Positions 1 to 27,548 of a stretch of 27,548 nucleotides of DNA are shown here, piece after piece. Both the position numbers and the translations under genes were made by a program. Source of the stretch: a bacterium. GTDB lineage: Bacteria; Patescibacteriota; Microgenomatia; Daviesbacterales; UBA10151. The notes beneath the pieces were generated by a model that was not told where the DNA came from, made no database searches, and saw only the letters and a list, made by a program, of their open reading frames with translations. How positions within the stretch are numbered: position 1 is the stretch's first letter; each line of letters begins with the position of its first letter. The stretch is taken from assembly GCA_021786105.1 (NCBI GenBank), contig JAJYNW010000019.1, positions 1-27,548 of the forward strand, in the 5' to 3' direction.

Positions 1-857
1 GGATTACCGGAGGCAAATATATTGGCAATATCATTTTTTTGGTAATCCACAAAATACCAAACCGGATATAAATTAAGCGGCCACGACCACCAGGGAGAAG
101 AGTAGGCGTGAGTAGCTTTAAGATTAGTGTGGTACCACCACATTTGTTGTTGGAGTTGAGTAAACTGATCGAAACTATGGCCTAACAAAAAGAAGGGCAA
201 GTAGCAAATTAAATAGACAATCGGAGGAATAATCAGATACAGCAAAATTTGACGGTACTGATAATTTTTGATCAGCAGGGGTATAAAAATCAGGTAGGAA
301 TAAACTGCAGCCCATTTGCTGGATAGAGCTAATCCCAAAAGGATTGCCGAGAGGAAGTATTTCCGATCCAGCAAAATAAGCAATGCCGCCAGGGAAAACG
401 TAACATAGTAAATGTCATTCATACCAGTGCGGGATTGGACAAAATTCAGCCCATCCAGAGAAAAAACAAATGCGGCTATTAATGATGCTGTTTGATTGTT
501 AAGTAGTTTAAGACCGAGTAAATACACTAAATAGACGGATAGGATTCCCAATAACGCTCCTGGTAATCGATATGCCCAAGCATCTTCGGTTCGAAATATA
601 GCCATAGATATAGCCATAATTTCTTTTGCCAATGGTGGGTGAGTCCATTCGTAAGCCACCCCCGGCGGCGGGGTATTCCACCATTCCCATGCTTCTTTGT
701 GACCGGCTAAAAATTCTTTGGCAGTAAAAGCGTGATAAACTTCATCAAAAACATACTTGTTAGGATAGTCTAATCTGTATAGCCTTAGAAAGGCTGTAAA
801 TAATAAAATCCCAATCAGGATATGTTTTGAATTAAGCTTTTTTAAGAGCAATATCAT
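1..857 (-). CDS. Dolichyl-phosphate-mannose--protein mannosyltransferase-like glycosyltransferase (GT39/PMT, GT-C); 3' end runs off the window
   Basis: Missing from the ORF track because it is truncated. Translation by hand from ATG at 857: MILLLKKLNSKHILIGILLFTAFLRLYRLDYPNKYVFDEVYHAFTAKEF...YEWTHPPLAKEIMA. It has the PMT hallmarks FDE and HPPL, and the frame at the left edge matches (…IFASGNP). Confidence 0.85.
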   Translation of the reverse strand, partial: MILLLKKLNSKHILIGILLFTAFLRLYRLDYPNKYVFDEVYHAFTAKEFLAGHKEAWEWWNTPPPGVAYEWTHPPLAKEIMAISMAIFRTEDAWAYRLPGALLGILSVYLVYLLGLKLLNNQTASLIAAFVFSLDGLNFVQSRTGMNDIYYVTFSLAALLILLDRKYFLSAILLGLALSSKWAAVYSYLIFIPLLIKNYQYRQILLYLIIPPIVYLICYLPFFLLGHSFDQFTQLQQQMWWYHTNLKATHAYSSPWWSWPLNLYPVWYFVDYQKNDIANIFASGN

Positions 858-2055
858 ATTTGATGAGAATAACACTAATTAAAATAAAAATGGCGGTAGA
901 AATCAATGATAAGTTTTTACCATTAGTGTCCAAAAAACTATAGAGGAAAGGGTTATAAAGTACTTTTGGGAGTTTGAGAAAAATCTCATTGTAGTAAACA
1001 TACACGTAATACAAATCAAGGAAATGTAATAAGCTTAATGCTCCGGTGAGTGTCAATAGTAACCTGGAACGAAAAGTGACGGTTGATAAAATGAGGAATA
1101 TAAGGGCAGGATAAAGGTATCTCTCGTGTGCGCGGGTTGGCAGAAAGAAGAACCCCATGGCAGCAAGAGCCCCTAAGGTATAAATAGATAATTTATTTCT
1201 GAAGTAAAAGTATACTATTGTAACCCAGTAGCTTAAAAATAAGATGTATCCCAAATTTTGGTAAGATATCCCTTGCCAAAGTTTGTTATCAGGCAGCCAG
1301 AACCCCACTGCTCCCCACAAGTTATAAGCAAATAGGGAAGTATAAGGATACTCTCCGGCGGTATTGGTAATATGATGGGCGAGATTTACTAATGTTTGAT
1401 TGGGGAAAAAGGGCAGTGCTAAAATAAAAATTATCAGTAAACCCGGGACGAGCAACTTAAATAAGTTGAGTAATTTGAACTGGTTGATTAGAAAAATAGC
1501 CAAAACAGGTATTAAGGCTAATGCTTGAGGTTTGATTAGTAAAGATAGTCCATAAAAAATTGAGCCAAAGATTAAATTATTTTTTTTCAAACTAATTACC
1601 GTTATCAGTAAAAATAAAGTTAGAATGCTATCAACTTGTCCCCAGACAGCGCTGTTAAAAATGATTGCCGGGTTAAATAGGATAAAAAGAAACGCCAAAA
1701 AAGCCAGTTTCTCTGGAACAACTTTTTTAATTTGATAGAATGCCAAAAGAGCAATTACCAGATCAGAAATAATTGCCGGTATTTTGAGCAAAAGATAAAA
1801 ATTCCTATCAGGCATTTGCAGGAAATTTTTTAAAAAACCTAATACACTTAGAATATATAAATAACCCGGTGTGTAATCTGTAAAGAAATCCTTGCTGTAA
1901 AAAGTGACAAAATTAAAATGACTAAGTCGAATAGCCCAGGCAAACCAGTCGTTAACGTCGATCTGGAATCCAGGCAGCATCGAGAGGCAGAGTCTCAGTG
2001 CTAGTCCTAATAATAATGAAGCGACTAGTGCTTTGTCCTGAAAGAAATACTTCAC
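832..2055 (-). CDS. Polytopic membrane glycosyltransferase (GT-C; GT87/PIG-M/Gpi18-like mannosyltransferase)
   Basis: DYTPGYLY, KIPAIISD, FNPAIIFNSAVWGQVDS, KPQ and HERYLYP motifs with many TM helices. Start moved from 2163 to GTG 2055, which removes the overlap with the divergent gene and has TACAAT 7 nt upstream. Confidence 0.75.
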   Translation of the reverse strand: MKYFFQDKALVASLLLGLALRLCLSMLPGFQIDVNDWFAWAIRLSHFNFVTFYSKDFFTDYTPGYLYILSVLGFLKNFLQMPDRNFYLLLKIPAIISDLVIALLAFYQIKKVVPEKLAFLAFLFILFNPAIIFNSAVWGQVDSILTLFLLITVISLKKNNLIFGSIFYGLSLLIKPQALALIPVLAIFLINQFKLLNLFKLLVPGLLIIFILALPFFPNQTLVNLAHHITNTAGEYPYTSLFAYNLWGAVGFWLPDNKLWQGISYQNLGYILFLSYWVTIVYFYFRNKLSIYTLGALAAMGFFFLPTRAHERYLYPALIFLILSTVTFRSRLLLTLTGALSLLHFLDLYYVYVYYNEIFLKLPKVLYNPFLYSFLDTNGKNLSLISTAIFILISVILIKYDIALKKA

Positions 2056-2092
2056 TATTAATATTGTAAGCTTTTTAATAGAATTAGGGGAT

Positions 2093-4039
2093 ATGGGAGT
2101 TAATTTACTACTTTTAATTTTAGGTTTTATTTTTACATTCTTTATCCCGGGTTTTCTAATCATAGAAACTTTCTTTTCAGAGATGCCAATTATACAAAAA
2201 TTACCACTACAATTACTTACCAGTGTAATGGTTTCTACCTATGCGGTTTATGTTGTCAGCTTGGGGTTGGGCTTTTCCCGAATTTCTATATTACTGACCA
2301 TCTTAATATTTTTAGTCTGGTTAGTTATCTTTTTATCCGGCAAAAAATTTAAATTTAACCGAAACTTTTTACGGGAGCATTCAACTGCTTTATTTATATC
2401 TCTACTAATTTTTTTCTTATTTTTAGCTGCTCTTTACCCGGCTATTTTCTCTCGTTATCAGAACTATTTTGTAATGTCAGCTGTGAATTGGCAGGATACG
2501 GCGATGCATCAGTCAATTATTCAAACCATTTCTCAGGGAAACTTTCCGCCCCAAGCTCCTTATTTTAGCGGGCAGCCGCTTAATTATTATTACTTTATTG
2601 ATTTTCATTCAGCTATTTTGCAGACTCTTTATTCAGACTTCTTTCCTAGGATTTTAGTTTATGATAATCCGTTTTTTGTCCTAATTTTTTTTCTGTCAAT
2701 ATATGCTTTAAGTTTAACTTTCTTTAGGAATAAAATTGCGGGAATTATATCGGGGCTATTAACTGTTTTTTGCGGTAACTTGTTATATGTTAGATTTTTT
2801 CAGGATATTAGTAAGAGTTTAGACGGGTCAAGCAATATTTTGTTAACCATCAGGAGTATAGTTGCCAGCCATAGCTACACTTTGGATTATGGCAAGCTTA
2901 TTCAGATGGTGCCAATGGCTGATTATTTTTTACAAAATCGGCCGATGATGCTCGGGCTTCCGGCTGTCGGATCGGTAATTTTTGTGTTGGTAAATGGCTT
3001 TGAAAAAAATAGTAAAAAATATTTTATACTGGCTGGGTTATTGACCGGGATGCTGGTTAAGTTCCAGTTGTTTGCTTTTGGGGTGAGTATTTTAATTTTT
3101 GTTTTAAGCTGGATGGTTTTTGCCGGTAAAAATTTTAGCAAGAAATTATACCAATTAGCCTATTTTTTGGGGCCGCTAATTATTTTTGTGATGTTTACAT
3201 CACTACTTTCCGGTAGTAATAATTACGTAATTTCTACTCTTCTTACTAACTTTCGTTTTGGCCCTTGGGATGAGACTCAAAACCTTTCTTGGTATTTATT
3301 TTTCCCTTTTGCCAATTTTGGAATATTGTTTTCATTGTTTTTGATATTTATTGTTTTGGTAATCCTTAAAAAGATTAATCTGATAAAAAAGGTTACCCTT
3401 TTATTAATTATAGGAATTACTCTTTATATTATCCCTCATGTAGTTTTTTTTACCATTTATGATGGCGATATGCTGAAATTTTTCTATTTTGCCTTACTGC
3501 CTTTTTCGTTAATTTCTGGTTTATTTTTACAAAGGATCCGGCAGAGTTTCCGTTTTGGGTTGATTATAGTTATTTTGCTGATAGCAGCTTCTTCGTTTAA
3601 TAGTTTTTTGACTTTGGGCGGAAGTTTCTTTAATAAAAATGAAGGATATTCCTTAGCAGATAACCAGGCTGGGATGTGGATTAGAAGCAATACTGTGCCA
3701 AACTCAGTCTTTATGACTATGCCGACAGTCCATTCGGCAGTTTCAGATATTGGCGGAAGATTAAGAGTGCTATCTTATACTGTCTGGCCTTATTCGCATG
3801 GTTTTAACAGGGGGGAGGATAATGTGTTTATCCGTCAAGCTAATATTGAAAGCATTTATCAAGACCCCGGAAATACAACTAATGCCAGGAAAGTATTTAG
3901 TCTGTATCGTATTAATTATCTCTATTATGGCAGCGAAGAACGGAGGAGGTATCCTTCTGCGAGGGCGGTTTTGAGTCAACAAACTTACCTTCAACTAGTC
4001 TATAATTTTTCCGGAATACAAATTTACAAAGTATTATGA
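2093..4039 (+). CDS. Large polytopic membrane protein, probable GT-C glycosyltransferase (DUF2298/YYY-like)
   Basis: 648 aa with many TM segments, N-terminal loop WQDTAMH...FPPQAPYFSGQPLNYYY, and soluble C-terminal domain WIRSNT...YLYYGSEER typical of GT-C enzymes. Confidence 0.65.
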   Translation: MGVNLLLLILGFIFTFFIPGFLIIETFFSEMPIIQKLPLQLLTSVMVSTYAVYVVSLGLGFSRISILLTILIFLVWLVIFLSGKKFKFNRNFLREHSTALFISLLIFFLFLAALYPAIFSRYQNYFVMSAVNWQDTAMHQSIIQTISQGNFPPQAPYFSGQPLNYYYFIDFHSAILQTLYSDFFPRILVYDNPFFVLIFFLSIYALSLTFFRNKIAGIISGLLTVFCGNLLYVRFFQDISKSLDGSSNILLTIRSIVASHSYTLDYGKLIQMVPMADYFLQNRPMMLGLPAVGSVIFVLVNGFEKNSKKYFILAGLLTGMLVKFQLFAFGVSILIFVLSWMVFAGKNFSKKLYQLAYFLGPLIIFVMFTSLLSGSNNYVISTLLTNFRFGPWDETQNLSWYLFFPFANFGILFSLFLIFIVLVILKKINLIKKVTLLLIIGITLYIIPHVVFFTIYDGDMLKFFYFALLPFSLISGLFLQRIRQSFRFGLIIVILLIAASSFNSFLTLGGSFFNKNEGYSLADNQAGMWIRSNTVPNSVFMTMPTVHSAVSDIGGRLRVLSYTVWPYSHGFNRGEDNVFIRQANIESIYQDPGNTTNARKVFSLYRINYLYYGSEERRRYPSARAVLSQQTYLQLVYNFSGIQIYKVL

Positions 4040-5202
4040 TTGCTCTTTTGTTATTTGCTGTTACATTTATTATCTACTCAGTTTCAAATTTTGGTCGTGA
4101 TACGCCCTACAATTATTTTATGCTTTTAGCAGATGCTTTTTTGCATGGGAGATTAAATATTTTACAAAACCTGCCCTGGCTAAATGAATTAGTAAACTGG
4201 CAAGGAAGATATTATGTAGTTTTTCCTCCAATGCCAGCCATCCTTTTAATACCGTTTGTTTATGTGTTTGGAGTTTCTTTTCCTCAGCCATTAGCCTCTG
4301 TGTTATTTGGTAGCCTTAGTGTAGCCGTATCTTATTTTGTTTTTCTCAATTTCTTTAGAAACAAAGAAATAGCTATTTGGTCAAGTATCCTTTTTGCATT
4401 TGGGACTATTTACTGGTTTCATACAGAAGTCGGATCGGCTTGGTATTTTGCCCAAATTCTGTCTAACTTATTTTTATGGATAATGTTATATGAGGTATCT
4501 ACAAGAAAAAGGCTATTTCTAATAGGCCTTTTTATCGGAGCAGCCTATTTGTCTCGATTGCCAACGATTTTTGCAGCGATTTTTCCTTTGTTGTATCTTC
4601 ACGAAAAATTTTTTAATTTTCATAATAACAAATTAACAGGTTTTAATTGGAAAAATATTTGTTTATATGTACTTGGGATAATACTAGCATTACTGTTAGA
4701 TTTTTCATACAACTACTTTAGATTTGGAGTTATCTATGACATTGCTTATCAATTACTGCCCGTATTTAATGAGCCCTGGTATAGGTACGGTTTGGTTAAT
4801 TGGCGCTATATTCCAGTTCATCTGAACGAGATGCTTACGGCAATGCCCAAATTTATTAATTATCCTCCTTTTGTTATTCCTTCAATGTTTGCAATGGCTG
4901 TTTGGTTTACTACCCCTGCCTTTGTTTTAGCTATCTTTGCCAAGTTTAGAACTAAAATTGCCTATGTTTCAGCGATTTCTGCGATTTTTATAGCATTACC
5001 CAGCTTAATGCATGGCGGAAACGGCTTTACCCAATTTGGTTATAGACACACCTTGGACTATTTGCCTTTTTTGTTGTTGTTAACAGCCAGCGGAATGGGA
5101 GATAGGGTGAGGTGGTGGATGAAAGCTTTAATCGTGCTGAGTGTATTAGTTAACCTTTGGGGTGTAATTATGATTAGTTTTTTTAATATTTGGACAATGT
5201 AG
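4036..5202 (+). CDS. Polytopic membrane protein, probable GT-C glycosyltransferase
   Basis: 388 aa; LADAFLHGRL...YYVVFPPMPA, YNYFRFG and QFGYRHTLD motifs; ATGA overlap with the upstream gene. Confidence 0.6.
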   Translation: MIALLLFAVTFIIYSVSNFGRDTPYNYFMLLADAFLHGRLNILQNLPWLNELVNWQGRYYVVFPPMPAILLIPFVYVFGVSFPQPLASVLFGSLSVAVSYFVFLNFFRNKEIAIWSSILFAFGTIYWFHTEVGSAWYFAQILSNLFLWIMLYEVSTRKRLFLIGLFIGAAYLSRLPTIFAAIFPLLYLHEKFFNFHNNKLTGFNWKNICLYVLGIILALLLDFSYNYFRFGVIYDIAYQLLPVFNEPWYRYGLVNWRYIPVHLNEMLTAMPKFINYPPFVIPSMFAMAVWFTTPAFVLAIFAKFRTKIAYVSAISAIFIALPSLMHGGNGFTQFGYRHTLDYLPFLLLLTASGMGDRVRWWMKALIVLSVLVNLWGVIMISFFNIWTM

Positions 5203-5217
5203 AGTCTCTCTTCTTCT

Positions 5218-6267
5218 ATGAAAAAATTATTAGTAATTCTAGGTCCGACGTCCACAGGTAAGACTGATTTAGGACTTAACTGCGCAAAGAAATTTAATGG
5301 AGAGCTGATAGCTTGTGATTCAAGGCAGGTTTATAAGAAGTTAGATATAGGTACTGGAAAGCTTCCCTCTAACTTCTTGCCTTTTGCTGGCGCGAAACTT
5401 AAAGGATTAGATATTGGAATAGGAAAACTGCCTGGTCATAAGGTGAGGGTGGAGAAAGGTAAGGGATTTTGGGAAATGGATGGAGTAAAAATTTGGATGT
5501 ATGACGTGGCGGATACTAAAAACCAGTATACAGTTTTTGATTATGTTAGAGATGCCAATCGGGCAATAGATGAAATTCTAAAAAAGGGGAAGCTGCCTAT
5601 TATAGTAGGAGGGACTGGTTTATATCTTAAGGCCTTACTTGAGGGGTTGCCTAATCTGGATATTCCGATAAATCGGAGTTTAAGAAGAAGATTAGAAAAG
5701 CTTTCTAAAGAGGAGTTGCAAAAAGAGTTGCAACAGATTTCATCTGATAAATGGGAGAGCCTAAATGGATCCGACAGGCAAAATCCAAGACGGCTAATAA
5801 GGGCAATAGAGCTTGTTAGTATAAATGACATTAATACTACGGCTGTAGGTTTAATGTCAACAGTAGGCGGGAAAAAGCTTCAGACAGACATGTTAAAAAT
5901 TGGATTAACTGCTCCACGTAAGGTTTTGTACCAAAGAATAGATAAGCGGGTGATTAGTAGAATAGATCAAGGGATGATCGATGAGGCTAAAAGACTTCAT
6001 AAAGAAGGGTTGAGTTTTGAAAGGATGAGACAGTTGGGGTTGGAATATGGAGTTTTAGCAGATTATTTGGAAGGTAAGATTACCAGTATTGAGGAGTTAA
6101 TTAAGATTATGCAGGGTAAGATTCACGGGTATGCCAGACGTCAGTTAACATGGTTTAAAAAGGAAGAAAAAGTTTTCTGGTTTGATATAACTGAGGATGG
6201 TTGGCAGGGTCGAGTGGAAAGCAGGGTCCGTTCATGGTACTATTCTACTCATGACAAGAAGAATTGA
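5218..6267 (+). CDS. miaA: tRNA dimethylallyltransferase
   Basis: GPTSTGKT P-loop, DSRQVY, LDIGTGK, VGGTGLY, NPRRLIRAIE and YARRQLTWF motifs. Confidence 0.96.
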   Translation: MKKLLVILGPTSTGKTDLGLNCAKKFNGELIACDSRQVYKKLDIGTGKLPSNFLPFAGAKLKGLDIGIGKLPGHKVRVEKGKGFWEMDGVKIWMYDVADTKNQYTVFDYVRDANRAIDEILKKGKLPIIVGGTGLYLKALLEGLPNLDIPINRSLRRRLEKLSKEELQKELQQISSDKWESLNGSDRQNPRRLIRAIELVSINDINTTAVGLMSTVGGKKLQTDMLKIGLTAPRKVLYQRIDKRVISRIDQGMIDEAKRLHKEGLSFERMRQLGLEYGVLADYLEGKITSIEELIKIMQGKIHGYARRQLTWFKKEEKVFWFDITEDGWQGRVESRVRSWYYSTHDKKN

Positions 6268-7228
6268 TATTTCGTCTAAAACAGTTATTTTTATTGCTGT
6301 TTTTGTCCTATTGCTTTGGGTGCTTTTCCAAATCATAGATATTATTTTACTTTTTTTTGTAGCTTTTATTTTGATGTCAGCCCTGGCCCCGCTGGTGCAA
6401 CGGCTGAGGAAATTGGGAGTGCCAAAAATCCTGGCAGTACTTTTGGTTTTTTTCTTAATGTTAGGGGCAATTGTGGGTTTGATTACTGCTGGCCTAACCC
6501 CTCTTCTCAGTCAAACAAGCAATTTAGTGCAGAGATTAGGTGATACCTTAAGCTCGCTTTTGCAGATTAACATAATTGATCATACTGTTATTCAGCAGGA
6601 AATGTCCCGGTGGTCTACTCAGTTGGTGACTGTTTCAGTAGACATATTTAAGAACCTAATTAGTTGGGTGAGCGTGTTGGTGGTGACTGTTTATATGTTG
6701 CTTGATAAGGAAAAGCTGGAAGAGTATGCCACCTCTTTTTTTGGCGAGAAACAGGAGCATATTAAGAGATTACTTGAAAAGATTGAAGATAAATTAGGGG
6801 CTTGGTTAAGAGGTCAGGCAGTTCTTTCGGCAACGGTGGGATTTTTGGTTTATGTAGGTTTGGTGGTTTTAGGGGTTGAATTTGCCCTGCCCTTGGCAAT
6901 TATTGCCGGGTTGTTGGAGGTGGTGCCGGTAATCGGGCCAATTATTTCCGCAATCCCGGCTATTTTAATTGGTTTGACTGTTTCGCCTTTGTTTGCAGCT
7001 TTGGTAGGTGGACTTTATCTGGCAATACAGCAGTTGGAAAGCCATTTAATTGTGCCGCAGCTGATGAGGCGGGCGGTAGGTTTAAACCCTTTGCTTGTGA
7101 TTTTAGCTGTGTCGGTGGGAGGTAGGTTATTGGGGTTTGCCGGAGCGCTTTTGGCCGTGCCGATCACAGTAGTAATTCTGCTTGTTGTAGAAGAGTGGCT
7201 TAATATCCGCACCCCTGTTGAAATTTGA
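6251..7228 (+). CDS. AI-2E (PerM/TqsA) family transporter
   Basis: WLRGQ, LEVVPVIGPII, QQLESHLIVPQLM and GLNPL motifs. Start ATG 6251 is preferred to 6197 because TGGTACTAT lies 7 nt upstream. Confidence 0.9.
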   Translation: MTRRIDISSKTVIFIAVFVLLLWVLFQIIDIILLFFVAFILMSALAPLVQRLRKLGVPKILAVLLVFFLMLGAIVGLITAGLTPLLSQTSNLVQRLGDTLSSLLQINIIDHTVIQQEMSRWSTQLVTVSVDIFKNLISWVSVLVVTVYMLLDKEKLEEYATSFFGEKQEHIKRLLEKIEDKLGAWLRGQAVLSATVGFLVYVGLVVLGVEFALPLAIIAGLLEVVPVIGPIISAIPAILIGLTVSPLFAALVGGLYLAIQQLESHLIVPQLMRRAVGLNPLLVILAVSVGGRLLGFAGALLAVPITVVILLVVEEWLNIRTPVEI

Positions 7229-7247
7229 TCTCCTTACCCAAGTTTAG

Positions 7248-7253
7248 TATAAT
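7248..7253 (+). promoter_or_regulatory. -10 box (TATAAT) of the rnpB promoter
   Basis: Consensus TATAAT 6 nt before the P1 helix start. Confidence 0.6.
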
Positions 7254-7259
7254 AAGCAG

Positions 7260-7545
7260 GCCTAGGAAGAAGGATAATCGGGTCGAATTTCGATCAGGAA
7301 AGTCCAGACAGCATAAAGCAGGGTGGGGTCGAGTAATCGATCCACGGGTAACCGCTAGTTAGAGCAACAGTGACGAACCGAGGTAAGGCTCGGGTGAAAC
7401 GAGGCAATCCTCCCCGCTGCAATCCTAGAACCAACAGAGCTGCTTGCTCGTTTGTTGAAATAAGGAGCATCAGATAAATGATTATCAAGTGGATAGATTC
7501 AGATAAAATCCACTGAACAGAATCTGGCTTATTCTTTTCCTAGGC
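7260..7545 (+). ncRNA. rnpB: RNase P RNA, compact form
   Basis: P1 GCCTAGGAAGAA/TTCTTTTCCTAGGC, P2 GATAATC/GATTATC, AGGAAAGTCC, GCAACAG, GGGTGAAACG and AACAGAATCTGGCTTA conserved regions; P4 is co-varied (CCAGA/TCTGG). Confidence 0.95.
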
Positions 7546-7546
7546 A

Positions 7547-7600
7547 AATCTGGCTTTAGAGCGATTAGCTCGCAAGCTTCGCTTACTAGCTTCCTAGGCA
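7547..7600 (+). repeat. Interrupted direct duplication of the rnpB 3' end with a hairpin in the middle
   Basis: AATCTGGCTT at 7521-7530 and 7547-7556; TTCCTAGGCA at 7537-7546 and 7591-7600; 34 nt containing AGCGA...TCGCT between the second pair. Confidence 0.75.
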
Positions 7601-7654
7601 CAAAAATTCTCATTAGCGTTTTATCTTTACGTTTCCCATAGTATACTATTTCTA

Positions 7655-9187
7655 ATGCTCGCAAAAATACTCTCGGCTGCCAATATTGGGCTTGATGCCA
7701 ATTTAGTTACTTGCGAGGTGGATATTTCTCAGCAAGGTTTGCCTTCTTTTACTATTGTAGGGTTAGGCGACAGGGCGGTGGAGGAAAGTAAAGAGCGGGT
7801 GCGGGCTGCCTTTAGGAATTCCGGTGCCGATTTTCCCTTACACCGAATTACTGTAAATTTGGCACCGGCTGATATGCCCAAGGAGGGACCGGCTTATGAT
7901 TTACCGATCGCTTTAGGTTTGCTTTTGGCATCGGGTCAAATAAATTCCAATCCGGAGAAATTAGATTTTTCCAGTACTTTAATAGTTGGAGAGTTATCTT
8001 TGGATGGAGCTTTAAGGAAAATAAATGGAGTTTTGCCCTTGGCGATTTTGGCCAAAAACAGCGGGATTAAAAGAATGGTGGTGCCAAAAGAAAACGGGGA
8101 CGAGGCGGCGATTATTGATGGTTTAGAAGTTTTGGCTCCTGAATTTTTGCAACAGCTGGTCAGGATTTTGCTGGGACAAGAGAATTTAGAATTTGTTTCC
8201 AAACCCGTTCTAAATTTAGAAGATAATTTAAATTATGAATATGACTTTTCGCAAATTAAGGGGCAGGAACAGGCTAAAAGAGCTTTAGAAATTTCAGCGG
8301 CAGGCGGACACAATATTTTACTGAAAGGCCCGCCAGGTGCCGGTAAAACTATGCTGGCCAGAAGTTTTCCCTCGATCTTGCCGCCGCTAACTTTTAATGA
8401 GGCAATTGAGGTGACAAAAATTTATTCTATTGCCGGCTTGCTGGAAAGTAATAGGTCTTTAATTACAACCCGCCCATTCCGTTCGCCACACCATAGTGCG
8501 TCATATGTGGGTCTTTTAGGAGGAGGGAACAGTATCAGGCCGGGTGAAATCTCACTGGCGCATCGGGGAGTGTTGTTTTTGGATGAGGTGGCAGAATTTC
8601 CCCGCCAAAGTTTGGAAAGTCTCAGGCAGCCACTGGAAGACCGTCATATTACTATTTCCCGGGCATCTGGTTCAGTGTATTTGCCTGCCCAATTTATTTT
8701 AGTTGCTGCACAAAATCCCTGCCCATGCGGATTTTTAGGAGATATCAAAAGAAATTGTTCTTGTATGCCGGGAGCTATTGCTAAATATAAACGCAAAATC
8801 TCCGGCCCTTTTTTGGACCGGGTTGATATATATTTGGAAGTGCCGCCGGTGGAGGTAGAGAAATTATCTGTTGATTTAAAAGTGGAAAGCTCAGCAGAAA
8901 TTAGGAAAAGAATTGTGGCAGCCAGGAAATTGCAAGAAAAAAGATTTAAAGGAAAAATTATTACCAATTCAGAGATGGGAAATAAAGAGATTAAAGAATG
9001 CTGTACTTTAACTCAGGAAAGCTTAGATCTTTTAAAGATGGCAATTTCTTCGCTAAATTTATCTGCCCGGGGTTATCACCGGGTGTTAAAACTTTCCCGG
9101 ACTATTGCCGATCTGGCCGGGATGGAAAGTATCCAAGCAGAACACATTGCTGAGGCTTTGCAATACCGGGCAAGGGAGGAGAGTTGA
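7655..9187 (+). CDS. comM: YifB family Mg-chelatase-like AAA ATPase (ComM)
   Basis: VNLAPADMPKEGPAYDLPIA, GPPGAGKT, PFRSPHH, SLAHRGVLFLDE, NPCPCG and LSARGYHR motifs. Confidence 0.93.
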   Translation: MLAKILSAANIGLDANLVTCEVDISQQGLPSFTIVGLGDRAVEESKERVRAAFRNSGADFPLHRITVNLAPADMPKEGPAYDLPIALGLLLASGQINSNPEKLDFSSTLIVGELSLDGALRKINGVLPLAILAKNSGIKRMVVPKENGDEAAIIDGLEVLAPEFLQQLVRILLGQENLEFVSKPVLNLEDNLNYEYDFSQIKGQEQAKRALEISAAGGHNILLKGPPGAGKTMLARSFPSILPPLTFNEAIEVTKIYSIAGLLESNRSLITTRPFRSPHHSASYVGLLGGGNSIRPGEISLAHRGVLFLDEVAEFPRQSLESLRQPLEDRHITISRASGSVYLPAQFILVAAQNPCPCGFLGDIKRNCSCMPGAIAKYKRKISGPFLDRVDIYLEVPPVEVEKLSVDLKVESSAEIRKRIVAARKLQEKRFKGKIITNSEMGNKEIKECCTLTQESLDLLKMAISSLNLSARGYHRVLKLSRTIADLAGMESIQAEHIAEALQYRAREES

Positions 9188-9372
9188 TTGAGTTGAATAA
9201 GTTTTCTGGTAAACTTATATTATTATATTTTGACTCCGTCGACTAAATGTTGTTTTCTCGTTGAATTGTCGTTTAGATAATTCAACCCATGAAAAATCCC
9301 ACTCCATCCAATTAGGATTTTGTGGGATCTTTCAAAATGGTGAACCCATTAAATAATGGGATACCAAATTTT

Positions 9373-9513
9373 TTAGCCTCCAATTTTAAACATAGAGGTG
9401 CCACAAGCTGGACAAGTACCTTTTGAGGCTTTTTTGCCATTTTTCATAGTGACTTCTTGTACATTTTGTGCTTCTTGTTTTTGGCGGCATTTAACGCAAT
9501 ACATTTGTGCCAT
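9373..9513 (-). CDS. 46-aa zinc-ribbon protein (DUF5679-like)
   Basis: Below the ORF-track cutoff: MAQMYCVKCRQKQEAQNVQEVTMKNGKKASKGTCPACGTSMFKIGG*. Two CxxC pairs and a perfect SD (AAAGGAGGTGA) upstream. Confidence 0.9.
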   Translation of the reverse strand: MAQMYCVKCRQKQEAQNVQEVTMKNGKKASKGTCPACGTSMFKIGG

Positions 9514-9532
9514 AATCTGATTCACCTCCTTT

Positions 9533-9859
9533 CTAAAAAAAGTTTATTTTCAAAATATGGTTTTGTAGAAGGAAGAACAAGACAACCTGCGCACCGATTG
9601 CTAAAGATGAAAAGATTAAAATTTTAAATAAATCCTGATGAAGATATGTTATATCAGTCGGTTGATTGGTGATTGGTGAGTCGGTATATCGATATGTCGG
9701 ATTGCTGGTAGAGTCTGCTGATTTGCTGGCTTTCTGACGCTCTGCGTTAGCAGAAGGCAAGCTTTGCTTGTTTACTGAATCTTTTCCATAGACCTGTCTG
9801 CGGAGCAGTTGCAGGCGTTTTTCCAGATCTGATTGTTTTTTAGTCTGACGGATGGACAT
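9533..9859 (-). CDS. Hypothetical protein with C-terminal TM helix
   Basis: 108 aa ORF with upstream TTGACA-N18-TAGGCT (extended -10); co-oriented with the zinc-ribbon gene. Confidence 0.7.
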   Translation of the reverse strand: MSIRQTKKQSDLEKRLQLLRRQVYGKDSVNKQSLPSANAERQKASKSADSTSNPTYRYTDSPITNQPTDITYLHQDLFKILIFSSLAIGAQVVLFFLLQNHILKINFF

Positions 9860-9886
9860 GATTTCGAGAATACTTACGCTCAGTTG

Positions 9887-9916
9887 AGCCTAGCACGCAC
9901 GAAGTCTCCTTGTCAA
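9887..9916 (-). promoter_or_regulatory. Sigma70-type promoter for 9859(-)
   Basis: TTGACA (9916-9911), 18 nt spacer, TGC-TAGGCT extended -10 (9892-9887). Confidence 0.5.
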
Positions 9917-9957
9917 GCATTAAATAAGCACATCCTCACTCACAGTTATCAGATATT

Positions 9958-10036
9958 TTACGTTTGCGAAGCAAAGGAAAGCTATGCTTACTGCTCGTTT
10001 CGGATGGGCATGCCTTTTTGCTTCGCAAAAACGTAA
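9958..10036. repeat. Inverted pair of REP-like GCGAAGC mini-hairpin repeats
   Basis: TTACGTTTGCGAAGCAAAGG (9958-9977) and CCTTTTTGCTTCGCAAAAACGTAA (10013-10036) are imperfect inverted repeats; another copy lies at 21098-21121. Confidence 0.75.
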
Positions 10037-10086
10037 GGCTAAAACTATGAGTTTACTGGGAGAAATATGCATTAAACTGGTCGGGG

Positions 10087-10116
10087 TTGACAACAATTAA
10101 TTCTATCAAGTATAGT
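10087..10116 (+). promoter_or_regulatory. Sigma70-type promoter for the DUF4446 operon
   Basis: TTGACA (10087-10092), N18, TATAGT (10111-10116), 13 nt before ATG 10130. Confidence 0.55.
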
Positions 10117-10129
10117 GAAAGAGTAACAT

Positions 10130-10621
10130 ATGTATTCGGATTGGCCCGTCTTAGCCGGGGTGGTAGTGACGGCAGTTTTTGTTTGGCTGGGGTCTTTAAG
10201 CTTTTTAGTTTGGCGGCAAAACAAATTTCTAAAAGCGCTTTTTCCCAAGAGCGGAGAAAGAGATATTAGAAAAAAATTTGAAGAATTGGTTAAAGCAGTA
10301 GAAGGATTTGATGGTAAACTGACTGATCTGAACGGTAAAGTTACCGAGGTTAATACCCAAGGGATGAGGCATGTACAAAGAGTAGAGCTTGTACGGTTTA
10401 ATCCTTTTAATGAAACAGGCGGGGATCAAAGTTTTACAGTGTGCTTGTTGGATAATCAGGGGTCAGGGTTAGTGTTGACCAGCTTGCATGCCAGGTCGGG
10501 AACCCGGGTGTTTGCCAAGCCGGTGGTAAGAGGTAAAAGCAGTAGGTACGAGTTGTCAAAAGAGGAAGAAGCGGTTATTAAAAAGGCAATGGAAGAAAAA
10601 AGCCATGAAGAAAATAGTTAA
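10130..10621 (+). CDS. DUF4446 family protein
   Basis: N-terminal TM, coiled coil, then VRFNPFNETGGDQSF...LLD...G.V...LHAR...RVFAKP...LSKEE, recognised from memory of the family. Confidence 0.85.
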   Translation: MYSDWPVLAGVVVTAVFVWLGSLSFLVWRQNKFLKALFPKSGERDIRKKFEELVKAVEGFDGKLTDLNGKVTEVNTQGMRHVQRVELVRFNPFNETGGDQSFTVCLLDNQGSGLVLTSLHARSGTRVFAKPVVRGKSSRYELSKEEEAVIKKAMEEKSHEENS

Positions 10622-11786
10622 TATATTTCAAAGCTTAACTAACTTACAAAAAACTTTAAGTTTAATCATCTTGGGTGTGGTTTTATATGGTGCCTCAACA
10701 AGCATAGCCTATTCTCTGTTTAGTCAAATCAGTCCGGCTCCTGTCAGTAAAGAAACCGAAGCAGCAAAATTACCAACTCCAGTTGGTAGTTTTGCCGAAG
10801 ATCCAAATGAACCAAAAACCGCAAGCTGCCCCTTAAATGGTACGCTTCATACTAAAAAAGCCGAGGATTTTTGGAGCAAGAGAAGGCCTTTGGCGGTGAT
10901 GATTGAAAATCACACCGAAGCCAGGCCTCAGTCGGGGTTGAGTTATGCAGATGTAGTGTATGAAGCGGTGGCGGAAGGTGGAATTACCAGGTTTATGGCT
11001 TTATTCTACTGTAATCTTTCCGATATTCAGGTTGGACCGGTGAGGTCGGCAAGAACATATTTCTTGGATTGGTTAGGGGAGTATGATGCTCTCTATGCCC
11101 ACGTTGGCGGAGCAAATAGTCCAGGTCCGGCTGATGCTTTAGGTCAAATTATTAAATATGAAGTGAAAGATATGAATCAATTCAGTATCGGGTTTCCGGT
11201 TTATTGGAGGGATTATCAAAGGTTAGGTCATCCGGTGGCTACCGAACATACAATGTATTCCACTACTGCTAAATTGTGGGAAGTGGGAGCAAAGCGCGGT
11301 TGGACCGCTACTGATTCAGCCGGGTTAAGATGGGATAAAAGTTTTGTCCCTTGGAAATTTAAGGATGACAAAGCGGGCGGGACAACTGTCAATATTAAGG
11401 TTAATTTCTGGGAATCGCAAGGCGGTTATGATGTGACCTGGACTTATGATCAGGCCTCAAATTCCTACAAAAGGCAAAACGGTGGTGCACCACACGTGGA
11501 CTTAGATAATAATACTCAGTTGAGTCCTAAAGTGGTGGTGGTGCAGTTTGAAAGAGAATCAAATGCTAATGATGGTTATCCAGGGAATGTACACTTGTTG
11601 TATGGCACAACCGGTTCGGGCAAGGCGTTAATTTTCCAAGATGGCAATGTGATAGAGGGTAAATGGAACAAGACTTCAAGACTAGCCAGGACTAAGTATA
11701 CAGATAAAAATGGTAAAGAAATTGAATTTGATAAGGGCCAAATTTGGATCCAAACTGTCCCGGAGGGATCTAAAGTAAGTTATTAA
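10605..11786 (+). CDS. DUF3048 (YerB-like) membrane-anchored surface protein
   Basis: RRPLAVMIEN, ARPQSGLSYADVVYE, EGGITRF, GPVRSAR and GQIWI motifs; N-terminal TM. Confidence 0.9.
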   Translation: MKKIVNIFQSLTNLQKTLSLIILGVVLYGASTSIAYSLFSQISPAPVSKETEAAKLPTPVGSFAEDPNEPKTASCPLNGTLHTKKAEDFWSKRRPLAVMIENHTEARPQSGLSYADVVYEAVAEGGITRFMALFYCNLSDIQVGPVRSARTYFLDWLGEYDALYAHVGGANSPGPADALGQIIKYEVKDMNQFSIGFPVYWRDYQRLGHPVATEHTMYSTTAKLWEVGAKRGWTATDSAGLRWDKSFVPWKFKDDKAGGTTVNIKVNFWESQGGYDVTWTYDQASNSYKRQNGGAPHVDLDNNTQLSPKVVVVQFERESNANDGYPGNVHLLYGTTGSGKALIFQDGNVIEGKWNKTSRLARTKYTDKNGKEIEFDKGQIWIQTVPEGSKVSY

Positions 11787-11813
11787 ACTTTCTGCCCGGA
11801 AAGGAGGTTTTAT

Positions 11814-12401
11814 ATGCTTGAGGAACTTTTTGTCTCAAGAGTCCGGGTCAAGATACTACAGCTTTTTTTATCTTCCCCCGGTGCACTCTTTCATGTTCGA
11901 GAGATAGTCAGACGTGTTTCTGAAGAGATTAATGCGGTGCGCCGCGAACTTTCCCGGATGGAAAAATACGGAATGGTGGCTTCAGAGTGGCGGGCTAACC
12001 GCCGTCTTTACCATTTCCGCAAGGACTATATTTATTACCGGGAGTTACTCGGTCTGGTAGTCAAATCAACCGGTTTGGGTGGGTCAATTATTAAAAGTAA
12101 GGCCAAATTAGGTCGGATTAAATATGCAATGATTGCTACTCGTTACTTGAAAAATCAGGCTTCAGAAACTGAGGCTGTTGATTTGCTGATTGTTGGTCAA
12201 ATTGTTTTGCCGGAACTGCAGGCAATTGTGGCTGATGAACAAGCTAAGAGAGAGAGCGAGATTAACTACTCTTTTATGGATGAGGCGGAATTTAATTTCC
12301 GGGTCAAAAGGCGGGATCCCTTTATTTTACGGGTAATTACTCAACCTAAGATTATGCTTTTAGGGGATGAGGATGATTTGTTATCCGGTGTGGTAATCTA
12401 G
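11814..12401 (+). CDS. Winged-helix DNA-binding protein with a degenerate nucleotidyltransferase-like C-terminal domain
   Basis: SRVRVKIL...HVREIVR...INAVRREL wHTH, followed by a VDLLIVG/EINY segment; strong SD AAAGGAGG. Confidence 0.7.
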   Translation: MLEELFVSRVRVKILQLFLSSPGALFHVREIVRRVSEEINAVRRELSRMEKYGMVASEWRANRRLYHFRKDYIYYRELLGLVVKSTGLGGSIIKSKAKLGRIKYAMIATRYLKNQASETEAVDLLIVGQIVLPELQAIVADEQAKRESEINYSFMDEAEFNFRVKRRDPFILRVITQPKIMLLGDEDDLLSGVVI

Positions 12402-12426
12402 ATTCTGCTTAAGGTATAATCTTTTC

Positions 12427-13743
12427 ATGCATTCACGGTGGATTTTGTGGACAATCATAGTTTTAACAATCTTGGCCTTATGGATAAATATTCCTCCCCT
12501 TCCGCAAGTTCCTGCTTTAAAAATCTTAGGTAAGCGGGTTGAGCTTTTGGGAAAGTTTCCTCTTAAGCTGGGTTTGGATTTGCAGGGTGGAACCGAATTG
12601 ATTTTGGAAACCCAGATGGACAAAATTGCCCCGGCTGATCGGGACAGTGCTTTGGAGTCTGCCAAAAATGTCATCGAACGAAGGGTTAATCTGTATGGTA
12701 TTTCGGATACAGTGGTGCAAACGTCCAAATTAGGAGAGCAAAGACGTATTTTAGTGGAATTACCTGGGTTAAAAGACGCTTCGGCGGCGGCCAATTTAGT
12801 GGGAAAAATAGCCAAGTTGGATTTTCGGGAAATGCCAGCTACTCTATCTGCTCAGGAAATAGAAGCCACTAAATCCGGTTTACCGATTATAGCGTTGGCA
12901 AAGCCAACTGGTTTGACAGGGGCTGATTTGAAAAGGGCACAAGTTACTTTTGGTTCTAGTAGTGGAGCCAGATCCGGGCCACAAGTATCCATCGAATTTA
13001 CTGACCAGGGAGCAAAAAAGTTTGCTGACATTACCAGAAGGAATATCGGTAAACCCTTGGCGATATTTTTGGACGACGAGCCTGTTTCTGAGCCAACTGT
13101 CTCGCAGGAAATTGATGGCGGTAATGCGGTCATTACCGGACAATTTACTACCCAACAGGCTAAAAATTTGGCTATTGATCTGAATGCCGGAGCTTTGCCA
13201 GTACCAATTAAAATTATCCAGCAAAATTCCATTGGTCCGACCTTAGGTCAGCAGTCAGTAAATAAAAGCCTGATAGCCGGGATTATTGGACTAACTATTG
13301 TGGCTATTTATATGGCGGCATATTATGGAATTTTGGGGCTGGTGGCAGATACGGCTTTGGTGGTCTATACACTTTTAGTTTTGGCATTTATTAGAACCGG
13401 TCTTTTTATCTTACCTCCGGTGACTTTAACTCTGGCCGGAATTGCCGGTTTTATTTTATCAATCGGTATGGCGGTTGATGCCAATATCCTGATTTTTGAG
13501 AGAATGAAAGAAGAGATTCGTTGGGGTAAAAGCAAAACTTTGGCTTTGGATCTAGGGTTTAAAAGAGCTTGGTCCTCTATTTGGGCATCGAACGTGTCGT
13601 CTTTGATGACGGCCGCTATTTTATATGGTATGGGCACATCTTTAATCCGCGGTTTTGCCATAACTTTGGCAATCGGAGTGCTGTTTTCCATGTTTACCAG
13701 TTATGTGGTAACCCGGACATTTTTGCGATTGATAATTAGATAA
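12427..13743 (+). CDS. secD: Protein translocase subunit SecD
   Basis: LGLDLQGG, IERRVN, AGALP, IGPTLG and IGMAVDANILIFER motifs. Confidence 0.97.
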   Translation: MHSRWILWTIIVLTILALWINIPPLPQVPALKILGKRVELLGKFPLKLGLDLQGGTELILETQMDKIAPADRDSALESAKNVIERRVNLYGISDTVVQTSKLGEQRRILVELPGLKDASAAANLVGKIAKLDFREMPATLSAQEIEATKSGLPIIALAKPTGLTGADLKRAQVTFGSSSGARSGPQVSIEFTDQGAKKFADITRRNIGKPLAIFLDDEPVSEPTVSQEIDGGNAVITGQFTTQQAKNLAIDLNAGALPVPIKIIQQNSIGPTLGQQSVNKSLIAGIIGLTIVAIYMAAYYGILGLVADTALVVYTLLVLAFIRTGLFILPPVTLTLAGIAGFILSIGMAVDANILIFERMKEEIRWGKSKTLALDLGFKRAWSSIWASNVSSLMTAAILYGMGTSLIRGFAITLAIGVLFSMFTSYVVTRTFLRLIIR

Positions 13744-13751
13744 GTTTGAAT

Positions 13752-14624
13752 ATGAAGTTTAAGTCAAAAAAACCACATTACGAATATTTAAGACAAAAAT
13801 GGGTGGGTCGGCATCGGGCCATTCAAAATAAATTTTGGGAAAAACATGGATCTTCTTTAAAACATTTGGCTCTAGGATCCTTAGGGGGTTTAATGCTGCT
13901 TTCTGCGCCTGCTCATCAGGAGCTGCCTGCTCCGCAGTTAACCTTCAGCCGTGATGATGTTTTGAAAGGTTATGATAAAAATGTCTTATTGGCGCAAAGT
14001 TTATCTGATAAAATACCTGTTGAAGTCAGATCTTTAGAACCTTTAGAGGAAAGAGATGTTATAGATATTTTATCCCGAAATTTCGGTTTTGAAGTGAAAG
14101 CAGAAATGGGAGGTATAAGATTGAATAGAAATTATGGTTTAATTGGAGGAGAACAGCATTTGTACCGTTATCCCGGTGATAATTTATATGCCCATGCGGA
14201 TTCTGCGTCAGATTGGGCCAAATACGGAGATGCCGGAATTGCTCCTGGCTTAGGTGCCTGGGGATATTTCTCTGCTTCTCAAAAAGAGTTTGGTGATATC
14301 GATAAACAAAGGGAGCGTTATTATCTAGCTATTCAGACTTTTTTGACTCCGGGTTTCGCCGAGAATTTTGCCAAATACCGGGATTTTTTTAAATTTAGAA
14401 AAATGCTGGTGGTCAATCCCAAAACCGGCCAAGCAGTGGTGGCAGTGATTGGTGATGCCGGCCCGGCCGAATGGACGGGTAAACATTTAGGAGGATCGCC
14501 GGAGGTGATGGATGCCTTGGGGCTGGCCGGCGGTCCCCGGAAAGGCCCAGTGTTGTATTTTTTTATTGATGATCCGAAGAATGAAGTACCATTAGGACCG
14601 GTTAACGTGAGAAATCAAGCATGA
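13752..14624 (+). CDS. Membrane-anchored hypothetical protein with a C-terminal RlpA/DPBB-like segment
   Basis: One hydrophobic segment near aa 40-55; C-terminal MLVVNPKTGQAVVAVIGDAGP...LGGSPEVMDALG resembles the RlpA-like V.V.N..NG..V.V.I.DRGP...DLS...LG pattern. ATG 13752 preferred to TTG 13746. Confidence 0.55.
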   Translation: MKFKSKKPHYEYLRQKWVGRHRAIQNKFWEKHGSSLKHLALGSLGGLMLLSAPAHQELPAPQLTFSRDDVLKGYDKNVLLAQSLSDKIPVEVRSLEPLEERDVIDILSRNFGFEVKAEMGGIRLNRNYGLIGGEQHLYRYPGDNLYAHADSASDWAKYGDAGIAPGLGAWGYFSASQKEFGDIDKQRERYYLAIQTFLTPGFAENFAKYRDFFKFRKMLVVNPKTGQAVVAVIGDAGPAEWTGKHLGGSPEVMDALGLAGGPRKGPVLYFFIDDPKNEVPLGPVNVRNQA

Positions 14625-14944
14625 AATATTTCTACTCACATTTGATTGAAATAGAATCGTTGGCGACAGAACTGGATAAGCTGGATCTGTCAAAGGAGCA
14701 GAAAGCTCACTTGGCAGATTTGGTCGATTCTAGTTTGCACCATACAGTTTTGGATGCAGTTTTATCTGAACTTACTGAAACAGATAAAAAGGTTTTTCTA
14801 AATCATTTAAGGGAAAATGATCATAGCAAAATATGGCATTTTTTAAATGAAAAAGTTGATAATATTGAAGACAAAATTAAAAAAGCGGCAGATGATTTAA
14901 AGGATGAATTACATAAGGACTTAAAGGAGGCCTGCCAAGGGTGA
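14621..14944 (+). CDS. Hypothetical helical protein
   Basis: 107 aa with ATGA overlap with the upstream gene; lies within the sec operon. Confidence 0.75.
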   Translation: MKYFYSHLIEIESLATELDKLDLSKEQKAHLADLVDSSLHHTVLDAVLSELTETDKKVFLNHLRENDHSKIWHFLNEKVDNIEDKIKKAADDLKDELHKDLKEACQG

Positions 14945-14947
14945 GGT

Positions 14948-14960
14948 TCGCCGGAGGCGA
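14948..14960. repeat. Short palindrome TCGCC-GGA-GGCGA
   Basis: 5-bp stem with 3-nt loop in the intergenic gap; similar to CGCC-TTT-GGCG nested in cca (16885-16895). Confidence 0.45.
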
Positions 14961-14970
14961 CAAAAACTAA

Positions 14971-15858
14971 ATGAGTAATTTAATGCGTTATAAAGTTTTA
15001 TATTTTGTGGCATCTTTGCTGATTATTTTGCCAGGGCTATATTTCTTAATTACCTCAGGATTAAAATTGGGAATAGATTTTACCGGTGGTGCTTTATTGG
15101 AATATAGTTTCCAAAAAAATGTTGATGCAAATGATTTAAAGCAGCAAATCTCTTCAGAAGGAATCGAGGTGGGTCAAATCACCCCTGTTTCTGATAATAC
15201 CTACATCATCAGGACAAAACCTGTGGATCAAAGTAAGATTAATAAATTGAAAGATGATCTTGGCGGAAAATTTGGCAAAGTGGAAGATAGAAGAGTGGAG
15301 TTTGTCGGACCAGTGATTGGGAACGAACTTCGGCAAAAATCACTGATCGGAGTAACTTTGGCCTCTATAGTGATTGTTTTATATATTGCTTTTTCTTTTA
15401 GAAAAATACCGAAACCGGCATCGTCTTGGAGATTTGGTATCGCGGCAGTGGTGGCGTTGGTACATGATGTTTTAGTGGTTATCGGTGCATTTGCCATTTT
15501 AGGAAAATTTTTCGGGGTGGAGGTGGATACGCTTTTTGTGACGGCACTTCTGACCATCATTGGTTTTTCAGTTCACGACACGATTGTGGTTTTTGACAGG
15601 ATTCGGGAAAATTTGGCTAAGCATATGGGGCGAAAATTTATTGATGTGGCTAATTTATCAGTTATACAAACTTTGGGCAGATCTTTAAATACCTCTTTGA
15701 CAGTGGTGTTTGTATTGCTGGCAATGCTTTTGTTTGGCGGGGAAACTATCAGGTGGTTTGTGGTGGCCTTACTGGTAGGAATTATTTCCGGAACTTATTC
15801 TTCCATCTTTAATGCCACAGCATTACTGGTTTGGTGGGAAGAAAAATTAGGCCACTAG
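14971..15858 (+). CDS. secF: Protein translocase subunit SecF
   Basis: LGIDFTGG, VGPVIG, HDV, IGFSVHDTIVVFDRIRE, RSLNTS and GTYSSIF motifs. Confidence 0.97.
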   Translation: MSNLMRYKVLYFVASLLIILPGLYFLITSGLKLGIDFTGGALLEYSFQKNVDANDLKQQISSEGIEVGQITPVSDNTYIIRTKPVDQSKINKLKDDLGGKFGKVEDRRVEFVGPVIGNELRQKSLIGVTLASIVIVLYIAFSFRKIPKPASSWRFGIAAVVALVHDVLVVIGAFAILGKFFGVEVDTLFVTALLTIIGFSVHDTIVVFDRIRENLAKHMGRKFIDVANLSVIQTLGRSLNTSLTVVFVLLAMLLFGGETIRWFVVALLVGIISGTYSSIFNATALLVWWEEKLGH

Positions 15859-17286
15859 ATCTTTGATTCTATTTAAGAGGTATTCCCTATTATTTTTGGA
15901 AGAATCTTCTAAAACTTCTTCAAAAAGTTTTTGCAAAATTTCTCCGACTTTTGGACCTGGTTTAATATTTACAGTTTTCATCGCATCATGGCCATTAATT
16001 TTTAAATCAGCAATCGAAAACGGCTTTTTTAAAACTTCCTTAATTCTTTTTTGAAATTCTTCCATTCTCCAGGAAACTGCTTTTTGAGTGCCTCCCCCTA
16101 ATCTGTCGCCAATTCTTAAAGCCATCATGTCATCAATATTTTCCACCCCCACATTTTTAATAAACCTTCTAATGGCAGAATCGGTTTGCCGTTCGTCAAC
16201 GGTAAATAAATGCCATCTGACTAATCGGTATAATTTATCAGTTTGTTTTTTTGATAAATTAAATCTTTTTGCAATTCTCAAGACCAGTTTTCCGCCGACC
16301 ACATCATGGTTATAAAAGGTGACATTGCCGGAAGGATCTGTTTTAACAGTGTTAACTTTACCGATGTCATGCAATAGTGCGGCCAGTCTAACCAGTGAAT
16401 TATTGGACGGCGCATGCTTCAAAGCTAGTAAGGAATGTTCGCCAATGTCATAAACCCGATCATGTTTTGGTCCTTTTTGCACAATGCCAAAACTTTTTTC
16501 CAGTTCCGGCAAAATGATTTGCAAAAGTCCGGCTTCTCTTAGTCTGACTATTCCGGCATAAGGATCTTTGGATGCCAGGATTTTAAACAGCTCGTCTCGG
16601 ATTCTTTCGTTAGCAATCTCTTTTATCAGTCCGGCGTTTTTTTTGATAGCTTCCAAAGTTTTTGGCTCTATTTGAAACTCCAGTTGGGTGGCAATTCTGA
16701 TAGCTCTTATTAATCGAAGGGCATCTTCCTGAAAGCGTTTATTTGGATCGTCTACTGCCCGGACGAGTTTATTTTTTATGTCCTCTTGGCCATGAAAGGG
16801 GTCAATAAGAATATAATTGTCATTGCGATGGTCTGAAGGACCCGTGGCAATCTCTACTTCTGAACTAAATTGCTTCGCTTCGCCCGCCTTTGGCGTGGTT
16901 TCGCTCGCAATGACGGAGGAGGAACCGAACGCCATGGCGTTAATGGTAAAATCCCGTCTGGCTAAATCTTCTTCGATTTTATTGGTCCAACCTACTTCTG
17001 TAGGATGCCGGAGATCTTTGTAATCTCCCTCTTTTCTCATGGTGGTAATTTCAAAGATTCCTAGAGGAGTTCCCAGTCCGACGGTGCCGAATTTATTGTC
17101 ATAAAAACCCTCCGGAAAAATTTTTAAAATCTCTTCCGGCTTGGCATCGGTGGTAAAGTCCCAATCAGAAACTGCTTTATCCATTAAAAGGTCGCGAACT
17201 GCCCCTCCGACAATATAAATTTGGAAACCGGCACTGCTGACTTTTTCTAAAATATTTTTTACCTCGTTAGGTAGGGAATAATTCAT
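15847..17286 (-). CDS. cca: CCA tRNA nucleotidyltransferase with HD domain
   Basis: VGGAVRD, DWD, EDLARRDFTINAMA, RFQEDALRLIRAIR and LLHDIGK motifs. Start ATG 17286 has TAGAAT 7 nt upstream and avoids overlap with recJ. Confidence 0.92.
   Translation of the reverse strand: MNYSLPNEVKNILEKVSSAGFQIYIVGGAVRDLLMDKAVSDWDFTTDAKPEEILKIFPEGFYDNKFGTVGLGTPLGIFEITTMRKEGDYKDLRHPTEVGWTNKIEEDLARRDFTINAMAFGSSSVIASETTPKAGEAKQFSSEVEIATGPSDHRNDNYILIDPFHGQEDIKNKLVRAVDDPNKRFQEDALRLIRAIRIATQLEFQIEPKTLEAIKKNAGLIKEIANERIRDELFKILASKDPYAGIVRLREAGLLQIILPELEKSFGIVQKGPKHDRVYDIGEHSLLALKHAPSNNSLVRLAALLHDIGKVNTVKTDPSGNVTFYNHDVVGGKLVLRIAKRFNLSKKQTDKLYRLVRWHLFTVDERQTDSAIRRFIKNVGVENIDDMMALRIGDRLGGGTQKAVSWRMEEFQKRIKEVLKKPFSIADLKINGHDAMKTVNIKPGPKVGEILQKLFEEVLEDSSKNNREYLLNRIKDLVA
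16819..16914. repeat. 96-bp palindromic element inserted in frame in cca
   Basis: Terminal inverted repeats GTCATTGCGA/TCGCAATGAC; translated as VIASETTPKAGEAKQFSSEVEIATGPSDHRND between the NAMA and IDPF motifs. Confidence 0.88.
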
Positions 17287-17334
17287 AAACTTAATTCTAC
17301 ACCTTAGTTTAGTATGGTACAATTTGCTCTACTC

Positions 17335-18912
17335 ATGAAGTGGAAAATAGCTCCCAAAAAATCCAATGATTTAGTTGAACAGTTGCTGATTAACCGTGAG
17401 ATAAAAACTCCGAAAAAAAAAGAACAATTTTTTCATCCTAAAATTTCTGATTTTGAAAAAGATTTGGAAATCCCAGGAATAAGAAAGGCAACTGACAGGA
17501 TTTTGTTGGCGATTAAAAAAGAAGAGCTAATAATTGTTTACGGGGATTATGATGTTGACGGAATTTGCGCTTCGGCAATTTTATATAAAGGATTAACTTC
17601 GCTTGGGGCAAAAGTTTTACCTTATATTCCCCATCGGGAAAAAGAGGGTTATGGATTATCAAGGTTGGGTTTAGAGTCGGCTAAGGATTCCGGCGCAACA
17701 GCGGTGGTTACGGTTGACAATGGGATTGTAGCGGTAGAACAAGCAAAATATGCCAAAGAATTAGGTTTGGATTTAATTATTACTGATCACCATGTTCTGG
17801 GTGAGCAAAAACCGGAAGCGTACGCCATAGTTCATTCGGTTAAGATGTGCGGAGCAGCAGTGGCCTGGTGTTTAATTAAGGATCTAATTAAAAAAGAATT
17901 AGCCCAAGAACTTTTGCAATTTGTAGCAATTGCGACTGTGTGTGATCTTTTGCCGCTTTTGGATTTAAATAGGGCATTTGTTTTTGAGGGGTTGAGAATT
18001 CTAAACAAAACCGGAAATCCGGGTTTGCTGGCATTGATTAATGAATCGGGTATTAGTGCGGGAAATCTTAGGTCTTTTGAAATTGGGTTTTTGATTGGCC
18101 CGCGGTTAAATGCTATGGGCAGATTAGAACACGCCATAGATTCTTTGAGATTGCTTTGTACTAAGGATATTATTAAAGCAAAAAGATTAGCAAAACTCTT
18201 GTGTGATACTAACGCCAGCCGTCAGCAAATGACCATAGCTGCATTGGAACAGGCTAGATTGTTAATTAATCAGGAAAAAAAGATCCATGTTTTAGCCAGC
18301 AAAGAGTGGTCACCGGGAATTATTGGATTGGTAGCCGGGCGGGTCTGCGAAGAAACTTTTCGTCCAGCCATTGCCATCTCAATTGGAGAGGAAATTTCCA
18401 AAGGTTCGGCGCGATCAATAGACGGAATCAATATTGTGGAATTAATTCGGGAGCATGCGGATATTTTAGTTGATGTAGGCGGGCATCCGGGGGCGGCCGG
18501 ATTTTCTATTGCCAGCGAGAATGTCGAAATTTTTAAAAAAAGATTGGAAAGCCATCCATTAGTCTTGCCGGAAAAGGAAAAAATTTTGGAAATTGAGGCC
18601 GAGGTGGAAAGTGAAAAACTGACTAAGAGTTTAGTGACAGACTTACAAAAATTTGAGCCATTCGGCATGGATAATAGAAAACCAATTTTTGCTACCAAGA
18701 ATATGACAATTTCCGATATGAGGACAGTGGGGAATGGCAAACACTTAAAGTTTAAAGCAGATGATGTTGATGCCATTGCCTTTGGTATGGGCGAACAAGT
18801 CAGCCAATTAAAATCTGGCCAAATCATCGATTTGGCCTACAACTTAGAACTCGATACCTATAACGGCAACAATAAACTGCAATTAAAGGTTAAAGATATC
18901 AAGTTGTCTTAG
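17335..18912 (+). CDS. recJ: Single-stranded-DNA-specific exonuclease RecJ
   Basis: YGDYDVDG, EGYG, TVDNG, TDHH, PRLNAMGR, GSARS, GGHPGAAG and EPFG motifs; start ATG 17335 preferred. Confidence 0.96.
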   Translation: MKWKIAPKKSNDLVEQLLINREIKTPKKKEQFFHPKISDFEKDLEIPGIRKATDRILLAIKKEELIIVYGDYDVDGICASAILYKGLTSLGAKVLPYIPHREKEGYGLSRLGLESAKDSGATAVVTVDNGIVAVEQAKYAKELGLDLIITDHHVLGEQKPEAYAIVHSVKMCGAAVAWCLIKDLIKKELAQELLQFVAIATVCDLLPLLDLNRAFVFEGLRILNKTGNPGLLALINESGISAGNLRSFEIGFLIGPRLNAMGRLEHAIDSLRLLCTKDIIKAKRLAKLLCDTNASRQQMTIAALEQARLLINQEKKIHVLASKEWSPGIIGLVAGRVCEETFRPAIAISIGEEISKGSARSIDGINIVELIREHADILVDVGGHPGAAGFSIASENVEIFKKRLESHPLVLPEKEKILEIEAEVESEKLTKSLVTDLQKFEPFGMDNRKPIFATKNMTISDMRTVGNGKHLKFKADDVDAIAFGMGEQVSQLKSGQIIDLAYNLELDTYNGNNKLQLKVKDIKLS

Positions 18913-19165
18913 GACTTTCTTGGGGCCAACCATCTTCAGCTACAATTCCACGATAATTTTTGGGGGCGCATGGATGAAGATCTACTAGCTCACCGTTTGC
19001 TCTTTTGCCTACCGCTAAAGAATCCATTAAAAATTTAGGATTCATATTTGTAATACCATGTTTTCTCATATCTTTAAGACTTCTGATTTCAACATCTCCT
19101 TTTCCGTATGATGGTCTTATGGTAAATCCATTTCGAATCTCCGCGCCTTCTATTGTATTTGTCAT
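18899..19165 (-). CDS. Small hypothetical protein (88 aa), island left arm gene 3
   Basis: Strong SD AAGGAGGTG; aligns without gaps to the 19189-19425 product. Confidence 0.8.
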   Translation of the reverse strand: MTNTIEGAEIRNGFTIRPSYGKGDVEIRSLKDMRKHGITNMNPKFLMDSLAVGKRANGELVDLHPCAPKNYRGIVAEDGWPQESPKTT

Positions 19166-19188
19166 TCAATAAACACCTCCTTCCATAG

Positions 19189-19425
19189 TTAAATTGAGTT
19201 TTTTTCTTCTTCAATAAATCCCTGTCCAAACCATTCTCCTGTTAACTTGTTGAATCCGATAATAGGTAAGGTTTTACCTTTTGCGTTACGGTATTGCCCG
19301 TTTTCGTTATAGGCACCTTCTAATGTAACGGGAACGCTAACAGGGATTCGTTTTTTACACTTTCCCCATTCAGGAACTATATTTTCATCAATAAATAACT
19401 CAGGTTTTGTTTCAGGTTTGGCCAT
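19189..19425 (-). CDS. Small hypothetical protein (78 aa), island left arm gene 2
   Basis: SD AAGGGGAG precedes ATG 19425, directly after the stop of the upstream gene; preferred to 19449. Confidence 0.78.
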   Translation of the reverse strand: MAKPETKPELFIDENIVPEWGKCKKRIPVSVPVTLEGAYNENGQYRNAKGKTLPIIGFNKLTGEWFGQGFIEEEKNSI

Positions 19426-19426
19426 C

Positions 19427-19789
19427 TTATCTCCCCTTATATCTTTCAATCACTATATTTGCAGCGCGTTGATCAATTTGAAGTGTTTTGAGTTGATGTG
19501 TAATTTCTTTACATTGGGTATCTGAAGCGCCTCTTATTTCTTCGTTTAATCTCCGAATGTCCTTAGTTCTTCTTCTTCGTTCTGCTAGGATTCCTTGAAG
19601 TTCTCTATAACCTAAACGGCAGACATCTGGAAATTTTCGGACTACAAGTTCTTGCGCCAAATGTTCGATTGTTTTTGGTCTACGTGGAACAGAAAAATAT
19701 TCTGTTTGAGTTGACGATCCATTTCCGTATATAGCTTGTTCGGCTGTAGGGTCAAACCAATAGACTCTTTCTCTGTAATTTCTGCTCAT
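19427..19789 (-). CDS. Hypothetical protein (120 aa) with basic coiled-coil C-terminus, island left arm gene 1
   Basis: ATG follows GGGAGG-T7, so its SD is the right arm of the attenuator terminator. Confidence 0.75.
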   Translation of the reverse strand: MSRNYRERVYWFDPTAEQAIYGNGSSTQTEYFSVPRRPKTIEHLAQELVVRKFPDVCRLGYRELQGILAERRRRTKDIRRLNEEIRGASDTQCKEITHQLKTLQIDQRAANIVIERYKGR

Positions 19790-19815
19790 AAAAAAACCTC
19801 CCGTTTTGGGAGGCT
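19790..19815 (-). terminator. Intrinsic terminator of the branched-chain attenuator
   Basis: AGCCTCCC-AAAAC-GGGAGG followed by T7, immediately before ATG 19789. Confidence 0.85.
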
Positions 19816-19842
19816 GAAATTCCTTTCTTTTTTAGATAAAAT

Positions 19843-19935
19843 TTATCTAAAAAGACCTCCCAGGCAAGCTCCTCTTAGGAGCACGGTAAGGAGGGTAACT
19901 AAAACTAATAAACTTTCAATCAAAATTAAATTCAT
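19843..19935 (-). CDS. Putative Leu/Ile/Val-rich attenuator leader peptide (30 aa)
   Basis: MNLILIESLLVLVTLLTVLLRGACLGGLFR*; 14 of residues 3-20 are L/I/V and 2 are T; GGGAAAG upstream; lies between promoter and terminator. Confidence 0.78.
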   Translation of the reverse strand: MNLILIESLLVLVTLLTVLLRGACLGGLFR

Positions 19936-19952
19936 ATTTAACTTTCCCTAAT

Positions 19953-19998
19953 ATTTTAATTGGTTATTGACGTCCTTGTCAAGCTTTGATACTATAAT
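19953..19998. promoter_or_regulatory. Overlapping divergent sigma70 promoters
   Basis: Plus strand: TTGACG (19967-72), N17, TACTAT (19990-95), with overlapping TATAAT at 19993-98. Minus strand: TTGACA (19982-77), N18, TAAAAT (19958-53). Confidence 0.75.
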
Positions 19999-20004
19999 TT
20001 CTCA

Positions 20005-20088
20005 ATGAAAAGTCATCAACCAACTTTTTCTTTTTACTTTACATATTTTTGGTTTACTTCCCGAAAGGGGGGTTGGTTGATGTCTTAA
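20005..20088 (+). CDS. Putative Phe/Tyr/Trp-rich attenuator leader peptide (27 aa)
   Basis: MKSHQPTFSFYFTYFWFTSRKGGWLMS*; 8 of residues 8-17 are aromatic; ATG lies 6 nt after TATAAT, so it is probably leaderless. Confidence 0.8.
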   Translation: MKSHQPTFSFYFTYFWFTSRKGGWLMS

Positions 20089-20120
20089 AGACAAAAAAGT
20101 CTTGAAGATAGAAACTTTAA

Positions 20121-20146
20121 ACCTCCCGAAAGGGGGGTATTTTTTT
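20121..20146 (+). terminator. Intrinsic terminator of the aromatic attenuator
   Basis: ACCTCCC-GAAA-GGGGGGT then A and T7, 9 nt before ATG 20156. Confidence 0.85.
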
Positions 20147-20155
20147 GGAAAAATT

Positions 20156-20395
20156 ATGGCAGTAGAAACACTTGATAGACAGCAAGCGCAAATAGTTATA
20201 AAAGAACCAGTGAAGACTTTCGCTAAAGGCATGCAATATCTTGATGCAATTGCGGAATCGATTCGGCAAGGTAAAGAACCAGTAGTTATTGATGATACCC
20301 ATTATAGATCGGAGAATCCTTCTGCATCCCCACAAGTTATGACTAGAAGAGAACGAAGATTTTGGAGGAATTATTGCAAAGGGAGAATTCGATGA
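20156..20395 (+). CDS. Small hypothetical protein (79 aa) with Arg-rich C-terminus, island right arm gene 1
   Basis: MAVETLDRQQ...TRRERRFWRNYCKGRIR; ATG 20156 lies downstream of the terminator and is preferred to TTG 20102. Confidence 0.7.
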   Translation: MAVETLDRQQAQIVIKEPVKTFAKGMQYLDAIAESIRQGKEPVVIDDTHYRSENPSASPQVMTRRERRFWRNYCKGRIR

Positions 20396-20425
20396 AATTT
20401 TTATTGAAAGGAGGTGTTGTTTTAA

Positions 20426-20683
20426 ATGGTAGTAGAAGCAATCGATAGAGCTGGCGCGCTTGAGCAGCTATTAGGTAAAGGCGATCGTTGTGTTGACGTG
20501 TTGAAAAATGCTGATCAAAGATGTCAAGAAACATCAGTCGATCCCTGTGGAATTTGTAGAGTCCAGGATATGATTTCTCTTACACGGAATATAGAAACTG
20601 CTAAGAATATAGCAGAAATTTGTTGTCCAGCAGGGAAAATGGCTGCAAATTTAGAGCGTAAGTTAGCAGCAATGCCTAAGTAG
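20426..20683 (+). CDS. Small Cys-rich protein (85 aa), island right arm gene 2
   Basis: SD AAAGGAGGTG; RC-x7-CGIC...EICC. Confidence 0.82.
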   Translation: MVVEAIDRAGALEQLLGKGDRCVDVLKNADQRCQETSVDPCGICRVQDMISLTRNIETAKNIAEICCPAGKMAANLERKLAAMPK

Positions 20684-20734
20684 TTCTTAGGATATTTATT
20701 AAAGAAAAAGGAAGGAGGTGTTGGAAAAAATAAA

Positions 20735-20968
20735 ATGGTAGAAAAAATCGATCCAAGCGATCCGGAGGCAAGGCGGATTAGCTGGCAAGATAGATTACCG
20801 GAGGAGGTAGTTGTTGAGCCGGAAATAGATCACTCATCAGTTAATGTTATTAATCAAAGAATAAAGAGCAGATGTTGGGAGGAGTTGACTGGTAGTTGTG
20901 GTTTATGTATAGATCCTAGTGCAGGAGAGGTTTCCCAGAAATTAGTCGAAGCTTGTCGGATCCTTTGA
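20735..20968 (+). CDS. Small Cys-rich protein (77 aa), island right arm gene 3; possibly frameshift-truncated
   Basis: SD AAGGAGGTG; RC-x7-CGLC...EAC. Confidence 0.78.
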   Translation: MVEKIDPSDPEARRISWQDRLPEEVVVEPEIDHSSVNVINQRIKSRCWEELTGSCGLCIDPSAGEVSQKLVEACRIL

Positions 20969-21041
20969 AGCTTTTGATGGAACGCGGACTAACTGTAGCT
21001 GAACGGCCTGACATCCAGTAGTCAAAAGCTTGATAAAAGTA

Positions 21042-21070
21042 TTGCCAAGGGTAGGTTAAGCTGATATTAT
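21042..21070 (+). promoter_or_regulatory. Putative aspS promoter
   Basis: TTGCCA, N17, TATTAT with a TGn extension. Confidence 0.55.
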
Positions 21071-21097
21071 CAATCCATTGTGAAAGATCGCACTTTA

Positions 21098-21121
21098 ACG
21101 TTTTTGCAAAGCAAAAAGGCA
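21098..21121. repeat. Solo copy of the REP-like repeat
   Basis: ACGTTTTTGCAAAGCAAAAAGGCA matches the reverse complement of 10011-10034 at 23 of 24 positions. Confidence 0.8.
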
Positions 21122-21165
21122 AGGTTCCGAATGAAATTTCCTAAAATCAGCAAGGAGGAAATTTC

Positions 21166-22482
21166 ATGAGGGTTCTTATTTTGGATTGTAACGAAAAAAT
21201 TGGTAAAGAAGTTAAAATTTGCGGATGGGTACATGTCCGTCGTGATCACGGAAAAATTATTTTTTTGGATATTACTGACAGGTCTGGCATTATTCAAGTA
21301 GTGGCAGAGGGTAGTAAAGTTCCTGATCTCCGTCCTCAAGATATGGTTTGTGTTACCGGTTCGGTAAAAAAAAGACCCGAGCATTTGTTTAATAAAAATA
21401 TCCCCACTGGTGAAATAGAAATCTCTGCGGAAAATATTGAAGTTTTATCAAAAGCCGCAGAGCTCCCTTTTGATATGGGCGGGAAAGAGTTGGATTTACA
21501 ACTTCCGACTTTACTGGACTATCGCTCGCTGACGTTGCGTCATCCCAAAGTCAAAGCTATTTTTAAAATTCAGGCCTGTTTGCTGGATGGGTTTCGGAAA
21601 GTAGCTAAAGATTTAGGGTGTACAGAGATTGTGGTGCCGACAATTGTGGCCGGGGCAACCGAAGGCGGAGCTGAGGTTTTTAAGGTAGATTATTTTGGCC
21701 ATAAAGCTTATATGTCCCAAAGTCCTCAACTTTATAAACAAATGCTGGTACCGGTTTTTGAAAGGGTGTTTACAGTGGCCAAAGCTTACCGGGCCGAGCC
21801 ATCGGTGACAACCAGGCATTTAACAGAAAGCACACAGATGGATATTGAGTTTGGTTTCATGGAATTTGAAGATTTATTGGATGTTTTGGAGGAGGTGGCG
21901 GTGAAAATGCTCAAAATTGCTGAGGAAGAATGTAAAGATGTGTTATCTGAATTTGGTATTGAAAAGGTAGCTTTCGGTAAAATTCCCCGCCTGACTTTAC
22001 GGGAATCTCAGGAAATAATTTTAAAAGAATTTGGTCGAGATAACAGAAAAGAAAAAGATTTAACTCCGCAGGATGAGGTGGATCTTTGTAAGTGGTCTAA
22101 AGAAAAATATGATAGTGATTTTGTTACGATTACTCATTTTCCTACTGTTGCTAAACCTTTTTATACTATGCCGGATCCGAAAAATCCGGAATATTCTTTA
22201 AGCTATGATTTGCTGTTTAGGGGGGTTGAGGTGATGAGCGGTTCGCAAAGAATTAATGATTATCAGCAGTTGATTGACAGTATTAAGAGCCGGGGGATGG
22301 ATCCTGATAATTTCCAGATGTATCTACAGGCTTTTAAATATGGTATGCCGCCGGAAGGAGGGTTTTCGTTTGGCTTGGAAAGAATCACTATGCATGTGTT
22401 AAACCTTGCCAATGTTAGGGAAGCGAGTTTGTTCCCAAGGGATATGGAGAGAGTGGATGTAAGATTAAGTAAATTGACCTAA
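21166..22482 (+). CDS. aspS: Archaeal-type (short, probably non-discriminating) aspartate--tRNA(Asp/Asn) ligase
   Basis: 438 aa, no GAD insert; OB-fold GWVHVRRDHG, TEGGAEVF, QSPQLYKQ, YRAE...RH and YGMPPEGGFSFGLER...LFPRD; SD AAGGAGG. Confidence 0.93.
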   Translation: MRVLILDCNEKIGKEVKICGWVHVRRDHGKIIFLDITDRSGIIQVVAEGSKVPDLRPQDMVCVTGSVKKRPEHLFNKNIPTGEIEISAENIEVLSKAAELPFDMGGKELDLQLPTLLDYRSLTLRHPKVKAIFKIQACLLDGFRKVAKDLGCTEIVVPTIVAGATEGGAEVFKVDYFGHKAYMSQSPQLYKQMLVPVFERVFTVAKAYRAEPSVTTRHLTESTQMDIEFGFMEFEDLLDVLEEVAVKMLKIAEEECKDVLSEFGIEKVAFGKIPRLTLRESQEIILKEFGRDNRKEKDLTPQDEVDLCKWSKEKYDSDFVTITHFPTVAKPFYTMPDPKNPEYSLSYDLLFRGVEVMSGSQRINDYQQLIDSIKSRGMDPDNFQMYLQAFKYGMPPEGGFSFGLERITMHVLNLANVREASLFPRDMERVDVRLSKLT

Positions 22483-22487
22483 TTGAT

Positions 22488-22552
22488 CTAATTTCTAATT
22501 ATTTAAAAAAGCAAAAAGCTTTACTTATTAGAAATTAGTAATTAGAAATTAG
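22488..22552. repeat. AT-rich heptamer (ATTAGAA) repeats in inverted arrangement
   Basis: CTAATTTCTAATTA (22488-22501) is the perfect reverse complement of TAATTAGAAATTAG (22539-22552); extra ATTAGAA units lie nearby. Confidence 0.7.
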
Positions 22553-22560
22553 AAATTTTC

Positions 22561-23475
22561 ATGAGATATTATCTTTATTCTGCCGGATTAATTTTGCTTG
22601 CAATTATTATTACAATTCTCACACCGTTTTTAGTTGATTTGTCCGAAGATGTATTGATTAGTTGGCAAATTCCGCAAAATAATTCCCAAGTTGCTGGTAT
22701 CCAAAAATATAATATCCCCCCGGTAGGTAAGAATTTACCATTACCAAATTTTTCTGCTCGAGCGGTTTTAATCAAGGATTTATCAACTGATACTGTGCTT
22801 CTCCAAAAGGATGCTAATATTTCTTTGGCAATTGCTTCTACCACCAAAATTATGACAGCTTTAGTGGCTAGCGAATATTTTAAACAAAATGAGGTTTTGA
22901 CGGTCGGGGATAGTGCCAATACTCCTGGCTCAAGAGTAGGTTTAATCCGGGGAGAAGATTTAACTTTTAGATCAGTGCTTTATGGAATGCTTTTGAATTC
23001 CGGTAATGATGCGGCGTTTACCTTAGGAGAAAACTATCCTGGAGGTGTGTTAGGTTTTGTGTCGGCTATGAATAAAAAGGCAATAGGTTTGGGATTAAGG
23101 AGTACTCATTTTGACAACCCGGCTGGCTTTGACAGTCCCAGCCATTTTTCTTCAGCTTCTGATTTGGCTAAGATTACTGAGGAAGCTTTGAAAAATCCTA
23201 CATTAGCCAGGATTTTTGCGACAAAAGAAACGAATATAGTTTCTTTAAATAAAAAATACACTCATCAGTTGCTGAATTTAAATAAATTACTTTCCAGTGT
23301 CCAAGGAGTTTTGGGGGTAAAAACCGGTACGACCGAAGAAGCAAAAGAAAGTTTAGTGACTTTAGTGGAAAGAAGCGGACATAGAGTTTTGTTAATTGTA
23401 TTGGGAAGCAATGATAGATTCGGGGAGACAACTAGGTTGATTGATTGGACTTATCAAAATTTTCAGTGGCCTTGA
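22561..23475 (+). CDS. D-alanyl-D-alanine carboxypeptidase (peptidase S11)
   Basis: ASTTKIMTA (SxxK), SGNDAA (SxN) and KTG motifs; N-terminal TM or signal peptide. Confidence 0.93.
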   Translation: MRYYLYSAGLILLAIIITILTPFLVDLSEDVLISWQIPQNNSQVAGIQKYNIPPVGKNLPLPNFSARAVLIKDLSTDTVLLQKDANISLAIASTTKIMTALVASEYFKQNEVLTVGDSANTPGSRVGLIRGEDLTFRSVLYGMLLNSGNDAAFTLGENYPGGVLGFVSAMNKKAIGLGLRSTHFDNPAGFDSPSHFSSASDLAKITEEALKNPTLARIFATKETNIVSLNKKYTHQLLNLNKLLSSVQGVLGVKTGTTEEAKESLVTLVERSGHRVLLIVLGSNDRFGETTRLIDWTYQNFQWP

Positions 23476-24512
23476 GATTGATATTGATCAGGGATAGCGC
23501 TGACATAAGCTACAAAGTTTGGTCCTTCAAAAACAAAAATAGGTTCAAGATAGGGGCTATAATCTTCCGATAGAAAATAACCTAAATAGACAGAGGTGAT
23601 GGAAACTTGGGGTTTATCCGGTTCAATAATAACTGCTCCTTTGCCTTTTTTTAAATCATCAAAGGCAGTTTCAGAAGTCTTTAAAAGATAGGTGGCAAAA
23701 GTTGAGGAATCAATGGGATAATAAGTAAAATTTAAGGATAAGTAATTATCTAAATTATTAGCTGACGCGTAAACAATAGCGCTGACTAGGGATTTATTGA
23801 AATCAGCGGTAAAAATTGGCTTGTTGTTTATTGAGGCAGGCCAGATAGAGACCTGGGCAGCGATGGCTTCTGATCTGGTTTGAGTAGGGATTAAGTTTTC
23901 ACCGTCAGTTTTCAGAGGGATTATCTTTGTTCGACCATTTTTAAGATTTTCTTTTAAGACACCTAAAGTAGTAAGGGTTTGTTGAAAGTCTGATACCAAT
24001 TTTGCGTCTTCATCAAGGTTTGTTTTTGCTGATATGGTAGCTTCATTGTTATATGAAAAATTACCATTGTCCAAATCAACCAGTAAGGTTTTGTTCTGAT
24101 CTTTAAACTTGTATTTTGTTTCGCTTAAAATCTGAGGGGATGAAGTAATTCCTAATTTTTCAGCTAAAGCTCCTGATCTGTCAGGGGAAAGGAAGGTGGC
24201 AAAGGTTTGGGTGACAAAATAGACTTTAATAATTTTTTCAAAACCGGTATCTTGTCCGACTTGAGGCAAGCCTCCGGTAGCGGTATCTAAAGAATAGGTA
24301 AAGTTTGAGGTAGAAACTGCACTTTTGGGAAAAAGAGGCAGCGGTAGGGGCCCAAATTTGGCATCAGGTTTTTCTTCAACTGGCGGCAAGTGGGCCAGAT
24401 AGTAAGCGTACCAAATTTTATAACCGATGAAGCTGGTTAGTCCTAATACCAAAGCAATAACAGAGAAAATAATGCCCCGTTTTACTAAAACGGCAGTCTG
24501 GGTCAGTGTCAT
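23463..24512 (-). CDS. Membrane-anchored hypothetical protein
   Basis: 349 aa, single N-terminal TM, beta-rich extracellular part ending LGY...YLEPIFVFEG. Confidence 0.8.
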   Translation of the reverse strand: MTLTQTAVLVKRGIIFSVIALVLGLTSFIGYKIWYAYYLAHLPPVEEKPDAKFGPLPLPLFPKSAVSTSNFTYSLDTATGGLPQVGQDTGFEKIIKVYFVTQTFATFLSPDRSGALAEKLGITSSPQILSETKYKFKDQNKTLLVDLDNGNFSYNNEATISAKTNLDEDAKLVSDFQQTLTTLGVLKENLKNGRTKIIPLKTDGENLIPTQTRSEAIAAQVSIWPASINNKPIFTADFNKSLVSAIVYASANNLDNYLSLNFTYYPIDSSTFATYLLKTSETAFDDLKKGKGAVIIEPDKPQVSITSVYLGYFLSEDYSPYLEPIFVFEGPNFVAYVSAIPDQYQSQGH

Positions 24513-24585
24513 AGATTTTTTTGTCTATTACGTGCTACTGATTGTTATTATACTGAAAATACAGTGTGACTGGTATAATACATTT

Positions 24586-25866
24586 ATGATTAAAACTAGA
24601 TTTGCCCCATCTCCTACAGGAACGATGCATATTGGAGGAGTTCGTACAGCATTATATGCTTTTTTGCTGGCCCGTAAGAATCAGGGGACATTTAATTTAA
24701 GAATTGAAGACACTGATAGAAACCGATATGTTGAAGGGGCGGTTGAAGATATTATTCAAAGTTTGAGATGGCTGGGGTTGAATTTTGATGGAGAGCCGGT
24801 TATTCAATCTGAGCGTAAAGAGCTTTATCAAAAATACGCCAAAGAGTTGATTGAGAAAGGTGTGGCTTATGAACAAGACGGCGCCATCTGGTTTACGATG
24901 CCAAAGAAGGGACAAGTTAGATTTACTGATTTAATTGGCAAACGGGAAATTAGTTTTGATCTGGCAGAGCAGAAGGATTTTGTTTTGTTAAAGTCGGATG
25001 GTTTTCCCACTTATCATTTGGCTCATGTAGTTGATGATCATTTAATGGAAACCAATCCGGTCATCAGAGGTGACGAGTGGTTATCTTCCATTCCCAAGCA
25101 CATTTTGACATTTCAAGCCTTTGGTTGGGAGATACCAAATTATGCGCACCTGCCGTTAATTGTCGGGACTGATCGGTCAAAATTATCCAAAAGGCATGGG
25201 GCCAAAGGGGTGGGAGAGTTTCGCCAGGATGGATTTTTGCCTGAGGCAATTTTAAATTATATGGCTTTGTTAGGTTGGACTCCGCCGGGAGGCAAAGAAA
25301 TTGTTAGTTTGGACGAGATGATTAGAACTTTTGATTTAAAAAATGTACACTCGACCCCAGCGGTTTTTGATATCACCAAACTGGAATGGATGAATGGGGA
25401 ATATATCCGAAAGATGTCTGATGAGCGGTTGTCAAAAAGACTGCGAGAGTTTTTGGTTGATCATCCGGCTAAAGATAAAATCGCCCCGGTGGTACCTCTG
25501 GTAAAGGAAAGAATTAAAAAGTTATCAGATTTTGTGCCGTTGACTGACTTCCTTTTTGAAAAACCGGAATACGATAGGGAAGTATTCAATAAGATAAAAA
25601 TAGAAGATAAAAAAGAAGCTTTAGATAAAGTTTTATATAAGATGGAGAGTTTGCAAAAGCCTTGGAAGGCAGAAGAGTTTGAAAAAGCTTTTAGGAAGTT
25701 GGCGGAAGATTTAGGGGTAAAAGTGGGGGATATGTTTCAGTTGATTAGGGCAGCGGTTTCCGGACAATTGGTTACTCCGCCGCTTTTTGAGAGTATTAAA
25801 ATTTTAGGGGAAGAGAAGGCGGTTAAGAGAATAGAGGAAGCGATGAAATTCTTACAGTCTTCTTAA
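24586..25866 (+). CDS. gltX: Glutamate--tRNA ligase
   Basis: RFAPSPTG, HIGG, RIEDTD, VVDDH and KLSKR motifs; start ATG 24586 lies 6 nt after TGGTATAAT. Confidence 0.97.
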   Translation: MIKTRFAPSPTGTMHIGGVRTALYAFLLARKNQGTFNLRIEDTDRNRYVEGAVEDIIQSLRWLGLNFDGEPVIQSERKELYQKYAKELIEKGVAYEQDGAIWFTMPKKGQVRFTDLIGKREISFDLAEQKDFVLLKSDGFPTYHLAHVVDDHLMETNPVIRGDEWLSSIPKHILTFQAFGWEIPNYAHLPLIVGTDRSKLSKRHGAKGVGEFRQDGFLPEAILNYMALLGWTPPGGKEIVSLDEMIRTFDLKNVHSTPAVFDITKLEWMNGEYIRKMSDERLSKRLREFLVDHPAKDKIAPVVPLVKERIKKLSDFVPLTDFLFEKPEYDREVFNKIKIEDKKEALDKVLYKMESLQKPWKAEEFEKAFRKLAEDLGVKVGDMFQLIRAAVSGQLVTPPLFESIKILGEEKAVKRIEEAMKFLQSS

Positions 25867-25901
25867 TTGTGTATCTCATAGCTTTGTGGTAAAATCCGCT
25901 C

Positions 25902-26285
25902 ATGGAAGATCCGAGATGGCTCAGGCTCATGACCATTGGATTAGTTTTAGCAGCCCTAGCAGTTGGATATTTTTTATTTAGCGGGAGGTTAGCTCCCAGT
26001 AAAACTGCCAGGATGCAAGCTTCTCCTGCACCTACAGTTTTAGGAAAGAATGCTCAAGTTAGCCCCAGGCCTTCAGTTGTGTCTAGTGCATCGCCTCGTG
26101 CAGCTGCTGCTTCGTCTGTCAGTCCATCGCCTACTTCTGCTTTTGAGAGGGCGGTCAGCCGGGCCCAAACTGGATCCCAATCGGTAGAGACATTACCAAG
26201 AACAGGTTTTCCAGTAGAACTGGCTGCAGCTTTTTCGATTTCAGCAGTTATTTCCGGTTGGGGTCTCCGCCGATTTCCTCATTAG
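25902..26285 (+). CDS. Small Ser/Pro/Ala-rich surface protein with an LPxTG-like C-terminal signal
   Basis: N-terminal TM, low-complexity linker, LPRTG, hydrophobic stretch, then RR. Confidence 0.7.
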   Translation: MEDPRWLRLMTIGLVLAALAVGYFLFSGRLAPSKTARMQASPAPTVLGKNAQVSPRPSVVSSASPRAAAASSVSPSPTSAFERAVSRAQTGSQSVETLPRTGFPVELAAAFSISAVISGWGLRRFPH

Positions 26286-26286
26286 T

Positions 26287-27429
26287 TTATAATTCCAAAA
26301 ATTGGTATAAGAACCGGTAATGAGCTAGGTGATTGTATCCACCCCAAGGACCAATAGTAGTGGAAATATTATCCAGTAGCAAGGGTGGAAAAGCACAGAT
26401 ATCTTTAGCTATCCAGTAATATTGTTTTTGGAGTTTCTGGTAAGGAGTACCATCAGCCATACCTTCTCCAGTATGGCCTCTTTTGGTATTGTAATACCAG
26501 ACCCAATTTAAAGCCTCTAAGAAGAACTGATTTTTGGTTTTAATGGTAGTCAGCCTTGGTACATAAAACTCTTCATCATCTGTTCTATGCGATCTTTCTA
26601 CAAAACCATTTTCCTCAGAGTGTCCCTTATGGTTTTGGTGGATAGTTGCCCCTAATGGTTTAAGAAGTTTTCTTAAATCTGTAATCTTTTGTCTGGATTT
26701 TCCACCAAACTCTTCACCCCAGTCTACAGTAAAGACTAGCTCTGATCTAATGTTGTGTGCCCTTAACCAGGCAATTACCATTAAGTAAAAGCATAATCCA
26801 TTAGTAAATGATTTCTCATATGAGTAACACAGGAATCTGATCCTGGTATTAACACATTCTGCTGTCCACTGGTAAGGTGGCAGGTGGTGTTTTTGTAAGT
26901 GGTGGTAAACCTCTTGGGGCAGGGCTTTTTTATCCAGAATATCTTTTAAATCAGTCTGGATAATTTCAAAAGGTTCTGCTTTGTACCAGTCATAGAATTG
27001 GACCTTTTTACCATTGGCATTAATCACTTTTTCTCCCTTAACCAAATCCTTTTCCCTGGCTCTTTTTAAGATATTTCTCACTGCTGAATTTTTAATCTCA
27101 AACCCATGATTGTCTCTTAACTCCTTAGCCACTCTTCTGTAGCCAAAGTGGGTTGAGTTTTTAATGGCAACAGCTTTTTGCTCAATGTTTTCTGCTGATC
27201 TGTTATGGACTAATTTTGCTGTATGGGATTTATCAGCTAAGTTACCTTCAGCTTTCTTTTTAATAGCCAACTGCACTACCCTTCTGGTAGTAGAAAACAT
27301 TCTGGCTGTTTTGGAAATATTACCAGTTTGCTTAAAAACCTCCAGCATGGCAGCTCTTGCTGTTTCAGGGTTTAGTTTGTACAAGCTAGAGTAATTCAAG
27401 ATTACATCTTGTTGTTGACCAGTTTTCAT
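26287..27429 (-). CDS. IS481-like DDE transposase (integrase core)
   Basis: N-terminal HTH, GYRRVA, IQTD, TVDWGEEF, NGFVERSHRT and YYNTKRGH...TP motifs; SD AAAGGAGG before ATG 27429. Confidence 0.9.
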   Translation of the reverse strand: MKTGQQQDVILNYSSLYKLNPETARAAMLEVFKQTGNISKTARMFSTTRRVVQLAIKKKAEGNLADKSHTAKLVHNRSAENIEQKAVAIKNSTHFGYRRVAKELRDNHGFEIKNSAVRNILKRAREKDLVKGEKVINANGKKVQFYDWYKAEPFEIIQTDLKDILDKKALPQEVYHHLQKHHLPPYQWTAECVNTRIRFLCYSYEKSFTNGLCFYLMVIAWLRAHNIRSELVFTVDWGEEFGGKSRQKITDLRKLLKPLGATIHQNHKGHSEENGFVERSHRTDDEEFYVPRLTTIKTKNQFFLEALNWVWYYNTKRGHTGEGMADGTPYQKLQKQYYWIAKDICAFPPLLLDNISTTIGPWGGYNHLAHYRFLYQFLEL

Positions 27430-27548
27430 CAATTCCTCCTTTCAGCTCAGATAATGATTTAATTCCAGCAAGTTTGAGTGCCGTTTTAATATACCTGAAC
27501 CCCTTAATTCTAACTGAAAGGTGTATATGATCCGCTAGCTCACCTACA
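26316..27548 (-). mobile_element. IS481-like insertion sequence, about 1233 bp
   Basis: Imperfect terminal inverted repeats GGTAA-TGAGCTAGGTGATTGTATCCACC (26316-26343) and TGTAGGTGAGCTAGCGGATCATATACACC (reverse complement of 27520-27548). A TGT terminus is typical of IS481. Confidence 0.82.

What the first reader, a model, noticed from the sequence alone, without database searches (positions are those of the whole stretch)
18899..21031. Twin back-to-back amino-acid attenuators (branched-chain and aromatic) controlling six small unknown proteins
Seen: a mirror-symmetric island between recJ and aspS. Each arm runs promoter, short ORF biased to one amino-acid class, alternative hairpins, U-tract terminator, one unknown gene, then a pair of paralogous small genes. 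Established: this layout is that of ribosome-mediated attenuators such as ilvL/leuL and pheL/trpL, which normally control biosynthetic or aaRS operons. Here the regulated genes (77-120 aa) resemble no enzyme or transporter I recognise, and the genome looks like CPR, a group that generally lacks amino-acid biosynthesis. Inference: a two-channel starvation sensor that reads charged-tRNA levels, which in an episymbiont would reflect host nutrient supply, and switches on two different small-protein programmes. I know of no described system like this, but I could not search.
Basis: partly seen in the sequence, partly recalled or inferred. Interest (0 to 1): 0.93.

Follow-up and report, generated by a model that had tools for sequence, protein, structure and literature searches.

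The report
Twin amino-acid attenuators in a CPR genome
Two back-to-back leader-peptide switches of the classic attenuator type, one tuned to leucine and one to phenylalanine/tyrosine, sit in a tiny Daviesbacteria-like genome that lacks those biosynthetic pathways, and they appear to switch on small unknown proteins that are themselves poor in the amino acid being sensed.

Summary
Window 19790-20146 carries two divergent promoters. Each drives a short leader ORF (Leu-rich, 30 aa; Phe/Tyr/Trp-rich, 27 aa), then CCUCC/GGGAGG segments that can pair 1:2, 2:3 or 3:4, then a U-tract terminator and three small genes.

Comparative data show these are real attenuators:
- The terminator motif occurs in 81 of 96 genomes of the family, with 0 hits for the reversed-pattern control.
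- Relatives carry the same leader classes upstream of DAHP synthase, prephenate dehydratase, citramalate synthase, RidA, ileS and tyrS.
- A sister species has the same twin layout, with DAHP synthase in place of R1-R3.
- Ribosome-mask folding gives an antiterminator-to-terminator switch in 54 of 72 leaders, against 4 of 144 shuffled controls.
- Cargo is depleted in the sensed residue. Leu-leader cargo has 4.6% Leu (background 10.5%). Aromatic-leader small cargo has 1.0% Phe (background 5.0%). R2 and R3 have no Phe or Tyr.

The window's genome has no DAHP synthase, citramalate synthase or chorismate synthase. The six proteins are near-orphans of unknown function; L1 models as a helical hairpin. 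The mechanism is classical, but the host lineage (CPR), the modular design and the hypervariable, residue-purged cargo are new. There is no expression evidence.

The parts
17314..18912 (+). recJ, the left flank of the variable slot
   Evidence: Pfam DHH, DHHA1 and RecJ_OB. It flanks the slot in 18 of 18 same-genus genomes.
18899..19165 (-). L3, 88 aa, third gene of the left operon, function unknown
   Evidence: ORF preceded by GGAGG 9 nt upstream. No Pfam, PHROG, NCBIfam or PADLOC hit. Only itself among 5.8 billion protein clusters. Leu 5.7%.
19189..19425 (-). L2, 78 aa (from the ATG at 19425), function unknown
   Evidence: Its start lies 2 nt after the L1 stop, with GGGGAG upstream. A distant homologue (38% over 45 aa, E 4e-5) sits directly behind the Leu-type leader in G007. 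The AF2 model is unusable, pLDDT 43.6. Leu 5.2%.
19427..19789 (-). L1, 120 aa, first gene behind the Leu attenuator
   Evidence: Homologues behind Leu-type leaders in G032 and G067. Only 10 representatives among 1.84 billion. AF2 pLDDT 78.9, with residues 40-120 above 90 as three helices. No PDB fold match, best E 0.9.
19790..19815 (-). Left terminator: segment 3 CCUCCC, loop, segment 4 GGGAGG, U7. Segment 4 is also the Shine-Dalgarno of L1, 7 nt from its ATG.
19829..19853 (-). Spacer hairpin between segments 2 and 3
   Evidence: MFE fold. This helix shows compensatory changes across 46 leaders; for example, one pair is AU:20, GC:13, GU:8.
19856..19895 (-). Segment 1 (CCCUCC, 19895-19890), an inner hairpin, and segment 2 (GGGAGG, 19861-19856). 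This is the 1:2 hairpin; segment 2 is complementary to segment 3.
19843..19935 (-). Leu-type leader ORF, 30 aa with 11 Leu, using all six Leu codons
   Evidence: A ribosome A-site at codons 11-19 (VLVTLLTVL) gives the 2:3 antiterminator for eight of these nine codons (codon 14, Thr, keeps the terminator). All other positions give the terminator. It scores 131.3 bits against the family covariance model.
19953..19982 (-). Promoter of the left arm (TTGACA, 18 nt, TAAAAT)
19967..19995 (+). Promoter of the right arm (TTGACG, 17 nt, TACTAT). The -10 element ends 9 nt before the leader ATG.
20005..20088 (+). Aromatic leader ORF, 27 aa (5 Phe, 2 Tyr and 1 Trp within FSFYFTYFWF)
   Evidence: Rfam Phe_leader 29.7 bits, full-length match but below the gathering score of 55. 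The closest relative, in G015 (MNSHQPKFFYTYFWFTS...), precedes DAHP synthase.
20057..20072 (+). Right arm segment 1 (CUUCCC), GAAA loop, segment 2 (GGGGGG)
20121..20146 (+). Right terminator: CCUCCC, GAAA, GGGGGG, then UAUUUUUUU
20156..20395 (+). R1, 79 aa, function unknown
   Evidence: ORF. No family hit. Atlas model pLDDT 0.52 with no usable hit. Aromatic content 7.7%, which is not depleted.
20426..20683 (+). R2, 85 aa, five Cys, no Phe, Tyr or Trp
   Evidence: GGAGGT upstream. 0 of 95 other family genomes have a homologue. Atlas model pLDDT 0.49. Cys22 reads as Arg in an independent assembly.
20735..20968 (+). R3, 77 aa (about 94 aa in assemblies with an extra G after 20957), no Phe or Tyr
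   Evidence: GGAGGT upstream. 0 of 95 other family genomes have a homologue. Frame variant seen.
21166..22482 (+). aspS, the right flank of the slot
   Evidence: NCBIfam aspartate-tRNA(Asn) ligase, 483 bits against a cut-off of 353.

Best explanation
The island holds two divergently transcribed, ribosome-mediated transcription attenuators of the classic trpL/pheL/leuL type.

Proposed mechanism (inferred throughout):
- Each promoter makes a short transcript that begins with a leader ORF.
- If the leader is translated smoothly, the ribosome reaches the stop codon and covers segment 2 (GGGAGG). Segments 3 and 4 then form the CCUCCC/GGGAGG terminator, and transcription ends before the first gene.
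- If charged tRNA-Leu (left arm) or tRNA-Phe/Tyr (right arm) is scarce, the ribosome stalls on the codon run that overlaps or precedes segment 1. Segment 2 stays free and pairs with segment 3, the terminator cannot form, and RNA polymerase reads into L1-L2-L3 or R1-R2-R3.
- On the left arm the freed segment 4 (GGGAGG, 7 nt before the ATG) also serves as the ribosome-binding site of L1. Termination and translation initiation are therefore gated together.

Context:
- Both switches belong to a modular attenuator family spread through Daviesbacteria-like Microgenomatia. In relatives this family controls first-step amino-acid enzymes and aminoacyl-tRNA synthetases.
- In this genome the enzymes are absent. 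The cargo is two sets of small lineage-specific proteins, built with little of the limiting residue so that they can still be made during that starvation.
- Their role is inferred to be regulatory or adaptive under starvation. L1 is a basic helical hairpin, and a neighbour species carries a LuxR-type HTH protein in the same position.

Shown: the sequence anatomy, conservation, covariation, association with cognate genes, and the composition bias. Inferred: the actual response to starvation and the function of the proteins.
For: Anatomy in the window: promoters, leader ORFs, four complementary segments and U-tract terminators.

Ribosome-mask folding:
- On the left arm the antiterminator forms when the A-site is at codons 11-19 (eight of these nine codons; codon 14 keeps the terminator), and at no other position.
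- Across the 72 leaders collected, 54 show an antiterminator-to-terminator switch, against 4 of 144 controls with shuffled upstream sequence.
- The ten codons before the switch are 47% Leu, 18% Val and 10% Ile in the Leu class. They are 33% Phe, 15% Tyr and 6% Trp in the aromatic class, and 43% Ile in the Ile class.

Conservation:
- The terminator motif occurs in 81 of 96 family genomes, and the reversed-pattern control gives 0. It occurs in 20 of 67 genomes of other families of the class, control 0.
- In 46 distinct Leu-type leaders aligned to a covariance model, 93.1% of cells pair, against 89.5+-0.3 in shuffles (0 of 500 reach the observed value). Twelve pairs show double changes against 4.2+-1.2 (0 of 500). 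Slid controls give 47-66%.
- The seventh antiterminator pair is kept in 43 of 46 leaders.

Cognate cargo in relatives:
- Aromatic leaders precede DAHP synthase (PF00793 in 3 of 3 tested; TIGR00034 at 454 bits) and prephenate dehydratase.
- Ile leaders precede citramalate synthase (TIGR00977, 489 bits against a cut-off of 450) and RidA. In the window's own genome an Ile leader on contig C5 precedes ileS (TIGR00392, 671 against 621).
- A Tyr leader precedes tyrS (385 bits). A Thr leader precedes an amino-acid kinase.

Sister species: G015 has the same back-to-back pair. Its DNA is 77% identical to the window over 19787-20153 only, and DAHP synthase stands where R1 does.

Cargo composition:
- 28 small Leu-leader cargoes, falling into 20 or more unrelated clusters, average 4.6% Leu. 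The 9 aromatic-leader small cargoes average 9.0% and the background is 10.5%.
- Aromatic-leader small cargoes average 1.0% Phe and 1.4% Tyr, against 3.6% and 3.3% in Leu-leader cargo (Mann-Whitney p 0.0019 for Leu and 0.0004 for Phe+Tyr+Trp).
- R2 and R3 together have 0 Phe or Tyr in 162 residues. None of 77 control small ORFs in the genome lacks both.
Against: - No transcript, 3'-end or starvation data exist. No RNA run holds the locus.
- Rfam Phe_leader scores are below the gathering score (29.7 and 23.3 bits against 55).
- The core stems are nearly invariant, so the antiterminator rests on complementarity plus one weakly covarying pair.
- 18 of 72 leaders show no switch in the simple MFE simulation.
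- For the right arm, the unconstrained equilibrium fold is a nested 1:4 plus 2:3 structure rather than 1:2 plus 3:4. An extra 11-bp pairing (20013-20023 with 20071-20081) is unexplained.
- R1 is not poor in aromatic residues (7.7%). R1 lacks the start codon directly after the U-tract and has only a weak ribosome-binding site.
- R2 and R3 have no homologue in 95 related genomes. An independent assembly changes one R2 Cys and shifts the R3 tail.
- For the window alone, Leu depletion in L1-L3 is weak: 17 Leu in 286 residues, one-sided binomial p 0.056 against small-ORF background.
- Related genomes are not independent samples.
Confidence: 0.8

Rival explanations
1. Relic switches. The attenuators once controlled biosynthetic genes, such as DAHP synthase in the sister species. 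After those genes were lost the leaders persisted, and the small ORFs behind them (above all R1-R3) are young, non-functional or fast-decaying reading frames.
For: - G015 has DAHP synthase where R1-R3 stand, and similarity stops at the gene start.
- R2 and R3 have no homologue in 95 family genomes.
- L2 and L3 find only themselves in the large protein search.
- R1 is not depleted in aromatic residues.
- Independent assemblies show a Cys-to-Arg change in R2 and a frame variant in R3.
- Structure models are of low confidence.
Against: - Random AT-rich sequence would give roughly 11% Leu and 5% Phe (my own estimate from base composition, not from a call). Instead the cargo is purged of the sensed residue across 20 or more unrelated clusters.
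- R2 and R3 have 0 Phe or Tyr in 162 residues.
- All the ORFs have strong, well-spaced ribosome-binding sites and abut one another like operon genes.
- The L1 family is conserved and folds confidently.
- Leaders and terminators are intact.
Confidence: 0.12
2. The short ORFs encode functional small hydrophobic peptides, such as type I toxins or membrane peptides. The hairpins would then be ordinary terminators or mRNA-stability elements, not amino-acid sensors.
For: The Leu-type peptide looks like a transmembrane helix with a charged N-terminus. Its N-terminal part (MSKVIAIDLKRVE) is conserved beyond what the four-segment structure needs.
Against: - The conserved C-terminus LGGLFR is simply the translation of segment 2 plus the spacer hairpin.
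- Leaders fall into residue-specific classes (Leu, Phe/Tyr, Ile, Thr, Met, Cys, Tyr) that match the enzyme or synthetase downstream.
- The biased run always sits at the structural switch point.
- The window's own Leu leader lacks the conserved N-terminus but keeps the Leu run.
Confidence: 0.03
3. The island is a mobile or phage-derived insertion carrying ordinary accessory genes, and the layout is incidental.
For: - The slot between recJ and aspS varies from 1.9 to 19 kb within the genus.
- The cargo is patchy: L1 was found in 1 of 60 relatives.
- GC content is slightly lower, 37.9% against 40.4% for the genome.
Against: - No PHROG or PADLOC family reaches significance.
- I saw no integrase or flanking repeats in the ORF lists.
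- The Leu-type leader keeps the same position and orientation next to aspS across the genus and family while the cargo changes.
- The island is found intact in an independent study.
Confidence: 0.03

Closest known systems
E. coli pheL-pheA and pheM-pheST attenuators (Rfam Phe_leader RF01859)
   Same: A short leader with a run of Phe codons, four-segment alternative pairing, and a GC-rich terminator with a U-tract. The window's right arm aligns to the whole Rfam model (positions 1-125). Relatives use the same leader class for prephenate dehydratase and DAHP synthase.
   Different: The score is below Rfam's gathering threshold (29.7 against 55 bits). The leader mixes Phe, Tyr and Trp. The organism is a CPR bacterium and the cargo here is three unknown small proteins. 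The E. coli leader sequences and the classical model are recalled, not taken from a call.
leuL and ilvL leaders of enterobacterial leu and ilvGMEDA operons; the Leu-rich attenuator peptide of Staphylococcus aureus ilv-leu (PMC5794164; I saw only the search listing, title and start of abstract)
   Same: A hydrophobic leader of about 30 residues rich in Leu (plus Val and Ile) whose translation rate decides between terminator and antiterminator.
   Different: Here the Leu-type leader is fixed next to aspS and drives hypervariable small proteins of 52-146 aa, and a few unknowns of about 450-500 aa, rather than leu or ilv genes. Its cargo is depleted in Leu only.
mgtL/mgtP leaders of Salmonella mgtA/mgtCBR (PMC3641672; search listing only)
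   Same: Leader-ORF attenuators that control genes which are not amino-acid biosynthetic enzymes.
   Different: Those read proline or other signals for Mg2+ transport and virulence genes in a free-living enterobacterium. There is no set of residue-specific modules.
Polycysteine leaderless short ORFs of mycobacteria (bioRxiv 10.1101/834739; search listing only)
   Same: Short ORFs that begin at or near the 5' end of the transcript and sense one amino acid. Here the -10 element ends 6-13 nt before the leader ATG in 44 of 58 leaders with a good promoter. A Cys-run leader also exists in relatives.
   Different: As far as the abstract says, that system acts on operonic expression without the four-segment terminator design seen here.
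T-box riboswitches
   Same: They share the task of reading tRNA charging to control aaRS and amino-acid genes by termination or antitermination.
   Different: No T-box or other Rfam family reaches its threshold in the region.

Membership tests
Ribosome-mediated leader-peptide transcription attenuator (trpL/pheL/leuL type) | Short translated ORF in the 5' leader with a run of codons for the sensed amino acid | tested here: met
   Left leader has 11 Leu of 30. Right leader has 8 aromatic residues within 10 consecutive codons. The same classes appear in 72 leaders from relatives. Translation itself has not been shown.
Ribosome-mediated leader-peptide transcription attenuator (trpL/pheL/leuL type) | Mutually exclusive helices 1:2 and 3:4 against 2:3 | tested here: met
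   Predicted folds. Helices are kept in 46 leaders with compensatory changes. The 2:3 core is invariant and complementary, and its 7th pair is kept in 43 of 46.
Ribosome-mediated leader-peptide transcription attenuator (trpL/pheL/leuL type) | Intrinsic terminator (GC stem plus U-tract) between the leader and the first gene | tested here: met
   19815-19790 (-) and 20121-20146 (+). The motif is found in 81 of 96 family genomes, control 0.
Ribosome-mediated leader-peptide transcription attenuator (trpL/pheL/leuL type) | Geometry: stalling on the regulatory codons frees segment 2, and a ribosome at the stop codon covers it | tested here: met
   In silico only. Window left arm, codons 11-19. 54 of 72 leaders against 4 of 144 shuffled controls.
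Ribosome-mediated leader-peptide transcription attenuator (trpL/pheL/leuL type) | Downstream genes belong to the metabolism or charging of the sensed amino acid | tested here: not met
   In the window the six proteins match no family. In relatives and on contig C5 of the same genome the feature is met: DAHP synthase, PDT, citramalate synthase, ileS and tyrS.
Ribosome-mediated leader-peptide transcription attenuator (trpL/pheL/leuL type) | Read-through rises on starvation for the cognate amino acid | not testable with these tools
   No RNA holder was listed for the locus.
Rfam Phe_leader RF01859 | Covariance-model score at or above the gathering threshold of 55 bits | tested here: not met
   29.7 bits (right arm) and 23.3 bits (left arm), both full-length alignments. 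The element works like a Phe leader but is not a member of that curated family.
T-box riboswitch | Match to the Rfam T-box model | tested here: not met
   T-box is not among the 11 and 26 matches listed at E up to 10.
Type I toxin-antitoxin small hydrophobic peptide | Antisense RNA partner, and peptide conservation that is independent of mRNA structure | tested here: inconclusive
   I did not search for an antisense RNA. The conserved peptide C-terminus coincides with RNA segments. The conserved N-terminus in relatives is unexplained.

The most novel reading that the evidence does not exclude
Daviesbacteria-like CPR bacteria carry a lineage-wide 'starvation cassette' system. Residue-specific attenuator modules share one CCUCCC/GGGAGG design and sit at fixed chromosomal slots such as recJ-aspS. 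They drive rapidly exchanged small effector or regulator proteins, and orphan first-step enzymes (DAHP synthase without chorismate synthase, citramalate synthase without isopropylmalate dehydrogenase). All of this cargo is purged of the limiting residue. In an episymbiont that cannot make amino acids, the products would act on the host or on the symbiont's own growth programme to restore supply. This would be a starvation-to-host-manipulation circuit read directly from tRNA charging.
Probability: 0.2. Interest if true: 0.9.

Novelty: new variant of a known kind. Interest (0 to 1): 0.75.

Why it matters
Gene regulation in CPR/Patescibacteria is almost unexplored. These organisms are thought to depend on hosts for amino acids. 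This locus suggests a Daviesbacteria-like lineage uses the textbook ribosome-stalling attenuator as a general, modular sensor for at least seven amino acids.

The modules control synthetases and isolated first-step enzymes. They also control a fast-turning-over pool of small proteins that are built to be translatable during the very starvation that induces them. That yields a concrete, testable list of candidate starvation-response proteins in uncultured episymbionts. It also yields a compact natural design in which the terminator's 3' arm doubles as the ribosome-binding site.

In four full-text searches I found no paper that links leader-peptide attenuation with CPR, Patescibacteria or Microgenomates. 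Subscription journals and supplementary files were not searchable.

Tried and rejected
Family assignment of the six proteins:
- Pfam, PHROGs, NCBIfam and PADLOC gave nothing above threshold. The best values were E 0.002-0.2 on short stretches.
- Large-database word search for L1, L3 and L2 found only the query itself. The tool covers only proteins of similar length.
- ESM Atlas for R2 and R1 gave low-confidence models and no usable hit.
- The AF2 model of L2 with 4 rows had pLDDT 43.6 and I discarded it.
- Foldseek of the L1 model against the PDB gave a best E of 0.9, only generic helical bundles.

Ideas rejected:
- Paralogy of the small genes is rejected.
- The idea that the small genes are fragments of lost enzymes is rejected at the sensitivity used. 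tblastn of all cargo proteins of relatives, including 11 DAHP synthases, prephenate dehydratase and citramalate synthase, against the whole genome found nothing on contig C7 other than the window's own genes and the L2 relative.
- Rfam membership is rejected: scores are below threshold.

Expression and population data:
- No RNA holder was listed. One metatranscriptome of the same study had no contig on the locus. This says nothing either way.
- Variants in other assemblies were too few to test selection: one synonymous change in R1, one Cys-to-Arg change in R2, and one 1-nt insertion in R3.

Tools not used or closed:
- I did not use complex prediction, because I claim no binding.

Rows dropped or reassigned before counts:
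- In some searches I reassigned nine leaders between classes by eye, from the peptide alone. I dropped one duplicate (L046:34-186, same as L059) and one spurious ORF (L038:498-645).
- Cargo ORFs shorter than 40 aa were left out of the composition and spacing counts.
- Loci L076-L095 entered only the covariance-model alignment, not the composition test.

Full report
**What is in the window**

Between recJ (17314-18912, +; DHH, DHHA1 and RecJ_OB domains) and aspS (21166-22482, +; aspartate-tRNA(Asn) ligase) lie six small, closely packed ORFs in two divergent sets. L1 (120 aa), L2 (78 aa) and L3 (88 aa) are on the minus strand. R1 (79 aa), R2 (85 aa) and R3 (77 aa) are on the plus strand.

The 366 bases between the two sets hold two overlapping sigma-70-like promoters (19982-19953 minus; 19967-19995 plus) and two short ORFs. 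One is MNLILIESLLVLVTLLTVLLRGACLGGLFR (19935-19843, minus; 11 Leu). The other is MKSHQPTFSFYFTYFWFTSRKGGWLMS (20005-20088, plus; 5 Phe, 2 Tyr and 2 Trp).

Each short ORF is followed by a hairpin with a U-tract, at 19815-19790 and 20121-20146. Terminator-like sites number 10 in this 3-kb region against 2.8+-1.6 in shuffles. Promoter-like sites as a class are not enriched, 8 against 7.4+-2.7.

Both leader RNAs fold better than dinucleotide shuffles, z -4.27 and -2.82. On each arm there are four hexamers, CCUCC-like, GGGAGG-like, CCUCCC and GGGAGG/GGGGGG. They can pair 1:2 and 3:4, or 2:3.

The claimed paralogy of the distal gene pairs is not there. The best blastp pair is R2/R3, E 0.023 over 13 residues.

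**Own genome and a first relative**

The terminator motif occurs only three times in the 1.04-Mb genome: the two sites above, and one on contig C5. On C5 a promoter and the leader MNTQRLATITAIIITSPAGGS precede a 99-aa Cys-containing ORF and then ileS (TIGR00392, 671 bits against a cut-off of 621). An Ile/Thr-rich leader in front of isoleucyl-tRNA synthetase is what a true attenuator would look like.

L1 has a homologue in only 1 of 60 relatives, G032. That locus is syntenic (cca, recJ, island, aspS) and contains three units on one strand:
- a Leu-rich leader ending in LGGLFR, followed by the L1 homologue;
- the leader MKIARQIFVIIIDHPLGRIG, followed by citramalate synthase (TIGR00977, 489 bits against 450);
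- the leader MNISRQTWFSFFYFTFQKEGGLK, followed by a 99-aa unknown.

**The family-wide picture**

The pattern CCTCCC-N3-5-GGGRGG-N0-2-T6 is present in 81 of 96 genomes of the family. The reversed pattern gives no hit in any of them. Hits often come two or three in a row on one strand.

In the loci fetched, almost every hit has a short ORF that ends about 50 nt upstream. I collected 72 distinct leaders:
- 32 Leu-type (consensus MSK.I.IDLKRVE..LL.VLL.GAFLGGLFR);
- 26 aromatic (for example MNLLKIWYFYFTFAFRKEGGLLG);
- 9 Ile-type (IIGIIIT, VIIID);
- one each with a Met run (KMMMLEM) and a Thr run (KKTTKTT), two with a Cys run (PPCCCSS), and one unclear.

I reassigned nine leaders between classes by eye from the peptide, and dropped one duplicate and one spurious ORF.

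The genes behind them:
- Aromatic leaders precede DAHP synthase (PF00793 in 3 of 3 tested; TIGR00034 at 454 bits) and prephenate dehydratase with an ACT domain.
- Ile leaders precede citramalate synthase or another HMGL-like protein, and RidA.
- The Thr leader precedes an amino-acid kinase.
- The Met leader precedes a protein with a SAM hydroxide adenosyltransferase C-terminal domain.
- The Cys leader precedes a methyltransferase.

In other families of the same class the motif occurs in 20 of 67 genomes, control 0. Among eight loci I inspected there, I found:
- a YYY leader in front of tyrS (TIGR00234, 385 bits);
- aromatic leaders in front of 99-aa and about 70-aa unknowns;
- a possible leader in front of a hisC-like aminotransferase (275.4 bits against a cut-off of 276.55).

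An exact 20-mer from the Leu-type leader occurs in 20 loci among 185,579 species genomes. All are in MAGs titled Candidatus Daviesbacteria, Microgenomates or Patescibacteria, or in auto-labelled MAGs whose contig lengths equal those of the relatives already in hand. The CPR assignment is therefore supported.

**The slot in the genus**

All 18 same-genus genomes have recJ and aspS flanking an island of about 1.9 to 19 kb. The Leu-type leader sits next to aspS, divergent from it, in almost all of them. Its first gene differs from species to species: 52-146 aa proteins that fall mostly into singletons on clustering. One is a LuxR/GerE HTH protein (28.5 bits against 23.5).

Three species (G015, G001, G004) have the same back-to-back Leu plus aromatic pair as the window. 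G015 is 77% identical to the window over 19787-20153, that is, over the leaders only. Its aromatic leader MNSHQPKFFYTYFWFTS... precedes a 271-aa DAHP synthase (PF00793, E 2.7e-55). Its NCBIfam best hit is the Bacillus-type DAHP synthase, at 244 bits and below the cut-off of 268.

The window's genome has no DAHP synthase, prephenate dehydratase or citramalate synthase by tblastn with the relatives' proteins, and none by PF00793. The right-arm switch is thus an aromatic attenuator whose usual cargo has been replaced.

**Structure tests**

A covariance model built from 32 Leu-type leaders finds 46 distinct ones at 77-167 bits; the window's scores 131 bits. The same model also picks up the other classes at 34-68 bits, including the window's right arm at 44.4 bits (E 4e-6). 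This points to one shared architecture.

On the 46 sequences:
- 93.1% of cells form standard pairs, against 89.5+-0.3 in shuffles (0 of 500 reach the observed value).
- Twelve pairs have changes on both sides, against 4.2+-1.2 (0 of 500).
- Slid controls give 47-66%.
- The alignment was fitted to the model, which favours the structure.

The 1:2 outer stem and the terminator hardly vary. That is expected if each hexamer has to pair with two partners. For the antiterminator the six core pairs are invariant, and the seventh is kept in 43 of 46 (shuffles 38.9+-1.4; 10 of 2000 reach it). For the aromatic class, RNAalifold finds the 1:2 stem and the terminator, with 5 of 12 pairs showing a double change.

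**Ribosome-mask simulation**

I forbade pairing of all bases up to 12 nt past each A-site codon and refolded. In the window's left arm the 2:3 antiterminator replaces the terminator when the A-site is at codons 11-19 (VLVTLLTVL), for eight of these nine codons; codon 14 (Thr) keeps the terminator. Free RNA and a ribosome at any other codon or at the stop give the terminator. In the right arm the switch falls at the end of the aromatic run.

Over all 72 leaders, 54 show an antiterminator-to-terminator switch, against 4 of 144 controls with shuffled upstream sequence. The ten codons before the switch are:
- 47% Leu, 18% Val and 10% Ile in the Leu class;
- 33% Phe, 15% Tyr and 6% Trp in the aromatic class;
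- 43% Ile in the Ile class.

These are equilibrium folds, not kinetics. For the right arm the unconstrained MFE is a nested 1:4 plus 2:3 structure. An additional 11-bp pairing between codons 3-7 and 23-26 of the leader is shared with G015 and G004 and remains unexplained.

**Cargo composition**

If the cargo has to be made while one amino acid is scarce, it should use little of that amino acid. The 28 small first genes behind Leu-type leaders average 4.6% Leu, with Ile at 8.1% and Val at 5.9%, neither depleted. This compares with 10.5% Leu in 652 long ORFs of the genome and 9.0% in the 9 small cargoes of aromatic leaders.

The aromatic-leader small cargoes average 1.0% Phe and 1.4% Tyr, against 5.0% and 3.3% in the background and 3.6% and 3.3% in Leu-leader cargo. 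Mann-Whitney p is 0.0019 for Leu and 0.0004 for Phe+Tyr+Trp. Ile-leader cargo is lower in Ile, 5.3-5.8% against 7.6%.

In the window:
- L1, L2 and L3 have 6.7%, 5.2% and 5.7% Leu. Taken alone this is weak: 17 Leu in 286 residues, p 0.056 against a small-ORF background of 8.8%.
- R2 and R3 have no Phe or Tyr in 162 residues. None of 77 SD-preceded small ORFs elsewhere in the genome lacks both.
- R1 is not depleted (7.7% aromatic).

Relatives are not independent, but the Leu-leader cargo falls into 20 or more unrelated clusters. This reciprocal bias is the best evidence that the small ORFs are real genes expressed under the matching starvation.

**Further design features**

In 22 of 66 units the start codon of the first gene lies within 3 nt of the U-tract. 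The 3' arm of the terminator (GGGAGG) then sits 7 nt upstream as the ribosome-binding site, as for L1. Many others have an ATG at that place opening a 3-4 codon mini-ORF (MEK or MEKI), followed by a second ribosome-binding site and the real start. The right arm of the window lacks this ATG.

Of the 72 leaders, 58 have a promoter match of at least 9 of 12 positions. In 44 of those 58 the -10 hexamer ends 6-13 nt before the leader ATG. This leaves room for only a very short 5' leader. The transcription start is inferred, not mapped.

**The six proteins**

No library gives a significant match.

- L1 belongs to a tiny family: 10 representatives among 1.84 billion, 92-120 aa. With that alignment AF2 gives pLDDT 78.9. 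The N-terminal 32 residues are disordered and residues 40-120 form three confident helices, with a conserved basic ERRxR stretch. Foldseek finds no specific fold.
- L2 has a distant relative directly behind the Leu leader of G007. Its model is unusable.
- L3 finds only itself.
- R2 and R3 have no homologue in 95 family genomes.

Function therefore remains open. A regulatory role is suggested only by L1's shape and by the HTH protein found at the same position in G001.

**Pathway context**

DAHP synthase is present in G015, G006 and G017, but chorismate synthase is found in 0 of 5 genomes searched. Isopropylmalate dehydrogenase is found in 0 of 5, including G032, which has citramalate synthase. 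The named control genomes gave 14 of 14 for both families. Completeness of the five genomes is 84-96%. These lineages thus seem to keep only attenuator-controlled first-step enzymes, which is unexplained.

**Independent occurrence**

The whole island is found in one contig of a different study, with one substitution and one inserted base. No RNA data cover it.

**Comparison with known systems**

The anatomy and the inferred logic are those of enterobacterial pheL, leuL, ilvL and thrL; this knowledge is recalled. Membership in Rfam Phe_leader fails on score. Attenuators in front of non-biosynthetic genes (mgtCBR) and leaderless Cys-sensing short ORFs in mycobacteria are in print; I saw only the search listings.

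Four full-text searches found no paper joining leader-peptide attenuation with CPR, Patescibacteria or Microgenomates. Supplements and subscription journals were not searchable.

**Verdict**

This is a real feature with a classical mechanism in a new setting. It has a new kind of cargo and a shared modular design, so I file it as a new variant of a known kind. It is unproven about what they switch on.

Noticed in passing
G000 contig C5 (locus L003) 120-3572: A third attenuator in the same genome. A promoter and the leader MNTQRLATITAIIITSPAGGS (178-243) are followed by a terminator (279-303), a 99-aa Cys-containing ORF of no known family (329-628), and then ileS (687-3572).
   Followed up: partly
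G015, G006, G017 (DAHP synthase loci L056, L067, L068) and G032 (L004 10527-12089): Relatives carry attenuator-controlled first-step enzymes. DAHP synthase is present, but chorismate synthase is found in 0 of 5 genomes. Citramalate synthase is present, but isopropylmalate dehydrogenase is found in 0 of 5. Genome completeness is 84-96%.
   Followed up: partly
Many loci, e.g. L004 around 12089-12101, L026, L022; L003 304-328: Directly after the terminator's U-tract an ATG often opens a 3-4 codon mini-ORF (MEK or MEKI). Its end overlaps or abuts a second ribosome-binding site and the real start codon. The layout looks like translational coupling to the terminator's GGGAGG arm.
   Followed up: partly
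window 20013-20023 with 20071-20081: An 11-bp perfect pairing joins codons 3-7 and codons 23-26 of the aromatic leader. It is shared with G015 and, with one G-U pair, with G004, but not with G001. It would compete with the antiterminator, and its role is unclear.
   Followed up: partly
window 21098-21130: A 33-nt element (ACGTTTTTGC.AAGCAAAAAGGCAAGGTTCCGA) containing a small hairpin recurs at 97% identity on C5:18009-18041, just after a tRNA gene. Shorter copies recur on C7:10011-10034, C18 and C26, and in other genus members.
   Followed up: partly
window 21131-21167: A 12-nt inverted repeat (GAAATTTCCT.. / ..AGGAGGAAATTTC) encloses the Shine-Dalgarno of aspS right up to its ATG. This may be translational control of aspS.
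   Followed up: no
window 20957 and 20489: Contigs of an independent study carry an extra G after 20957, which would extend R3 to about 94 aa ending at 21021. They also carry T>C at 20489, which changes Cys22 of R2 to Arg.
   Followed up: partly
72 leaders in loci L003-L075 and the window: In 44 of 58 leaders with a good promoter match, the -10 hexamer ends only 6-13 nt before the leader ATG. The leader peptides may therefore be translated from leaderless or nearly leaderless transcripts.
   Followed up: partly
The titles look like automatic mislabels.
   Followed up: no
Leu-type leaders, alignment A2 columns 17-60: The N-terminal part of the Leu-type leader peptide (MSKVIAIDLKRVE) is conserved across the family beyond what the four-segment structure needs. 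The window's own leader lacks it.
   Followed up: no

Follow-up and report, generated by a model that had tools for sequence, protein, structure and literature searches.

Leader-peptide attenuation is textbook biology. In enterobacteria it is known from the leu, ilvGMEDA, ilvBN, thr, his, trp and pheA operons, and in translational attenuation of the ermC / cat type antibiotic-bound ribosomes are sensed and resistance genes are controlled. According to Seliverstov et al. 2005 (PMC1262725), attenuators have been predicted in Actinobacteria as well, some of them before trpS and leuS, and the preprint of Poulton et al. 2023 (PMC10274678) describes a uORF in the mycobacterial whiB7 5' leader whose amino-acid make-up sets which starvation signal relieves termination. 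Gene regulation in the uncultured, reduced-genome organisms of the candidate phyla radiation is largely uncharted, and for these bacteria (Patescibacteria, Microgenomates, Daviesbacteria) full-text literature searches brought up no description of leader-peptide attenuation. The window studied here, the whole stretch of 27,548 nucleotides that was analysed, carries on its minus strand (19982..19790) an element which, with a probability that we put at roughly three in four, is a leucine-weighted, ribosome-mediated (leader-peptide) transcription attenuator in which the terminator doubles as a mask for the Shine-Dalgarno of the gene behind it.

All features of this element lie on the minus strand. 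A promoter-like TTGACA-18 nt-TAAAAT for the leader transcript (19953..19982) showed 11/12 matches in a consensus scan; this promoter call is purely a consensus match and the transcription start is predicted. Its -35 hexamer stands back to back with the -35 of a promoter on the opposite strand. The leader ATG at 19935, 17 nt 3' of the -10 hexamer, opens an ORF of 30 codons and a stop, MNLILIESLLVLVTLLTVLLRGACLGGLFR (19843..19935), with 9 Leu, 3 Val, 2 Ile and 2 Thr in codons 3-20, a count that the sequence-only reading had given exactly. Segment 1, ACCCTCCT (RNA ACCCUCCU; 19889..19896), is read as Thr-Leu-Leu and pairs with segment 2, TGGGAGGTC (RNA UGGGAGGUC; 19854..19862), the switch strand, which has either segment 1 or segment 3 as its partner. 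Between them, the inner hairpin GCUCCU-AAG-AGGAGC (DNA GCTCCT-AAG-AGGAGC; 19868..19882) extends the 1:2 structure within the coding region. Downstream lies the A/U-rich hairpin P2 of 11 bp, TTTTTAGATAA-ATT-TTATCTAAAAA (19829..19853), inside which the leader stop codon UAA (19845..19843) sits. The intrinsic terminator that follows (19790..19815, called by the consensus scan as 19795..19815; stem of 7-8 bp) consists of segment 3, GCCTCCCA (RNA GCCUCCCA; 19807..19814), as its left arm, a loop, segment 4, GGGAGG (19797..19802), as its 3' arm, and a U7/T7 run (19790..19796) directly 3' of segment 4. The same GGGAGG is also a Shine-Dalgarno, separated by 7 nt from the AUG at 19789 of a 120-aa ORF.

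Each element that the sequence-only reading had named, namely the 30-aa ORF, the segments and the hairpins, was thus located base for base on this strand, and its proposal that the terminator's right arm serves as Shine-Dalgarno for the gene that follows was supported, also among homologues, where an AUG lies 0-2 nt past the U-run in 42/56 copies (in 18 it opens an ORF of 40 aa or more, in 24 a mini-ORF). The GACLGG tail of the peptide, which had been likened to the IlvL tail, is more simply explained as translation of segment 2. The exact hairpin/T-run pattern is found at 3 sites in the whole 1.04-Mb genome, and with 3 such sites only an ordinary feature of gene starts in this genome was rejected as an explanation; the pattern is present in 82/96 family genomes, while a reversed control pattern gave 0 matches.

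The 171-nt leader folds at -51.2 kcal/mol compared to -35.9 +/- 3.4 kcal/mol in shuffles (z = -4.5), and 0/200 shuffles fold as well. By folding, the mutually exclusive 1:2, 2:3 and 3:4 pairings are all present. When ribosome positions were masked in the fold, using a model which is crude and whose result for the window serves as illustration, the 2:3 antiterminator was the minimum-energy structure only with the A site on codons 11, 12 and 14-18, which encode V, L, T, L, L, T and V, and the terminator was the winner at all other A-site positions, stop codon included. The same kind of simulation on 98 leaders gave a consistent 3' limit of the sensing window and a noisy 5' limit. In silico, the regulatory codons and the stop codon are placed as masking of segment 1 and of segment 2 by a ribosome would require.

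A covariance model, R1, was built from relatives. The window scores 102 bits with R1 (E about 3e-19), and the presence of the element in it is not due to chance. R1 copies number 56 in 52 genomes of the same family, the relatives being labelled Candidatus Daviesbacteria, and an 18-nt signature occurs in 52/96 family genomes, mostly once per genome. The copies usually stand between recJ and aspS: tblastn on 71 short loci found recJ in 33/71 and aspS in 15/71, and 6/30 loci anchored on aspS have a strong copy upstream of this gene, with the two on opposite strands. A repeat or mobile element was considered and rejected, the units being single-copy per class and syntenic. A TTGAC[AGT]-N16-19-TAnnnT motif precedes 53/56 homologous leaders, and the leader ATG is found 3-13 nt past the -10 in 42/51 leaders. 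Rfam 15 gave no gathering-level match for the leader, the only such match in the window being RNase P; Phe_leader (RF01859) reached 23.3 bits on the minus-strand leader, where its gathering score is 55, and for the leu/phe leader (RF01743) the score was 16.7 bits with a threshold of 70.

In the R1 alignment of the 56 sequences, which was fitted to R1 and so favours R1's own structure, and which draws on a sample of loci picked by sequence patterns and hence biased, 95.7% of cells pair compared to 45-66% in slid controls, and all four helices covary. Changes on both sides were seen at 21/30 pairs (119 cells), and any of five covariation measures was reached by 0/500 shuffles. RNAalifold recovered the identical four helices from the same alignment, with 19/29 pairs compensatory. 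On a plain MAFFT alignment of 16 leaders it returned the outer 1:2 helix and the terminator only, with 0 compensatory pairs; the plain MAFFT alignments (three sets) were replaced by the model-based one because their inner hairpins were misaligned. Over the 56 sequences helix 1 (1:2) is 98.8% paired, the inner hairpin has compensatory changes at 6/6 pairs and helix 4 (terminator) is 99.8% paired with double changes at 5/8 pairs. Single-sequence folding put a hairpin at the inner-hairpin site in every homologue folded. In helix 3 (P2) 9/10 pairs show double changes, and the AGA/AGG position varies together with the base opposite (AU 30, GC 18, GU 6).

Segments 1-4 are almost invariant among homologues, and the covariation of the alternative 2:3 helix is limited, compared to that of 1:2 and 3:4. 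In 93.5% of cells the 2:3 bases can pair, and the outer pair shows a C-G / U-A exchange; moreover, in the 6 sequences with a C after GGGAGG, the segment-3 partner is a G in 6/6 and the segment-1 partner in 5/6. The number of 2:3 double-change cells, 8, was reached by 0/500 shuffles, but the signal is thin in that 3/8 pairs vary on both sides, which 29/500 shuffles equal. The choice of segment 2 between segments 1 and 3, as proposed from the window, is supported by the folding, by this covariation and by the extent of 2:3 pairing.

An ATG ORF which crosses segment 1 and ends 12-18 nt after the start of segment 2 was found in 56/56 copies, and the other two frames across the leader are almost never open among the 56 homologues. 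One frame is shared by 53/56 copies, and segment 1 reads Leu-Leu in 46/53 of them. Over the 14 codons of the core in these 53 homologues Leu amounts to 42.7%, as against 10.4% genome-wide, Val to 12.7% and Ile to 9.8%, with Phe at 1.2%, Ala at 4.2% and Met at 1.2%, and 47/53 leaders hold 5-8 Leu per 10-residue window. The branched-chain bias read from the window is therefore kept as far as Leu, Val and Ile are concerned, but not as an even spread, since it is mainly leucine; homologues that would have kept hydrophobicity with F, A or M instead of L, I or V, which would have spoken against it, were not what was found. Two frames are in use for the C-terminus, 37 copies having their stop at +16 and 13 at +12, which indicates that the tail peptide is not the conserved thing. 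The pN/pS of codons 2-13 is 0.8 (24 leaders), and purifying selection on the leader peptide as a protein was not detected. CUC makes up 20% of the leader Leu codons compared to 4.7% in the genome; however, segment 1 must pair with GGGAGG, which partly forces Leu codons, so that codon bias and RNA constraint are confounded.

The genes behind the terminator were then compared with known families. The first controlled gene, p120 (19427..19789, minus strand), an orphan of 120 aa, has its AUG 0 nt from the U-run; given that this leaves no space for a promoter, it would be transcribed solely by reading through the terminator. A homologue with 35% identity exists in G032 and BLASTP links p120 to a protein of L009, both of them likewise behind a Leu-class leader. 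It was found in 2 of 61 related genomes, a search of 5.8 billion proteins returned p120 itself and one relative only, and a separate scan of the genome contigs returned no homologue. The second gene, p86 (19189..19425, minus strand; 78 aa from its ATG), lies directly after the p120 stop. Its tblastn relatives, with 35-37% identity, are at the same locus in two same-genus genomes, and a protein search retrieved p86 alone, with no family. Both p120 and p86 are real genes, since diverged homologues of each occupy the same locus. The third gene, p88 (18899..19165, minus strand; 88 aa), overlaps with its end the 3' end of the convergent recJ and is followed by a terminator-like site (18837..18817, minus strand; consensus scan). 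No family was found for p120 in Pfam, NCBIfam, PHROG or PADLOC, nor for p88, PHROG and PADLOC included; in the ESM Atlas p120 and p88 gave no usable feature match and structural neighbours with TM below 0.5 only. Two weak PADLOC matches in orphan proteins (E about 0.002) were not believed, and the downstream genes showed no resistance-family match.

In this 92%-complete genome tblastn gave no match to CimA, LeuA, ALS or PDT, the HMGL-like (leuA/cimA-type), Iso_dh (leuB-type) and DAHP_synth_1 models had no match, and no leu, ilv or aro genes were seen. With orphan genes behind the leader and no leu pathway genes, the textbook logic, by which a leader responds to the product of the pathway that it governs, fails in the window. 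Controlled genes in the metabolism of the sensed amino acid are found in relatives but not in the window, and the first ORFs behind the leaders are hypervariable (51 first ORFs in 38 clusters).

Sister leaders with the same RNA scaffold are rich in Ile, aromatic, Thr, Met or Cys codons. Aromatic leaders have DAHP synthase or prephenate dehydratase downstream, Ile leaders have citramalate synthase, acetolactate synthase or RidA, and a Thr/Lys leader has an amino-acid kinase (aspartate kinase). Moreover, a second Leu-class copy, which scores 76.9 bits, stands before an isopropylmalate-synthase-like gene. A set of 130 non-redundant units includes 11 aromatic leaders before aromatic-pathway genes and 0 before branched-chain genes, and 11 Leu/Ile leaders before branched-chain-pathway genes and 0 before aromatic genes. 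The codon bias of sister leaders hence changes in step with the downstream pathway, which shows that specificity in this lineage rests on codon identity. At least six codon classes make use of the one scaffold, whose copies often stand in series at a single locus. An Ile/Thr-rich leader of this genome has ileS downstream, a 99-aa ORF lying in between, and in relatives the genes behind the Leu-type leader include a RelA/SpoT homologue; GreA stands behind a variant leader.

A mirror-image unit of this kind is found on the opposite, plus strand of the window (19967..20146). It comprises a promoter-like TTGACG-17-TACTAT (19967..19995), a 27-aa Phe/Tyr/Trp-rich leader ORF (20005..20088), a hairpin CUUCCC-GAAA-GGGGGG (20057..20072), a long-range stem of 20014..20024 with 20072..20082 and a terminator (20121..20146). 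It scores 30.8 bits with R1 and, below the gathering score of 55, 29.7 bits with Rfam Phe_leader. In the closest relative the orthologue of this aromatic leader precedes DAHP synthase. Here, three orphan small genes, q79 (20156..20395), q85 (20426..20683) and q77 (20735..20968), all on the plus strand, lie between the aromatic-type leader and aspS (21166..22482).

On a leader-peptide attenuator, which is how the sequence-only reading had taken the element, the intact ORF in 56/56 copies, the covariation of the helices and the cognate genes behind sister leaders agree. From this observed anatomy and conservation, and from the codon bias of the preserved ORF, we infer the stalling, the actual switching, the leucine specificity and the roles of the orphan proteins. 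Transcription would start a few bases 5' of the leader AUG. With no stalled ribosome, the 1:2 pairing would form, stiffened by the inner hairpin; alternatively, a ribosome at the stop codon would cover segment 2. In either case 3:4 would pair, and the hairpin with U7 would end the transcript at about 19790. If charged tRNA-Leu is short (probably tRNA-Val or tRNA-Thr too), the ribosome would stall at or around the segment 1 codons and mask segment 1, and the free segment 2 could then pair with segment 3 around the A/U hairpin. With 2:3 formed there would be no terminator and the polymerase would read into p120-p86-p88, and GGGAGG of segment 4 would be single-stranded and could serve as the Shine-Dalgarno for the AUG at 19789. 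One switch would in this way gate transcription and translation initiation alike.

The same hardware could also be a general sensor of slowed translation, responding to any amino-acid shortage, to ribosome-targeting compounds or to stringent conditions, with the Leu codons imposed by the pairing with GGGAGG. The downstream genes fit such a role, for they are not leucine genes but hypervariable orphans and, in relatives, the RelA/SpoT homologue and GreA mentioned above; a CCUCC-like segment 1 is obligatory and forces CUC/CUU codons; and the whiB7 uORF (PMC10274678) is a published precedent for a stalling sensor before a stress gene. However, the Leu enrichment reaches well past the two forced codons, being 42.7% over 14 core codons, the codon bias of sister leaders tracks the downstream pathway, and one Leu-class copy stands before the isopropylmalate-synthase-like gene. 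We consider a general sensor unlikely for these reasons, and a leucine-weighted attenuator is preferred.

It is very unlikely that the leader is instead a gene in its own right, coding for a small hydrophobic membrane peptide, whether type I toxin-like or of another kind, which would end at its own terminator with independent genes downstream and use the hairpins for mRNA stability or for translational control of the peptide. Indeed, the peptide has a charged N-terminal part and then a hydrophobic stretch of about 20 residues, conserved in 52 genomes, so that it is plausible that it also forms a single transmembrane helix; furthermore, a promoter-like site of its own stands before it and a strong terminator behind it, and in some relatives only 190-500 nt separate this terminator from the convergent recJ. 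A C-terminus read in two frames and a pN/pS of 0.8 over the N-terminal 12 codons are nevertheless not what such a gene should show, the hydrophobic core is nearly devoid of Phe, Ala and Met, and non-hydrophobic leaders (Thr/Lys, Cys, Met) occupy the same scaffold before cognate enzymes. In addition, p120 and p86 are real genes, and p120 starts right where the U-run ends, so that a promoter would not fit in. The opposite, plus strand has only a weak promoter-like match (9/12; 19814..19842) that falls within the palindromic P2, and the region holds no more promoter-like sites than shuffles do (6 compared to 6.5). The toxin-like alternative that the sequence-only reading had left standing is accordingly disfavoured by the two-frame tail, the pN/pS and the real genes that abut the terminator. 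Most improbable of all is a structured 5' leader switched by a protein or a small ligand and not by the ribosome, with an incidental ORF. Strong covariation of helices inside the "coding" part and a P2 sequence conserved beyond its pairing needs would suit it, but the ORF is intact in every copy with the other two frames almost never open, the start codon keeps to 3-13 nt past the -10 in 42/51 leaders and the stop codon to a fixed distance from segment 2; besides, no Rfam family reaches threshold, and the alignment shows no conserved unpaired pocket or junction besides the helices.

With an attenuator as the preferred reading, a single recognisable scaffold that is apparently re-coded for at least six amino-acid classes amounts to a natural programmable attenuator, and its codon classes give a direct way to predict the amino acids that these cells monitor. 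Leu- and aromatic-type switches persist here though the pathway genes were not found, and both drive orphan small genes, which points to a starvation-induced function, as yet unnamed. The orphan small genes gain from the leader switches their first functional context, and the R1 model can annotate dozens of "hypothetical" intergenic regions and flag the small proteins they control. Tentatively, a wider scenario is possible, in which the attenuators of these small-genome, apparently Leu- and aromatic-auxotrophic Daviesbacteria outlived their pathways and now gauge externally supplied amino acids. One chassis, re-coded for Leu, Ile, Phe/Tyr/Trp, Thr, Met and Cys, would be lined up at aspS-recJ, and the Leu unit would switch on fast-turning-over small hydrophilic orphans, in some relatives Rel or, with the variant leader, GreA, as a starvation programme that might be aimed at a host or partner cell and wired to ribosome stalling.

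Compared to the enterobacterial attenuators, the element has in common a promoter-proximal short ORF with clustered regulatory codons, exclusive 1:2, 2:3 and 3:4 pairings, an intrinsic terminator ahead of the first structural gene and a stop codon set so that the terminating ribosome covers segment 2. There is no Rfam-model relationship (best Phe_leader, 23.3 bits compared to 55). Unlike in enterobacteria, the next AUG has its Shine-Dalgarno in the 3' arm of the terminator, the stop codon sits in an additional conserved A/U hairpin, the Daviesbacteria leader is near-leaderless in most relatives, and the genes controlled in the window are orphans in a genome where no leu or aro pathway was detectable. 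With ermC / cat the element shares a Shine-Dalgarno of the controlled gene hidden in a hairpin, whose opening by a stalled leader ribosome is predicted here, but the hairpin doubles as an intrinsic terminator with a U7 tail and no resistance gene follows. As in type I toxins, the peptide is about 30 aa long with one hydrophobic helix and a highly structured mRNA, but here the tail lies in two frames, the N-terminus has a pN/pS of about 0.8 and real genes abut the terminator.

Likewise, the gene behind the whiB7 uORF (PMC10274678) is not a biosynthetic enzyme; the enrichment there is in alanine and here in leucine, and, unlike the known regulator whiB7, p120, p86 and p88 belong to no known family. 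With the Actinobacteria set (PMC1262725), our finding shares that classical attenuators beyond Proteobacteria were recognised by comparative genomics and that aminoacyl-tRNA synthetases are among the targets, here through the Ile/Thr-rich leader before ileS. It differs from that set in phylum and in RNA, a single scaffold here serving at least six codon classes, often in series.

Based on its anatomy and on comparison with related genomes, the interpretation put forward by the sequence-only reading for the minus-strand element, a leader-peptide attenuator whose terminator would also sequester the Shine-Dalgarno sequence of the next gene, holds. A promoter-like TTGACA-18 nt-TAAAAT sequence (19982..19953, 11 of 12 consensus matches) precedes a leader ORF of 30 codons (MNLILIESLLVLVTLLTVLLRGACLGGLFR, 19935..19843), whose ATG is found 17 nt past the -10 element behind a short 5' end containing GGAAAG. 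The leader RNA then comprises segment 1 (ACCCUCCU, 19896..19889), an inner hairpin (19882..19868), segment 2 (UGGGAGGUC, 19862..19854), an 11-bp A/U hairpin, P2, with the stop codon inside (19853..19829), segment 3 (GCCUCCCA, 19814..19807) and segment 4, GGGAGG (19802..19797), followed by U7 and immediately by the AUG of p120, a 120-aa ORF starting at 19789. Segment 2 can pair with segment 1 or, as the antiterminator, with segment 3, while segments 3 and 4 form the terminator. Both the coordinates and the residue counts previously reported for this leader proved correct when the sequence was read again. The leader folds at -51.2 kcal/mol compared to -35.9 ± 3.4 kcal/mol for shuffled sequences, none of the 200 shuffles equalling it. 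On an Rfam scan of the leader no family reached its threshold, the nearest being a sub-threshold Phe_leader on both strands. The sole above-threshold Rfam family in the window is the bacterial class A RNase P RNA (7262..7547, plus strand, 108.5 bits for a gathering score of 100).

Switching was simulated by masking, the RNA being hidden up to 15 nt beyond the A-site codon and the remainder folded through segment 4. Only with the A site at codons 11, 12 and 14-18 (V, L, T, L, L, T and V) does the 2:3 antiterminator have the lowest energy, and the terminator is favoured at codons 1-10, at codon 13 and from codon 19 to the stop. In this crude thermodynamic picture, the predicted outcome is the behaviour required by the classical attenuation model. 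When extended to 98 leaders, the simulation gives a noisy 5' boundary.

R1, a covariance model of the Leu-class leader that was built from five relatives, gives the window 102 bits; at E up to 2e-7 it detects 56 copies, distributed over 52 genomes. When genomes were sampled broadly across the class, strong matches were obtained only within the family, in 5 of the 7 genomes sampled there, and in other families 3 of 143 genomes were weakly matched at 42-45 bits, one of them with a similar Leu/Ile/Val/Asn-rich leader. By pattern, the hairpin and U-run occur in 82 of 96 family genomes, with no match for the reversed control, and an 18-nt segment-2/P2 signature in 52 of 96, mostly as a single copy per genome. 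The reversed control of the signature search gave 9 matches once a single mismatch was tolerated; two signature matches that were fetched lie within a coding gene and have no terminator. Many close relatives (L073-L102, AspRS 59-87% identical) are labelled 'uncultured Gammaproteobacteria', which look like mis-assignments, and others Candidatus Daviesbacteria or Levybacteria.

In the alignment of the 56 leaders, 95.7% of the cells are paired and both sides have changed in 21 of 30 pairs (119 cells), although this alignment is biased towards the structure of the model because the sequences were fitted to it. No column shuffle out of 500 matches any of the covariation measures, and sliding the partners by 1-3 columns lowers pairing to 45-66%. 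RNAalifold recovered the four helices from the same alignment without a given structure, with 19 of 29 pairs compensatory. All six pairs of the inner hairpin covary, and in P2 so do a synonymous AGA/AGG position and its partner (AU 30, GC 18, GU 6). Plain MAFFT alignments were also tried, in which the inner hairpin could not be aligned. For the 2:3 helix, 93.5% of cells are paired, and covariation is thin because the core is nearly invariant. Furthermore, six sequences have C as the base after GGGAGG; all six have G as the segment-3 partner and five of them as the segment-1 partner, as would be expected if segment 2 has to be capable of pairing with both segments 1 and 3.

In all 56 copies an ATG ORF runs across segment 1 and has its stop 12-18 nt past the start of segment 2, and the remaining two frames are almost never open. 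One frame across segment 1 is shared by 53 copies, 46 of which carry Leu-Leu there. Two reading frames are used for the tail, 37 copies having ...GGLFR and 13 ...GRSF; hence the position of the stop is conserved and the tail peptide is not. Similarly, a pN/pS of 0.8 over codons 2-13 (24 equal-length leaders) indicates that the conserved-looking N-terminus is not under strong protein-level selection. The branched-chain bias noticed earlier is present in the 14 core codons but is mainly one of leucine, which makes up 42.7% (10.4% in the genome) with Val at 12.7%, Ile 9.8%, Ala 4.2%, Phe 1.2% and Met 1.2%. The ATG lies only 3-13 nt past the -10 element in 42 of 51 leaders, so most leaders of the family are probably near-leaderless.

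A mirror-image attenuator unit spans 19967..20146 on the plus strand, upstream of the orphan genes q79, q85 and q77 (20156..20968, the first starting at 20156), which lie upstream of aspS. It consists of a promoter-like TTGACG-17-TACTAT (19967..19995), an aromatic-type leader ORF of 27 codons rich in Phe, Tyr and Trp (MKSHQPTFSFYFTYFWFTSRKGGWLMS, 20005..20088), a long-range stem (20014..20024 with 20072..20082) showing one compensatory change in a relative (L099), and two C-rich/G-rich hairpins, the second of which, with a U-run, is the terminator (20121..20146). The two divergent promoter-like sites have adjoining -35 hexamers, which stand back to back with 4 nt between them (TTGACG TCCT TGTCAA; 19967..19982); the two units might be coupled or might compete. 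The closest relative (L073, AspRS 87% identical) shares this arrangement. That relative has the layout of the window, and its orthologous plus-strand aromatic leader precedes DAHP synthase.

A third unit of this genome, on another contig (C5, about 130..310), combines a promoter-like site, an Ile/Thr-rich leader (MNTQRLATITAIIITSPAGGS) and a terminator almost identical to that of the window; a 3-codon mini-ORF, a 99-aa Cys-containing ORF (329..628) and ileS (687..3572; TIGR00392, 671 bits, cut-off 621) follow. A further short ORF, MKNKFLQLNNYAYFSLPKGGAFLVVK, on contig C2 (about 8870), has a G/C hairpin with U-run and then an ATG behind it; a 78-aa ORF without family lies downstream, and R1 gave the element no score. 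Structured leaders in which a G/C hairpin and U-run abut an ATG were also seen at C26 (about 28443, plus strand) and C16 (about 17081, plus strand); having no obvious leader ORF, these might be riboswitch-type elements.

Among relatives, the shared scaffold also carries other codon biases, and the enzymes encoded downstream, whose assignments are supported by Pfam or NCBIfam, match them. Behind aromatic leaders stand DAHP synthase and prephenate dehydratase, and behind Ile leaders citramalate synthase, RidA and a biosynthetic acetolactate synthase (TIGR00118, 695 bits). An amino-acid kinase follows a Lys/Thr leader, and a SAM hydroxide adenosyltransferase-like protein follows a Met leader; the Cys leaders have a PIG-L deacetylase and a methyltransferase downstream. 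One genome carries two Leu-class copies, the second (76.9 bits) directly 5' of a 403-aa isopropylmalate-synthase-like gene (best family NF002086, 470 bits, under the full-length cut-off of 532), and next come an Ile leader and citramalate synthase. When 130 non-redundant units, gathered by sequence patterns and hence not an unbiased sample, were classed by a simple composition rule, 11 of 30 aromatic leaders stood before DAHP synthase or prephenate dehydratase and none before a branched-chain gene, while 11 of 80 Leu or Ile leaders stood before LeuA, CimA, ALS or RidA and none before an aromatic gene; most of the remainder have unknown genes downstream. In L103, a locus of another relative, four Tyr codons stand in a row in the leader (MGKLINKYYYYNNFSKGGGLA) 5' of a 323-aa ORF.

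The position of the Leu-class unit is conserved, divergent from aspS and with downstream genes convergent with recJ, and leaders often follow in series from Leu to Ile to aromatic. The genes behind it are hypervariable even within the genus, 51 first ORFs falling into 38 BLASTP clusters with 30 singletons. Among them, 38 are complete and no longer than 150 aa; these are hydrophilic (median GRAVY -0.69), with a median of 82 aa, and a membrane-like stretch is seen in none. In some relatives a RelA/SpoT homologue lies behind the Leu-class leader, and GreA behind a variant leader whose tail is the same. The GGGAGG-U-run-AUG junction, present in 42 of 56 copies, starts a real ORF in 18 and a mini-ORF in 24; judged by these copies, it is a family trait. 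The mini-ORFs have few codons, start 0-2 nt past the U-run and often hold the Shine-Dalgarno sequence of the real gene, and translational coupling could perhaps be their role.

The operon in the window is p120-p86-p88, and its genes lack promoters of their own. At their 3' ends p88 and the convergent recJ (17314..18912) overlap by 14 nt (18899..18912), and a terminator-like hairpin of the operon lies inside recJ (18837..18817). p120 is nearly an orphan: it occurs in 2 of 61 related genomes, and a search of 5.8 billion proteins returned only 2. Its two diverged relatives are both behind Leu leaders and p86 has two relatives within the genus, so that these are real genes. In the single other genome with p120 the leader DNA shows 76% mean column identity compared to 35% for the protein; there, a second promoter, an Ile-rich leader and a terminator stand directly 5' of citramalate synthase. 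In the window's own genome (92% complete), HMGL-like, Iso_dh and DAHP_synth_1 had no match, these families being found in 11-14 of 14 control genomes, and tblastn with the relatives' CimA, LeuA, ALS and prephenate dehydratase found nothing. Five tRNA-Leu genes are present, all single-copy.

A full-text literature search found no description of leader-peptide attenuation in this lineage, which is new for it as far as that search shows; also new is the use made of it, a single scaffold being re-coded for several amino acids and, in this genome, retained before orphan genes although the pathways appear to be lost. The textbook systems for comparison are ermC, type I toxins and the enterobacterial leaders. 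Among the closest published parallels are the actinobacterial attenuators, some of which precede trpS and leuS (PMC1262725), and the alanine-weighted uORF of whiB7 (PMC10274678).

Follow-up and report, generated by a model that had tools for sequence, protein, structure and literature searches.

Leader-peptide attenuation is textbook biology and is known mainly from Proteobacteria and Actinobacteria and from some Firmicutes. Our literature search found no paper tying it to Patescibacteria or the candidate phyla radiation (CPR); the papers that contain both terms use "leader peptide" in other senses. The pheL–pheA attenuator of Gammaproteobacteria (RF01859) comprises a short ORF that carries a Phe codon run and ends in a small hairpin; 2:3 and 3:4 are the alternative pairings, and the terminator is GC-rich and followed by a U-tract. 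The element described here shares all of these features. According to excerpts of two papers (PMC11802643, PMC4046766), the aroR leader of C. glutamicum encodes a mixed aromatic peptide (Phe-Tyr-Phe) ahead of the DAHP synthase gene aroF and acts by ribosome stalling; in the excerpted part of PMC11802643, it responds to Phe and not to Tyr. A title cited in PMC4046766 describes the ilvBNC leader peptide of C. glutamicum as formed without a ribosome-binding site.

Here, we describe a leader region in a contig of a reduced Daviesbacterales genome (G000; Patescibacteriota, assembly GCA_021786105.1, contig JAJYNW010000019.1). The whole analyzed stretch of 27,548 nucleotides is referred to as the window. 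The element very probably attenuates transcription by way of a leader peptide, with the translating ribosome gauging how much charged aromatic tRNA is available. This kind of regulation is known, and it is the lineage (CPR) and the gene context that are unexpected.

Leader ORF and RNA structures in the window

All features of the window given below lie on the plus strand. The leader ORF (20005–20088; 27 codons and TAA) reads MKSHQPTFSFYFTYFWFTSRKGGWLMS. Its codons 8–17 (F S F Y F T Y F W F, 20026–20055) comprise five Phe, two Tyr, and one Trp, as the earlier note had read directly from the sequence, and the F W F at the end of this run lies directly next to segment 1 of the first hairpin. The region therefore contains a short 5′ leader ORF with clustered sensor codons. 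Among the 6034 ATG-to-stop ORFs of 14–45 aa in the six frames of the whole genome, it is the sole one with eight aromatics per 10-codon window, and four others have seven. A Pfam search of the leader peptide returned no family. The leader would sense Phe above all and probably also Tyr and Trp, and a response to each of the three amino acids would be consistent with the data. The small number of Trp (one) and Tyr (two) codons in the sensor run and the missing Tyr response of aroR speak against it.

A promoter-like site is located at 19967–19998, with TTGACG, a 17-nt spacer, and TACTAT (19967–19995), and with an overlapping TATAAT (19993–19998). The TATAAT box, which resembles a −10 element, ends 6 nt 5′ of the leader ATG, and the alignment with relatives shows a conserved −35 box region. 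Among sequencing runs recorded as RNA, none was listed as containing this part of the contig. No Shine-Dalgarno-like 4-mer was found in the 20 nt 5′ of the leader ATG in any of 47 related leaders. Because a Shine-Dalgarno sequence is missing and TATAAT is so close to the ATG, the mRNA would be leaderless or nearly so, and leaderless translation of the ORF is consistent with the data. In the interval 18800–21300, terminator-like sites are enriched (10 observed, 2.3 ± 1.6 expected), and promoter-like sites are not (6 observed, 6.5 ± 2.6 expected).

The earlier note had named three partners for segment 2 (20014–20024, 20056–20062, and 20120–20127), and every one of these pairings is present. Segment 0 (CATCAACCAAC, 20014–20024) is the exact complement of segment 2′ (GTTGGTTGATG, 20072–20082), which in relatives also pairs with an extension upstream of segment 3; the 0:2′ duplex has −22.4 kcal/mol (z = −5.0). 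Hairpin P1 (20056–20073) consists of segment 1 (ACTTCCC, 20056–20062), a GAAA loop, and segment 2 (GGGGGGT, 20067–20073), overlaps codons 18–23 of the leader ORF, and folds at −9.6 kcal/mol. It is followed by a middle hairpin (20081–20110, −9.9 kcal/mol), which includes the leader stop codon (20086–20088). The intrinsic terminator (20120–20146), located between the leader ORF and the first gene and 10 nt before the ATG at 20156, is composed of segment 3 (AACCTCCC), GAAA, segment 4 (GGGGGGT), A, and seven T residues (20140–20146); its hairpin (20121–20138) has seven pairs and −12.9 kcal/mol. Segment 3 (20120–20127) doubles as the left arm of this terminator and as the partner of GGGGGGTT (20067–20074), and the resulting antiterminator and the terminator are mutually exclusive. 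A folding energy of −26.7 kcal/mol was computed for the part spanning segments 2 to 3. The 17-nt units at 20056–20072 and 20121–20137, claimed to be nearly duplicated, match at 16 of 17 positions. Thus, the ORF, codon counts, pairings, and duplicated unit of the earlier note are all present at the coordinates given here. The leader fold was better than all of 200 dinucleotide shuffles (z = −3.17).

A possible mini-ORF encoding MEKLWQ (TTG...TAG, 20145–20165) begins 7 nt past the segment 4 G-run and overlaps the ATG at 20156; reading it as a coding unit would be speculative. Locus L062 carries an ATG-started version, MEKIWQ.

A leader family in related genomes

The whole 366-bp intergenic region is 68–77% identical to those of three species of the same genus and can be partially aligned with its counterpart in a species from a different genus. 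No DNA-level alignment was obtained for the flanking genes, which are less conserved than the intergenic region. In all ten leaders that belong to the aspS locus, as in the window, the ORF and the terminator are preserved, as are P1 and the middle hairpin. In an alignment of 10 sequences, the seven pairs of P1 and those of the terminator hairpin are retained, and pairs changed on both sides occur in the middle hairpin and at one terminator pair. A covariance model (R1) was built from the ten aspS-locus leaders, window included; the E-values of such a home-made model are rough. R1 finds 19 further aromatic leaders at 57–72 bits, none of which was used in model building. The leader of the window gives a full-length match of 131.6 bits, which is among the highest scores; its presence among the 10 sequences used for model building makes this score circular. 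Three minus-strand leaders of the Leu/Val type (L060:1286–1426, L044:848–992, and L042:5311–5467) were dropped before the structure counts, L074, also of the Leu/Val type, was omitted from the aromatic set, and the start of the leader ORF was set by hand for three of the 29 leaders (L042, L023, and L066). Pairing of segment 0 at z ≤ −2 was observed in seven of the 10 aspS-locus leaders versus none of the 19 others; segment 0 is an extra upstream partner specific to the aspS-locus subfamily.

In total, 47 related leaders from Daviesbacteria-like CPR genomes form one family with a common layout: a small ORF, a hairpin overlapping the ORF end, a covarying middle hairpin, and a terminator. The small ORF is ATG-started in all 47 and encodes 14–33 aa, and 317 of the 1079 residues (29%) are Phe, Tyr, or Trp, all three of which are present in 38 leaders. 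The earlier note had allowed that the aromatic bias might be a by-product of a U-rich tract. This check went in favor of the ORF: its frame has the highest F/Y/W content of the three in 44 of the 47 leaders.

The same data bear on the possibility of an RNA-only switch (riboswitch, T-box, or TRAP type) that binds a protein, tRNA, or ligand, with an ORF incidental to the U-rich tract. The RNA structures are indeed strongly conserved, and T-boxes occur in the genome family, with matches above the gathering cut-off in 6 of the 96 genomes and at E ≤ 0.001 in 64. However, an ATG-to-stop frame with in-frame aromatics is found in 47 of 47 leaders, whereas stops interrupt the two alternative frames in 43 and 35 of them. 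The third codon positions vary (TTT 163 and TTC 36; TAT 52 and TAC 26), and the sequence from the start codon to P1 is otherwise poorly conserved. Moreover, Rfam gave nothing at gathering level for the leader region, RNase P being the only such match in the window, and no T-box was found in G000. We therefore consider a switch of this type highly improbable.

The small ORF might instead encode a functional aromatic peptide (membrane-active, a toxin, or causing ribosome arrest), the hairpins being just its terminator. Within the aspS-locus subfamily, the peptides share a conserved core, F-(Y/F)-F-W-F-T-S, and trans-acting leader peptides have been reported, peTrpL being the example in the excerpted literature. 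On the other hand, the peptide tail past P1 shifts its frame between relatives, while the RNA stays conserved, the aromatic positions move, and the peptides vary in length (14–33 aa). A membrane span would need a longer uncharged stretch, and the element is always directly 5′ of genes on the same strand, nearly always of the DAHP synthase gene where that is present. These features leave the peptide explanation with very little credence.

Folding of the switch

Folding under ribosome constraints, which the earlier note had proposed as a check, gave the expected switch when the transcript was cut before segment 4. The 2:3 pairing then formed in 27 of the 29 leaders, window included, with a stalled ribosome, and in six, not including the window, with the ribosome at the stop codon. 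The full-length equilibrium folds did not follow: with one ribosome stalled at the last aromatic codon, the terminator remained in 28 of the 29 leaders. In the window, the combination of 0:2 and the terminator was the most stable (−37 to −39.6 kcal/mol), and the antiterminator won only when segment 0 was also masked. The idea that stalling masks the upstream partners has to be abandoned in this form because the two partners span 49 nt and one ribosome cannot cover both. Untranslated RNA cut before segment 4 also preferred 2:3 (25 of 29 leaders), so termination without translation must be kinetic. We infer such kinetic control, as well as translation of the leader and the transcription start. 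The stop codon is located 11–27 nt past the start of segment 2 in all 29 leaders.

The alternative pairings covary. The duplex of segments 2 and 2′ with the extended segment 3 has −17.5 kcal/mol for cognate versus −15.4 kcal/mol for non-cognate combinations among the 29 leaders, and the cognate mean was reached in none of 20,000 permutations, a test that ignores the kinship between the sequences. The antiterminator of the window is short (8 bp), and its segment 3 ranks 24th of 29 as a partner for its own segment 2.

Gene context in relatives and in the window

We found 30 DAHP synthase (DAHPS, PF00793) genes in 29 of the 96 genomes, and 28 of them have an aromatic small ORF and a terminator directly upstream. 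Of the remaining two, one is preceded by a leader and then pheA, and the other sits behind pheA (inspected only as far as pheA). Where the aromatic pathway is present in this CPR family, it is thus almost always preceded by this leader. The first gene downstream of the 29 top model hits encodes DAHPS in 11 cases, prephenate dehydratase in 2, a small unknown protein in 14, and a familyless protein of 324 aa in one; the last hit is at a contig end. The 324-aa protein (G001) resembles DAHPS by eye, matches no Pfam or NCBIfam model, and was not counted. These homologous leaders ahead of DAHPS and prephenate dehydratase genes, together with the best sub-threshold Rfam match, a Phe leader, support the central reading of the earlier note, namely that a leader-peptide attenuator responds to aromatic codons. 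In the family as a whole, the element would therefore control genes for the amino acids that it is proposed to sense (DAHPS and pheA). Ile-rich leaders on the same scaffold are located ahead of ileS in G000 and G015 and ahead of the citramalate synthase gene in G012.

In the window, no gene downstream of the leader is related to aromatic amino acids. Three small ORFs follow: an ORFan of 79 aa (20156–20395), a Cys-rich ORFan of 85 aa with a strong Shine-Dalgarno sequence (20426–20683), and a Cys-containing ORF of 77 aa (20735–20968). Pfam gave no family for any of the six small flanking ORFs, including these three. The 79-aa and 85-aa ORFs matched only themselves among 5.8 billion proteins, and the protein atlas gave low-confidence models (pLDDT 0.49–0.52) and no usable relatives for them. 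The 77-aa ORF is weakly similar (E = 2.5e-4 over 30 residues) to the 73-aa ORF that G001 has at the equivalent position. This pair and L044/L071 were the exceptions in an all-against-all BLASTP of the small downstream proteins, which otherwise revealed almost no families. A tblastn search for DAHPS remnants in the small ORFs of the window gave nothing. The next gene is aspS (21166–22482), encoding a non-discriminating aspartate–tRNA(Asn) ligase (NF003483, 483 bits versus a cut-off of 353), which is the conserved end of the leader-headed gene string in nine aspS-locus relatives with downstream sequence. A promoter-like site at 21042–21070 implies that aspS may also have its own promoter.

No DAHPS, prephenate dehydratase (PDT), PDH, DHQ synthase, or chorismate synthase was found in G000, which is 92% complete. 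Because the aromatic pathway is gone from this genome, the switch there is orphaned or re-used. A rival explanation is a vestigial attenuator, descended from a DAHPS leader and structurally intact, which in this genome would have no adaptive sensing and act only as a leaky terminator before fast-turnover ORFs. Besides the missing pathway, it would account for the ORFans downstream and the weak antiterminator extension of the window, and the closest aspS-locus relatives (G015 and G030) have a lone DAHPS without chorismate synthase or PDT, which fits stepwise pathway loss. However, intact leaders (ORF, P1, and terminator) are kept without a PF00793 gene in at least 10 genomes of seven genera (G000, G001, G004, G110, G117, G115, G089, G109, G022, and G108). 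The better conservation of the intergenic region than of its flanking genes and the R1 score of the window leader, which is among the highest, though from a model that includes it, also speak against a vestigial element. We regard a vestigial element as unlikely.

Proposed mechanism and significance

Here, we propose a mechanism for the attenuator. Transcription would start at the ATG (20005) or a few nucleotides 5′ of it, and translation of the 27-codon ORF would proceed with no Shine-Dalgarno sequence. Given an ample supply of aromatic aminoacyl-tRNAs, the ribosome would reach the stop codon at 20086–20088 and cover segments 2 and 2′ (20067–20082). Segment 3 would then be free to pair with segment 4, and the hairpin and the U7 tract would end transcription at about 20146. 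When the ribosome stalls on codons 8–17, especially at F15-W16-F17 beside segment 1, segment 2 would be free as segment 3 emerges. The 2:3 antiterminator, enclosing the middle hairpin, would form first and allow readthrough into the three small ORFs (79, 85, and 77 aa) and perhaps as far as aspS. Segment 0, the additional partner of 2′ in the subfamily, would keep the switch off when the leader carries no ribosomes.

A broader reading, which we put forward tentatively and hold to be possible rather than probable, is that one modular scaffold serves as a general sensor of amino acid supply in Daviesbacteria-like CPR and that the aspS-locus copy has outlived the aromatic pathway as a starvation sensor of an auxotroph. 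The scaffold would comprise a small ORF lacking a Shine-Dalgarno sequence, together with P1, the middle hairpin, and a terminator with a Shine-Dalgarno-like 3′ arm, and the sensor codons would be exchangeable (F/Y/W, Ile, and perhaps Leu/Val). The Ile-rich leaders are a case of other sensor codons before matching genes. If this reading is true, the aspS-locus switch couples aromatic tRNA charging to hypervariable Cys-rich ORFans and a non-discriminating AspRS. Aromatic charging in an auxotroph would then mirror uptake from the surroundings or a host, with no biosynthetic feedback loop. The window, in which an intact sensor now heads ORFans after loss of the pathway, is a natural test case for the survival or re-use of regulatory RNA during genome reduction. 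In addition, searches with R1 would allow annotation of dozens of small ORFs and terminators that currently have none in these genomes.

Comparison with known systems

The best sub-threshold Rfam match of the window leader is Phe_leader (RF01859), over the full model length. The score of 29.7 bits (E = 0.0018–0.0063) is below the gathering score of 55, so the leader is not a member of RF01859. Compared with pheL–pheA, it has a mixed F/Y/W sensor and the extra 5′ segment 0, lacks a Shine-Dalgarno sequence, belongs to a CPR lineage, and has no phe gene downstream.

T-boxes (RF00230) are similar to the element in that they sense tRNA charging with a terminator/antiterminator switch ahead of synthetase and amino acid genes, but they lack an ORF and recognize uncharged tRNA by direct binding. 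No RF00230 match was found in the window or in the rest of G000. The proposal that leader peptides replace T-boxes in this family was ruled out by the T-box matches in other genomes of the family, though G000 has none.

The pairing of aroR with aroF is like that of leader and DAHPS in the relatives of the window element. The aromatic run of the window leader (8 of 10 codons) is much longer than that of aroR and includes Trp, and no DAHPS is present in the window. Finally, as described in the excerpts of PMC11802643, E. coli pheST has a leader-peptide attenuator ahead of an aminoacyl-tRNA synthetase operon, an arrangement comparable to the Ile-rich leader and ileS in G000. In the window, in contrast, the synthetase at the end of the string is aspS, which is mismatched to the aromatic sensor codons.

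Anatomy and setting of the window leader

The aromatic small ORF occupies 20005–20088 on the plus strand, starts with ATG, and encodes MKSHQPTFSFYFTYFWFTSRKGGWLMS, in which codons 8–17 hold five Phe, two Tyr, and one Trp. All of the pairings drawn in the earlier note (0:2′, 1:2, 2:3, and 3:4) were found at the coordinates it gives. Segment 0 (20014–20024) is the exact complement of segment 2′ (20072–20082), and segments 1 (20056–20062) and 2 (20067–20073) form the P1 hairpin with a GAAA loop. Segment 3 (20120–20127) has two alternative partners, segment 2 (antiterminator) and segment 4 (terminator; 20132–20138, then A and T7). The hairpin units, 17 nt each, are identical at 16 of 17 positions. 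The element did not arise by chance from a T-rich tract, as three observations show. Among the 6034 small ORFs (14–45 aa, six frames) of the whole 1.04-Mb genome (G000), this is the sole one with eight aromatic residues in 10 codons; its RNA folds more strongly than 200 of 200 shuffled sequences (z = −3.17); and terminator-like sites around it number 10, against 2.3 expected. Judged by its anatomy and mode of working, the element is very probably a leader-peptide attenuator.

The leader lies downstream of recJ in a divergent intergenic region of 366 bp. It is followed on the plus strand by ORFs of 79, 85, and 77 aa, which are ORFans with no Pfam family, and behind the 77-aa ORF by a nondiscriminating aspS at the end of the gene string. 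The gap between the preceding small ORF and aspS is 197 nt and contains a promoter-like site, and in several relatives the gap from the leader-controlled small ORF to aspS is only 32–58 nt. G000 consists of 26 contigs, of which the window is C7, and is 92% complete. The nearest lineage-titled records of the window AspRS are Candidatus Daviesbacteria MAGs (76–81% identity), with Levybacteria next, which places the genome in Patescibacteria (CPR). Many near AspRS relatives are titled “uncultured Gammaproteobacteria” yet fall among the Daviesbacteria and Levybacteria records, and these titles look like placeholders. The window also carries a bacterial class A RNase P RNA (7262–7547, plus strand; 108.5 bits).

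Conservation of the leader at aspS loci

The full intergenic region is alignable in three species of the same genus (68–77% identity) and partly in a species of another genus. recJ is syntenic in the relatives, and the small genes flanking the leader gave no alignment among them at the DNA level. The aspS-locus leader is present in 10 genomes. In each, the small ORF (22–28 aa) contains the core F(F)YF(W)FT, and the three RNA structures (P1, middle hairpin, and terminator) are retained. Past P1, the reading frame of the peptide tail differs between species because the loop length varies by one base, and the nucleotides are kept. Constraint thus acts on the RNA in the 3′ part of the leader and on the codons in the 5′ part. 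The consensus structure from RNAalifold comprises P1, middle hairpin, and terminator, with two-sided changes in 7 of 23 pairs, mostly in the middle hairpin.

In the nine aspS-locus relatives with downstream sequence available, the gene order is leader, one to three variable genes, and aspS. The intervening genes (20156–20968 in the window, and equivalents) are wholly different even inside the genus: DAHP synthase (DAHPS) in G015 and G030, a family-less 324-aa protein adjoining tyrA-like and pheA genes in G001, and unknown proteins in the remaining loci. Many products of this slot are small and Cys-rich (CxxC-like and CC motifs), and many begin with M-(A/V)-V-E. Where a leader stands ahead of an AlaX-like gene, a comparable slot is occupied by DAHPS in one genome and by ORFans in others. 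The 324-aa protein (locus L041, 2162–3133), which sits in the DAHPS slot, belongs to no Pfam or NCBIfam family and, by eye, looks like a divergent TIM-barrel enzyme of the DAHPS type.

Leaders ahead of aromatic genes

The covariance model R1, built from the 10 aspS-locus leaders including that of the window, matches in at least 86 of 96 family genomes (E ≤ 0.01, among the matches listed), and the matches include element types besides the aromatic one. In the next tier (57–72 bits), outside the building set of the model, 20 loci were inspected; 19 are aromatic small ORFs, for example MNLLKVWYFYFYFAFRKEGGLLE, and one is of a Leu/Val type. The first gene after the 19 aromatic leaders is DAHPS in nine (three architectures), prephenate dehydratase in two, and a small unknown protein in eight, five of which have aspS or an AlaX-like gene next. 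Behind DAHPS, DHQ synthase or prephenate dehydrogenase was present in the cases checked. A PF00793 search identified 30 DAHPS genes in 29 of the 96 genomes and none in G000. Taken together, the R1 matches and 19 retrieved upstream regions show 28 of the 30 genes immediately preceded by an aromatic small ORF and a terminator; one further gene has the order leader, pheA, DAHPS, and the last sits behind a pheA gene, up to which its upstream sequence was surveyed. That the family senses aromatic amino acids is best supported by these leaders ahead of DAHPS genes.

Codons and initiation

Over 47 leaders, Phe, Tyr, and Trp account for 317 of 1079 residues. In 44 leaders, the ORF frame holds more of these residues than either other frame, and stops interrupt the other two frames in 43 and 35 of the 47. 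All three residues occur in 38 leaders. Both synonymous codons of Phe and of Tyr are in use across the set. The window leader may respond to Tyr and Trp as well, as the earlier note had supposed. No Shine–Dalgarno-like 4-mer was present within 20 nt upstream of the ATG in any of the 47 leaders, and a −10-like hexamer was found in 46, of which 32 have it ending 6–13 nt ahead of the ATG (6 nt in the window). Both features fit leaderless or nearly leaderless translation, which is predicted here from sequence.

The same scaffold with other sensor codons

R1 matches at four further places in G000. The Ile/Thr-rich leader L129 (contig C5, 176–304; MNTQRLATITAIIITSPAGGS) has the three structures P1, middle hairpin, and terminator; a Cys-containing ORF of 99 aa lies downstream, and ileS comes next. 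Ile-rich leaders of related type also occur in G015, before ileS, and in G012, before citramalate synthase. One scaffold thus carries varied sensor codons that match the genes downstream, and this gives the mechanism support that does not depend on the aromatic case. Two weaker matches (33 bits), L128 (C15, 14470–14608) and L127 (C2, 8749–8894), showed no clear codon bias in their small ORFs; the genes downstream are those for a 460-aa unknown protein, a 99-aa ORF, and trpS in one case and a HicA-like 78-aa ORF in the other.

A second element with the layout of the window leader lies on the minus strand at 19788–19947, with divergent transcription from an overlapping promoter, and scores 39 bits with R1. 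Its Leu/Val-rich small ORF (19935..19843, 30 aa; MNLILIESLLVLVTLLTVLLRGACLGGLFR) ends within a perfect 26-nt AT palindrome (19826–19851) that contains the stop codon, followed by a hairpin and U7 (19815–19795), the GGGAGG of which is 7 nt before an ATG at 19789. Conservation of its 3′ 72–115 nt extends to 66 of 96 genomes, and the genes after the element are variable ORFans. The peptide has the consensus MSKxIxxDLKRVEIxxSLLxVLLxGAxLGGLFR, and the small ORF may just as well encode a genuine small membrane protein instead of a leader.

Pairing of the switch

Segments 2 + 2′ pair with their own extended segment 3 at −17.5 kcal/mol, versus −15.4 kcal/mol with the segments of other leaders; none of 20000 permutations reached the observed cognate mean, a result inflated by relatedness between the sequences. 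The window pair is comparatively weak, ranking 24th of 29. In all 29 leaders, the stop codon lies 11–27 nt past the start of segment 2.

The earlier note had proposed that stalling on the aromatic codons leads to readthrough, and the predicted folds of the decision state, when the transcript is cut before segment 4, are as this would require. With a ribosome halted on the last aromatic codon, 27 of 29 leaders, including the window, formed 2:3; with the ribosome at the stop codon only six did, the window not among them, and five of these six belong to the aspS-locus group and have a stop codon that comes late. In the untranslated cut transcript, 2:3 formed in 25 of the 29 leaders; to occur without translation, termination would therefore have to depend on P1 forming first. 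Full-length equilibrium folds differ, and in them the terminator prevails in 28 of 29 leaders despite the stalled ribosome. The full-length equilibrium fold of the window contains 0:2 and the terminator (−37 to −39.6 kcal/mol); when segment 0 is also covered, 2:3 prevails (−28 to −34.5 kcal/mol), and a queued second ribosome could supply this cover. Segment 0 is a trait of the aspS-locus leaders (z ≤ −2 in 7 of 10, versus 0 of 19 others) and may serve as an extra off-lock.

In the window (20132–20165) and at many loci, a start codon often stands right behind the terminator U-tract, with 7–8 nt separating it from GGGAGG in segment 4, and opens a mini-ORF overlapping or running into the main start. 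Each ending in a stop codon, the mini-ORFs read MEKLWQ in the window (TTG at 20145, plus strand), MEKIWQ at L062 (ATG start), and MEK on contig C5 of G000. From this arrangement, the 3′ arm of the terminator may double as a Shine–Dalgarno sequence exposed only in the antiterminated form.

Probable loss of the aromatic pathway

DAHPS, prephenate dehydratase, prephenate dehydrogenase, DHQ synthase, chorismate synthase, and AlaX were not found in G000 at its present completeness. In G015 and G030, the nearest aspS-locus genomes with DAHPS, chorismate synthase and prephenate dehydratase were not found, and in G071 both are present on the same contig as a leader-headed DAHPS. This pattern suggests a stepwise loss of the pathway in which the leader was left behind. 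The lone DAHPS of G015 (L040) and of G030 (L042) have a Bacillus-type enzyme as the best NCBIfam model, below the cut-off. Ten or more genomes that lack PF00793, spanning seven genera, nevertheless carry intact leaders; this argues for continued use, and the window leader may still function.

Comparison with known systems

The lineage is an unexpected one for a leader-peptide attenuator, and the window leader occurs in a genome without the aromatic pathway. Our literature search found no paper linking CPR/Patescibacteria to leader-peptide attenuation. No Rfam family matched the leader region at the gathering score, and the window leader belongs to no curated family. The best subthreshold match is Phe_leader (RF01859; 29.7 versus 55 bits), which spans the U-rich codons, P1, and the terminator. 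The aroR leader of C. glutamicum (Phe-Tyr-Phe), located ahead of aroF and reported to respond to Phe and not to Tyr, is the closest functional precedent for the window leader (PMC11802643, PMC4046766).
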